DNA of 64,000 nucleotides from Mobula hypostoma (taxonomy: Eukaryota), in NCBI RefSeq assembly GCF_963921235.1, contig NC_086097.1, positions 148,430,001 to 148,494,000 of the forward strand, given 5' to 3'. Positions 1 through 64,000 of this stretch are shown here, piece by piece. The translations under genes were made by a program, and so were the position numbers. Under the pieces are notes generated by a model, which did no database searches, was not told the origin of the DNA, and was given only the letters and a program-made list of their open reading frames with translations. Position 1 is the stretch's first letter. Every line of letters starts with the position of its first letter.

Positions 1-486
1 GGGTGCAGAGGAGATTTACAAGGATGTTGCCTGGATTGGGGAGCATGCCCATAGGGGAGCATAGGTTGAGTGAACTCAGTCTTTTTTCCTTGGATTGATG
101 GAGGATTAGAGGTGACCTGAAAGAGTTATACAAGATGATGAGAGGCATTGATCATGTGGATAGTCAGAGGCTTTTTCCCAGGGCTGAAATGGCTAGCACG
201 AGAGGGCACATTTTTAAGGTGCTTGGAAGTAGGTACAGAGGAGATGTCGGGATAAACTTTTTACGCAGAGTGTTGTGAGTGCATGGAATGGGCTGTGGGC
301 GACGATGGTGGAGGCAGGTACAATAGGGTCTTTAAGAGACTCCTGGACAGGTACATGGAGCTCAGAAAAATAGAGTGCTATGGGTAATCCCAGGTAATTT
401 CTAAGGTAAGGACATGTTCGGCACAACTTTGTGGGCCGAAGGGCCTGTATTGTGCTGTAGGTTTTATCTGTTTCTATGTGTCTATA
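1..486 (+). mobile_element. CR1-type LINE 3' fragment (ORF2 C-terminus and 3' tail), runs off window start
   Basis: Encodes VQRRFTRMLPGL...RGDL...HVDSQRLFPRAEM; close match to the reverse of 43140-43620; ends in ttctatg-type tail. Confidence 0.9.
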
Positions 487-2214
487 AATTCATGCTGAGT
501 CCATAGCTGTCTATTTTTTTCAGCTCATTTCTGTAATCACCCCATGTGCTGTCAAAAAGCCTTTCTTCTTGTTCATTAAAGAACCTGATGATAATCCAGA
601 GATGTTGTATTACTTATCAAGCTTTTCTATTCTACATCCTTCATCGTGGATTTCTAGCATTTCCCTACTACTTCAAGGTCACTTGATCAAAATCCTAGAA
701 TACTCTGCCAACTGTCCATTTAATATGTAATGTCAAGTTGTTTCTAGTAACTAAATTTTCCAACTTAAAAATTCACTACAATGGGATCGGAATAGATTGG
801 TCAGCCTTTCAGGATGGTGAGTCGTGTTCTTGAAACCTTGCAATCCATTGACTGAAAGTGCACAGAGCTAGGCTAACAAGTCTGTCCCTGTTTTATTTCT
901 CCATCTTTCGTTAAATATTGGATTCATGTTTCTGCCTTCTAATCCACAGAAAGAATCTCCACAATTTACAGAATTCTACAAGATAGTAAATACAATGTTT
1001 ATTATATCTGTTCCCACCTCTGTCAAAACATGAAATGTAAATCATTGTGTTCTTGAGACTTATCATATTTCAGTATCACTGACTTTTTGAGTACACTTTT
1101 ATACTAATATAATATATGCTCACATGACAGAATGCTTGTGTTCCTGTAAACCCATCCATGTCATAATTTTCTGACAATGAAAAAAATAATAAAATTTGCT
1201 TTAATTTGCACTTTGTGTTTACTTGTTTATTTATTTCTGTCATGAATTTCACAAGAGTAATTTTTTGTTCTGTATCTGACGTGTTTGTGAATTCCATAAG
1301 GGCAATTTTCCATCACCTGACTGGCCATAACTGCAGGGGTACACAATACTTATCTTCCTCCATTTTCCGGTCTCAATAGATCCTTGGTTCTTTTGTTTTA
1401 TTTTGGGCAGTTCTTTTTTTCTTCTACTGTAGAGACAAACTCACAAAGTAATTGTTTTATTTCTTTGCCATTTTCATATTGATCATTGTAAATTCTTCCA
1501 TCTCTCTCTGCAAGACACCACAACATTACTTAGACCTTACTATTCTCTTCCTTCCTTTACCACAATATCTTTTCTACTACATCTGGATGTACAGCTGTTG
1601 GAGGCAATGTGCACTATCTCTTTGAGATACAGTAGACTAACAGCTTCGATGATTTTTAGTCAGCGTAACCTTCTGCTACTCACAGAAATGAAATTTGAAT
1701 TTGTACAAAGGCAATAAATATTATCAATGTATTTTAACATAAATCCTCATAAAAAGTAAATCCCACAAAAGAAATCCTCAACGTGAATAAATCTTCATTT
1801 TATCTAGTGCTTGGTGTGTATGGAGTAAAAGGAACAAAAACATGAAATTATGAATGCAAAACAGGATATTTTGTAGCAATTCAGTTTCATTACTTTGAAA
1901 ACAGATATGCATGGGAAAAAGAGGCATTTTATTCAGCACATTAAGATTGGATTAGTTTTGAAAATTTTTACTGAAATATCTAACACATGAGCCCATGCTG
2001 ACCACAGTACCAACTGTGCCAAAACATATCAATTAAAACATTGGGAAAAGAAGCTGAGACATGGCCAATTGAAGAATTTAGAATCACCTTCTAAATGTTG
2101 CTACTCGTTAATAGAAAATAGTCACCAAAAAATAGGTAATACAAATGAAAATGGGATCTAGGGGACTGAGTGCATAATTCTGGGATGTCATATCATTGAT
2201 ATGGTGTTAAACTA

Positions 2215-2440
2215 AATTTCCCTCTGTGCAGGCACAAAAGGATTCTTTTGAAGTAAGACAATAGAGTAATCTTTGATCTTCTGGCCAATATTAAAATAAA
2301 TTTCACAAAAACAGATTATCTGGGAATTGCCACACTTGTGGGATTCTGCTGAGCAGAAATTAGCTGCAGCTTTTCCGACATTCCAAAAGTAGTTACACCT
2401 CAATAGTTACTTCATTAAATGTAAAACACACTTGAGAAAA
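2215..2440 (+). mobile_element. Ancient Deu-domain SINE remnant (SacSINE1/AmnSINE-like)
   Basis: Degenerate motifs ctggccaatatt, gattatctgg, tgtgggattctgctgagcagaaattagctgc, tacttcatt..tgtaaa resemble the Deu-SINE core; related reverse copy at ~31975-32260. Confidence 0.5.
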
Positions 2441-2549
2441 TGAGCAGAATCATCAAAGTCTAAGTCTCCTGGATAAAAGAAGTTAAGGCAAAATATATAG
2501 ATAGAGTTAACAGGTAATTTGTTAAGTTTTCAAAAGTAAAAAGAATAAA

Positions 2550-2655
2550 TGGTCTTGGTGAAGTGTCTCGGCCTGAAACATTGACAGTTTATTCCCCTCT
2601 ATAGATGCTGCATAACTTGTGAGTTCCTCCTTCACTTTATTTCTGTTGCTCAAGA
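2550..2655 (+). mobile_element. Penelope-like element 3' terminal remnant with decayed hammerhead motif
   Basis: ggtgaagtgtctcggcctgaaacattgac...tagatgctgc...gagttcctcc matches the PLE terminus at 61450-61560. Confidence 0.6.
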
Positions 2656-4289
2656 TGGAGAAGTGAGAGCTTTCAGTAAGAAAATAAATGTTGACATAGG
2701 GTGGATGGCAAAAAGAGCCTGTTTCTGTGCTATGTACTCTTTGTACTTCCCTATAACTCTCTCTGTACATCTATGTACTCATGTTCTCTTCCTTCTTTTC
2801 ACTCTACATGTTATTAATTAGGTCTCTTCCCTCTCTCCTTCTCAGTATGAGCCTCTGTCTATCTAGCAAACAATCTGCAATTTCTAAGTGAAAGTAAACA
2901 GTAAATTAGCACTTATTGAGGTGACAATCTAAAGGAATCCTCCTGGTATGTTTTGACTTCAGTGCTGAACAATTGCTAATGATGTACCATATGTAACTTA
3001 CAGTATAGTATATAATATAGTGATACACTCAATAATTTAAAAAAGCTGCCAACCTTGCAGTAGAAGAGGTTGTCATTCTAAATCTCGAATTCTAACATCT
3101 ATGATTCAGATTCTGTCAAATGTATTTTATAACAGCATTTATGCTTTCAGTTGAATGAATGCATTTCTGATGATTTGATATCGTTATAGTAATTACTGTA
3201 ACAGCGTAGCAATGGCTTAAGGATCATGCTGGGTCTCACGATCCGTGTTACTAAATCCCAGATTTTAACCCTGTTTGCCAGCCTGGCATAGACAAAAGAA
3301 AAGGCTGTCCTACATTTTGATGTTAAGCTGTGCTGGGAGAGGATTCCAATAATAAGAGGGAAAACAATATCGGCAATAAAGCCATTGGACTTGTGTATTA
3401 TTTGTGAGTTTCAAAGTAAATTAATGTCACTGAAATCTACTTAATGCAGTTTAAACATCACTACTTAAGGAGAACACCAAGCAAATTCACAGTAAGTAAA
3501 TGAACCAATGGTGGTAGAGAAACAATATTTTACTCGGACCAGAGATGGGAACTGTGCTGATCATATCAGAAGGCTAATGTTAGGAAAAGCATTAATGTCA
3601 CTGTTGATTAAGGTAATGAAAGATAAAGCTGTGACAATACAGTGACAGGTAAAAAAAAGGGCAGTAAAGAGCTAATTTTCTTAATAGTATTGTGTGGATG
3701 GATAAGGTGGACTTCACAAAAGGAGTGACTCGTGAAATGTGGCATGCTGAAGTGCGTGAGGAGTGACTCATATTGGCTTGTTTGAACATCCTCTGCTTTT
3801 GAGAATCTTGATTTTCCATCATCTAATCAAGAATTTGCACTTACACACCCTTCTAGATTCAATTAATCTAAATTCTAAACAAAGGGCAGAACAAAGGGAT
3901 AGAATGCAACACCCGAGATGAGAATTTTAGTAAAGACAGACGTGAGAGGCTAATTCATAGGAGTGGTCAATTTAAAGACACATAATGCATGTGTTTTTAC
4001 CACTAGCATGTAATGCTCTAGTGAAAGAGCGCAGAGAAATTCTTGCATGCCAAATGTCTTTGGAATCATATGTATCTGTTAAATTTTTCTCCTGCATCCC
4101 TGGGAGAAGACAGCGGAGAGCACCAATAAGAGCCGGAAGACTAAAGATAGCCCATTAGCCATCTCCCAAGAAATTGGTAGGAGAGCCTGATGGAGATGGC
4201 ATCTATGTAGAGGCACAGCAGGCCTAAGCAACTGCAAGGAGAGGGTGTTGGAGATGGCCTCTACACAACAGGCCCAGCCAAAATAGATA

Positions 4290-4682
4290 TTTACTTTACT
4301 TTAAAACACTATTTACTTTGTATTTTATTGTCGCCAAACAATTGATACTAGAACATACAATCATCACAGCAATATTTGATTCTGCGCTTCGCGCTCCCTG
4401 GAGTACAAATCGATAGTAAATATTAAAAATTTAAATTATAAATCATAAATAGAAAATAGAAAAGGGAAAGTAAGGTAGTCCAAAAAACTGAGAGCCAGGT
4501 CCGGATATTTGGAGGGTACGGCCCAGATCCGGGTCAGGATCCGTTCAGCAGTCTTATCACAGTTGGAAAGAAGCTGTTCCCAAATCTGGCCGTACGAGTC
4601 TTTAAGCTCCTGAGCCTTCTCCCGGAGGGAAGAGGGATGAAAAGTGTGTTGGCTGATTATCCTGGCAGCACTGCTCCGACAG
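4290..4682 (-). mobile_element. Rex1/Babar-type LINE 3' end
   Basis: Minus strand reads LPPGRRLRSLKTRTARFGNSFFPTVIRLLN, the typical Rex1/Babar C-terminus; (ttact)n tail at ~4290. Confidence 0.8.
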
Positions 4683-4728
4683 TAATTCATGTTATTCACT
4701 TCCCCCTTGATTTTCACATATGCCGCAG

Positions 4729-4839
4729 AGACAGTCAGTGCCAACCCAAAACAGGATGAGTATTCAGAGGATGTCTCCTCTGGGGACTGCCATAGACCAT
4801 GTGCGAGAACAGGAGAAGGCAACTTCCAGGAACAAGTCT
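4729..4839 (+). other. Candidate 111-bp internal exon of an unidentified host gene
   Basis: Pyrimidine tract + ccgcag acceptor, gtaaga donor at 4840, length divisible by 3, two open frames; protein not recognised. Confidence 0.25.
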
Positions 4840-4964
4840 GTAAGACCGTTGAGATTTCACATGGTGACATACACGAATTGAGCAGGAGTAGATAGTAAAG
4901 TCAGGGACAAGTGGATGGTACAGACCTTTCCAAGTTCTGTTCAGCTAGTTACGAATTTTGTGTC

Positions 4965-5418
4965 TGTGAAAGGGTGCATACTGATTGGTTGCATCACTGC
5001 CTGGTATGAAGGCTCCAATGGACAGATCACAAGGGGCTGCAGAGGGTTTAGACTCAGCCAGAACCACCATGGGTGCAACCAGCTCCTGCATCGAGGACAC
5101 CTTTATGGGATGGTACCTCAAAAAAGTAGCATCCATCATTAAGGATCCTCACCATACGGGACAAGCCTTCTTCTTGTCACCACCATCAAGGAGGAGATAC
5201 AAAAGTCTGAAGACCCTCACTTAATGATTCAGAAACAGCTTCTTCTCTGTTGTCATATTTCTGAATAGTCCATGAATCCATAAACACTAGCTCATTGTTT
5301 TTCTGCGCTGTTTATGTATTTTGTAATTTATAGCAATTTTATGCTTTGCACTGTACTGCTGCCACAAAACAATATTCATCTCTTAAGATGGTGATAATAA
5401 ACTTAATTCTCATTCTGA
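4965..5418 (+). mobile_element. Rex1/Babar LINE 3' fragment
   Basis: ILIGCITAWY...ASIIKDPHHTG...PSRRRYKSLK; ends aataaacttaattctcattctga. Confidence 0.8.
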
Positions 5419-5444
5419 GCATGAAAAGAACAAATGGCAATTTA

Positions 5445-5530
5445 GACCATAAGACATAGGAGCAGAATTAAGCCATTTGACCCATCGAGTCTGCTCTATC
5501 ATTCAATCATGACTGATCCTTTTTTCCTGT
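5445..5530 (-). mobile_element. CR1 3' tip
   Basis: accataagacataggagcagaattaagccatt...tcatgactgatc, same tail type as the CR1 ends at 15937 and 29612. Confidence 0.65.
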
Positions 5531-5755
5531 CTTACCCAATTTTTGTTGATGACTAGTAAATGATTTTTTTCCCCCAATTCTGTGTAATCATGTGATTGAA
5601 TTGAATTGACACCGAGCAGGTGTAAGGGCTAGGAATTGGAGGGTGGAGGGAGAGAAATGGATGGCTGTGAAAAGGTAGTTTTCAGGTCTGCTTTGGTTAA
5701 TGACATTAGCAGGATGAAGCCTGCTAACAGGAACATTTGAACGAAAAATGACTGA

Positions 5756-6616
5756 TGTTACATACTTCATGGATATCTTGTGACTGTCTTATGAGGATGA
5801 GGTAATGGTCTTGCGGAGGTCACATAATGTAATTTTCCTGCCAGTGAGGTCACATGATGACCTGTTCTCAACAGGTATATAAAAGGGAGACCCCTGGTGA
5901 CGCAGTTAGTTTTTCAGTTAGATCGTCAGTCAGATACTCGCTATGCTGCATATTGGTCTCATGACGCAGTATAGTTTTAAAACGGAGTTTTACTTTCTAT
6001 CGTAAGGTACAGAAGTGTTGGGCTGTTAGTTTCAACAATCACTGCCAGGTTTGTTGTGTATCTTTTCAGTAGTATTGGAGAGTGAAGACGGGAACCTGAA
6101 GGAGTCGTTTGGCGGTCTTGGTGAGGATCGACCATTATTGAATTTGTTTAAGTAAGAGTGATCTGCATGAGATAACCTCTGCTAAAACCAGCAGAAAAGG
6201 TTGTGCAGTATCTAGTCTAAGGAGGAAAAAGGTCAATGCCTTTAAACTGTTTCCGTCGTCGTGAGTCCTGCGAACGAGGCAGGTTCCAGCTGGGATCGGC
6301 AGTAAAGTCGAGTCTTCGGGGAATTCTTTACTTCAGGAAAGTCTCTCCTGATTGACTGTATAAATCTCTTGGACTTTCAAATTTACCATTCTAAGAACTG
6401 TGTTCTAACTTACCACTTTAAGACTGTGTTCGCATTTACCGTTTTAAGAACTAGTACTGAGTTTGGCAGTTTGTTAAATGGCCGCATAGCAGTTTACTTC
6501 CAGTTTAGGTTTTCGTTTGTTTATCTTTTTACTAATATTGGGCAGAGTTTAATAAATGTTTATTTGTTTCTAAAACCTGACTCATTTCTATATTCATTGT
6601 TGCCGGTCACGTGACA
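5756..6616 (+). mobile_element. Solo LTR (Gypsy-like)
   Basis: Starts TGTTACAT, ends ACGTGACA (imperfect inverted termini); 4-bp TSD ctga/ctaa; TATATAAAAG at ~5877; AATAAA at 6551. Confidence 0.7.
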
Positions 6617-7548
6617 CTAATCACACTTTTGAGCATCATGATATCAAAATAACTAAGAGTTACAGTACACCACGGGTATCAATAATCAGGATTTGCCTTG
6701 ATTAGCAGATGCTGTATGTATTTAGCTTCAGAAATATCATGGAATTTCCTATCCTTTCACATTAAATGAGTATATAAAGTGGTAAATGAGAACATACCTA
6801 CTCATTACTACCTGCTAATTATACCAAACATATATTAGTAATGTTGCTTCCTTACATTGATAAGAAACAACCGAACAAAAAAAAACAGCTGTGAGAACTT
6901 AAATATATTTTGGCCTAATTTTAAGTCCATCATAAAAAATTCTGCAATACACTGTTATAAGTGATGCAGCAGTGAGTTTTTCATATCACCTTCTTTGATA
7001 AATTTTATTTTCTTTGGGAATATGTACTGTACCTAAGGAAGAAAACAAACATCCTACATCTATGGGTTGATCTTAAAGATCAGTTTGCAACCTCACTTAA
7101 TATTTAATAGTTTCAGTCTCAACCTGACAAACATATATATATTCATTATACTTTTAAAAGTGAAGTTGCTCTGTGAAGAATTTTGGGAAGGCATTTTGAA
7201 TATATTTTAATTGTTGGAAGTCACAGTGCATTACATATGGGGGTATCTCTGAAAAACTTTCCTCTACAGTGGGCAAATTCCATGTCTCTCACACTGACAG
7301 GAAACCCAGCCATTACTTCAACCCAGTACATTTGTAAGGTGTCAAATTTAAAACCATTATTGTTATAACCTAGCAAAAAGATTAAGTTGAATGGAGGAAT
7401 GCATATTATTTACCAAAGAGCAGCAAAAGTTAATGGATGATTTGTTAGAGGTGTTCAAATTCTGAAGGGTTTTAATAGATTAGGTACAGGAAAACTCTTT
7501 TTACTGGCAAGTGGATCATAAAAAAAAGGACCAAAGTTTGAAAAATTA

Positions 7549-9260
7549 AAGTTAAAGGTTCAAAGTTTAAAGTAAATTTAATATCAAAGTACATATCTAT
7601 TACCATATACAACCCTGAGGTCCATTTTCTTGCAGGCATACTCAATGCCTATAATTGTAATCCTCAGGTTTGGCCAGCATGCGTTTGTCTAGGGGAAGAC
7701 AGCCTCTGGCCCAGCCAAACCGAGAAATCTCATTTGTGTGGATGCTGCGTGATGTGGTGCCCGGTTACACGTCCGAACCACAAAATATCGGACAGTACAC
7801 TGTATGCAATTAAACGATCGAACTTTATAAATCCTAACCTGACTATAGGGTTAGTAAAGAAAATAAAAAGAAAAGGGGGCCCAATTTATTGCAACAGTCT
7901 AATGTGCACGTTGGAGCTCGAGTATTTGTCCACTCAATTCCCGTCGACGTCCGCCGAGCGTCGCTGACCGTCGGACCCTCAGTCTGAGTCCACTCCGTCC
8001 AGCGGTCTACCAACTCTTTCCATTCGCGTCTTCTCTCTTCACCTCTTGCCGACGAACGACCGTGGAATCCCTGCCCCCAGGCCCACAAGAAAGAGCAGCA
8101 ACCTCTCATTGGATAACGCACATTCCAAAGCCTCCGTTATCTCTAGTCATAACCCGAATATTGCTGCTACAGAGAAACCATTACCTTAGCAGTGAAACAT
8201 TACAGAGAGGCTATTACATTAGCAGTGAAACCTTACAGTGCGTTATACCATATTAGAATCAATGAACAACTACACCAACATTGGCAGTCAACCAATATGC
8301 AAATACAAAGAGAAAGAATTAATAATAATTATAATACTAAATATATGAGCAATAAATATTGAGAACATGAGATGAAGAGTCCTAGAAAATGAGTCCAGAG
8401 GATGTGGGAACATTTCAATGATGGGGCAAGTGAAGTTGAGTGAAGTTATCCCCTTTGGTTCAACAGCCTGATGGTTGAGTGGTAATATTTGGTCCTGAAC
8501 CAAGTGGTGCAAGTCCTGAGGCTCCTGTACCTTCTTCCTGATGGCAGCAGTGAGAAGAGAGCATGACTGGGTACTGGGGGTCCCTGATGATGGATCTCTG
8601 TGTAGATGTGCTCACTGATGGGGAGGGCTTTACCCATGATGGACTGGGCCATGTCCACTCCTTTATGTAGGATTTTCCATTTACGAGCACTGCTGTTTCC
8701 ATACCAGGCTGTGATTCAGCCAGTCAATATTTGTTTCCACCACACATCTATAGATGCTTGTCAAAGGTTTAGTTATCATTCTGAATCTGAATCTCTGAGT
8801 ATCATGCTGAAAGAAGTAGAATTGCTGCTGTGCTTTCATCATAATTGTACTTAAGTGCTGGGCTCAGGATCGTTCCTTGAAATGATAACACCAAGGAATT
8901 TAAATTTGCTGACCCTCTCCGTCTCTAATCCTCCAATGAGGATTGGCCCATGGACCTTTGGCTTCATCCTCCTGAAGTCGATAATCAAATCTTTAGTCTT
9001 GCTGGTATTGAGTAACAGGTTGTCGTTGTGGCACCACTCAGCCAGATTTTAAATCTCCCTCCTATATGCTGATTCAGTACCAGCTTTGATTCTGTCTATG
9101 ACAGTGGTGCTGTCAGCAAACTTGAATTGAAGCTGTCATAGGTGTAAACCAAGTAGGTTGCGGGCGCGTGGGCGCTGAGCATACAGCCTTGTCATGCACC
9201 TGTGCTGTCAGAGATGGACAGTAGGGAGGAGATATTGTTGCCAATCTGAACTGACCGGTC
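7549..9260 (-). mobile_element. Rex1/Babar LINE fragment (RT C-terminal half and 3' UTR), interrupted by a solo LTR
   Basis: Minus strand ORF QSIMGKALP...HALFSLLPSGRRYRSLRT; (ttcaaag)n-type tail at ~7550-7575. Confidence 0.85.
7656..8247 (-). mobile_element. Solo LTR nested in a Rex1 3' UTR
   Basis: TGTAA...TTATA termini (decayed TTACA); CpG-rich core; minus-strand AATAAA at ~7890; duplicated ttagcagtgaaac.ttacag at 8187 and 8219; Rex1 UTR resumes on both sides; TSD not clean. Confidence 0.6.
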
Positions 9261-10384
9261 TGTAGCAGCTGGAGAATCAGATGGAAGTTGAAAATACATA
9301 CTTAATTTGTGACGGGACCAAATTCCACAACTTCCACAGTGGAATTATCTTGATACTTGATACAGAATAGTAAGTTCTTTCAAAGAATTGACACAGGCAA
9401 ATGGGCTGAATGGCAGACTTCTATATTGTGTAATTTTATTATTCCATAATATATTAAAGACAAATCACCGGGGGAAAAAAACTGCTGAGGTACATAACTT
9501 GCTGGATGTAAAGTTTACTTTTTTGGATGTTTTGAAGCCATATTAAAGTTAATGTAGGGAAGACGTTAATGACTACCATGTCCACTTACAGCCCCTAAAT
9601 GGGACTTAAGATTGATTAATTATAAAATAGAGGGTTCTTAACTATAAAAAAACATTTTAAAGCATGCTAATATTCCAAGGGTAAGCTAAACGAACTGTCA
9701 GTAGTAAAAGATTCATAAGTGCTGAGCCTTGGTTAAGCGACCTTGTGCGATCTATAGACGAATTTCTACAGGTCAGAGCAGGAGAGAAATAAATCAAACC
9801 TTTTTAAAATGTACTGTAGGCATGGGGTGGAAGCTGTCAATAAGATCAAACTGACATGACGCTGCAAATTCCAACATATTACTCTCAGGAGCCTTCGAGG
9901 AATTTCTGGGTTATTAGAGGGTCGATTGAATCAGATGAAAGGGAGATGACAGGCTCGACACAGGCTTGTGGGGCAAGAGAGGAGGAAAAGGAGATGCAAT
10001 CTTTACATCTTCAGTTACTTTCTTGACTGGATTCTGTTACCTGCTTGTGGGCATGTCCAAGTAGGAGGAGAGTACTATTTTGAGGAAATAAAAGGAATGA
10101 AAGTCCAATTAGCCTGGGGCCCTGTAAGAGCTGTTCTCTGTTTAATACAAGTATGTCACCCCCCGATGACTTCATGACTGAATTGGGGAGGGGGTAGAAC
10201 ATTACAGATTGCGAGTGACCACAGTGTGATGCTGGTATGCTAGTGTAGTTACCATTTTACTGAAAAATAATCTGGAAGCCTGGGATCATAACACATAGTT
10301 TTATGCTTTCAAATTCCTCTGTGGTCGACTGGTATTTTAAACAAAAATCTGGAAGTAATGACTGAACTTTATAAAGTTGTAAAA

Positions 10385-10600
10385 ATCTAGATGCTAAAGA
10401 TGATGGAAATCAAAAATAAAACCAGAATATGCAAGAAATATTGAGCATGTCAAACAGATTCTGTGGAAAGAGATTAATAGTTAACATTCAGGTCTGAGCT
10501 CCTTAATCAAAATGGGGAAAGAATGAAATTAATTATTTTTCAGTAGCAAAGAAAGTGGGTGAGGGTGGATAAAACAAAGGGAATATTTCTGACAGAGCTT
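10385..10600 (-). mobile_element. Old Penelope-like terminal remnant
   Basis: gatggaaatc...gaaatattgagcatgtcaaacag...aacattcaggtc resembles the reverse of the PLE 3' terminus. Confidence 0.4.
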
Positions 10601-11151
10601 TGAGATAGCAGCTCTACTAGTTGTTTAACTGTGCAGCCTGATTGAAATCCATCAAGTACTATTGTATGAACAAGATTCAATTAGATATCTTTAAAGTTGA
10701 GAAAAATTACCTTTTACTGTGGTTTTTCCTTGGGTCCCTGCCCTTCCTCCCACCACAACATCTCAAACAAAATAATTTCTCTCCACCCCACTCCATGTGC
10801 GATAGCAAATCTTAACCACCAGATCACATTTCAGGACTTCCATCCAAAAATTAATCGCATTCTCAATCTCCATAGAATCACCCAAAATAACCCTTGAGGG
10901 CCATTTCACAAATTTTGATTGGTGGCTCTACACAATCTTCCCCATGTCCTTTCATTGACCCATGGCATGGACGGGAGGAAAGACTTTGAAATGCCTTGTT
11001 TGCAATTGCCTATAAGCTTGACGACATCCGCTTTCTTTTAGCACTTTGTATCCAAAATCAATACAATTCAGAATAAATCTCTCTGCAAGTTGGACTAGGT
11101 TGTTCTGTATTTAAATTGTCGTATTTTATAGCTGTACCTAAAAACATGAAT

Positions 11152-11470
11152 GGGTGGTGGGGTGGATATATGCCTCTACCAGGTAAGGCATTCCTTCCCT
11201 CCACTACCCTATAGGTCACCCTTGGGTAAAGTGTAGCACCTGCTGAGCTCTCCCGCTCAACGTTACGTGAAGCCACATGAGCAGGTGGAGTGTATCACAA
11301 GTCATGATTAGGTGACCTCTGAAGCCAAGTAGACAATCTTTGACAAGTATTGATAATGGCTGGGGGTCACCTGTCTTGTAAAAGCACTGCTTCGAAGACG
11401 GCAACGGCAAACCACCTCTGTAGAAAATTTTGCCAAGAACAGTCGCGGTCTTAGTCCATGGTTGCTGATT
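11152..11470 (+). mobile_element. Non-autonomous RTE-related retroposon; second, interrupted copy at ~12020-12500
   Basis: gaagccatg/ggtcacctgtcttgtaaa segments are shared with 12020-12200; tail ggcaaaccacctctgtagaaaattttgcc resembles RTE-derived SINE tails. Confidence 0.45.
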
Positions 11471-11514
11471 GCGTCGCCTCTGATCTGGGCCGATATTTAC
11501 GTGCCGGGCAGCAC

Positions 11515-11979
11515 CTAATTAATTAGCTTGTTTATTTCGGCTTTTTTCTTAAAGATGTGCTGCATTCTTCGCAGCCCGATATCAAACACACGTTCTCTCA
11601 GTCCATTATTAACCCCATCACTGAACTGACGACGCCGGGACAATTTCTTCAATTCAGCCACATAAGCTGAAATTGACTCCCATTCCTTTTGATTCCACTT
11701 ATGAAACCTAAAATTTTCTGCAGTCAACAATGGTTTCAGTTCTAAATGTTCTTGCATTATGTTCATGATATCAGCAAAGCTCATTTTGGCTGGTTTGGTT
11801 GGAGCAGTTAAACTTCTAAGCAAACTGTATGTCTTTCCCAATGCACTCAGTAGCACTGACACTCACTTTTCATTTGCTATTTCATTTCCTTCAATGTACT
11901 GCTCAGTTCATTCAGAAGGCATCAGCCAGTTATCTGTGGTCCAATCGAATGTGCCTGCCTTTCCAGTGTAGCCAGCCAT
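11515..11979 (-). pseudogene. Gypsy/Ty3 gag relic (frameshifted)
   Basis: MAGYTGKAGTFD...LLSALGKTYSLLRSLTAPTKP...AENFRFHKWNQKEWESISAYVAELKKL, typical Gypsy gag N-terminal motifs. Confidence 0.8.
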
Positions 11980-12204
11980 TTCTGCACATATTTTCAATTT
12001 ATGATTATTATCAACCACTGACCTGATCAGGGTTACATGAAGCCATGGGAGTAGGTGGTGGATGGTTGGATGAGCAGCTGATGTACAGTATATCATGTCC
12101 TTGTTATGTGACCACTGACAACAGGCACATGATCTCTGAAGAGAATTGGTATTTGTTGGGGGGGTCACCTGTCTTGTAAAGACACTTCCCAGAAGAAGCC
12201 AATG

Positions 12205-12432
12205 ACTTCCGGCCACTGCCTGTGAGAAGTTAGTATGTTCTACCCGTGATCATGTGGGCTTCTCCTAGGTGCTGTGGTTTCCTCTCACGTTCCAAAGACG
12301 TACCAGTTGGTAGGTTAATTGGTCATTGTAAATTGTCAGGTGATTAGGCTCAGATTAAGTCATGGGATTGCTCAGCAGCATGGCTTGAAAGGAGAAAAGG
12401 GACTATCCACACAGTATCTCAATAAATAAACA
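12205..12432 (+). mobile_element. V-SINE/HE1-like SINE (5'-truncated)
   Basis: ggtttcctctcacgttccaaagac...taggttaattggtcattgtaaattgtc core; (aata)n tail. Confidence 0.7.
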
Positions 12433-12709
12433 AATATCAGTTCTATTGAAAAATTTGCCTAAACAATTGTCACACAACATGGTACATTACGATGATGATG
12501 ATTATCATCCCTTACTCACTGTTTATGAACCCACAAATTTAATCAGTTTTCTTCCTATTTTTAACCCAACTGTCGATGTTCCCCTCTGAAGAAACATGTG
12601 CTGCGCTTTCTTTCAACTCTAATGTCTCCCTCCCCTTTCAAAGAAACATGCTGTGGTTCATCAAGTGGGTAGTTATCTTGGTTTTGTTTTAAGACTACCT
12701 CACCACCAC

Positions 12710-12950
12710 TGTTATGTTTTGTAACTCCAGAAATTAATTGGAAGTAAAACACTGGAGCCCAGGGATACTAGTGTGCTGAGTTTTACTTTAGTGAGGTGCC
12801 CACATATGACATGGTGACGTAGTGACTAAGTCATTCACATACTTCTCACATACAAACCATAACGAATTATGTAAGCAAAGAATGCCCAATCAAACAATAT
12901 ATGTAGTTACAATTTTACTCAAATATTACTGAACTATTAAATGCACTACA
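12710..12950 (-). mobile_element. 5' LTR of the Gypsy relic whose gag lies at 11515-11979
   Basis: TGT...ACA termini; on the minus strand it is followed by PBS-like gtggtggtgagg, then a leader and gag in the same orientation. Confidence 0.65.
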
Positions 12951-14085
12951 CTATCCTCTCTGGTTCAAGAGCCTGATGGTTAAAAGGTGAAAACTTTTTT
13001 TGAACCTGATGGTTCAAGTCCTGAGGCTGCTATACCTTCTTTCCAATGACAGCAGCGAGAAGAGAGCACAGTGGGGGTTTTTGATGGTGGATGCTGTTTT
13101 CCTGCAACAGCTCTCCATGCTGAAGTACTCAGTGGTGGGGAGGGCTTTACCCATGATGGACTGGACCGTATCCACTAATTTTTGTAGGATTTTCAGTACA
13201 AGGGCATTGATGTTTGCATACGAGGCTGTGACGCAACCACTACACATCTATAGAAGTTAGTCAAAATTTTAGATGACGTGCTGAATCATCATAAACTTCT
13301 AATAAAGTAGAGGTGTTATCGTGCTTTCTTTGTAATGGCACTTACGTGTGGACCCAGGACAGTTCCTCTGAAATTATAACATTAAGGAATTTAAAGTTGC
13401 AGACCCTCTCCATCTCTGACCCCTCACCCCCACCCCCTCAGTGAGGACTGGCTCATGGACGTCTGGTTTTCTTCTCCTGAAGTCAATAATCTGCTCCTGG
13501 GTCTTGCTGATATTGCGTGCAGACAACACCATTATCACTGGTCGAATCAAAGGTGGTGACAAATCAGCATATAGGAGAAAGACTGAAAAACTGTCTTGAG
13601 TGGTGCCACAACAACTCTTACTCAATGTCAGCAGGGCCACCATATTTGATTCGGCCAATGACAGTAGTGATGACTGCAAACTTAAATATGCCATTAGAAC
13701 TGTGCCTAGCCCACAGCCACGAGTACAGCAGGGGGCAAAGCACAGAGCTTTGTGATGTACCTCTCCTGAGGGAGATTGTGGAGGAGATGTTGCTGCCAAT
13801 CTGAACGGACTGGGGTCTGCAAGTAAGGAAATCGAGGATACAGTTACACAAGGAGGTGTTGAGGCCCAGGTCTTGAAGTTTATTGATCAGTTTTGAGGGG
13901 ATTGTATTATTGAATTACAAGTTGTAGTCACGAAGAGCATTCTGATGTACGCATCTTCATTGTTTAAATGTTCCAGGGTTGAGTGAAGAGTCAATGAGAT
14001 GGCATCTGCTCTTGATCTGTTGTGACGGTAGGGAAATTGAAGCGGATTCAAGTCCGTCCTCAGGCAGGAATTGATATGTTATAGT
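12951..14085 (-). mobile_element. Rex1/Babar LINE fragment with internal inversion (~13520-13633)
   Basis: [25 protein letters not shown]...CPLLYS; QSIMGKALP...ASTIKNPH. Confidence 0.85.
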
Positions 14086-15367
14086 GTTGTAGATGTCACC
14101 TTAACATGACGAGCGGTTGTATGATGTGTTTTGTTGCCTATGTATTATTGTATGCGATTCACCCTCCAGGCATGTTATCTCATTCTCCAATGCTTCACCG
14201 TCTTTCTCAGCATCTTTCAGCATCAATGTCTGAGAAGATCATGATTAATGCGTACCTTCTTTGGTACAATTCACAATAATGTTTCATTTGTTTGAAGCCA
14301 AATTTTTATGATCTTTTCATAGGTACGTAGTGGCATTTTGCAGCACTATGTCCTCAGACAAAACATACTCCACTTGATACATTTAACACATCCTCCTCAT
14401 TACCTAGTACACTAGGTTATAAAGCTGCTTTTGAAGACAGGCTGAGAGCTAGAGAGATTTTCAGTGCATTGATCAAGAACTGTTGGAAAATGAGGCTGAC
14501 GAATCAGTGGGAATAGTGACCATAATTTCACTAATTTTAATATAGTATGGAAAGAGATTGGATAGGTCCACAGGCTAAAGTCCTAAATTTTGGTGAGGCT
14601 AATTTTGATAGCGTTAAACAGGAACTTGCAGAAGTTGATTGAGAGAGATTGTTAACAGGTAACGGCTTTTTAAAATGAAATGGGGACAGTTCAGGTCCAG
14701 CATGTTCCCATTAGAGTGAAGGGCAAGGCTAGCAGGATTGGGAACCCTGGCAGCGAGAGATATTGCGGTTCTGATCAGGAAAATGGAGGCATATATTATC
14801 TATGTGCTTGGGATCAAATGAATCTCCTGAGGCCTAAAGGATGTCAGAGAAAATCCTATCGAATGGAGCAGACTCGATGGGCCAAATAATCCAATTCTGC
14901 TCCTATATCTTATGGAAATCAGGGAAGCAAAAAGGGGACTCTATCTTTGGCAGATAAGGGAAAGAAGAATTCTAAAAATGCTATATTAAGAGCAAAAAGG
15001 TTGCAAGGGAGAAAATGGGTTCTCTTAAGGATCAGTGTAGTTATCTATGTGTGAAGCCACATAAGATGCCTAAGGTTTTAAATACTGTACCTTCTACATC
15101 TGTATTGAGAAGGAAATAAAAACTAGGGAATTCAGTGATGAGAACAGAAAGGCATATAGATATTATATAAGAGGAGGTATTGGCAGCCTTGAAACCCATA
15201 TGGGTGGATAAATCCTTGGAGTCTGATCAGATGTGTTCAGACGTGGGAAGCAAGAAAAAAAACATTGCGGATGAGACAGAGATTTGTGTATTCTCCTTAG
15301 CAATGGGTGAGGTACTGAAAGATCACAGAGTAGCTTTTGTTGTGATTTTACTTATGTGCTTCAAGAA

Positions 15368-15724
15368 CACAGTAACGTAACGGTTAGCGTGATGCTATTA
15401 GAGCTCGTGACGTTGGAGTTCGATTCAGACGTCAACTGGAAGGAGTCCGTAATTTCTGCCCGTGGGACGTGTGGGTTTTCTCTGGGTCCACCGGTTCCCT
15501 CCCACTGTCCAAAGGCATACTGGTTAGTAAGTTACCTGGTCGTTGTAAATTGCCCCATGGGGTAAATTTAGTACCCCTCACCAGCAGGTCCAGGAACCAG
15601 TGGGGATATCTTCACTCAATTTAGGGTTAGGGTTAGGGTTAAGGTTAAATCGGAGGTTGCTGGACGGTGAGGCTCAAAGAGCCAAAAGGGTCTATTCCAT
15701 GCTGTACCTCTAAATAAATAAATA
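15368..15724 (+). mobile_element. tRNA-derived V-SINE-like element carrying an internal insertion
   Basis: A-box-like agtaacgtaacggttagc, B-box gagttcgattc, core ccggttccctccccactgtccaaag, (aata)n tail. Confidence 0.7.
15621..15646 (+). repeat. Short interstitial telomere-like repeat (TTAGGG)3 + ttaagg
   Basis: ttagggttagggttagggttaaggtt read directly. Confidence 0.85.
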
Positions 15725-15936
15725 AGGGCAAACCAGGAAACTATATCATTGGTGGTAAACTTACTGGAGAGGGTTCTGACAGACAGCATTTGGTAATAAT
15801 CTGAAAATTTATTGTGCATCGTTCATGATCATAATCATTCCAAACTTGTCTATATGGACTTCAGTAAGTTTTTCAGCAAGGTCACAAATGGTAAGCTGAT
15901 CCAGGTGGTGAAATCGCAAGCGTGGGCTAGCATCGG

Positions 15937-18540
15937 AAACAAAATAGACAATAGACAATAGGTGCTGGAGTAGGCCATTCAGCCCTTCAAGCCAGCACTG
16001 CCATTACTGTGATCATGGCTGATTATCCACAATCAGTACCCTTTTCCTGCCTTCTCCCCATATCCCTTGACTCCACTATCTTTAAGAGCTCTATCTAACT
16101 CTTTCTTGAAAGAATCCAGAGAATTGGCCTCCACTGCCTTCTGAGGCACAGCATTCCACAGAACCACAACCCTCTGTGTGAAGAAGTTTTTCCTCAACTC
16201 CATTCTAAATGGTCTACCTCTTATTCTTAAACTGTGGCCTCTGGTTCTGGACTTCCCCAACATCGGGAACATGTTTCCTGCCTCTAGCGTGTCCAATCCC
16301 TTAATAATCTTATATGTTTCAATCAGATCCCCTCTCATCCTTCTAAATTCCAGTGTATACAAGCCCAGTCGCTCCAATATTTCAACATGTGACAGTCCCG
16401 CCATCCCGGGAATTAACTTCGTGAACCTACACTGCACTCCCTCAATAGCTAGAATGTCCTTTCTCAAATTTACAGACCAAAACTGTACACAATACTCCAG
16501 GTGTTGTCTCACCAGGGCTCTGTACAACTGCAGAAGGACCTCTTTGCTCCTATACTCAACTCCGCTTGTTATGAAGGTCGACATGCCATTAGCTTTCTTC
16601 ACTGCCTGCTGTACCTGCATGCTTACTTTCAGTGACTGATGAACAAGGACACCTAGATCTCATCCTACTTCCCCTTTTCCTAACTTGACACCATTCAGAT
16701 AGTAATCTGCCTTCCTGTTCTTGCCACCAAAGTGGATAACCCCACATTTATCCACAGTAAACTGCATCTGCCATGCATCTGCCCACTCACCCAACCTGTC
16801 CAGTTCACCCTGCATTCTCATAACATCCTCCTCACATTTCACAGTACCACCCAGCTTTGTGTCATCTGCAAATTTGCTAATGTTACTTTTAATCCCTTCA
16901 TCTAAATCATTAATGTATATTGTAAATAGCTGCAGTCCCAGCACCAAGCCTTGCGGTACCCCACTAGTCACTGCCTGCCATTCTGAAAAGGAGCCATTAA
17001 TCCCTACTCTTCGTTTCCTGTCTGTCTGCAAACCAATTTTCTATCATGTCAGTATCCTACCCCCAAAACCATTTGCTCTAATTTTGCCCACTAACCTCCT
17101 ATGTGGGATCTTATCAAAGGCTTTCTGAAAGTCCAGGTACACTACATCCACTGGCTTTCCCACGTCCATTTTCATTGTTACATTCTCAAAAAATTCCAGA
17201 AGATTAGTCAAGCATGATTTCTCCTTCATAAATCCATGCTGACTTGGACCTATCCTGCTACTGCTAATCAAATATCCCGCTATTTCATCTTTTATAATTG
17301 ATTCTGGCATCTTCCCCATCACTGATGTCAGACTAACTGGTCTATAATTGCCTGTTTTCTCTCTCTCTCCTTTCTTAAAAAGTGGGATAACATTAGCTAC
17401 CTTCCAATCTGCAGGAACTGATCCTGAATCTATAGAACATTGGAAAATGATTACCAATGCGTCCACGATTTCTAGAGCCACCTCCTTAAGTACCCTGGAA
17501 TGCAGACCATCAGGCCCTGGGGATTTATCAGCCTTCAGTCCCATCAGTTTACCCAACATCATTTTCTGCCTGATGCGAATTTCCTTCAGTTCCTCTGTTA
17601 CCCTAAGTCCTCTGGCCACTATTACATGAGGGAGATTGTTTGTGTCTTCTGTAGTGAAGACAGATCTAAAGTACCTGTTCAGCTCGTCTGCCATTTCCTT
17701 GTTCCCCATAATAATTTCTCCCGTTTCTGTCTTCAATGGCCCAACTTTAGTCTTAACTAATTTTTTCCTCTTCACATACCTAAAGAAGCTTTTACTATCC
17801 TCTTTTATATTCTTGACTAGCTTACCTCCGTATCTCATCCTTTCCCCCGTATTACCTTTTTAGTTATCTTCTGTTGCTCCTTAAAAGTCTCCCAATCCTC
17901 TGGCTTCCCGCTCATCCTTGCTATGTTATACTTCCTCTCTTTTATTTTTATACTGTCCTTAACTTTCTTTGTCATCCACGGTTGCCCCTTACTCCCCTTA
18001 GAATCTTTCTTTCTCTTTAGAATAAATTGATCCTGCACCCTCTGTATTATTCCCAGAAATACCTGCCATTGTTGTTCCACTGTCATCCCTGGTAGGGTAT
18101 CTTTCCAGTCAACTTTGGCCAGCTCCTCCCTCATGGCTCCATAGTCCCCTTTGTTCAACTGTAATACAGTACTGACACTTCCGATCATCCCTTCTCCCTC
18201 TCAAATTGTAGACTAAAACTTATCATATTATGGTCACTACCTCCTAATGGCTCCTTTACCTTGAGTTCCCTTATCAAATCTGGCTCATTACACAACACTA
18301 AGTCCAGACTTGCCTTCTCCCTGGTAGGCTCTAATACAAGCTGCTCTAAGAATCCATCTCTGAGGCATTCCACAAAATCTCTTTCTTGGGGTCCAGTACC
18401 AACCTGATTTTCCCAGTCTACCTTCATGTTGAAATCCCCCATAACCTTTGTGACATGCTAATTTTAACTCTAGATTTAACTTGCACCCTATATCCAGGCT
18501 ACTGTTTGGGGGCCTGTAGATAACTCCCATCAGGGTCTTT
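15937..18540 (-). mobile_element. Relatively young 5'-truncated CR1 LINE (end of endonuclease, RT, 3' tail), frameshifted
   Basis: ORF pieces GDFN...SDHNMI, KSPGPDG...NYRPVSLTS...YLDFQKAFD, GVPQG...FADDTK, LEYCVQFW; (atagaca)n tail at 15940-15960. Confidence 0.95.
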
Positions 18541-20103
18541 GATGAAAATTGGCTTGGTGGAAAGAATGAATGCATGTGGCATGATTAATAAGTTTGCTGA
18601 TGACACCAAGGTTGGTGGCGTGCATGTGTGTTAATGAAAAGTGACTTTAAGGACTGCGACGAGGAGAACTTTCACTCAGAATGTAATGAATCTGCGGAAT
18701 TCTCTACCAAGGAAGGTAATGGAAGTCAGGTTGCTAAGTATGTAAGAAAAAGAGATAGACAAATTTCTATACACAAAAGACATCAATTAGCGTGTGAAGA
18801 GTGGTAAAGCAGCAATGAGATAAAACATCAGCCATGATGATATTAAACAGCAGAATAAGCTCAAAGGGCTAACTGGCCTACATCCACTCCTATCTTACTA
18901 CGTTCCTGTGTTTGCATCCAGTTGAAATGACAGGAATGAGCTCAGTTTAACAGGATGCAGTCACTCCTTAGTGCATTGGACTGTTAGCCTAGAGTTTTGC
19001 ATCCAGTTACTCGAATGAGACCTAATCACAGAGCACTCTGACTCAAGATAAAAATCCTTCCTATCGAGTCACTGCTGACAGTGATGTACTGTGGCAAGCC
19101 AGGCAGAGGGAAAATAACATAAAATAGTACACAGCAACATTTTTCAAGGCCATTCCTCACCTCAATTTTGCAGTACCATTAAAAGCTGAGTATTTGCTTC
19201 TACAACAGGAAGCAGTTAAAAGTGTCTGGAGGTTCCTGTACCTTCATGAGTCATGGAGTGGCAGACTGAGTCCAGCTACTTCTGAATATGCATGCTGCAC
19301 TTTAAGTAAAAAGCTACTTCCAGATAAAACACTTGAAACATTGTCTTGCTTAACTGTGTAAAACACTGTGGCTTCAATTATTAATTGGTCACTCATGTAC
19401 CTGATCAATACTGCATTAAGTGAATAATCACAGTCTTTTTGGATGTTACTTTAACATGTTTGCAATGTCTTGAGTGATGAATCTTTGATGGTAACTGAAG
19501 GAAAAAGTTTAATTTTCATCTGGTTTTATATAATTGACCTGATCGACTTTACAGAGGAAAATGTCAAAAACCATTTTGAAGAATCCAAAATAACAAACTC
19601 TTATTATGTGCTAACTATCCTTGACAATCAAGTAACATTTAACATAACCAAATGCAAATTGTGGCAAACAATATGACTATGTTTTTATAACACAAGCATG
19701 TACTCAGTGGCCACTTTATTAGTAACAGGAGGTACCTAAATAAGTGGCCACTGAGTGTATTTCTGTATGTTCAAAGTTCAAAGTAAATTTATTATCAAAG
19801 TACATATATGTCACTGTGTGCAACCCTGAGATTTATTTCCTTGTGAACATACAGAGTCAATCCAAGAATCATAACAGTATCAATTAAAGACCAGACCAAC
19901 AGGGCATACGACCAGTGTGCAATAGACAATAAACTGTGTAAGTACAAAAAAGAAAAAAGAAATAATAATAATAAATAAATAAGCAATAAAATACCGAGAA
20001 CATGAGATAAAGAGTCGTTGAAAGTGGGTCCATACTGATAGAGCAAGTGAAGTTGAGTGAAGATATCCCCACTGGTTCATGAACCTATGGTTGAGGGGTA
20101 AAT

Positions 20104-20408
20104 AACTGTTCCTGAACCTGGTGGTGAGGGGTACTAATTGTTCCTGACCCTGGTGGTGAGGGGTACTAACCATTCCTGAACCTGGTGGTTAGGGGTACTA
20201 ACCGTTCCTGAACCTGGTGGTGAGGGGTACTAACCGTTCCTCATCCTGGTGGTGAGGGGCACTAACTGTTCCTCACCCTGGTGGTGAGGGGTACTAACCG
20301 TTCCTGAACCCGGTGGTGAGGGGTACTAACTGTTCCTGACCCTGCTGGTGAGGGGTACTAACCGTTCCTGAACCCGGTGGTGAGGGGTACTAACTGTTCC
20401 TGAACCTG
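20104..20408. repeat. 32-bp minisatellite, ~9.5 units (aaccgttcctgaacctggtggtgaggggtact), derived from Rex1 coding sequence
   Basis: Direct tandem units with no spacers; the unit corresponds to the TTRFRNSY segment of Rex1. Confidence 0.95.
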
Positions 20409-20564
20409 TCCTAAGACTCTCTATCTTCTTCCTGAAGGCAGCAATGAGAAGAGAGCATGGACTGGGTGGTGTGGGTCCCTGGCGGTGGATGTTGCTTTCC
20501 TGGGACAAGGCTCCGTGCAGATGTGCTCAATGGTGTGGAGGGCTTTACCAGTGATGGTCTAGAC

Positions 20565-20756
20565 CAGAGGTGGCCAACCTTTTACATTCCATGTGTCAAT
20601 TTTTCATGCACGAGTTCAGATGCGCCATACAACTCTTGTACCCCCATTCAATTCTTGTAAAAATATGTTAATATAGAACACGTGCATGAAAAAATCGCAT
20701 CCAAACTCATGCGTGAACAAATTGACGCATGAAATGTAAAAGGTCAGCCACCCCTG
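20565..20756. mobile_element. hAT (Charlie-like) MITE
   Basis: TIRs cagaggtggccaacc / ggtcagccacccctg; long internal inverted arms; 8-bp TSD gtctagac/gtctcgac (NTCTAGAN type). Confidence 0.9.
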
Positions 20757-21889
20757 GTCTCGACCGTATATACTATTTTTATAGGATTTTCCATTCAAGG
20801 GCATTGGTACTTCCAAAACAGGCCATGATACAACCAGTATATCCCCACCACACATCTACAGAAATATGTCAAAGTTTTAGATGTCATGCCAGATCTTTGC
20901 AAGTTCCTAAGGAAGTAGAGGTGCTGCCGTGCTTTCTTCATAATGGCACTTGCGTGCTGGGCCCAGGACAGGTCCCTTGAAGTGATAATATTGAAGAATT
21001 TAAAGTGGCTGATCCTCTCTACTTCTGGTCCCCTGATGAGGACTGAATGTTGTACTTCACAGTCATAAGTATAAAGCGATTAGAGCAGGGGACTAAGCAT
21101 ACAACCTTGTGGTACACATGTGTTTTTGGAGATTGTGGAGGAGGTGTTGTGCCAATCTGAACTGACTGGGGTTCACAATGAGGAAATCAAGGAGGTAATG
21201 ACCCCTGGGACTTCAAGCTTACTTATTAATTTTGAGAGGATGATAATATTGAATGTCAAGCTGTAGTCAATAAAGAGCATCTTCATCTATGCATCTTCAC
21301 TGTGCAGATGTTCCAGGATTGAGTGAAGAGCCAATGACTTGTGACAGTTGGAAACTTGGCACAGAACCAAGTCACTTATCAGGCAAGAGTTGATGTTTCA
21401 TCACCTGCCTCTTAAAACACTTCATCACAGTGGATGAAAGTGTTAATGGATGATAGTCATTAAGGCACCTTACGATGTTCTTCTTAGACATTGGTATAGT
21501 GAAGTCTCCTTGAAGCAGCTGAAGGTAAAGGTTAAAGAGATTGGTGAACACTCCATCTAGTTGATTAGCACAGGTATTAGTATTCAGCCAGGTACCCAGT
21601 CTTGGCCGGATGATTTCCATGGGTTCATCCTCCTGGAGGATGCTCTCATGTTGGCCTCAGAGACTGAAATCACAGGGTCATCTGGGACTGTGGGAGTTCT
21701 GAAAGTTCATCCATGTTTTTATGGTCAAAGCCAGCATGGAAGTTTATCTGGGAGCAAAGCGTTGGTAGTTCATGTCGAACCAATCTTATAGAGTTGTACC
21801 TATGACACTTGGTTTCACTTTGTAAGAGGTGATAGCATTCAAGCCTTTCCACATCTGTCAAGAATTCGTCAAGTTTGGTCTGGAATTTG

Positions 21890-22868
21890 TTCTACTACAC
21901 TCCTCAGTCCCCTTACACAGTCCCCTGTGTAAGATCTACCCTCGTTGGCCCTACCAAAGTGTAACCCTCACAATTGTCTGTCTTAAATTCCATCTGTAAT
22001 TTTTTAGTCCATTTTTCCAGCTGATGTAGATCTCTCTGCAAGCCATGGTAGCCTTCCTCGCTGTCCACTACATCCCCAATCTTGGTGTTTTCTGCAAATT
22101 TGCTGATCCAGTTAACCACATTATTATCCAGATCATTGATATAGATGACAAACAACGGGAGACCCAACACCAATCCCTGCAGCACACCACAAGTCATAGG
22201 CCTCCAGTCAGAGAGGCAGCCATCTTATACCACTCTCTGGCTTCTCCCACAAAGCCAATGTCTAATCCAATTTACTACCTCATCTTGAATTCTGAGCAAC
22301 TGAACCTTCTTGACCAACCTCCCATATGGGGCCTTGTCAAATGACTTGCTAAAGTCCATGTAGACAACATTACTGCCTTGCCTTCATCCACTTTCCTGGT
22401 AACTTCCTTGAAAAACTTTATAAGATTGGTTAGACATGACCTACCATACACAAAGTCATGCTGACTTTTCTTAATCAGTCCATGTCTATCCAAATAATTA
22501 AATATCCAATCCCTTGGAATATCTTCCAATAACTTTCCCACAACTGATATCAGACTCACCTGTTTATGTTAAGAGTCTTTCTTAAATAGTGGAACAACCC
22601 TCTGGTACATCTCCTGTGACTAAGGATGCTTTAAATATCTCTATTAGGGCTCTGGCAATTTCTGCACCTGCCTCCCATAGGGTCCAAGGGAACAAACTGA
22701 CAGTCACTGGGGATTTATCCACCCTGTATAGCAAACACCTCCTCCCTCTGTAATCTGTACAGAGTCCATGAAGTCCAAATTGCTTTGCCTTACTTCTATC
22801 GACTCTGTGTCTGCTTACTGAGTAAATACAGAAGCAAAAAAATCACTTAAGGGTTTCCTCCATCTGTT
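21890..22868 (-). mobile_element. CR1 LINE RT fragment nested in Rex1
   Basis: SVVGKLLE...[28 protein letters not shown]...KFAENTK. Confidence 0.85.
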
Positions 22869-24119
22869 TTGTTCTCATTCTTCATCCAGGGCTTCTGGTT
22901 GGAGAAAACTTTGAATGATTTTGTGGGGACACGCTCGTCTACAACTGTTTTTATAATGTCTGTGAGAAGTATGGTGTATTTACTCAGATCCTGGATCCAT
23001 GCATCCTGGAACGTAGCCCATTCCACTGACTCGAATCAATCCTGTAGTCACTTATTTGCCTCCCATGACCCACTCTTTGTTCCCTTATCCCTGGAGCCTT
23101 GTTCTTTAGCACCTGCCTGTATGGAGGTAGAAGGACACATAGTGATCAGATTTCCTCATATCCATGAAATAGTGGGCATTCCTAATCATAATATAGCAGT
23201 GTTCAAGTGTGTGGGGACCCCTTCTGCTGCAGGTTATATGATAATGATAATTGGGCAGAGACTTCTTCAAGCAAGCCTGATTGAAGTCCCCGAATATGAT
23301 TTGAAATGTGTCGGTGTGGGCTGTTTCCTCTTTGGTGATGCCAGCGTTCAATGTCTCAAATGCTTTTGGCTTTTGGTGGTATGTAAACTGCTGTCAGGAT
23401 CATGGAGGAGAACTCTCTTGGTCAGTAGAATAGTCAGCACTTAATTGCTATATGTCTCAAGTCAGGAGAAGAAGAGTACAACAAAGCCATGACGTCCAAG
23501 CACCACAGGGAGTTACCATGAAATACAGACTCCCACCTTTTGCCCTCTTTGAATCATCAGTCTGGTGATCCCATGTATCAAGAAGCCTTTGGGTCTTACC
23601 GACACATCTGGCAAGTTCAGAGTGAGCCATGCCTCTGTGGAACACAGAACATAGCAATTCTTCATTTCCTTCTAATAAGCTCTTAGATCCTCAGTCTTGT
23701 TCTCCAGTGACTGTACATTTGCTAACAAGATGCTAGATAGAGGGAGTTTCATTCCTCAGAGCCTCAGTCTGGCTTGGAGTCCTCCCCTCCTTCAACTCTT
23801 TCAGCCATTGTGATGTACCTTCTACTGCTTAAGGGTGCCATATCTGCATGCTGGAATTTAAGTCTACCGAGTCCTTCAGAAGACTGTGAAATCACTAGTT
23901 TATTAAAACAGTTTAAAAGTATATTGCTTAAAGTGAAAATGCAGGCTGCAGATTGCAGTGAGAGTAATCCAGAACAGTTATATTTAGCAGTTTTATAAGC
24001 AGTCCACAACACATTGCTGTAGTTCACAGGTGCCATATTGATTCTTGTATGTTTCTGGTCTTCTGCTGCTGTAGCCCATTCATTTCAAGGTTCAACTTGT
24101 GCATTCAGAGATGCTTTTC

Positions 24120-24456
24120 ATAGAACATAGAACATATAGAATAGTACAGCACAGTACAGGCCCTTCAGCCCACAATGTTGTGCCAACCCTTAAACCCTAC
24201 CTCCCATATAACCCCCCAACTTAAATTCCTCCATATACCTGTCTAGTAGTCTCTTAAATTTCACTAGCATATCTGCCTCCACCACTGACTCAGGCAGTGC
24301 ATTCCATGCACCAACCACTCTCTGAGTAAGAAACCTTCCTCTAATATCCCCCTTGAACTTCCCATCCCTTACCTTAAAGCCATGTCCTCTTGTATTGAGC
24401 AGTGGTGCCCTGGGGAAGAGGTGCTGGCTGTCCACTCTATCTATTCCTCTTAATAT
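24120..24456 (-). mobile_element. CR1 3' fragment nested in the Tc1-derived element
   Basis: RGIDRVDSQHLFPR...FLTQRVVGAWNALP; (atagaac)n tail. Confidence 0.9.
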
Positions 24457-24635
24457 TTTCTGAACACCATTGTTGTAATGTGCAATTATTTGAGTTACTG
24501 TCATCTTCCTGTCAGCTTAAGCTTGTCTGGCCATTGTCCTCTAACTTCTCTCATTAACAAATTGTTTTCACCTACAGAATTGCCACTCACTGATGTTTTT
24601 TCGCTTTTTGCACGATTCTCTGAAAAATTTGCGAC

Positions 24636-24885
24636 TCTTCTTCTTCTTAAGCCCATCACCCCTACTCGGGATAGGCCCCCGACTGCAGTATCCTCTGTAC
24701 TGGGCAAAGGTTTATCAGCGCTGTGGCTTCCATGTTCACCACACAACTTCATACGACGAAGATCCTTCCTCTCTGAGGGTTGAGATCTTTGGAGACTCTG
24801 TTGGCATTTCTGTAGCTCTGGGTTTTTATGGTATGGGTTGACTAGTTGTATGCCAAAACCTCTTCCTTTCAAAGAAGAACTTTGG
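24636..24885 (-). mobile_element. RTE-type LINE 3' fragment
   Basis: (ttc)n tail and ttaagcccatcaccccta...ataggcc; same family as 53240-53505 in the opposite orientation. Confidence 0.55.
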
Positions 24886-26353
24886 TTCTCTATGGCAAAG
24901 TAACTCTAAAGGGGTGGACCCATGGAAAGCGTTCAGCCCAGATGGGGTACCTGGTCAAGTACTGAAGGCCTGTGCTGATCAACTGGCTGGAGAGTTCACT
25001 GAGATCTTTAATCTCTCACATCAGCAATCTGAAGTAGCCACCTGCTTTAAGGAGACTTTTGTTATATTATTTCCTAATGTGGTAATCTGCCTCAATAACT
25101 ATTGTCTAGTAGCACTTACATCCATAGTGATGAAGTATTTTGAGAGGTTGGTGATACCTAAAAAGTGACTTTGATCCACTTAAATTTGCCTATTGGCACA
25201 GCAGGTCCACAACAGATGCCATTTCATTGCTCTTCACTCAACCCTGGATCATCTGAACACCAAAGACACATAGATCAGATATTCTTTATTGACTACAGCT
25301 CACATTCAATGCTATCATCACCACAAACCTAATCAATAAGCTTTAAGACCTTGACCTCAATACCTCCTTGTGCAATTGGACCTTCAATTTCCTCACTGGT
25401 AGAGCCCAGTCAGGTTAGATTGGCAACAATATCTCTTCCACAATCTCCATCAGAACAGGTGCACCACAAGGCTGCATGCTTAGCCCTCTACTCTACTCGC
25501 TTTACACTTATGACTATGTGGCTAAGCACAGCTTCAATGCTATATTTCAGTTTGCTGATGACACCACTGTCGTGGACCAAATTAAAGGTGGTGATGAATG
25601 AGTACATTGGAGGGAGATTGAAAATCTGGCTGAATGGTGCCACAACAATCTCTCATTCAATGTCAGAAAGACCAAGGAGCTGATTATTGACTTCAGGAGG
25701 AAGAGACCAGAAGTGTATGAACCAGCCCTCTTTGGGGGATCAGAGGTGGACATAAATTACTCAGTAGCATCGTTTCAGAGGATCTGTCCTGGACACAGCA
25801 CATAAGTGTAATTATGAAGAAAGCACAGCAGCATCTCTGCATCCTTAGAGAGTTTGCCAAGATTTGGCATGACATCTGCGGTAAAACTTCGACAAACTTA
25901 TAAAGATCTGTGATGTAGAGTATATTGACTGGCTGCATCACAGGCTGGTATGGAAACACCAATGTCTTTGAATGAAAAATCCAACTAAAAGTAGTAGATA
26001 TAGCCCAGACAATCACAGGTGAACTCTTTCCACTGTTGAGTGCATCTACACAGAGCATTGCCACAGGAAAGTAGCATCCATTACTAGGGAACCCTATCAC
26101 CCAAGTCATCCTTCATTCTCAGAACTGCCTTCAGGAAGAAGCTACAGGATCCTCAAGACTCACACTACCAGGTTCAGGAACAGTTATTATCCCTCAACCA
26201 TCAGGCTCCTAAATCAGAGGGAATAACTTTACTCAACTTCACTTGCCTTATGATGGAACTGTTCCCACAACCTCTGGATCACTTTCAAGGCTCTTCATCT
26301 CAAGTTCTCAATACTTATTTATTTATTCATCCATTTATTATTATTATTATTAT

Positions 26354-26925
26354 AAAAAATTAAAAACATTTTATCTCATCCCAAGCTGGTAAAACCTGAG
26401 GTACGAGAATAGCCAAGCACACTCATTTCTCAATTGCTAGGAACTTTCAGACTGTTCTAGTGGTGTTTAGTATTCTGGCTTTCTGAAGATTTACATAGAT
26501 ATTGCTGTGTAACCCTAACTGTTTAATGCTACTGTGTAGTGCCTTTGGAATAATAACAGCTGTAAATATTACTACCAGGACCCTGTTCATGCTCCATAGT
26601 CTTTCAATTTCCTCTTTTAATTCAGCATGTTTCCAGTGTTTTTCACCTATTGATTTCTCTATGTTATGTGTGTTTGGAATGGCTATATCTATTAAGTAAG
26701 TTATTCTTGCGTGTTTATCCTGTACTATTATATCCAGACCATTATTATGGATCATCTGATCCGTAATAATGGATCAGTCGTAATATAATTTGTGGGACTC
26801 TAATTCTAGAATTGGATCAGGCTTGTATTTATAGTAAGGTATGGTTTTGATTTTAAAGCAAGATTTTGGTGAATGATGTGTTCCACTTGATTGTGACTGT
26901 GTAAATAATCAGATCATGTTAAAAT
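26354..26925 (-). mobile_element. R4/Dong-clade non-LTR fragment (restriction-like endonuclease domain)
   Basis: ORF 26447-26755 HNNGLDIIVQDK...YLIDIAIPN...KHAELKEEIERLW (PD-(D/E)xK RLE-like); flanked on both sides by (att)n. Confidence 0.8.
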
Positions 26926-27107
26926 TATTATTGTTATTATTATTATTTCTTTTTTCCCCTTTCTTTTTGTATTTGCACAGTTTGTTGTGTTTTGCACACT
27001 GGTTGTCCACCCTGTTGGTGTGGTCTTTCATTGATTCTATTATGGTTATAGGATTTATTGAGTGTGCTGAAAGAAAATGAATCTCAGGGTTGTATATGGT
27101 TGTATAT

Positions 27108-27690
27108 GCTGTTGTTGTTGCTGGCCTCTGTTGGTCAGAGTTGACCGTGCATATTGTGTCCTAGCTGTCCAGATACGCAAGCCTGGGCTGTATGATATGG
27201 AGAGCAAGCTGTTGCTCATGTAGCCAGCTCCCTCTCTCCACATATTTGATGAGCCCAAAGGAACAGCAGAGAATGATACAGTTTGGTATCAGAAGTGTCA
27301 CAGAAGTTGCCAGACAGCATTGCGGGAATGCCTTAGGGACTCCAGCTCTGGATTTTTCCCTCAGGGGTTACTCCTGAAGCCTTCCTCATGAGGGGGTATA
27401 GACAAAGGCAGTGGAGGTTTGAAATCAGAGCTTTCCTTCTCCTAGATGAGCTGCCAACCACAGCTGACGAGCCCCATCTGCACAAAGCAACTGGTTTCAA
27501 GGCACCAGTAACCCAACTTTACCTCTTCACCTGTCAGTAGAAACGATTCTGCTAGGCTTAATAGCTAAGCTGCACATGAAGGCCAGGAGCTGCATTTGGT
27601 TGTCAGGGGCTATTTCAGGTGCACACCATTGGATACATTTAGTAGGTAGTGGGAGCTTGTCCCCATTATCAGCCCTGACTAAAAAAAATT
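27108..27690 (-). mobile_element. Non-autonomous ~580-bp retroposon (possibly Ingi/Vingi- or RTE-derived); second copy at 33255-33842
   Basis: Collinear similarity with 33255-33842; (caa)n tail on the minus strand; no ORF; family uncertain. Confidence 0.6.
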
Positions 27691-29611
27691 AAAGAACATA
27701 TATGTACTTTGATAATAAATTAACTTTGAACTTTGAGTCCGTTGTGCATGAAAATCCCAGGAGATAAGCAGTTTTTGAGATACTCAAACCACTCCTTCAT
27801 TCTGCAAAGTCACTTTGATGACATTTCTTCCCCATTGTGATGTTTGCTCTGAACAACAACTAAATACCTTGAGTGTAACTGCAAGTTTTTATGTATTGTT
27901 GCTATCGGATGATTGACTGATTAGATAATTGCATTAATGAGCAGGAACACAGGTGTACCTAATAAAGTGGTCACTGAGTGTGAAATTGCTTTGCTCAGTG
28001 ATTTGCTAAACATTCTTTAATCACTTAAGTTTGTAAAATTGTTTCAGGGCCTGGTCTGACAAGTCAATCCTCCTTTTAAAATGTGTAAACAATAAAACAT
28101 ATGCAAAAATGATTATACTGATTGGAAGGCATGGGAGCACACTTTGCATTTGACAGAAAACAAGTCTCCAGCGGATGGATGAGAGCTTACAATAAATAGT
28201 GGCTGTTTCCCATCTCAGAGTAACACCATAGCTACAACACAATTGAGGATGAGGATGGGAAAAGGTCAGATCTTCACTGTATTACACCATACTTGTGAAC
28301 ATGTCAATACACGTGATTTAAACTTGACTTGAGATAGTGTCATAACTTGGCTGGTGCAAAGCTGGCACTATGGGGGACTAAAGGAGGGAGCTAGAGCAAG
28401 GTAGGGCTGTGATGGAGGGAGAGTGTGAGGAAGTCATAGCAGCTCTGAAGCATTGGGTCAAACTGGAACTAGACAAGGATGGAGGATGGCTGGAGCTGGG
28501 CAGAAGTGGAAATGGGTAGGACTAAGCAAAGACTGGAATTGAGTAGGAAGGTGGGAGGGCTGGCAAGAAATTGTAGCTGGGTAAGATGTGGGAGGACTCA
28601 AGCTAGATGGCTGGGCTGAAGCTAGAGGTAGGTAGAGAAGGGGAAGAGTTGGAAGTGGACAGGGCTAGTTAGAGATTGAAGATGAACAGGGCTGGAAGAG
28701 ACTGAGGCATCTTGTTTATATCTCTGGGAGCTGAATCAAAGGCTTCTCAGTACAATTAGGACAAGGATCTTCATGACTGACATCAATGAAATAACCTTCA
28801 GTACTCTGGGCCAATGAGCATCTACAGGCCATAAAATAAGTTAAGGCTCATATTTGAATTTGTTGTTCTTAACATTTGTACTTACTGGAGCTTCATGAGG
28901 CATAGATAGGCCACTTGCTGTTCAGCAGACCGTATTCACTTAGTTTGTGACTGCTCACTGATACAGTGACTCCATTTGTCAACACAAAATCTGGACGATA
29001 CTGCTGTCTCACTGAGCTCTGCAAAGACCTTACTGTGATTCCTTGATGAACAGCACGTGGCAGGATGGGAAGACATTGGTTGCTGCAAGGCGACAAAGAG
29101 AACACCTGATTAGAAAATGCAGCAGACCCCAGGAACAGAATAACAATTCTTGACCAGCCATTGGGAAGTATTAAAAATATATATCATAAAATTTCTAAAC
29201 TGCACGGATAATGCCTCTCCCATTTGAGAGAAAAATACCTTAAAATAATGGTGTTTAAAGAGCACGTCTAAGTCTTGAGAATATTACAATAGTAAATATC
29301 CGACCGTATGCTATCACATTTGTGAGTCACAATGATTAGCTATCACTGCTGGGTTACATACTTAGTAACAGTTGTTGCTCCTTGATAACTGGACTTATTT
29401 GAGAACAGTAATATCAAGATCCATTTAGTTCACTTACAGATACTTAGCATATGTTACCTGAGGCCTTATCTCTGTCCAATGGTCAACAATAGACTTAAAT
29501 ATGACACTAAGAAAGCCCTGTGAGGAAAGTTTTAAGAAATATGGGGTCATGGGCACGTTTCCCAGGTGGTTGAAATCGTAAGCCTCAGATTACTATTTTT
29601 ATCTCCCAAAA

Positions 29612-29918
29612 GAACGTAAGAATTAGGAGTAGGGGAAGGCCATCTGGCCTGTCGAGCCTGCTCCGCCATTCAATAAGATCATGGCTGATCTAGCCATGGA
29701 CTCATCTCCACGTACCTGCCTTTTCCCCATAACCCTTAATTCCCCTACTATGCAAAAATCTCTCCAACCTTGTCAATATATTTACTGAAGTAGCCTCCAT
29801 TGCTTCATTGGGCTGAGAATTCCGCAGATTCACTGCTCTCTGGGAAAATCAGTTCCACTTCATCTCCGTCCTAAATCTACTCCCCCGAATCTTGAGGCTA
29901 TGTCCCCTAGTTCTAGTT
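29612..29918 (-). mobile_element. CR1 3' fragment
   Basis: aacgtaagaattaggagtagg...aataagatcatggctgatc; same tail type as the CR1 at 15937. Confidence 0.8.
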
Positions 29919-31974
29919 CCCACATTTGCTAAAGCTCACTCTCTTGCCTAATAAACTAGAAACTAACTTTGGGCATTCCATATTTTTTGAAGAATTACTT
30001 TGTTATTTTAATAACCTGGTTTAAATGATTCATTAAAACAGCAAACGGGAGAAGATATATCACATCAATGTATTGTGTGATTGCCACCCTCTTTGTCAAA
30101 AGAATATCTCAGGATCCTCTCTGGAAAGGGCGTAAAAAAATATTTTAAGCAACCTGTCTGTCCAAGAGACGACTCGTTAATCATGCTTTCCAGTTTGATA
30201 ATCTGAAAAAATAACGTATGAAATAAAACATTTTAAACAAAGTGAAACAACCCCTCTAGCTGGGGGTTAGGGCAGTCAGGTCATCGCACCAAAGTAACAA
30301 TGGGTTTAATGTTGAAGGAAACAGAAGCTGAAGACAATTCTGACATTAAGCCACCCTGACACTGCAGCTAGCATTAATCGTCTCCTCACTCAGGAAGTAG
30401 CTCATCAATATATACATCAAGTCAACCAGATAGAAAATTAATAGCAGGGTAAGGGCCTGCAGTGCTCTTAAGTGGATTGTCTGAAAGATTTACCACTTGA
30501 GGTAAGGAAGAATTCATCTATTTTGTCCCCTCCCGTTTACTAAAAACCTATAATGTGTCTAAAACTGGAAGTTTTCATGTCATATTCCTTTCAACAGAGG
30601 CAGAGTTGATCTGAAGCCTGCCACACTGGTGCAAAGCATTTGAAAACCAGCATGTCACAATGTTTTATAGATTGTTACTTAAAATGCTTTTATTTCAGGT
30701 CTTACTCGGTCCAGTGGAGGATACCCTGCCATTAAAATGACACTGAATGTATAAAAAAATCATGTTTTTCAAAAATTGGATGACCTATCCCTGTCAGAAA
30801 GGTCCAAGTGAATTTGATTTAGATGTGCCAGTGTCAATTTTTTGTAAAGGCAAGTGAGGAATCTGGGGAGTAAAGCAACTGATAGGAACTTTGACTTACA
30901 ATTTTTCCATTTCAGATGATAAGCAAACTCATTTACAAAAGATCATTAGCCATTGATGAAGAAAATATTTTGTTTCATCCCTACTCCTCTTGACCAGTTT
31001 GTTTGGAAGAGGTGCTGAATCTAAGACAGATTCAAAACAACAGTGAAACCGAAAAGAAAAACAGTTTTCTTCTGAAAATGGACTCTGGAGACAGAAAAAA
31101 TTCTAAAAATTAAAGTCAGTCTTCTCTGGAGTGAAGCCTTGAAACACTTTTCGACTCAGCTCGGATAAAACTGGATAATGACTCAAATGAAACTTTTAAG
31201 ACTGAAATTACTAGATTTATACGAATAAAGAGTATGAAAAAATAGAGCCAACAGTTATGTACAGATCAAACACGAATTAATTGAATAGTGTTGTTAGCTT
31301 TCTGGGGAAGGAATAGGGTAGAGTTAAATTCCCGAAGTATTCCAATGGTTTGGGAAAAAGGATTTATGGTGGCTGGAATGCCCAAAATCGCATTTAGGCC
31401 AGAGCAGAGCTCACGTTATTTTCATTCTGGCCCTGAATCTCCAGCCCTATAAACCTGTGCAGGCATCTTTTAAGCATATTTTTGCCTTACAAAAATATAA
31501 ATTAACAAGAAATTAAACAGCATTCTCCAAAAAGCTAATGAACATTTCAGTATACTTTTACGGTAATTTTCAATTATATAAAATCAGTTTAGCCTTAGAT
31601 AGACATCTAAACACGCTTATTTAAAATGCTTTCTTTGATAAACCTATTTTATGGCTTTAATAAAACAACACTGATACAATTCTCGGAAGCATTAATGACA
31701 ATTTGCAAATGCAAAGGAAATAAAATAAGCAACATTCCATTAGGCTGCATGATTATGCTAGTTTCTGGAAGGTTTTATGATTGTAATTATGCAGATGTGT
31801 TAGCATGAAAACCCAATGCACAACTTCTCTGCAGAAAACCAGTGCTATATAGGGCCAGATTGCTAATTGTGCCCAAAGGAGAAACTCTATCCTCATGTTA
31901 ATTATTTCAAAATTATAACAAGGAATTAGCTCAGTCCAGGGTGATGGTTTCAAATATTGATGCTGCTTTTACTG

Positions 31975-32260
31975 AATGGAAGAATAAGAAAGGATAGTGC
32001 TTTGTGACCTAAGGATATTCCAAACTGCTTTCCAGCATACGAAATAAATTTAAAGTATACCTACTGTTGCATTGTGGGAAATGCAACAACCAATTTGGTC
32101 ACAGAGAACTTCCACAAGCAGCAATGTGACAATGGAATCATGTTTATGGTGGGAGATTGATATAACCTTTGCAAGGATGTTAAGAAGTATTTTTCTTTTT
32201 CTTCAGATGTTCAACTGACCAAAGGGGGTGAGACCTCAATTTGACATCCCATCCAGAAAA
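31975..32260 (-). mobile_element. Ancient Deu-domain SINE remnant
   Basis: tgtgggaaatgcaacaaccaatttg...ttccacaagcagcaatgtgacaatg, reverse of the Deu core; related to 2215-2440. Confidence 0.5.
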
Positions 32261-32507
32261 GGCGCTTTGTTTTTAAATTACAAAGGAACAGAATAGAAAT
32301 GTAAAATTGGTCTTCGGAGGCTCTAGCAACCCATTTGTGAGATCCAAGACAAGTACAAATATTGAATGATAACAAAATACAAAACAATTAAACTTGAAAT
32401 AGTGCGTGAAAATTACTGTAGATATTAATATGAAACTGTATTTTAATCAAGAAGATACTAATTAGACATGCTTAATTAGATATTTGGATTGATGTGAATA
32501 CTGTCAA

Positions 32508-33085
32508 AGTTTACAAGGGTGCTGCCATGTCTCGAGATCCTGAGTTATAGTGGGAGGTTGGACAGGCTAGGACTTAATTCCTAGTAGCATGGGAGACCGA
32601 AGGGGTGACATTACAGAGGAGTATAGATAGTATAGATAGGATAGATAGGATAGATAGGATAGATAGATAGATAGATGAATAGATAGATAGTACAGATGGT
32701 ATAGATAGCATAGATAGATGGTTTAGATAGAAAGATAGGATAGATAGATAATATAGATAGTATAGATAGCATAGATAGTATAGATAGATAGGGTGAATGA
32801 GCATAGTCTTATTCCAGGGAAGGGGAATTAAAAACTAATGGGCAAAGGTTTAAGGTGAGAAGTGAAAGATTTTTAAAAAGGACCTGAGGGGTGTGTATAC
32901 AGAGTGAACTGCTAGAGGAAATGGCTGACATAAAGACATTTGGATTAGTATGAGGATAGGATGGGTTGAGGGAGATATGGGCCAAATACAGGCAAGTGGT
33001 ACTAGCTTGGTGGGCGTCATGGTCAGCATGACAAGTTAGGCTGCAGGGCTTGGTTCCATGTTGTGTTATCTATGACTGTATGATG
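32508..33085 (+). mobile_element. CR1 3' fragment containing an expanded (GATA)n tract
   Basis: FTRVLP...RLDRLGL...RGD; tail gttatctatgactgtatga. Confidence 0.8.
32622..32790. repeat. Compound (GATA)n / (GATAGTATA)n microsatellite
   Basis: Read directly. Confidence 0.95.
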
Positions 33086-33254
33086 TCACTTATGGAGGAC
33101 CAAAGCCATTTTACAGTAATAGCCAGTCTGGTTAAATTTCCCTCATAAGCAGACCCTGACAGTACATCCATTAGATGGCCTGCCTATGTGATATGGTTGT
33201 TAACTCTGGTTGAATGTATTCCTTCAGATTTTATCACCATGTCCATACTTCACA

Positions 33255-33842
33255 TCATCTTTATTAGGTCCTCAATTGATCAGGGTCAACCATGGATGCT
33301 GCATCCTAGTAGTCCAAGCAAGACAGGGCACTATGATATGGAAAGCAATTTGTTGCCCTGGCAGCAGGCTCCTCCTCTCCACAGAGCTGTTGAACCTAAA
33401 GGCATGGCAGAGACCAATACAGTTAGGAACCAGCGGTGTCGCAGGAGTTACCAGTCAGCCTTGAACTCCATGTAGGACTGTATTAGGGACTTCAGCTCCA
33501 GATTTTTCCTCAGGGTTTACTCCTGAAGCCTTCCTCATGAGTGGGTATAGCAGAAGGCAGCGGAGGTTTGAATCAGAGTTTGCTTTCTCCTAGATGAGCT
33601 GCCAACCATGGCTGACAAGCCCGATCTGCCCAAAGTGACTGGTTTTAAGGCACCAGTAACCCACCTTTCCCCCTTCTCCTGTCAGTAGAAATGGTTCTGT
33701 CTGGCTAAATAGCCAAGCCACACATGAAGGCCAGGAGCTGGACTTGGTTGTCAGAGGCTATTTGAGACACACACCACTGGGTGCATTTAATAGGTAGTGG
33801 GAGCTTGCCCCCCCCACTCCCCCAGCTACGACAACCTTAAGA
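33255..33842 (-). mobile_element. Non-autonomous retroposon, paralog of 27108-27690
   Basis: Shares ctcctagatgagctgccaacc, aaggccaggagctg, taggtagtgggagcttg with 27108-27690. Confidence 0.6.
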
Positions 33843-35891
33843 AATCAGACCATCATCACTCATCCAGTATTTCAATCCATATGGCTCACTGTATTTTCAA
33901 ATCATATTAAAAAACAATGATTCCCTGATCACACTTATAGGTGATGCATGACTGTTACTCAAAAATCCTTTTGTTCCCATTGTCAATATTTTACAATGAA
34001 CAGAAATATTCATAAGTAATAAACATGCAGTAATCTGGAAAAACTAGCAACCCTAATGGTTGAGATTGATGGACGTGGAGGTCGAGCAGTAACAGACTCG
34101 AGCTAATTTCTAAACAGCAGTGCTTTATTGTCACTATGACTTTCTCCTGCATTTTCACAGTTGTGTTTTGGAGATTAGCATTCAATTCCTGGAGACAATG
34201 GTCACATCCTCTATTTGCAGATTAACCTGCTGGGCAAGTTAAAATTTCTCTGAGAAGGTAGGCTTCCGTCATGTAAAGTGGAACTGGAGATACTATTAAG
34301 GAGAGGTAGGTTTAGAAACTACAATTTTATCATTTCCACCTTCCTCTCCACCCACACCCCTATCTTCCATCACTAACAACATTTGTGAATTATTAAGTGA
34401 CTTTATCACAGCAACATATCCTAATCCCCTTTATGGGATCTTACTGAAATAAAACATAGCCACCAAGAGTGCAACATCTTGGAGATGCAGATAATTGAGG
34501 AGAACTGCAGACCTGATGGAGATTACTGAGGTGGAAAGGAATGAAACCAAACAGAAAAAAAAATGAGGATGCAAATTTTTAAACAAATACATCACACAAG
34601 CTCTTTTGTAGACAACAATGTTTAATTCCCTATATGATTTTTGCTTAACTGGGAACTAGGTGACTTAATATAGGAGTAACAGTTCAACAGGATGATGCAA
34701 TTTTGAGCCTGTCAGCAGGCTTTGAATTACCTTAATTTTATTGCTAGGAGTCAAAGAGATAGCCACGCCTGGTGATAACAAAGGCAGAGATGAGAATATG
34801 ATCATATCATCATCATCACAGGGAAGTCTTTCAAACTGGTACTGGCTCATGGATTTCTATTCCAACCAATGGAGTACTGAACTGGCTTGTGTATAACATT
34901 GCAAATAATCTGACGTTGGAAATTTGTTGTTAACATAAAAAAGGGACTTATAGCATTCTTAATTTTTAGAAATAGATCCACTGGTTTGAAGAAACCAGGC
35001 CCACTCATTGTTGGATCTTTTGAAAATAATGAGGTCAATAACTCAGAGTGAGAGATGAGACTGAGTGGTATATACCTGATCAATATAAACAGATTGACCA
35101 ACATGCTCATTGGACCAAATGAACAGCAAATTAAAACATTGTCAACAGACTGAATTACATTCTTTACAAAAACAAGAATATGAGAATTTTAATCAGACAG
35201 CTTTTTACTTCTGTTGACTTCAAGAGAAATGAAAAATGGGAGAGTTGTAAAACAAAGCTGCCATTCCCTGATTTACACTACTGCATAAAGCAAAGATCTG
35301 CCCCAGTAGGTGAACAGTGCTTTCATCAAAGAGATGATGAAGACTCAATCAGCAATGAATATTTTAATTGAACTGAGTAACAGATATTTTAATTAATCTG
35401 ACAAAAAATTTTCAAATGGAGAGTGCGAAACAGACTGAAAGATGATTTTACGAAATAGTCTGTATGAGAGCTACTTAATCCCACAAAGTGACAAGTATTT
35501 TGAACAGAGTAATGTTTTTTTTAAACAGTGTGTGGCAAATATTTAAAAAAAACGGTATTTAAACAGACAGAAGGATTTAAAAAATACTCAATGACATGCC
35601 CTTTGAAAGAGTGAAATATTTTAAACAAAGTGAGTGATAAGTATTTTAAACACTGGTAATGAATACTTCGAACAACTGAGTAAATGATAAGTATGTATAA
35701 CAAAAGCTACAGGAAGAGCGTGACTAACTTTGCCAGCATTAATTGGTCTATATGGTCGTGAGGGTGTCAGGGCAGGTGGTTGTATAGGAGACAGTTTGTG
35801 GTTTAACAATCCCAGAAAGTGACAAAAGTTGTGATATCCCAGCATGCTAGTATGTCCTGAGACAATGAAGGATTTGTGAACACATAATCAG

Positions 35892-36000
35892 TGAGATGAG
35901 AGACAGTGAGAGTGAGAGGAGAGAGAGAGACAGAGAGAGAGACAGAGAGAGAGAGAGCGTGCTAGAAAGAGACAGAGGGAGAGAGTGAGGGAGAGGGAAG
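35892..36000. repeat. (GA)n-rich microsatellite
   Basis: Read directly. Confidence 0.9.
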
Positions 36001-37404
36001 ATGATGCTAATATACTGTACAATATGTTCAGTTAATTTGTGTTGTAAATTGATGCTAAAAAATTTAATCTCTGTAATCCCCACCCATATTGCACTCCACT
36101 GTGAACATCTGTTGCGGTTTTTTGGAACTCATTACAACTATTGAAGATTTATTTGACCACATGAAATGTAATTCAGAAATTATATCTTTGCAATATTATA
36201 AATGCTATGAAGCAGCTGATACATACACCATTGAATCAGATCATTTGGGTTTTGTAAGGTTAGGATTGATGAAAGCGTAGCACTTTCTAAAATTGAGGTG
36301 GAAGCTACAAGGGAATTACCTTTGGGAAAGCCAGACCTCTCAGTCACCAAAGGTATTGCAGTCTAGAGCAGTGACCTAGTTGGTCCCTAGCAGGACTTTG
36401 GTAGGTAAATTTATGAATTATGATGCAGTGGAAACATTGGATTGTCAGTGGATTGACCCTGGGATGTCACTGAATTTTCACAGGGTTCAACATGTGGCAT
36501 AGAGAGGTAGAGACAAAGGTTGGGGTGTCTACATGTCAGGTGTTACATTAAAGGTTACCCTAATAACTTAACCTCCAGTAAAGGAATTCTAGTTTTTTGT
36601 TATTTACTTTATTGACGCCTCTCATCAGAACTTTTGCACAGCCAACAATAATACAAGTACCAACCCAGCAGTACTACATATTTTAGATAGACTGGAAGAT
36701 GGATATTTTACACAAAGGGAGGAAGTATTTTAAACGGAGTAGGGTTAAATTAGATTGCTTTCAAACATGAGACGAAGTTTCAAAATGGATTAAACAATGT
36801 CTGGTGCTTCCCTTGTGAGCAGTGTAATAACTCTGTGTTGACTGTAATTTATATTATTATGATACACAGTCATTAATAACCACAATGTTTCGTGGTCAGA
36901 GGTCTCAGAAAAGGTCCACTGTTTGAATGACTGGTGTTAAATATTATGAGAATAATTAAAGAACTATGTGGTTAACTGTATGTAAGCTACATTATGCTTG
37001 ATGTCCCAAATCAGTCACTGTGTGCCCCATTCTGTGTAAAGAACACATTATATCATCTGTCAGTCACTTGCCTGGATCTGGTAGAATCACAAATTGCTGA
37101 GCCCCTACTCCCAATGTCTAAGTAAAAAACTGTGGTTTGGAAAACAAAGATGACACAATGTGATGACACCAATGAAGAAAACAAGAACTATATTGCACAA
37201 AGGTATGAATCCTAAACTTGAAATAAAAGCACTATTCTGTCATAAATGTCTGTGTCTCTGTGAGAATGTGATAACCCATGTAACAATTTCAGCCCCCAAT
37301 ATACTGGGAAGTCCTTCAGAAAATTTAAACAAAATGCCAAATTACCTGTGGGAAAAAGAACAGAGTTGATACAGTTTTAGAACAAACAGGAAAAAGGTGA
37401 AAAT

Positions 37405-37582
37405 CAAAATCTGCAGACACTCAAAATCTGAAACACTAGGAGAAACACCCAGCAAGTCAGACAGCATCCAGAGAGAGAGAAATGTTTCAGCTCAGAGACC
37501 CTTCTCAGTCTCCCTCCTGAAACGTAGACTCATTTCTCACTGCAGCTGAATATTTCCAGCATTTACTGTATCTGTTTCAGAG
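37405..37582. mobile_element. Degraded miniature fold-back Penelope-like element
   Basis: Reverse-oriented terminus (gtttcagctcagagaccctt) followed by forward terminus (cctgaaacgtagac...tttccagcattt). Confidence 0.55.
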
Positions 37583-37824
37583 TGAAAGCAGAAGAGCTTA
37601 GTCTTCAAATTACATGTGTTCAGCCAAGGGTTTGTGTAAAGCTGAGGGTGCATCCATGTTGTCAACCCTTCCAGTTCTCCACTGCTGGTCTTTATATGAA
37701 TCCAGCACTGGAGGAAGAGGTCCAATGTCTTACCATCTGACCTCCAACTCACTTCTGTATTTCAATGTGCCGTGTGACAGTCGGAAATGAGCTCATCTAC
37801 AAGAAGAGCAACAGCAGGAAGGTA

Positions 37825-38140
37825 AAGTTAAAGATTAGCTTTATTTGCCACATGTACTGTGAAATATATCACTTGCAGCAAATCAAATCAGTGAGTATTT
37901 TGCTGAGCAGCCCGCAAGTGACACTACGTTTCCAGCACCAACACATAATGCCCACAACTCATGAACCTGAACACCCACAGCTTTGGAATGTGGGAGGATA
38001 GTGGAGAAGCTGGAGTAACTCCACACGGTCACAGGGAGAATGTCGAAACTCCTCACAGAGAGCAATGGGAATCGAACCCCAATCTGGCAACTGGCAGTGT
38101 AAGGCGATGTGTGCGGCTGCTGTGCTACTGTGCTGCCCCC
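37825..38140 (-). mobile_element. tRNA-derived V-SINE-like element
   Basis: ctttggaatgtgggagg (reverse V core), gggaatcgaaccc (reverse B box), tail aagattagctttatttg. Confidence 0.75.
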
Positions 38141-38914
38141 TACCATGCCACCTCAGATCCAACCCCATGATGAAGCAAGCTGCAGATGGTGCAGATGTGT
38201 GCAGTCACCCATTGCTTACAAAACCCAACTCCTCTCGTCTCTTTTGTTAGTATGCCAAGATCTGACTGCAACTTGGCAAACCAATGGCGGAGAAAGAACC
38301 AATATAAGAGCTAGTAAAGATGAAGATTAGTCATGTGATTTGACACTGACAGATACCTGTTAAATCCTGGCAATCAAATAGTCACCCCAGAAATCGAATG
38401 CACACGTAGTGTGATCCCCGACATGCCTGACACATATTAGGTACCAGGTCTCTTTAGCATGAGGAAACTGTATACAGTATATGACTCCTTCTGCAAAGGA
38501 TGACTCTGATGGCTACTGTCACATTATTCATTTGCAGCACAAGCAGAAACCATTCACCTCTTGATATTACAGCGGGTACTTAGATTTAGGTCCTATGAAC
38601 ACAGCTTGCTGCAAGCTGAGGCTGTTATTATCATAGCTGTGGGCATCAATGTCAAAAGGAGTTTGCAGTTGTCACAACAATCCAGCAAGCAGACCGCAGA
38701 CAGATTACTAAAGTTTGCAGGGAGCCACCCAGGAGAATCGGCAGTAGCATAGTGGAATGTGAAGCTGATGACTTTATCCAAGGAGGCAGTATTCATCCTT
38801 CCAACTAAGTCACTTCACCTTGCCCATCAGTCTGGCAGCCCTGATAACCAGGACAACACTGAGCTTCACACAATAAAACAAAAATGCTTTCTGGATCCAC
38901 AATTTCCCAACATC

Positions 38915-39100
38915 CTCCTCACCTGGATACACCTATTGCTTGCCAGCTCTTGCTCTACCCCTTCCTTCCACTTTTTTATACCAGCTATCTCCCTTCTACC
39001 TTTCAGACCAGATGAAGGGTCTCAACTCGAAACATTGACTATTTCTCTCCAGAGATGCTGCCTGAACTGCTGAGCTCTTCCAGCATTTTGTGTGTTTCCC
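38915..39100 (+). mobile_element. Penelope-like 3' remnant with decayed hammerhead motif
   Basis: ccagatgaagggtctcaactcgaaacattgact...gatgctgcctg...ccagcattttgtgtg. Confidence 0.7.
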
Positions 39101-39439
39101 CAAGGTCATCCTTCAAGATGTCCTGCAGCACCACCCAATGAATGTCAGCAACAGCCCATCAGGCATGTCATGAACCCTGTAACAGCTTTAGGTCTGCCAA
39201 GAGCACATGAAAGACACAGTCATGAAAAATAGGTGCCAAGGAAATCTACAAATATGATGGGCTGCATGCTTTGATTTGTGATGTTTAGTTTACGTTGCAT
39301 TGGTATAAGGGACAAGCAAGTGCTGTGATCATCTGTGATAGAAGAAAGGTAAATCTATGTGATAGCTGGTGAATGAGGAATTGGTGCTGCCTGTGCTAGT
39401 ATTGACTGCCCATGATGCTCAAAGTGGAGAAGGAGCATT

Positions 39440-39665
39440 GGGGATAATAATGAGAGTCCCAAGGCGGTACACAAAGAACCCCTGTGTAAGTTGCAGAAGG
39501 AGCACACCACCTCACAAACAGCCCACCTGCCTGCGTTGTCAGCCACATCCTGCCCCAGTTATGCAAGAGTCTGCACTTCCCACATTGACCTTACCAATCA
39601 CCTCAGAACATCAAATGGAAATAAGTCATCTTCAATCCTAAGGGACTGCCTAAGAAGAAGAAGAT
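39440..39665 (+). mobile_element. RTE-type LINE 3' end
   Basis: Ends aagtcatcttcaatcctaagggactgcct(aag)n. Confidence 0.55.
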
Positions 39666-41124
39666 TGGTTCTTGCACATGTATTGTCAATGTTAACTGGA
39701 AATATATTGTCAATGACGTTCCTTGTATTCCTTATTACGTTCCTTTTGCACTTGATTCTCCTAGTGGTTTCTCAATTTTTCACCATTTACCTGCTGTTAC
39801 AAAATGGATACTAAAGGAGGCATGGCTATCCAGCACCATAAAATGTACAACAATTGCCAAATACTGCAACACCTCTTCAGCGCTGCTCGGGGAACAGATT
39901 TGTTCCTTAATGATCTTTTCAAGAATACTTTGAGTAGTGCATGAATATACTGTAGTTTTTGAAGATGTAACTAGTAACATGATTAAAGGGGAACCAGTGA
40001 AAGCAACACAAACAAAACCAGAGGCAATCAAATAATACAAGATGTATATTATATTTTCCTCTTACTGAGTGAAAAGTATCTTGCATGACTGATTGATGGA
40101 TATTTTAGAGAAATATTGTAATTGATATTTTCATCAGATTAGATTTTATGCAGGGTGAAGAAAATGTGCTTTAGGCATTGAAGCCAATTGAATTACGAGT
40201 ACTTTGAAAACACAGAGTAATTGGCAGTTTTAGTGCCAAGTAGCATAAGAGATTGACGGGTCATTTAAACAAATGGAAGGGCAGGACACTAAAGTAGATA
40301 CCGTGACAATATTTTAAATAGACTGAGTAATCGCTTTATAAAAGTGGATTTAGTTTGTATAAAACTGACAGAAACTGGTATTTAAAAAATAGATGAGTGA
40401 ACAAGTAAATGAGCAACTGATATTTCAAAGTCTGCTTCCAAAGTGAATCTTCATTGACTGAAGCAACATACAAGGCACATATATACCACATTACTGTGCA
40501 TTAAGCACGTGTATTCAAGGATGCATATCTACATGATGGATGCCTCTTAACAGGAACCTATATCCACAGGTCAATAAATAGCCCTGAATTAAGCCTAACC
40601 CCTCTTAAGCACTATGAGAGTTAACAATGATCACATGGCCTCTGATAGTTCCTCTACAACTGCTGTTCGAGGGACCCTTAAGTATTCAATTGACCAGATC
40701 CCATAGTCCTTTGCACTTAAATACTCTACAAGGCAGAGACTGATGATTGAAATATTGAACAGCTACAGGTAAACAAGAAAGTAAGCAATCTCTATAATTG
40801 TCCCATGCAAAGGCAGGAGATGCAATAGGTTTCCATCAACTTCTTTCCATATCACTCCACATCGCTTCCTTCTGATACACTGCTCCTGGGAGTGTTGATA
40901 CTGAACAAAGTTATACAGCAATTATAGGAATGAGGGGGGAATCAGAAGATATATGTTTGAGGATCCCGGGTAGGCTGGTAAAGAATGTTTTGCAGATGAG
41001 GTTTGATCTTTGTGCAAGGAGGGCACATAGATCCTTCAGGACATGAGTTGCAGCAGGAAGGTTTTCAACAAGACAGAAGAGTATGACAGGCCAAATCCTC
41101 TTGAGCATGGAGTTTGAGCGACCT

Positions 41125-41470
41125 CCGTAATAAAACGGTGAACAGCAGTCTGAGGTGTGACAGGGAACAGCTGAATGATCTAGGTCCAGGAGCCATCTAC
41201 AGCAAAGCACTCCAGGCATTCCTGCCACTGTCTGTAAGGAGTTGGTATGTTCTCCCCATGACCATGTCCGTTTCCTCTAGCTGCTCCAGTTTCCTCCCAC
41301 ATTCCAAAGATGTATGGGCTAGTGTTTGCAAGTTTGCATGCTATGTTGGTGCCAGAAGCACAGCAAGTCTTGCAGGCTGCTTCCAGCACATCCTTGCACT
41401 GCTTTGGTCAATGTCACTAAATGGAACATTTCATTACACTGTATGTTTTGATGTACATGTGATAAACAAA
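41125..41470 (+). mobile_element. V-SINE-like element
   Basis: ctccagtttcctcccacattccaaagatgt core. Confidence 0.7.
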
Positions 41471-42003
41471 GCTCAAAGCTCAAAGTTCAAAGTAAAACTT
41501 ACTATCAGAGTATCACCACATACAACCCAGAAATTCTTTTTTCTGTGGGCATACTTAGCAAATCTATAGAACAGTAACTGTAAATTGTAAACATCTGGAA
41601 CTGTAAGCTGAGAAGAAACTGTGCAAATGCAGATATGAGTAAATAGCAATAAATAATGAGCATGAAACACCAATATAACAGAGTCCTTAAATGAGTGTAG
41701 CTATCCCCTTTTGTTCAAGAGCCTGATGACTGAGGGGAAGTAATTGTTCTTATACCTGGTGGAGCAAGTCCTGAGGCATTTGTACCCTTCTACCTGATGG
41801 CAGCAGTGAGAAAAGAGCATGGCGTGAGTGGTGAGGATCCTTGATGATGGATGCTGTTTTTCTGTGGCAATATTTCATGTAGATGTGCTCAATGGTTGGG
41901 AGGGTTTTACCCATTATGTACTAGGCCAAATCAATTACTTTTTGCGGGACTTTCTGCTCAAAGGCATTGGTGTTCCCATACCAGGCCTTTCTGCAGCCAG
42001 TGT
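41471..42003 (-). mobile_element. Rex1/Babar 3' fragment
   Basis: (ttcaaag)n-type tail; cctgatggcagcagtgagaaaagagcatgg motif. Confidence 0.8.
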
Positions 42004-43138
42004 GAATGATGACTTTTAATTAGTATGATTTTAGTGGAAATATGATTAGTAAAACCTGGTGGTAAGAAAGAATAGTCAACCTAGAAATTTATCACATCTG
42101 AAAATAGTGATATAAACTTGAAAAAAAAAGCATGGAGTGCAGCAACTTGTCCACGTTTCTGGTACCTTGGTACATCATTAATGTTGCACAGTACACTTAA
42201 TTTTGAGTGAGATATTTTGATATGATTGCACTGTTACTCTAAAGTCAAAGTCACTTAAATAATATCAGCTGTTCTGCCATCTCCAAAATTTATCATTTGA
42301 GAATTTCCTCTACATCTGTTTGAAAAAAAATCACAAAGAACTAACCGTTTCTGACTTTTAAATGGCTAGAACCAGGTTATAGGACCAATCAGAGGGATTC
42401 TGCATTCATTGGCAGAGTACTGCACAGCACCGTGGACTTATAATGTCATCATTCATTGTGAAACAGTCAATCACAGCCAACTTAAAAATCAGGCATACTA
42501 CAACTTGAAAGGATTTCCAAGAAGCTACTCAGCTTGAAAAAGATTGGACTTTCTCTCTCAAACTGTGGCCCAAAGTCCCCAGCCCAGTTCTCTGTCTCAC
42601 CTTAACATAGCAAAGAGATATTTCTCAGAACTACGTCCATTCATCAGCAACACCTAAGTGCAATTATGAAGAAAGCACAGCAGCGTCTCTACTTCCTTAA
42701 GAGTTTGCGGAGATTAGTGCGTGACAAACCTCTACAGATGTGTGGTGGAGAGTATATTGACTGGCTGAATCACAGTCTGGTATGGAAACACTAATGCTCT
42801 TGAATGGAAAATCCTACAAAAAGTTGTGATTATGACTCAGTCCATCACAGATAAAGCCTCCTAACCACTAAGCACACGTATATGAAGCGCTGTCGCAGGA
42901 AAGCAGCATCCATCATTAGGGACATCCACCATGCAGGACATGCTTTCTTCTCACTGCTGCCATCAGGAAGGAGGAACAGGAGCCTCAGGACTCACACCAC
43001 CAGGTTCAGGAACAGTTACAACCCCTCAACCATCAGGCTCTTGAAGCAAAGGGCATAACTTCACTCAACTTCACATACCCCATCATTGAGATGTTCCCAC
43101 AATCAATGGATTCACTTTCAAGGACTCTTCATCTCATG

Positions 43139-44800
43139 TAGAAACATAGAACATAGAAAACCTACAGCATAATACAGGCCCTTCAGCCCACAAAGCTGTG
43201 CCAAGCATGTCCTTACCTTAGAAATTACCTAGGGTTACCCATAGCCCTCTATTTTTCTAAGCTCCATATATCTATTCAGGAGTCTCTTAAAAGACCCTAT
43301 CGTATCTGCCTCCACCACCATCACCGGCAGGCCACTCCACGCACTCACCACTCTTTGCGTAAAAAACTTACCCCTGACATCTCCTCTGTACCTACTTCTG
43401 AGCACCTTAAAACTGTGCCCTCTCGTGCTAGCCATCTCAGCCCTAGGAAAAAGCCTCTGACTATCCACACGATCAGTGCCTCTCATCATCTTATATACCT
43501 CTAGCAGGTCACCTCTCATCCTCCATCGCTCCAAGGAGAAAAGGTTGAGTTCACTCAACCTGTTCTCATAAGGCATGCTCCTCAATCCAGACAACATCCT
43601 TGTAAATCTCCTCTGCACCCTTCTCTAGTTTCCACATCCTTCCTGTAGTGAGGCGACCAGAACTGAGCACAGTACTACAAGTGGGGTCTGACTAGAATCC
43701 TATATAGCTGCAACATTACCTCTTGGCTCCTAAACTCAGCCCCCACGATTGATGAAGGCCAATGCACCGTATGCTTTCTTAACCACAGAGTAAACCTGCT
43801 CAATAGCTTTGAGTATCCTATGAACTCAGACACCAGATCCCTCTGATCCTCCATACTGCCGAGAGTCTTACCATTAATACTACATTCTGCCGTTATATTT
43901 GACCTACCAAAATGAACCACCTCACACTTACCTGGGATGAACTCCATCTACCACTTCTCAGCCCAGTTTTGCATCCTATCAATGTCCCGCTGTAACCTCT
44001 GACAGCCCTCCACACTATCCACAACACCTCCAAATTCTGTGTCATCAGCAAATTTACTAACCCATCCCTCCGCTTCCTCATCCAGGTCATTTATAAAAAT
44101 CATGAAGGGTAGAGGTCCCAGAACAGATCCCTGAGTCACACCACTGGTCACTGACCTCCATGCAGAATATGACCCGTCTACAACCACTCCTTGCCTTCTG
44201 TGGGCAAGCCAGATCTGGATCCACAAAGCAATGTCCCCTTGGATCCCATGCCTCCTTACTTTCTCAATAAGCCTTGCATGGGATACCTTATCAAATGCCT
44301 TGCTGAAATCCATATATACTACATCTACTGCTCTACCTTCATCAATGTGTTTAGTTACAACCTCAAAAAATTCAATCAGGCTCGTAAGGCACGACCTGCC
44401 TTTGAGAAAGCCATGCTGACAATTCCTAATCATATTATACCTCTCCAAATGTTCATAAATCCTGCCTCTCAGGATCTTCTCCATCAACTTACCAACCACT
44501 GAAGTAAGACTCACTTGTCTATAATTTCCTGGGCTATCTCTACTCCCCTTCTTGAATAAGGGAACAACATCTGCAACCCTCCAGTCCTCTGGAACCTCTC
44601 CAGTCCTCATTGATGATGCAAAGATCATTGCCAGAGACTCAGCAATCTCCTCCCTGGGGTACATCTCGTCCGGTCCTGGTGACTTATCCAACTTGATGCT
44701 TTCCAAAAGCTCCAGCACATCCTCTTTCTTAATAACTACATGCTCAAGCTTTTCAGTCCACTGTAAGTCATTCCTACAATCGCTAAGATCCTTTTCCGTA
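43139..44800 (-). mobile_element. 5'-truncated CR1 LINE (RT and C-terminus)
   Basis: ORFs 43948-44880 (KSPGPD, YMDFSKAFD, FADDT) and 43235-43618; (atagaa)n tail. Confidence 0.95.
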
Positions 44801-44962
44801 GTGTTCTCAATACTCATTGCTGATTTATTTACTGTTATTGTTTTGTCTTTTGCATTTGCACCATTTGTTGTCTTCTGCACTCTGGTTGAACAACCTAGTT
44901 GTGTGGTCTTTTATTGATTCTGTTATAGTTATTAATCTATAGATTTGTTAAATATGTCCCAA

Positions 44963-46203
44963 GAATCAGAATCAGAATCAGGTTTATTATCACCGAAATG
45001 TGACGTGAAATTTGTTAACTTAGCAGCAGCAGTTCAGTGCAATACATAATCTAGCAGAGAGTGAAAAAAAATAAATAAAATAAAACATAATAATAAATAA
45101 ACAAGTAAATCAATTACGTATATTGAATAGATTATTTTAAAATGTGTAAAAACAGAAGAAAATATTTAATAAGTATTAGAAAGAATATTTTAAAAAGTTA
45201 GTTAGTGTCCAAAGCTTCAAAGTCCATTCTGGAATCAGATGGCAGAGGGGAAGAAGCTGTTCCTGAATCGCTGTGTGTGTTCCTTCAGGCTTCTGTACCT
45301 TTTACCTGATGGTAACAGTGAGAAAAGGGCATGCCCTGGGTGCTGGAGGTCCTTAATAATGGACGCTGCCTTTCTGAGACACTGCTCCCTAAAGATGTCC
45401 TGGGTACTTGGTAGGCTAGATGGAGCTAACTAGATTTATAACTCTCTGCAGCTTCCTTCCGTCCTGTGCAGTAGCCCCTCCATACCAGACCGTGATGCAG
45501 CCTGTCAGAATGCTCTCCACAGTACATCTATAGAAGTTTTTGAGTGTATTTGTTGACATGCCAAATCACTTCAAACTCCCAATAAAGCATAGCCACTGTC
45601 TTGTCTTCTTTATGACTACATCAGTGTTTTGGGACCAGGTTAGATCCTCAGTGATCTTGACAGGAACTTGAAGCTACTCACTCTCTCCTCTTCTGATCCC
45701 TCTATGAAGATTGGTATGTGTTCCTTTATCTTACCCTTCCTGAAGTCCACAGTCAGCTCTTTTGTCTTACTGACATTGAGTGCCAGGTTGTTGCTGCGGC
45801 ACCATTCCACTAGTTGGCATATCTCACTCCTGTACACCCTCTCGTCACCACCTGAGATTCTACCAACAATGGTTGTATCGTCAGCAAATTTGTAGATGGT
45901 ATTTGAGCTGTGCCTAGCCACACAGTCATGTGTATATAGAGAGTAGAGCAGTGGGCTAAGAACATACCCCTGAGGTGCGCCAGTGTTGATCTTCAGCGAG
46001 GAGGATATGTTATCACCAATCCACACAGACTGTGGTCTTCAAGTTAGGAAGTCGAGGATCCAATTACAGAGGGAGATACAGAGGCCCAGGTTCTGCAACT
46101 TCTCAGTCATGGTATTAAATGCTGAGCTATAGCCGATGAACAGCATCCTGATGTAGGTGTTCGTGTTGTGTAGGTGGTCTAAAGCCGTGTGAAGAGCCAT
46201 GCG
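44963..46203 (-). mobile_element. Younger Rex1/Babar LINE, 5'-truncated
   Basis: ORF TGAPQGYVLSPLLYSLYTHDC...KFADDTTIVG...EWCRSNNLALNVSKTKE; (agaatc)n tail. Confidence 0.9.
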
Positions 46204-46450
46204 AAGAAAATGAATCTCAGAGTTATCTATGATGACAAAAATGTACTTTAATAATAAATTTATTTTGAACTTTGAACTTTGATCTTTGAAAACCCAGCTT
46301 TCTGAAAATGTGAATGTTATTCCTCATTGTCAACAGTGCCTTCACTTTAAACACTGTTACCTGCTGAATCATAAATTAATCTCAAGCTAAACAGTAGTTT
46401 GTCCTATCTGCAAACCTTAGCATTGCTCATCAAATTATTTAAGAAAACCT

Positions 46451-47707
46451 GTGATTTGGCAAGGAAGGAAACCTAGAATTCGATATAACACTTTACAGTT
46501 AGGGAAGGAAAGAGGAGGTATGGTTCTTCCTTGCCTGAGAAATTATTTTTATGCCTCACAGATAACCCCTCTGTTATATTGGTGTAATAGGGAATATAAG
46601 GCTAGATGGAAGGAAATAGAATTTGGATTAGTTGACAGTTTTCCTCTTCAGGCCTCAATAGCTGACAAAGGATTGATGGCCCAGTTGGAAAAATTTAATA
46701 ATGCTTGGATAAATCTTACATTAAAAGTATGGCAGAAGGTGGTTAATTCATGTGGAATTAATAACATGCTAAAACTCTTTAGATGGTGTGCATATGATAC
46801 CGAATTCCTTCCCAACAGAGGAGATAAAAGATTTGAGCTATGGGTAAAGAAAGGTCTTACAACCTACCTCTCATTTATAGATAAAAGAGTATTACAAAGG
46901 TTCCAAATCCTGCAGGACAAACATGGCCTAGAACATAATGACTTTTTTAGGTGCCTTCAAATACGAAACTATGTTAACCAGAGTTGTAGATATACAGACC
47001 TATCAACAGTAGAATTAGAATTTTTCAAGATTCTGAATTCGGCTTGCAGTTCAATACCTAGTAAGTCAGTTTCTCGCCTATATAATGCACTCTCCCATGC
47101 TAAAAATGTAAATACACTGTATATTATAGAGAAGTGGGAGAAAGAAGCGGGGTTGGTACTTTCAGAGGAGGCTTGGGGGAAAATCTGCAGCTTTCAATGG
47201 TCCTCGACTAATTCTTTGACTTGGAGAGAACATTGTTGGAAAAACATTATAAGATACTTCAAGACCCCATATCAGGAAAAATATAAAGATACAAATGTGA
47301 TGTGTTGGAGAAGGTGCGGCTCTAAGGAGGCAAATCATTTTCATATTTTCTGGGATTGCCCTAAATTAAGTCTATTTTGGGAAGGTATTCATAGAACATT
47401 AGTTAAGGTACTTAGGTCCCAGATACCTCTGAACTTTGAGACGCTCTATTTGGGGCATGTATTGTTCCTTGAACAGAAGGAAGATATAAAGTTGCTGCAG
47501 GCCCTCTTAGCGGCAAGTAAGAAATCAATCACTAGAAAATGGCTAAATCCAATACCACCTACATTAGAAGATTGGTACGAAATTATCTTGGAAATATTTA
47601 AAATGGAAAAGTTGACCTACTCCCTGAGAACTCAAAAAGAAACATTTTATCAAATCTGGAATAAATGGATTGAATATATAACCCCAATGCGAGCAGACTT
47701 TAGATGA
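46451..47707 (+). CDS. L1 ORF2 C-terminal portion (post-RT region and CCHC knuckle), open but 5'-truncated
   Basis: IWQGRKPRI...KERGGMVLP...CWRRCGSKEANHFHIFWDC; 418 aa without stops. Confidence 0.85.
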   Translation: MIWQGRKPRIRYNTLQLGKERGGMVLPCLRNYFYASQITPLLYWCNREYKARWKEIEFGLVDSFPLQASIADKGLMAQLEKFNNAWINLTLKVWQKVVNSCGINNMLKLFRWCAYDTEFLPNRGDKRFELWVKKGLTTYLSFIDKRVLQRFQILQDKHGLEHNDFFRCLQIRNYVNQSCRYTDLSTVELEFFKILNSACSSIPSKSVSRLYNALSHAKNVNTLYIIEKWEKEAGLVLSEEAWGKICSFQWSSTNSLTWREHCWKNIIRYFKTPYQEKYKDTNVMCWRRCGSKEANHFHIFWDCPKLSLFWEGIHRTLVKVLRSQIPLNFETLYLGHVLFLEQKEDIKLLQALLAASKKSITRKWLNPIPPTLEDWYEIILEIFKMEKLTYSLRTQKETFYQIWNKWIEYITPMRADFR

Positions 47708-48262
47708 CTCTCCTAATGATTTATATTGCTCTTCTCATCAACACAGTAATATTGCTAACGTAAGCACCCCTAGTCTAAATGTTTGTTGTTGTTTTTTTTT
47801 GGAAAATAGAGAATTAACACAAGTAAAGGGAAAGATTTGGGAAAGGGATAAAAAAAATGAAAAAATTAAGTAAATAAGTACATAGGGATTGGATAATTAT
47901 GTCTGCGGGCAGGAACAAGCACGAACAAATTGGGATATAAACACCTACAATGGTTGGTATATAGGCTTGTATGCAACATTTTGGACCAGTGGAAATGGTC
48001 CAGAAGGGTTGTATGGAAACTATTATTACCATTTTTCTTAACAACTAATTTCATTACTTAGCCTAATAGGTTAGATTTACCACAGTACATAATTATCTAT
48101 TTAAATGTTTATTTTGCTTTTATATCATCTCAATGTGTACTTAAGAATGTATAAATAATTGTAGTTTTATACATATAAAAAAATGGAAAAGGTTATATGT
48201 GTGAAAAAAGTACATGATAATTGTGAACTCCTTATCCAAATAAAAATAAAATTAAAAAAAAA
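46456..48262 (+). mobile_element. Young 5'-truncated L1-clade LINE with 3' UTR and poly(A)
   Basis: Perfect 15-bp TSD aagaaaacctgtgat (46441-46455, 48261-48275); AATAAA and A-rich tail; TT/AAGAAAA target. Confidence 0.92.
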
Positions 48263-49159
48263 GAAAACCTGTGATATTTAAAGGTAGAACAATAATAAGT
48301 TAAACACGACCATTTAATAGGACATTAGAACTCATCTGCTTCTATAATAGAGCAGCCCATTGGCATATCAGCCTAAAAGTAAGAATACAGTAAATGCTGG
48401 AAATAAGAACTAAAATAGAAAGGCCACATGCATTCAGCATCTGTATTCATGATGTATGCCAGTGATAATGAACCAGATTCTGATTTGATTTAGATACTGA
48501 TTCTGAGAAAAGCAGAGTTAATATTTGGCATATCAATCTATTCAGTTATGGACTTAACTTCCCTGTTTAACAGTGTTCTTGTGGGGAGGGACTCTACAAA
48601 AAAAACGTGTGCTTCAAATGGATATACCAAGTTCTTCCCTTTTGTTATTTTTCAAACAACAATTATTTTTCAGAAGGTATAAGATATAACATGATCTGAT
48701 GTTAGGCATCTTCCCGTGAAATGTGGATGGATCATCGTCACATTTGCAAAGGCATCTCAACACACCGGTTACTAACCTTGCCTCTGGCATTACACTCTTC
48801 ATGGCATTACTGTGTACGTCTGTGCTCTCTTACAATTTCTGTGGGACTAGATTGCTATTATATCCTTTTTCTCTGCATGACTGAACTACTACTGATATAA
48901 CGTCGTGTTCTAAGAGAGCCAAGCAATATCAGACAGCTTTTGCAGCATCTGTACTTTCTGTATGTCGACTTGATAACGTAGCTTGGATAATTCCATGTCT
49001 CCTCCTGATTAGATATCCCAGAGTGACTTCACACAGCCAGGCTGACTAGTATTTACTTTGAATGAACACAGAAAGATGATCTCAGAAATGGAGAAGCATC
49101 TGCTGAGGGACTTTATATGCTTAGACCAGATGGACATGGGTGCAAATTGCATTCATTTG

Positions 49160-49415
49160 AAAACGCAAGACTGCAGATGATAGAATCTGGAGAGAAAAAA
49201 AAGATGGAGGAACTCAGCAGATCAAGTAACATCGGTGGATCCAAAGGAGTGGTTGACGTCTCAGGTCTGCACCCTGCATCAGGTCTGAGAGTGATGATGA
49301 TTGAAAATTTCAGGTCCAATGTGGGCTCCTGATTTAAAGCATCAACCATCCCTTTACTTCCTCAGATGCTTCCTGACACACTAAGTTACTCCAGCAATTT
49401 GGTTTTTGCTCCATC
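49160..49415. mobile_element. Degraded miniature fold-back Penelope-like element
   Basis: ctgcagatg..ggaggaactcagc..gacgtctcaggtc..catcagg (reverse terminus) followed by agatgct..ctccagcaa (forward terminus). Confidence 0.55.
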
Positions 49416-49715
49416 TATCTAAATATGCATTCACCTTGAGCTTTGAAGTGACAGCAGCAAAAGCTTTTGTCTGAAGTACCTGGGTTACATAAGAATAAGG
49501 AACTGAGGATGGAAAGCAGAATCCGTAGGTAATGCACATGAGGCACACAACAACTTTAATTCAGCTTAAGGAAACTTACTGAAATAATGAATCAAAATGC
49601 ATTCTCCAAAGTTCCTCTCAGTTCCAGTGCTTTTCTATCCAACTTTTGAAGCTTTATCACCACATTGCAATGCTGTTATCTGGTTGGCTTCACGATACAG
49701 ACCTACACTCAGGGT

Positions 49716-49883
49716 ACACACATAAAAAATGCGGGTGAATGCAGCAGGCCAGGCAGCATCAGTAGGAAGAGGTACAGTCGACGTTTCGGGCCGAGACCCT
49801 TTGGGTGCTGCCTGGCCTGCTGCGTTCACCAGCATTTTTTGTGTGTGTTGCTTGAATTTCCAGCGTCTGCAGATTTCCTCGTG
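49716..49883. mobile_element. 168-bp miniature fold-back Penelope-like element
   Basis: Inverted termini homologous to 57911-58000 and 61500-61580; 14-bp TSD cctacactcagggt / cctacgctcagggt. Confidence 0.88.
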
Positions 49884-50179
49884 CCTACGCTCAGGGTGTT
49901 CACAACGAGCTTGTTGTCTTAATGGTCCAGCTCCAGACTGACCTACAGTTGGGGAAAGGACATTTGGTTGCACCAACAAGGACAGGGCCAAGGGTTACAG
50001 GGGAGAACCTGACGTCCTGAGAGGGGATAGGAATTTTAATTACTACATCACTAACTGCATTCTTGGGCATTAGACAGACAACAATGCGAACATCTGATGT
50101 TGTCCAGATTGTGCAGTGGTAGTTAGAGCTACTGGAACCCTTCTTAAATTGTAAAGAAGAAACACAAAAAGAAAAACTG

Positions 50180-50620
50180 TGAAAACATGAGAGAGTGGAG
50201 ATGCTGAAATCTGGAGCAACACACAAGGCGATGGAGGAAATCAATAGGTCAGGCAGCATTTATTGAGGGAAATAGGCAGTCAATATTTCAGGTCAAGGTC
50301 CTTCAAGAGGAGATAGCAGGTATAGAAAGGTGGAAGGGTGGAGCAAGGTGATAGTGAGGTGGTGAAAGGCAGGTGAGGGCAGGTAGAGTGAGAAAAATGT
50401 CAGAAGCTGGGGGATGATAGGTGGAAGTGACAAGAGGCTGAAGATTGCAGAGTCTGATAGGAGAGGGAAATGGAGCATGGAATAAAGAGAGGGAGGTAAG
50501 AAGGGTGAGATGAGTGGAAGGAGTGTGTGGGGAGAGAGGCTGATGGGAGAAGGTGGATTATGAAGAGACAGATGACCAATGGCAGAAAATGATGGACTAT
50601 GATAGAAGAGGAAGGTGTGA
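50180..50620 (-). mobile_element. Penelope-like 3' fragment (purine-rich UTR and terminus)
   Basis: gatgctgaaatctggagcaacacac..ggcagcat..tttcaggtcaag, then a GA-rich tract like 58020-58300. Confidence 0.65.
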
Positions 50621-50799
50621 TAAAGGGCTGAAGAGCACGGTATCTGTCTGCTCTCTGATAGCAGTACCCATGTCCTGCAGAACAACAGGCTGTTAATCCT
50701 TGGTAATTAGCCTGCTGCTGGATTAAAGTTAGTGGAGCATTGAAACAGAAACCTGCTCCTCACATTGCATTTCCATAGTATTGGCATTGTCAATGACAG

Positions 50800-51865
50800 A
50801 AGAGTGAATCAGAGTCAGCATGGTTTCCTTATGGGGAAAACTTGCCTGACAAATCTGTTGGAATTTTTTGAGAAAGTAACAGGTAGATTAGACAAAGGAG
50901 AGTCAGTGGGTGTTATCTGTTTAGATTTTCAGAAGGCCTTTGATAGGTGCTGCGCGTGAGGCTGCTTAACAGGATAAGAGCCTATGGTATTACAGGTAAG
51001 GTACTAATATGGATAGAGGACTGGCTGACTGGCAGGAGGCAAAGAGTGGGAATAAAGCCCAATTTATACTTCTGCTTCAAATATATGCCGTAGGTACGGC
51101 GTAGCTGCGTACCCTCCGCTGTACTCTACGCCGAACCCTACGCCGTAGCCTAACGCGCACCTCTCCCAAAATGTAACTACGTGTCACGGCAACGCAGACC
51201 GCAACAACTGTGATTAGTCCGCTTGGTAGCATCGCATTTCCTCCTAGGCATTTCTGGTTGCTTCTTCTTCTCCGTTATTTCAGAATTGAGAAGAAACTCT
51301 TGTTCAACATTTATTAGCTCCAACTTCAACATGATGCGCTCAGTTTCAATCGCCATTGTTTGAAGTACAGGAAGAAACTCAACACAGTGGCATAGAAACC
51401 CCACTGCCAACTAGTGTTTTGGCAGTGAATTGCAGAGTGATACAGACACACCAACACACGAGTATAAATGCTCACAACAGCGTCAGTCACTTGCATAGGC
51501 TACGGCGTAAGCTATGGCATAGCCCGTACGCACAAGTATAAATCAGCCTTAAAGGGGCCTTTTCTGGTTGGCTTTTCAGGTTATATGTCAATGATTTGGA
51601 TAAAGGAACTGATGGCTTTATTGCCAAGTTTGCGAATGATACAAATATAGGTGAAGGGGGAGCTAATGTTGAAGAAGTAGGGGACCATCAGAAGGACAGA
51701 CATATTGGAGGACTGGGCAAAGTAGCAGATGGAATATAGAGTAGAGAAGTGCATGATTATGCACTTTTGTAGAAGGGAAAAAAGGGGTGGACGGTTTTCT
51801 AAATGGGGAGAAAATTTAAAACTCAGAGGTGCAAAGGGACTTGGGCATCCTTGTGCAAGAGCTTT
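50800..51865 (+). mobile_element. CR1 RT fragment interrupted by a Harbinger MITE
   Basis: [20 protein letters not shown]...LDFQKAFD; KFANDT. Confidence 0.85.
51056..51549. mobile_element. PIF/Harbinger-type MITE
   Basis: TIRs agcccaatttatacttctgc / gcacaagtataaatcagcct; TAA TSD (51053-55, 51550-52); subterminal tacgccgtag repeats; removing it restores CR1 gggaataaagggg. Confidence 0.85.
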
Positions 51866-51885
51866 CACTGAAGTTTAAAATCACC

Positions 51886-52693
51886 TGTAATGCCCTGGTT
51901 ATGATTTTTACCGGTATGCTGTAGGTACTTCATTTTAGCAGTTCTGTAAGAGCAGTCTATTCTGCTTTTAGTATGTTTGGGTTTGAGCGAAAGATAAGGA
52001 GATATATGGCTCAACTTAGGACTGTTGAGTCAACCAATCAGAATGGTGGAATTGAGAGAAGGTTCCGGAGAATGCTAGGTGGAGGGATTTTGGTGATGGA
52101 CACTGCTGTGGGTCAAGGACCTGAGAAGAGACAGGAGGGAAGATGGCTGAGGATGCTGTCTCTGTTGCACAAGGTGCTTGGTGCAAATGAATGGTTTCAA
52201 AGAGGAAAGACAAATACTCCTGTGGGAGAGCCCATTTGTTTGAGGTGGATTTCGAGAAACATTCGAGAGATGGTGTGTGCTTTCATGCAGACCGTGGGTC
52301 CAGTGCAAGAATTAAAGACAACTTCAAGATGAGCTCCAACTTATGTGCACATTTGGACTGGGCTGTAATGGGCTGTTTTATTTTTTTTCCTTTTCTTTAT
52401 CCTACTAACTGTTCAATAAAGCTGACATTTTAAGTATACTTTCTTTATAATGTTATGCAGTGTACAATATGTTACTTATTGGTGATGGGGCAGTATTTAC
52501 ACAGTTTTCGCACAGATTGGGGTTCGGGTGGGCGAGACATTGTAGACACCCAGGTTAGGTGGAATCCAAGTCATATTGACCCTGGACGTATGGAGTCTGA
52601 GAAAGGTGTTTTTCTCACTGCAAAGTCCAGTAGCTGTTAGTGAGGGGCTAATGAGCGGCATCTCTAGAGACGCCCGGGTAAAAAGAGGTTTCA
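51886..52693 (+). mobile_element. Solo LTR (Gypsy-like)
   Basis: TG...CA termini with perfect 4-bp TSD cacc (51882-85, 52694-97); AATAAA at ~52415. Confidence 0.7.
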
Positions 52694-53019
52694 CACCCAT
52701 GACAACTCAAGGTGATTATGCACTGGATTATGTTATAATGCAGCTACACTAATAGCCTTCGCAATGTTCCTTATATTCCTTGAATGTTCGTTACATTCCT
52801 TGAATCTCAAATGCTGCGGCATTTTGGACCCTGGTGGTGTTTGTCTTTGAAGGCCATCTGACTACGTATACATTGGGAGATCCTGTGTCTAGAACATTGA
52901 CCTTGAATGGTATACATATAAATACATGTGCTGCAGTAAGTACCTGGAGTGTTGTACAATTTCCTTGGATTATATCCTGAATTGTAAAGGAAATACAAAT
53001 ATAATGAACTGTTGCAATG

Positions 53020-53720
53020 TCAAAGTCAAGTTCATGGTTGGATGCACAAGTACATGTATAAAGCACAGTGAAAAACTTATCGCAGCACCATCACAGGCGC
53101 AAAGCTTCATTCACAGGACAAACACAAACATAAATTCTATACAATTTTTACAAGAAAGAACACGGTTGGAGCAAATAAAAGCAAGGTCCATTGTCATGCA
53201 AAGTGACAAACTGGTCATTGTTTTGCCAAAAATTCGCCGTGAATGGTCTCAGGCCCTGATGCGAAAGGAGGAACGTTAGACATGGGGTAATCCCATCCCG
53301 TAAAAATCCAGTGCCACAGAAAAGCCAACAGAAACTCCAAACACCTCACTGCTGGGAGAGGAAATAACTTTGTCTAGAAAACATATGAAGTTATGTGGTG
53401 AAAGCGGAAGCCAAGGGCCGATCGATCTTCAGCCCAGAACGGAGGACTCTGGCGGGCTGCTGTCAGTGGCCTATGCCCCAGTAGGGGTGATGGGTTTAAG
53501 TAAGTGATAGTGCCGCCGTACTCAACGATCTGAGTTGTGCCAGTTGCTTCCAGAATTGAATGTCTGAAGGGAAATAAATTTCTTGAACCTGATGGTGTGG
53601 CATTTCAGGCTCTGTACTTCCTGCCTAATGGTGGCTGTGAGTATACGACATGGTGGGCTTTATTGATGTTACCTTCTTGAGGCAAAACTTCCTTTAGATT
53701 CCATTGATGGGGTGGGGGGG
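53020..53720 (-). mobile_element. Degraded Rex1/Babar 3' end containing an RTE-type fragment (53240-53505, + strand)
   Basis: ttcttgaacctgatggtgtgg..ttcaggct..cctgcctaatgg motif; inner piece ends ggggtgatgggtttaagtaagt. Confidence 0.6.
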
Positions 53721-54369
53721 TTGGGGGTTAGAATGTGCTTGTATGTAAAAATGCAAGTTTGAGTGTCCATTTGCCTGAGTTGTATGTTATGGACCATTAC
53801 TTGCACCTGGTTAAGAACTGATTTTAAATCTTATTAATATATGAAAGGACCATTAAACTAAAATAGCTAGAAGATAGCTTTCTTGCTTACATGTGCAGGA
53901 ATCACTGGTTATGTTATCTGCAAGCAAACAGCATTCTGCAGCAGCTGAAGGTACATGGAATGCGTGGCGTTCCTATCTTCGGCTTGGCTGGTGAAATTGT
54001 AGCTATTGGGCTCGGTACTGGCAGCTGTGAAAATTTTCATTAGATCTCTTCAGTAATACTTACTCTTTCTGAACCAACAAGATGATTCACGAGGGAAGAA
54101 TATAACAATGTGAAATGGCACTATCTAACATTGCATTGCTTTAGGTAGACATGTGAATAGGTGTTAATTTCAAAAATGTAATTAAGATTGATTTTAAGGT
54201 TATTATTATCAGACCACTGAGATTGAAAATTTCACTAAGACGAATTTTGCATGTTGCTCTACTATTAGCGTTTTTCAGAAGATTTCTATACTGGTAATAA
54301 AATCGAAGGCAAATGAAAACATGACCAAAAAGTCAGGATTCAAATTGCCTATTGAACCTAAAGCACACC

Positions 54370-54570
54370 AAAAGTTTATTTTATTTTAGTGATACTGTAT
54401 GGAGTAGGCTCTTCCAGTCCTTCGAGACATGCTGCCACAACATCGTCCTACAAACCCATTAACCCTAATCTAATCATGGGACAATTTAAAGTGACCCATT
54501 AACAGAGCCAGTCTGTCTTGGCCTATGGGAGGAGACCAGAGCACCCAGGGAAATCCCACACATTCCACGG
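54370..54570 (-). mobile_element. V-SINE-like 3' fragment
   Basis: gggacaattt..acccattaac..gggaggagaccagagcaccc is the reverse of the SINE core. Confidence 0.65.
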
Positions 54571-55472
54571 ATACGTTACTCTACTGTGCCTTGGCCTGAT
54601 TTTCAACTGTGTCTTTTGCTTGTGCATTTGTACAAGTGAATTTCCAAAACCAAATCTTTCATCTTCACTCCATTCAGTTCAAAAATTGATGCAATATTTA
54701 TTATGCGTTTACATAATTTTTAAATCATCAATCGTGATCTGGCATGTGATTCTTTTCTGTGATTTCACCTTGCTTTTAACAATTCTCTTTTTACTTATTT
54801 GTAAAAAAATCCTCACATATTTGATTCCTTTCTGTTTTAAATATCCATTTAAATTGTTTGCTTTCCTTAATCCCTTTATAACTCCCTCACATCTTTTTCT
54901 AATATTCTCTTCTGAGAAAATAAGAGGTTTAAACCATGAGAAAAGCTAAAAGGAGAATGAAAAAAACAATCAAAAACTTAAAAGCACTCAAGCATTTTAC
55001 AAGCATCTCTGTAACATAAAGGAGACAGCTGAGGAAAGAGGAATGTTAATTTGTAGATAAAAAAATTGTGAAGAAGTATAGTATATTGTTTATATCAATC
55101 TTTACTAATGAGTGGAGCACATGACAGGATTCCTTCTGAATCATGCACAGCCCTCACTAGGAAACACATTAGTACTTCTTTATCATGGTTGGCTATGAGT
55201 TTTGGAAGGCCCTACCAAAAAATCCATGGGAGCAATTTGATCACTTGAACTGAAATAATTTAGGGAGATGCCTCACACTATTCTTAGACTTTTTTGACAC
55301 TTGGCAATTATTGCTGATTTTGTCGATTCATGATTTAATATGGGACTGATAGAGTAATTTGTGGTAGATACTGTTTACCAGTTTGCTTGCACGTTAGATA
55401 AAAGATGAGATAGTGCAGATTATGGATAGTTTTCATAATAAGAAGCTGTGAAAGAATAAATGGCGTAAATAA

Positions 55473-55614
55473 TAACACACATAAAATGCTGGAGGAACTC
55501 AGCAGGCAGGCAGCACCTGTGGGAATGAATAAGCAGTCGACATTTTGGGCAAGACCCTTCATCAGGGCCAGCATTCCTCCAGCATTTTGTGTGTATTGCC
55601 CTGGATTTCCAGCA
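55473..55614. mobile_element. Miniature fold-back Penelope-like element; tail interrupted by CR1 and resumes at ~57441
   Basis: aacacacataaaatgctggagg...gtcgacattttgggcaagacccttcatcagg | ttcctccagcattttgtgtgt..ggatttccagca. Confidence 0.75.
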
Positions 55615-57440
55615 GCTTTTACAAGTATATTAAGACCAAAAGGATTGTAAGGGATAAAGTTGGTCCTCTTGAAGATCAGAGTGGTCGGCTTTGTGCAGAA
55701 CCAAAAGAAACGGGGGAGATCTTAAATGGGGTTTTTTGCGTCTGTATTTACTAAGGAAGCTGGCATGAAATCTATGGAATTGAGGGAATCAAGTAGTGAG
55801 ACCATGGAAACTGTATAGATTGAAAAGGAGGAGGTGCTTGCTGTCTTGAGGAAAATTAAAGTGGATAAATCCCTGGGACCTGACAGAGTGTTCCCTTGGA
55901 CCTTGAAGGAGACTAGTGTTGAAATTGCGGGGGCCCTAGAAGAAATATTTAAAATGTCGCTGTCTACGGGTGAAGTGCCGGAGGATTGGAGAGTGGCTCA
56001 TGTTGTTCCGTTGTTTAAAAAAGGATCGAAAAGTAATCCGGGAAATTATAGGCCAGTGAGTTTAACGTCAGTAGTAGATAAGTTATTGGAGGGAGTACTA
56101 AGAGACAGAATCTACAAGCATTTGGTTAGACAGGGCCTTATTAGGGAGAGTCAACATGGCTTTGTGCGTGGTAGGTCATGTTTGACCAATCTGTTGGAGT
56201 TTTTCGAGGAGGTTACCAGGAAAGTGGATGAAGGCAAGGCAGTGGATATTGTCTACATGGACTTCAGTAAGGGCTTTGACAAGGTCCCGCATGGGAGGTT
56301 AGTTAGGAAAATTCAGTCGCTAGGTATACATGGAGAGGTGGTAAATTGGATTAGACATTGGCTCGATGGAAGAAGCCAGAGAGTGGTGGTAGAGAATTGC
56401 TTCTCTGAGTGGAGGCCTGTGACTAGTGGTGTGCCACAGGGATCAGTGCTGGGTCCATTGTTATTTGTCATCTATATCAATGATCTGGATGATAATGTGG
56501 TAAATTGGATCAGCAAGTTTGCTGATGATACAAAGATTGGAGGTGTAGTAGACAGTGAGGAAGGTTTTCAGAGCCTGCAGAGGGACTTGGACCATCTGGA
56601 AAAATGGGCTGAAAAATAGCAGATGGAGTTTAATACTGACAAGTGTGAGGTATTGCACGTTGGAAGGACAAACCAACGTAGAACATACAGGGTTAATGGT
56701 AAGGCACTGAGGAGTGCAGTAGAACAGAGGGATCTGGGAATACAGATACAAAATTCCCTAAAAGTGTCGTCACAGGTAGATAGGGTCATAAAGAGAGCTT
56801 TTGGTACATTGGCCTTTATTAATCAAAGTATTGAGTATAAGAGCTGGAATGTTATGATGAGGTTGTATAAGGCATTGGTGAGGCCGAACCTGGAGTATTG
56901 TGTTCAGTTTTGGTCACCAAATTACAGGAAGGATATAAATAAGGTTGAAAGAGTGCAGAGAAGGTTTACAAGGATGTTGCCGGGACTTGAGAAACTCAGT
57001 TACAGAGAAAGGTTGAATAGGTTAGGACTTTATTCCCTGGAGTGTAGAAGAATGAGGGGAGATTTGATAGAGGTATATAAAATTATGATGGGTATAGATA
57101 GAGTGAAAGCAAGCAGGCTTTTTCCACTGAGGCAACGGGAGAAAAAAGCCAGAGGAGATGGGTTAAGGGTGAGGGGGTAAAAGTTTAAAGGGAACATTGG
57201 GGGGGGGCTTCTTCACACAGAGAGTGGTGGGTGTATGGAATGAGCTGCCAGACGAGGTGGTAAATGCGGGTTCTTTTTTAACATTTAAGAATAAATTGGA
57301 CAGATACATGGATGGAAGGTGTATGGAGGGATATGGTCCATGTGCAGGTCAGTGGGACTAGGCAGAAAATGGTTCGGCACAGCCAAGAAGGGCCAAAGGG
57401 CCTGTTTCTGTGCTGTAGTTACTATGGTTCTATGGTTCTA
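55615..57440 (+). mobile_element. Young 5'-truncated CR1 LINE
   Basis: RT ORF 55834-56619 and in-frame 56623-57180 are separated only by a TAG (expected TGG); (ctatggtt)n tail. Confidence 0.95.
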
Positions 57441-57975
57441 TCTGGAGCACCTCTTATGTTTATGATTTGCATAGAGCATAGTTTGAATCTGTTTTCAATA
57501 ATAGTTTGTGCAGGGCATCATTGTGCACTGTAAGCTTTGCATTCTGAATGGGACATGGAATGACAGATGACATGCAGACTACTAAGAGCATTAAGTTTTA
57601 CTGGATATTGTGCTGTTTTCATTTTCAGAAGCATTCAAAGCTATATTCTGGTTGAAATCTCATTTGCATGCCAGTGGGTTGTTCTGCACTTGTTGAGGGA
57701 AACATTATCAGAAAAGATAATTCCAGCAGAAGCTGAGCAAATGACTTAGATCATTCTCCTAGGATTATTGTACAAAGGAAAATCAATGAGCCAGTTGATA
57801 GCAAAGAAGGGCAATTTGAGTGTCAACAAAGCTAAGTTTACATGCAACAAACTGACTTTATTTGCTGAGCTGGGAGATGCAGAAGTATGAATGACAAAGC
57901 ACATTTTTTAAAGCAACACACATCAAAGTTGCTGGTGAACACAGCAGGCCAAGCAGCATCTATAGGAAGAGGCGC

Positions 57976-58011
57976 AGTCGACGTTTCAGGCCGAGACCCT
58001 TCGTCAGGACT
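57976..58011 (-). ncRNA. Minimal type I hammerhead ribozyme motif (PLE terminus)
   Basis: Minus strand AGUC-CUGACGA-aggg ucucgg ccu-GAAAC-GUC-GACU: core boxes, stem I AGUC/GACU, palindromic ACGU stem III, GUC cleavage triplet. Confidence 0.8.
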
Positions 58012-58303
58012 AACTGAAGGAAGAGTGAGTAAGGGATTTGAAAGCTGGAGGGGGAGGGGGAGATGCAAAATGATAGGAGAAGACAGGAGGGGGAGGGATA
58101 GAGCCGAGAGCTGGACAGGTGATAGGCAAAAGGGGATACGAGAGGATCATGGGACAGGAGGTCCGGGAAGAAAGACGGGGGGGGGTGACCCAGAGGATGG
58201 GCAAGAGGTATATTCAGAGGGACAGAGGGAGAAAAAGGAGAGTGAGAGAAAGAATGTGTGCATAAAAATGAGTAACAGATGGGGTACGAGGGGGAGGTGG
58301 GGC

Positions 58304-59724
58304 CTAGTGGAAGTTAGAGAAGTCGATGTTCATGCCATCAGGTTGGAGGCTACCCAGACGGAATATAAGGTGTTGTTCCTCCAACCTGAGTGTGGCTTCA
58401 TCTTTACAGTAGAGGAGGCCGTGGATAGACATGTCAGAATGGGAATGGGATGTGGAATTAAAATGTGTGGCCACTGGGACATCCTGCTTTCTCTGGCGGA
58501 CAGAGCGTAGATGTTCAGCAAAGCGGTCTCCCAGTCTGCGTCGGGTCTCACCAATATATAAAAGGCCACATCGGGAGCACCGGACGCAGTATATCACCCC
58601 AGTCGACTCACAGGTGAAGTGATGCCTCACCTGGAAGGACTGTTTGGGGCCCTGAATGGTGGTGAGGGAGGAAGTGTAAGGGCATGTGTAGCACTTGTTC
58701 CGCTTACACGGATAAGTGCCAGGAGGGAGATCAGTGGGGAGGGATGGGGGGACGAATGGACAAGGGAGTTGTGTAGGGAGCGATCCCTGCGGAATGCAGA
58801 GAGGGGGGGGAGGGAAAGATGTGCTTAGTGGTGGGATCCCGTTGGAGGTGGCGGAAGTTATGGAGAATAATATGTTGGACCCGGAGGCTGGTGGGGTGGT
58901 AGGTGAGGACCAGGGGAACCCTATTCCTAGTGGGGTGGTGGGAGGATGGAGTGAGAGCAGATGTACGTGAAATGGGGGAGATGCGTTTAAGAGCAGAGTT
59001 GATAGTGGAGGAAGGGTAGCCCCTTTCTTTAAAAAATGAAGACATCTCCCTCGTCCTAGAATGAAAAGCCTCATCCTGAGAGCAGATGCGGCGGAGACGG
59101 AGGAATTGCGAGAAGGGGATGGCGTTTTTGCAAGAGACAGGGTGAGAAGAGGAATAGTCCAGATAGCTGCGAGAGTCAGTAGGCTTATAGTAGACATCAG
59201 TGGATAAGCTGTCTCCAGAGACAGAGACAGAAAGATCTAGAAAGGGGAGGGAGGTGTCGGAAATGGACCATGTAAACTTGAGGGCAGGGTGAAAGTTGGA
59301 GGCAAAGTTAATAAAGTCAACGAGTTCTGCATGCGTGCAGGAAGCAGCGCCAATGCAGTCGTCGATGTAGCGAAGGAAAAGTGGGGGACAGATACCAGAA
59401 TAGGCACGGAACATAGATTGTTCCACAAACCCAACAAAAAGGCAGGCATAGCTAGGACCCATACGGGTGCCCACAGCTACACCTTTAGTTTGGAGGAAAT
59501 GGGAGGAGCAAAAGGAGAAATTATTAAGAGTAAGGACTAATTCTGCTAGACGGAGCAGAGTGGTGGTAGAGGGGAACTGATTAGGTCTGGAATCCAAAAA
59601 GAAGCGTAGAGCTTTGAGACCTTCCTGATGGGGGATGGAAGTATATAAGGACTGGACATCCATGGTGAAAATAAAGCGGTGGGGGCCAGGGAACTTAAAA
59701 TCATCGAAAAGTTTAAGAGCGTGA
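58304..59724 (-). pseudogene. Penelope-like RT + GIY-YIG endonuclease, left arm (5'-truncated, homopolymer frameshifts)
   Basis: MDVQSLYTSIP, QTKGVAVG, FLRYIDD, FLD, YYKPT; CKRNKCYTC linker; VIYCVRCSRCGLLYIGETRRRLGDRFAEH. Confidence 0.93.
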
Positions 59725-59730
59725 CACTTC

Positions 59731-61155
59731 TCACGCTCTTAAACTTTTCGATGATTTTAAGTTCCCTGGCCCCCACCGCTTTATTTTCACCATGGATGTC
59801 CAGTCCTTATATACTTCCATCCCCCATCAGGAAGGTCTCAAAGCTCTACGCTTCTTTTTGGATTCCAGACCTAATCAGTTCCCCTCTACCACCACTCTGC
59901 TCCGTCTAGCAGAATTAGTCCTTACTCTTAATAATTTCTCCTTTTGCTCCTCCTATTTCCTCCAAACTAAAGGTGTAGCTATGGGCACCCGTATGGGTCC
60001 TAGCTATGCCTGCCTTTTTGTTGGGTTTGTGGAACAATCTATGTTCCGTGCCTATTCTGGTATCTGTCCCCCACTCTTCCTTCGCTACATCGACGACTGC
60101 ATTGGCGCTGCTTCCTGCACGCATGCAGAACTCGTTGACTTTATTAACTTTGCCTCCAACTTTCACCCTGCCCTCAAGTTTACCTGGTCCATTTCCGACA
60201 CCTCCCTCCCCTTTCTAGATCTTTCTGTCTCTGTCTCTGGAGACAGCTTATCCACTGATGTCTACTATAAGCCTACTGACTCTCACAGCTATCTGGACTA
60301 TTCCTCTTCTCACCCTGTCTCTTGCAAAAACGTCATCCCCTTCTCGCAATTCCTCTGTCTCCGCCGCATCTGCTTTCAGGATGAGGCTTTTCATTCTAGG
60401 ACGAGGGAGATGTCTTCATTTTTTAAAGAAAGGGGCTTCCCTTCCTCCACTATCAACTCTGCTCTTAAACGCATCTCCCCCATTTCACGTACATCTGCTC
60501 TCACTCCATCCTCCCACCACCCCACTAGGAATAGGGTTCCCCTGGTCCTCACCTACCACCCCACCAGCCTCCGGGTCCAACATATTATTCTCCGTAACTT
60601 CCGCCACCTCCAACGGGATCCCACCACGAAGCACATCTTTCCCTCCCCCCCTCTCTCTGCATTCCGCAGGGATCGCTCCCTACACAACTCCCTTGTCCAT
60701 TCGGACCCCCCCCATCCCTCCCCACTGATCTCCCTCCTGGCACTTATCCGTGTAAGCGGAACAAGTGCTACACATGCCCTTACACTTCCTCCCTTACCAC
60801 CATTCAGGGCCCCAAACAGTCCTTCCAGGTGAGGCATCACTTCACCTGTGAGTCGACTGGAGTGATATACTGCGTCCGGTGCTCCCGATGTGGCCTTTTA
60901 TATATTGGTGAGACCCGACGCAGACTGGGAGACCGCTTTGCTGAACATCTACGCTCTGTTCGCCAGAGAAAGCAGGATCTCCCAGTGGCCACACATTTTA
61001 ATTCCACATCCCATTCCCATTCTGACATGTCTATCCACGGCCTCCTCTACTGTAAAGATGAAGCCACACTCAGGTTGGAGGAACAACACCTTATATTCCG
61101 TCTGGGTAGCCTCCAACCTGATGGCATGAACATCGACTTCTCTAACTTCCGCTAG
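59731..61155 (+). pseudogene. Penelope-like RT + GIY-YIG endonuclease, right arm (5'-truncated, one frameshift at the C-run ~60705-60713)
   Basis: ORF 59792-60832 (RT: GVAMG, RYIDD) and 60829-61155 (GIY-YIG: VIY..YIGET..RFAEH..EQHLI..G..PDGMN). Confidence 0.93.
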
Positions 61156-61447
61156 GCCCCACCTCCCCCTCGTACCCCATCTGTTACTCATTTTTATGCA
61201 CACATTCTTTCTCTCACTCTCCTTTTTCTCCCTCTGTCCCTCTGAATATACCTCTTGCCCATCCTCTGGGTCACCCCCCCCCGTCTTTCTTCCCGGACCT
61301 CCTGTCCCATGATCCTCTCGTATCCCCTTTTGCCTATCACCTGTCCAGCTCTCGGCTCTATCCCTCCCCCTCCTGTCTTCTCCTATCATTTTGCATCTCC
61401 CCCTCCCCCTCCAGCTTTCAAATCCCTTACTCACTCTTCCTTCAGTT

Positions 61448-61483
61448 AGTCCTGACGAAGGGTCTCATCCCGAAACGTTGACT
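61448..61483 (+). ncRNA. Minimal type I hammerhead ribozyme motif (PLE terminus)
   Basis: AGUC-CUGACGA-aggg ucucau ccc-GAAAC-GUU-GACU. Confidence 0.75.
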
Positions 61484-62061
61484 GCACCTCTTCCTACAGA
61501 TGCTGCTTGGCCTGCTGTGTTCACCAGCAACTTTGATGTGTGTTGCTTGAATTTCCAGCATCTGCAGAATTCCTGTTGTTCACATTTTTAAAGAACTGGA
61601 TTGCTGCTGGATTGGATGGTAGATTAATAGTGAACCTTGATGTAGAACTTAAAATCCCTCAGTAATATAGGGAAAGAAAATGTAAAAAACATCTTCAGCC
61701 ATTGCATGCTTTACTTTATGTCATTGATCAAACAAAAAAAAGAGGAGCGCATGTATTCACCAGTTGACCATGAATTGGGACAAAAATGTTTGGTCATCGG
61801 AATGATATATGAAATTTGTAGGGATCACACAAATTCACAGCAACGACATCTGAGGACAAGTTAACCAATCTAATATTTCTTTGGTTATAGAAGGTTAATA
61901 CGTTATTTAACTGAGTTATTTCAGAGGATTGAAGGAATTTTATTGTGTAGATAACTATTTCTTCTGATGGGGTCTCCAGAATTTGACAGCATGTCTGTAT
62001 GTTATGTGTGGTTGGAATGGACATATCAATTAGGTAAGTTGTTCTTGCTTGTTGTTTGTGT

Positions 62062-62375
62062 GGGCATGTGGCCAGGTGGTTAAGGCATTAGACTAGTGAC
62101 CTGAAGGTTGTGAGTTCAAGCCCCAGCTGAGGGAACGTGTTGTGTCCTTGAGCAAGGCATTTAATCACACATTGCCCTGCAACGACACTGGTGCCAAACT
62201 GTATGGGTCCTAATGCCCTTCCCTTGGACAACATTGGTGTCGTGGAGAGGGGAGACTTGCAGCATGGGCAACTGCTGGTCATCCATACAACCTTGCCCAG
62301 GCCTGTGCCCTGGAGAGTGAAGACTTTCCAGGTGCAGATCCATGGTCTCGCAAGACTAACGGATGCCTTTATTTA
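62062..62375 (+). mobile_element. tRNA-derived SINE
   Basis: A box tggccaggtggttaagg, B box gagttcaagcc; tail aagactaacggatgcc(ttta)n. Confidence 0.8.
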
Positions 62376-62384
62376 TTACTTATT

Positions 62385-63110
62385 TATTTTCTTGCTTGTT
62401 TATCCTGTATCATTATATCCGGATGGTAATTATGGATTGTCCAATCTGTAATAATGGATCAGTCATATTGTAATTTGTGGGACTCTGACTCCAAAACTGG
62501 ATCAGAGTTGTATTTATTGCAAGGTATGGAGTATTTTATGAGTCTGTATTTTAAAGCAAGATTTTGCTAAATGATGTTTGCTATTTGATTGTGTCTGTGT
62601 AAGTAATCGACAGAGTTAAATAGTTTCAGGACCCTGTAATGTGTTGGATTGTTCCTGTTTTCTCTTGGTATTTTCTGCATTTATCATCTTGAATTTGCTG
62701 GTCATTTATAATGCATTGCCACAAGGAACCCCTCTGTTTCTGCGGAGAGGTCTCCAGCTCTGAACCAGAAGTTTAACACTTCCTTGTCGACATCTAGTCT
62801 GCTCAGATCATGGGGATATCTTCCACGGAGGGTCATGCTCTTCCAATGGTTAACTTTTCCCTCAATAGTGATAATGTCTTAATTTTTCTGGGTTGTGCTC
62901 TCATTTAAGTTTAGTGGTGTGTACTTCTTATCAGAATTGCATATGCCTGCATGGAGTGCTGAATTCTGTTTTCATTGATGTAAGAAGTTTTATCTGACTG
63001 TTGTTCAAATTTTTATGTCAATTATTCCTCTTCCTCCTTCTAAGCGTTAATCTAACCATGTTTGAGTGTACATAGTGTTTCTAAAAATTGACATTTCAGT
63101 TCTTATTTTT
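62385..63110 (-). mobile_element. R4/Dong-clade fragment (RT C-terminus, decayed CCHC, start of RLE)
   Basis: Minus strand DKCRKYQEKTGTIQHITGS; HNNYPDIMIQDKQARK; homologous to 26700-26925. Confidence 0.75.
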
Positions 63111-63129
63111 CTTATTATTGTTATTTCTA

Positions 63130-63707
63130 TTTTTATTTTTTCTCATCTCGAGCTGCTAAAAGCTGAGGTATAGGCATAGCGACGCACTTTCATTTCTCAA
63201 TTGTTAAGAACTTTCGGACTGTTCTAGTGGTGTTTAGTATTGTGGCTTTCTGGAGATTTACATAGATATTACTGTGTAGTCCTAATTGTTTAATGCTATT
63301 GTGTAGTGCCTTTGGTATGACACCAGTTGTAGATATTACCATTGGGACAATGTATACCTTGTTCATGTTCCAAAGTTCTTCAATTTTCTCATTTAATTCA
63401 GTATATTTCTGTTTCTTTTTTCTCTTATTGATATGTGTGTTTGGAATGGCTGTATCTATTAAGTAAGTTGTTCATGTTTGTTTATGCTGTATTATTATAT
63501 CCAGTTAGATATTATGGATTCCCATATCTGGAATAACATATCGGTCGTAATATGATTTGTGGGATTCTGACTTTAACACTGGATCAAGGCTTGTGTTTAT
63601 AGTAAGGTATGATTTCTTTTATGAGTTTGTATTTTAGAGCAAGATTTTGGTGAATGATGCTTGCCAATTGATTGTGTCTGTGTAACTAATCAGATTATGT
63701 TAAACTG
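63130..63707 (-). mobile_element. R4/Dong-clade 3' fragment (RLE domain and 3' end)
   Basis: Collinear with 26354-26925; abuts (att)n. Confidence 0.8.
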
Positions 63708-63738
63708 ATTATTATTATTATTATTATTATTATTATTG
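63708..63738. repeat. (ATT)n microsatellite
   Basis: Read directly. Confidence 0.95.
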
Positions 63739-64000
63739 AAGTTTATTGGGGTTCTGGAGCTAATGTAGGTGAACTGAGTCCTGATAGCTATCAGAAGTGA
63801 AAAACCAATGGAGCACCTAGCTAAAGGGGCTGAACAACGTACCCAGGCCTTTACGTGCTTTTTTAAAGAACCAGAATTGCTTCTGGTAAATTTTCAGATT
63901 TAAACAAAAAGGAGCAGGGATGAAGTGAGAATCAAAAAAGGAATGGTCAAAACAAAATGCTCAAACATTTTTGAAATATGAACAAAAGGAATTGGGAGTT

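Follow-up and report, generated by a model that had tools for sequence, protein, structure and literature searches.

How did a palindrome of ~3.7 kb, turning on six central bases, come to lie at positions 57900–61593 of the window, the 64,000-nucleotide stretch of Mobula hypostoma DNA analysed here? Global alignment of the reverse complement of 57911–59724 (1814 nt) with 59731–61548 (1818 nt) gave 98.5% identity, with 23 mismatch and four gap columns; the arm-to-arm differences amount to 22 substitutions and two indel events. Both indels sit in C/CT runs (58804/60652 and 58753/60704–60707), and the innermost 224 bp, counted from the centre, are free of mismatches. The alignment confirmed what the first-pass annotation had claimed about the inverted arms, their coordinates and their scattered differences, as well as the ~32 extra 3′-terminal nucleotides on the right arm only, which we place at 61549–61580. 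After 1.8 kb, the 5′ ends of the two arms lie no more than 11 nt apart. One target-site duplication, 14 nt on the left (six T) and 13 nt on the right (five T), encloses both arms, supporting the proposal of a single Penelope-like insertion event. The duplication is whole except for one T, and flanking DNA is neither lost nor doubled; the last 3 nt of the left target copy also match the end of the left arm. Neither the arm match, the tail, the target duplication nor the domain matches described below are within reach of chance. We conclude that the palindrome is one dead Penelope-type insertion: the locus is real, ordinary in kind and long for its kind.

Table 1. Features of the palindromic insertion, in window coordinates
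Feature	Position	Strand	Basis
Target-site duplication, left copy, 14 nt	57900..57913	+	Sequence
Microhomology of 3 nt between left target copy and left arm end	57911..57913	+	Sequence, arm alignment
Left arm: inverted, tail-less, 5′-truncated Penelope-like copy, 1814 nt	57911..59724	-	Arm alignment
Minimal hammerhead-like core (CUGANGA...GAAA), left arm pLTR	57983..58007	-	Pattern match, fold
Linker (C-x4-C-x2-C) and GIY-YIG frame, left arm	58304..58750	-	Translation, Pfam
RT palm/thumb frame of the left arm, set apart from the endonuclease frame by two frame changes (near 58804 and near 58752)	58803..59724	-	
Native hairpin in RT coding sequence: 5-bp stem 59720–59724/59731–59735, 6-nt loop 59725–59730	59720..59735	+	
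Right arm: direct, tailed, 5′-truncated Penelope-like copy	59720..61580	+	Arm alignment
RT palm/thumb frame of the right arm, with a frame change in the complex indel 60704–60707	59720..60712	+	Translation, Pfam
Right arm linker and GIY-YIG frame with CCHH-type motif, stop at end	60709..61155	+	
Minimal hammerhead-like core, right arm pLTR	61452..61476	+	Pattern match, fold
Cluster of 6/22 arm-to-arm substitutions (partner positions 57962–57992)	61467..61497	+	Arm alignment
One-sided 32-nt "tail"	61549..61580	+	Arm alignment; concept from the accessible parts of PMC3846280 and PMC11167929
Target-site duplication, right copy, 13 nt	61581..61593	+	Sequence, arm alignment

Both arms matched Pfam RVT_1 and then GIY-YIG, in that order; homologous proteins carry the two domains on a single chain. 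The RVT_1 matches (E = 5e-5 to 9e-5) fall below Pfam's curated cut-off, and of the GIY-YIG matches (E = 7.5e-5 and 2.5e-4) only that of the right arm passes it. The arm translations are 89–95% identical to three Mobula-annotated proteins. The endonuclease translation contains a CCHH-type motif (V-I-Y, C-S-R-C, Y-I-G, then two histidines), and in the accessible text of PMC8557442 a pair of cysteines separates GIY from YIG in the CCHH motif of EN+ Penelope elements. Upstream of the endonuclease, both arms encode the cysteine linker C-K-R-N-K-C-Y-T-C (C-x4-C-x2-C); the same text defines the Neptune and Nematis clades by a zinc-finger-like C-x2-5-C-x2-C linker before the endonuclease. Membership of the Penelope/Poseidon clade was rejected, since its definition requires the absence of this linker. 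Further features of an EN+ Penelope insertion are present, namely an adjacent inverted 5′-truncated copy, a 32-nt one-sided tail and a target duplication, variable in length among such elements and 13/14 nt here. Judged by sequence, the arms are pieces of a Neptune/Nematis-type EN+ Penelope-like element. Neptune is the likelier clade, given that Neptune and Poseidon are the vertebrate clades in the available portion of 10.64898/2026.07.22.740005.

Compared with a 654-aa shark homologue, the arms start at residue 326. Between reverse transcriptase (RT) and endonuclease the reading frame changes once in the right arm and twice in the left. Hence the description of the palindrome as spanning the entire inserted RT and GIY-YIG region holds for the part that was inserted, but the N-terminal 325 residues are missing and neither arm reads through from RT to endonuclease. 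Neither arm has the single intact ORF and 5′-side pLTR of a full-length active copy. On these sequence grounds, each arm is a dead fragment of a Penelope family rather than an active copy, and the insertion is likely functionless because the whole protein cannot be encoded. Fold prediction gives the candidate hammerhead core of each pLTR a stem II and a closing stem; Rfam returned no hammerhead match at E values up to 5 in the palindrome sequence searched. Six weak Rfam hairpin matches at the centre are due to the palindrome itself, and a microRNA precursor or structured RNA family was rejected, the matches being far below gathering scores.

The best clue to mechanism is the loop at the turn. 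Bases 59725–59730 had been taken for a 6-nt spacer; they are instead the loop of the element's own 5-bp hairpin in RT coding sequence. The right-arm RT frame runs through these bases back to 59720, encoding R-D-T-S-H, which matches shark and ray homologues, and we therefore reject a foreign spacer. Loose ends of family contigs show that they diverge from the window exactly before 59720. Stems of at least 5 bp with loops of 3–6 nt occur at 9 of 7448 position-by-loop combinations in the arm, and given this rarity the turn site was likely chosen by base pairing. Folding of the final 41 nt of the cDNA predicts a minimum-energy structure (−3.3 kcal/mol) in which the 3′-terminal 5 nt are paired. Such base pairing most likely reflects snap-back of the cDNA end.

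We therefore favour, with a probability of roughly 0.58, a single insertion in which the first cDNA stopped, folded on the native 5-bp hairpin and self-primed the left arm. The GIY-YIG endonuclease would have made staggered nicks ~13 nt apart at an AT-rich site, and target-primed reverse transcription would have started at the tail end (61580) and stopped at 59720, after ~1.86 kb. The cDNA 3′ end would then have snapped back (5 bp, 6-nt loop) and been extended on the cDNA, generating the left arm. The growing strand would have joined the left target end at the element's second, tail-less start site, where it either used the 3-nt microhomology or annealed to a second, short cDNA that had been primed at that site. 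The arms would have been equal or nearly so at birth, and would have drifted by ~1% since. In the available sections of the respective papers, self-priming is proposed for Penelope elements at palindromic inverted junctions (PMC3846280), cDNA snap-back is observed for R2 (PMC11371274), and human fold-back junctions are marked by 2–8 bp of inverted microhomology (PMC3907307).

An identical junction is expected if two separately primed cDNAs annealed via the same five bases, and in this respect the sequence alone is ambiguous. Both nicked strands might have primed reverse transcription, one at the tail site and the other at the tail-less site, on two RNAs of the same sub-lineage, each copied for ~1.8 kb, with the cDNA ends joined via the 5-bp microhomology; we consider this less likely. 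The accessible part of PMC11167929 describes an anole element that nicks and extends both strands, with two starts bounding the tail and a predicted dimer. Three other copies within the window share with the left arm an end at the tail-less site of the family. Within the window, 8 kb away, lies a small head-to-head insertion (49716–49883) whose tail-less arm extends further 5′ than its tailed arm. Both observations indicate that a tail-less arm can be primed independently, and the asymmetry of the small insertion favours two templates. Other copies have joints between opposite strands whose breakpoints lie far apart (3 among the 15 joints listed, with 908 further), which points the same way. 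Against this account, both cDNAs would have had to stop after 1.8 kb at points no more than 11 nt apart, presumably a rare outcome of independent truncation, although a coupled dimer could achieve it.

Lineage markers bear on the same choice. Family variability was read from contig sites, 40 of 150 being listed, 39 of them inside the element. Outside the sites at which they differ, the arms carry the identical letter at 28 of the 28 listed, which counts against two templates. Organism A has seven of these shared letters at much higher frequency than its relative B, for instance at 59945 (23–53% versus 0.2%), 59956 (35–59% versus 0.3%) and 61394 (23–30% versus 0.6%). Both arms thus appear to come from one young sub-lineage of the element family. 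Two family-variable, non-CpG sites at which the arms do differ favour two templates: at 60795 both letters are common in the family, that of the left arm reaching 32–40% in organism A, and at 60628 the right-arm letter has a family frequency of 12–14%.

The substitutions are unevenly spread: the outermost 88 nt hold six of them, the remaining 1730 nt the other 16. The six fall within 31 nt (P = 0.00045 in a test that kept CpG sites fixed, for a window size picked post hoc; P = 0.006 at 50 nt and 0.07 at 100 nt), and this cluster in the hammerhead region hints at a separate template for that end. A three-part reaction, comprising snap-back of the long cDNA, a DNA-to-DNA copy of ~1.7 kb and capture by a short second cDNA at the tail-less site, would account for the greater divergence of the outer 90 nt through that capture; this fuller sequence of events seems unlikely. 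The uneven spread would also fit a later rearrangement, in which a short-armed insertion broke, folded at the hairpin and was repaired, the inner left arm being the later copy and the outer 90 nt original. The available parts of PMC3907307 and 10.1101/2024.12.14.628481 document that hosts repair DNA by fold-back at short inverted microhomologies. However, the target duplication is intact bar one T, with no loss or duplication of flank, and gene conversion, local mutation or a second, short cDNA made during insertion would explain the cluster just as well. We regard such a rearrangement as improbable.

A fold-back chimeric read or a mis-joined pair of repeat copies would also produce a palindrome. 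Among the 32 pieces and 15 joints listed from the family contig alignment, none crosses the centre or the left junction, and the right-junction contig has just 20 tail letters where 31 are standard, and comes from a sample that may be the source of the assembly. Nevertheless, the 22 arm differences include changes on both arms: of the 11 differing sites listed, 10 have the letter of the family minority in the right arm, and the left arm has an odd residue at four RT codons relative to 18 homologues. Frameshifts differ between the arms, unique flanks with the target duplication lie on both sides, the left end conforms to the tail-less rule of the family, and a native hairpin lies at the turn. 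The shared young sub-lineage together with arm-private changes argues against an artefact, which we consider very improbable, in agreement with the first-pass annotation. Two independent insertions lying head to head by chance are more improbable still. The high abundance of the family, with 73,397 to 279,945 contigs per run, speaks for such an arrangement, but a single target duplication surrounds both arms with none at the centre, and the arms share sub-lineage and end point.

Contigs from other samples add limited context. No empty site was seen in any contig run; the contigs of organism B (depth 0 over the right flank, 61744–61980) and organism C (whose contig starts at 61589) do not cover the insertion site. 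One sample yielded, in two runs, an unbroken contig over 61561–62050, a hint that this individual has no empty allele, contigs being a record of presence rather than absence. Flank divergence of organism B, ~1.3–1.6% over 41 sampled words and too rough for dating, is compatible with insertion after the A–B split. A crude splice-site scan for a host gene gave 34 candidates, and Pfam found no match in 28 peptides (18 splice-scan candidates and 10 longer open frames).

Most elements of this architecture have published counterparts. In the accessible sections of PMC3846280, inverted Penelope insertions of Adineta vaga, such as Pen2a_Av, have head-to-head arms in one target duplication, a 31-bp tail at one end (32 nt here) and palindromes at the inverted junction, interpreted as self-priming on an antisense template; long tandem or inverted Pen3/Pen4 structures broke the rotifer assembly. 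The inverted pieces with stated sizes there are pLTR-sized (181–218 bp) beside a longer direct copy, whereas in the ray the inverted arm, at 1.8 kb, equals the direct arm in length and the turn lies inside RT coding sequence. The canonical EN+ unit in the available text of PMC8557442 likewise combines 5′ truncation with an adjacent inverted 5′-truncated copy. This unit and the anole Poseidon element PAc (PMC8557442 and PMC11167929, in the parts available) share with the ray copy a one-end tail of 30–40 nt, an AT-rich target, a pLTR hammerhead and an AC-rich tail-less end; Poseidon lacks the extra cysteine linker, in contrast to the ray element with its Neptune/Nematis linker. At R2 (PRINT) 5′ junctions the cDNA 3′ end primes cDNA-complementary synthesis before the junction forms, as proposed here, albeit for a different retroelement class, engineered and in human cells (PMC11371274, available part). 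Human fold-back duplications, including those at L1 breaks, have a single-copy loop and 2–8 bp of inverted microhomology at the turn (PMC3907307; 10.1101/2024.12.14.628481, both in part). They duplicate host DNA, with sequenced loops of 766 bp to 70 kb in the accessible text of PMC3907307, whereas in the ray only element DNA is doubled, around a loop of 6 nt, and the target duplication survives.

The palindrome had been called unusually long and nearly spacerless. It is long for its kind, but its novelty was overstated: head-to-head arms, palindromic junctions and a one-sided tail of 30–40 nt are published (PMC3846280, PMC8557442 and PMC11167929, in the parts available), and 49716–49883 is a small example. 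Literature searches, covering main texts and few subscription papers, listed no report of symmetric Penelope palindromes of kilobase size from cartilaginous fish. Cruciform extrusion and double-stranded RNA formation are plausible for such a sequence.

In their accessible portions, PMC8557442 names the formation of inverted junctions in Penelope elements as a problem for in vitro study, and in PMC11167929, whose PAc experiments do not cover that formation, what follows priming has yet to be validated. Turning on a native 5-bp hairpin, the symmetric arms of 1.8 kb described here offer a clean example for self-priming, although one locus cannot decide. Long palindromes are unstable in bacteria and yeast (PMC3855049, available part); this one, whose perfect core of 224 bp surrounds a 6-nt loop, has probably persisted in a vertebrate germ line long enough for its arms to diverge by ~1%. 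The present copy gives no sign of function; what is of value is a census of such loci rather than this single copy. If kilobase near-spacerless palindromes prove common and long-lived in ray germ lines, they would provide a genome-wide record separating snap-back from two-template priming, and would mean that rays tolerate structures that break yeast and bacterial chromosomes.

The inverted arms lie 6 nt apart, both within the window, and the coordinates that the first-pass annotation gave for the palindrome held when the arm alignment and target-word copies were checked. Reverse-complemented, 57911-59724 (1814 nt) aligns with 59731-61548 (1818 nt) at 98.5% identity, with 23 mismatch and 4 gap columns that represent 22 substitutions and two indel events, the remaining mismatch column being part of a complex indel. 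Transitions account for 18 of the 23 mismatch columns. CpG columns, 114 of the 1818 in the alignment, hold 9 of the 22 substitutions. The core pairs perfectly for 224 bp outward from the 6-nt loop. Only the right arm has a tail (32 extra nt, 61549-61580). The 14-nt target word left of the unit (57900-57913), whose final three bases also match the left arm end, recurs one T shorter on the right (61581-61593).

Contig support for the palindrome is at the right junction, with no contig or read seen to cross the left junction or the centre: one contig of run X2 spans 61561-62050 without differences and one of run X4 spans 61562-62050 with one gap, both from the same sample, perhaps the assembly's source, and with just 20 tail letters against a 31-letter standard. 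Nor did contigs of organisms B and C show an empty site. The argument against an assembly artefact, which we consider very improbable, rests on internal features of the palindrome: changes specific to each arm, frameshifts that differ between arms, unique flanks bearing the target duplication, and arm ends that obey the family rule. We conclude that the palindrome is a real, single-event, dead Penelope-like insertion; that two insertions produced it is extremely improbable.

RT and GIY-YIG matches are present in both arms, and the nearest annotated proteins come from Mobula hypostoma, at 89-95% identity, and Hypanus sabinus, at 72-88%, which makes a stingray or devil ray the likely host. A C-x4-C-x2-C linker and a CCHH-type endonuclease motif are visible in translation; motifs of these types are assigned to the Neptune and Nematis clades in PMC8557442. 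Close to the outer end of each arm is a minimal hammerhead core (57983-58007, 61452-61476), not called in the arms by an Rfam search; hammerhead motifs have been described in Penelope-like pLTRs (PMC4209133). Measured against a shark homologue of 654 residues, the arms start at residue 326, with one frame change ahead of the endonuclease in the right arm and two in the left, and neither arm can give a working protein.

The six central bases had been read as a spacer. Six bases do separate the arms, but they are not foreign: the right arm's reading frame continues across them as R-D-T-S-H, in agreement with shark and ray homologues at this place. Moreover, in both organism A runs, contigs of other family copies diverge from the window sequence exactly before position 59720, the loose ends there coming from 20 and 31 records. 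A native hairpin is therefore part of the element. If a cDNA stopped at 59720, its last 41 nt would have the five terminal bases paired in the lowest-energy DNA fold predicted (-3.3 kcal/mol). In the arm, stems of at least 5 bp with loops of 3-6 nt occur at 8 sites, in 9 of 7448 combinations. Given this rarity and the terminal pairing, base pairing very likely chose the turn position.

Family features in the window and letters common to both arms
Feature	Position	Strand	Remarks
Native hairpin	59720-59724 / 59731-59735 (stem)		6-nt loop; palindrome turns on it
Miniature head-to-head insertion, same family	49716-49883 (with flanks 49702-49897)		14-nt duplication, 13/14 match
Older pLTR fragment, related Penelope-like copy	38964-39096	+	Hammerhead core; ends at tail-less site
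Older pLTR fragment, related Penelope-like copy	55474-55566	-	Hammerhead core; ends at tail-less site
Older pLTR fragment, related Penelope-like copy	50196-50311	-	Continues into tail
Letters common to both arms	59911, 59945, 59956, 60418, 60516, 61189, 61394		Enriched in organism A

The left arm ends in a GT-rich stretch (AC-rich on the cDNA), and three other copies in the window end at the same site (39096, 49716, 55474). For an anole element, PMC11167929 reports reverse transcription from two sites bounding a 30-40 nt tail, with both target strands nicked and extended. The miniature insertion follows the plan of the large palindrome, with an inverted arm that lacks the tail and a direct arm that has it, and is asymmetric, its tail-less arm extending further 5' and including part of the hammerhead motif. 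Barring a later loss of sequence, this layout requires that the tail-less arm was primed separately. Priming from both ends is therefore likely a usual route for the family, and what the large palindrome leaves to explain is how its inner junction formed. PMC3846280 describes Penelope insertions whose arms stand head to head, with a target duplication, a 31-bp tail and palindromes where the inverted copies join, and interprets them as self-priming on an antisense template; an adjacent inverted 5'-truncated copy with a one-sided tail is considered typical (PMC8557442). The architecture of the large palindrome is thus a published one; it is long and symmetric, and its junction is informative. 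Our literature search found no report of kilobase symmetric Penelope palindromes in cartilaginous fish.

We compared contigs of four runs with the right arm and right flank; of 150 variable sites, 40 were shown, all but one of them in the element. Where the arms do not differ (28 of the shown sites), they have in common seven letters far commoner in organism A than in its relative B. Both arms thus come from one young sub-lineage, which probably spread after the A/B split, contig depth not being equal to copy count. At all 11 shown sites where the arms differ, the family's other letter is that of the left arm; the right arm has the family minority letter at 10. Against 18 homologues, the left arm is odd at RT codons 88, 189, 240 and 292, sharing its residue with one distant protein at 240 and one ray protein at 292. 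The changes in both arms fit post-insertion drift.

From this product we infer that a single long cDNA would have snapped back on the native hairpin, the copied strand joining at the tail-less site through microhomology or a short second cDNA (probability about 0.58). We favour snap-back because it explains arm symmetry without coincidence. Counting against a single template are 60795, where the arms differ and both letters are common across the family; 60628, where the right-arm letter stands at 12-14% in organism A; and the concentration of 6 of the 22 substitutions in the hammerhead region (61467-61497 / 57962-57992). For this cluster, in a window picked after looking, 20,000 shuffles with CpG sites held fixed gave P = 0.00045 (31 nt), 0.006 (50 nt) and 0.07 (100 nt); the version of snap-back with a second cDNA would explain it too. 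Within the cluster, stem II is changed in both arms and core bases are intact. Annealing of two long cDNAs via the same five bases would yield the same junction, but requires both ends to fall within 11 nt, and we regard it as a less probable alternative. cDNA snap-back has been reported for R2 (PMC11371274), and short inverted microhomology marks host fold-backs (PMC3907307; 10.1101/2024.12.14.628481). Formation by a later rearrangement is improbable.

Elsewhere in the window, 55819-57440, 15900-18200 and 43150-44910 are putative decayed CR1/L2-like LINE reverse-transcriptase frames, one terminating ~460 nt left of the palindrome. A stop-free frame of 428 aa at 46421-47707 (+), which had no match in a Pfam search at E 0.01, resembles the C-terminal portion of ORF2 from an L1/Tx1-type LINE. 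A crude splice-site scan and a Pfam search of peptides identified no host exon in the 64-kb window; the scan's top two exon candidates, 60670-60828 (+) and 58631-58786 (-), lie in the linker region of the arms.

Several ray proteins under host-gene names are made largely of the element's sequence, which may reflect a tendency of the family towards exonisation or mis-annotation. A transcript across the palindrome would be predicted to fold into a duplex of ~1.8 kb, and the perfect core with its short loop should make formation of a cruciform or hairpin more likely. Palindrome instability is reported to drop as spacer length and divergence increase (PMC3855049). Only one point is mildly surprising: the palindrome has likely survived long enough for its arms to diverge by ~1%.
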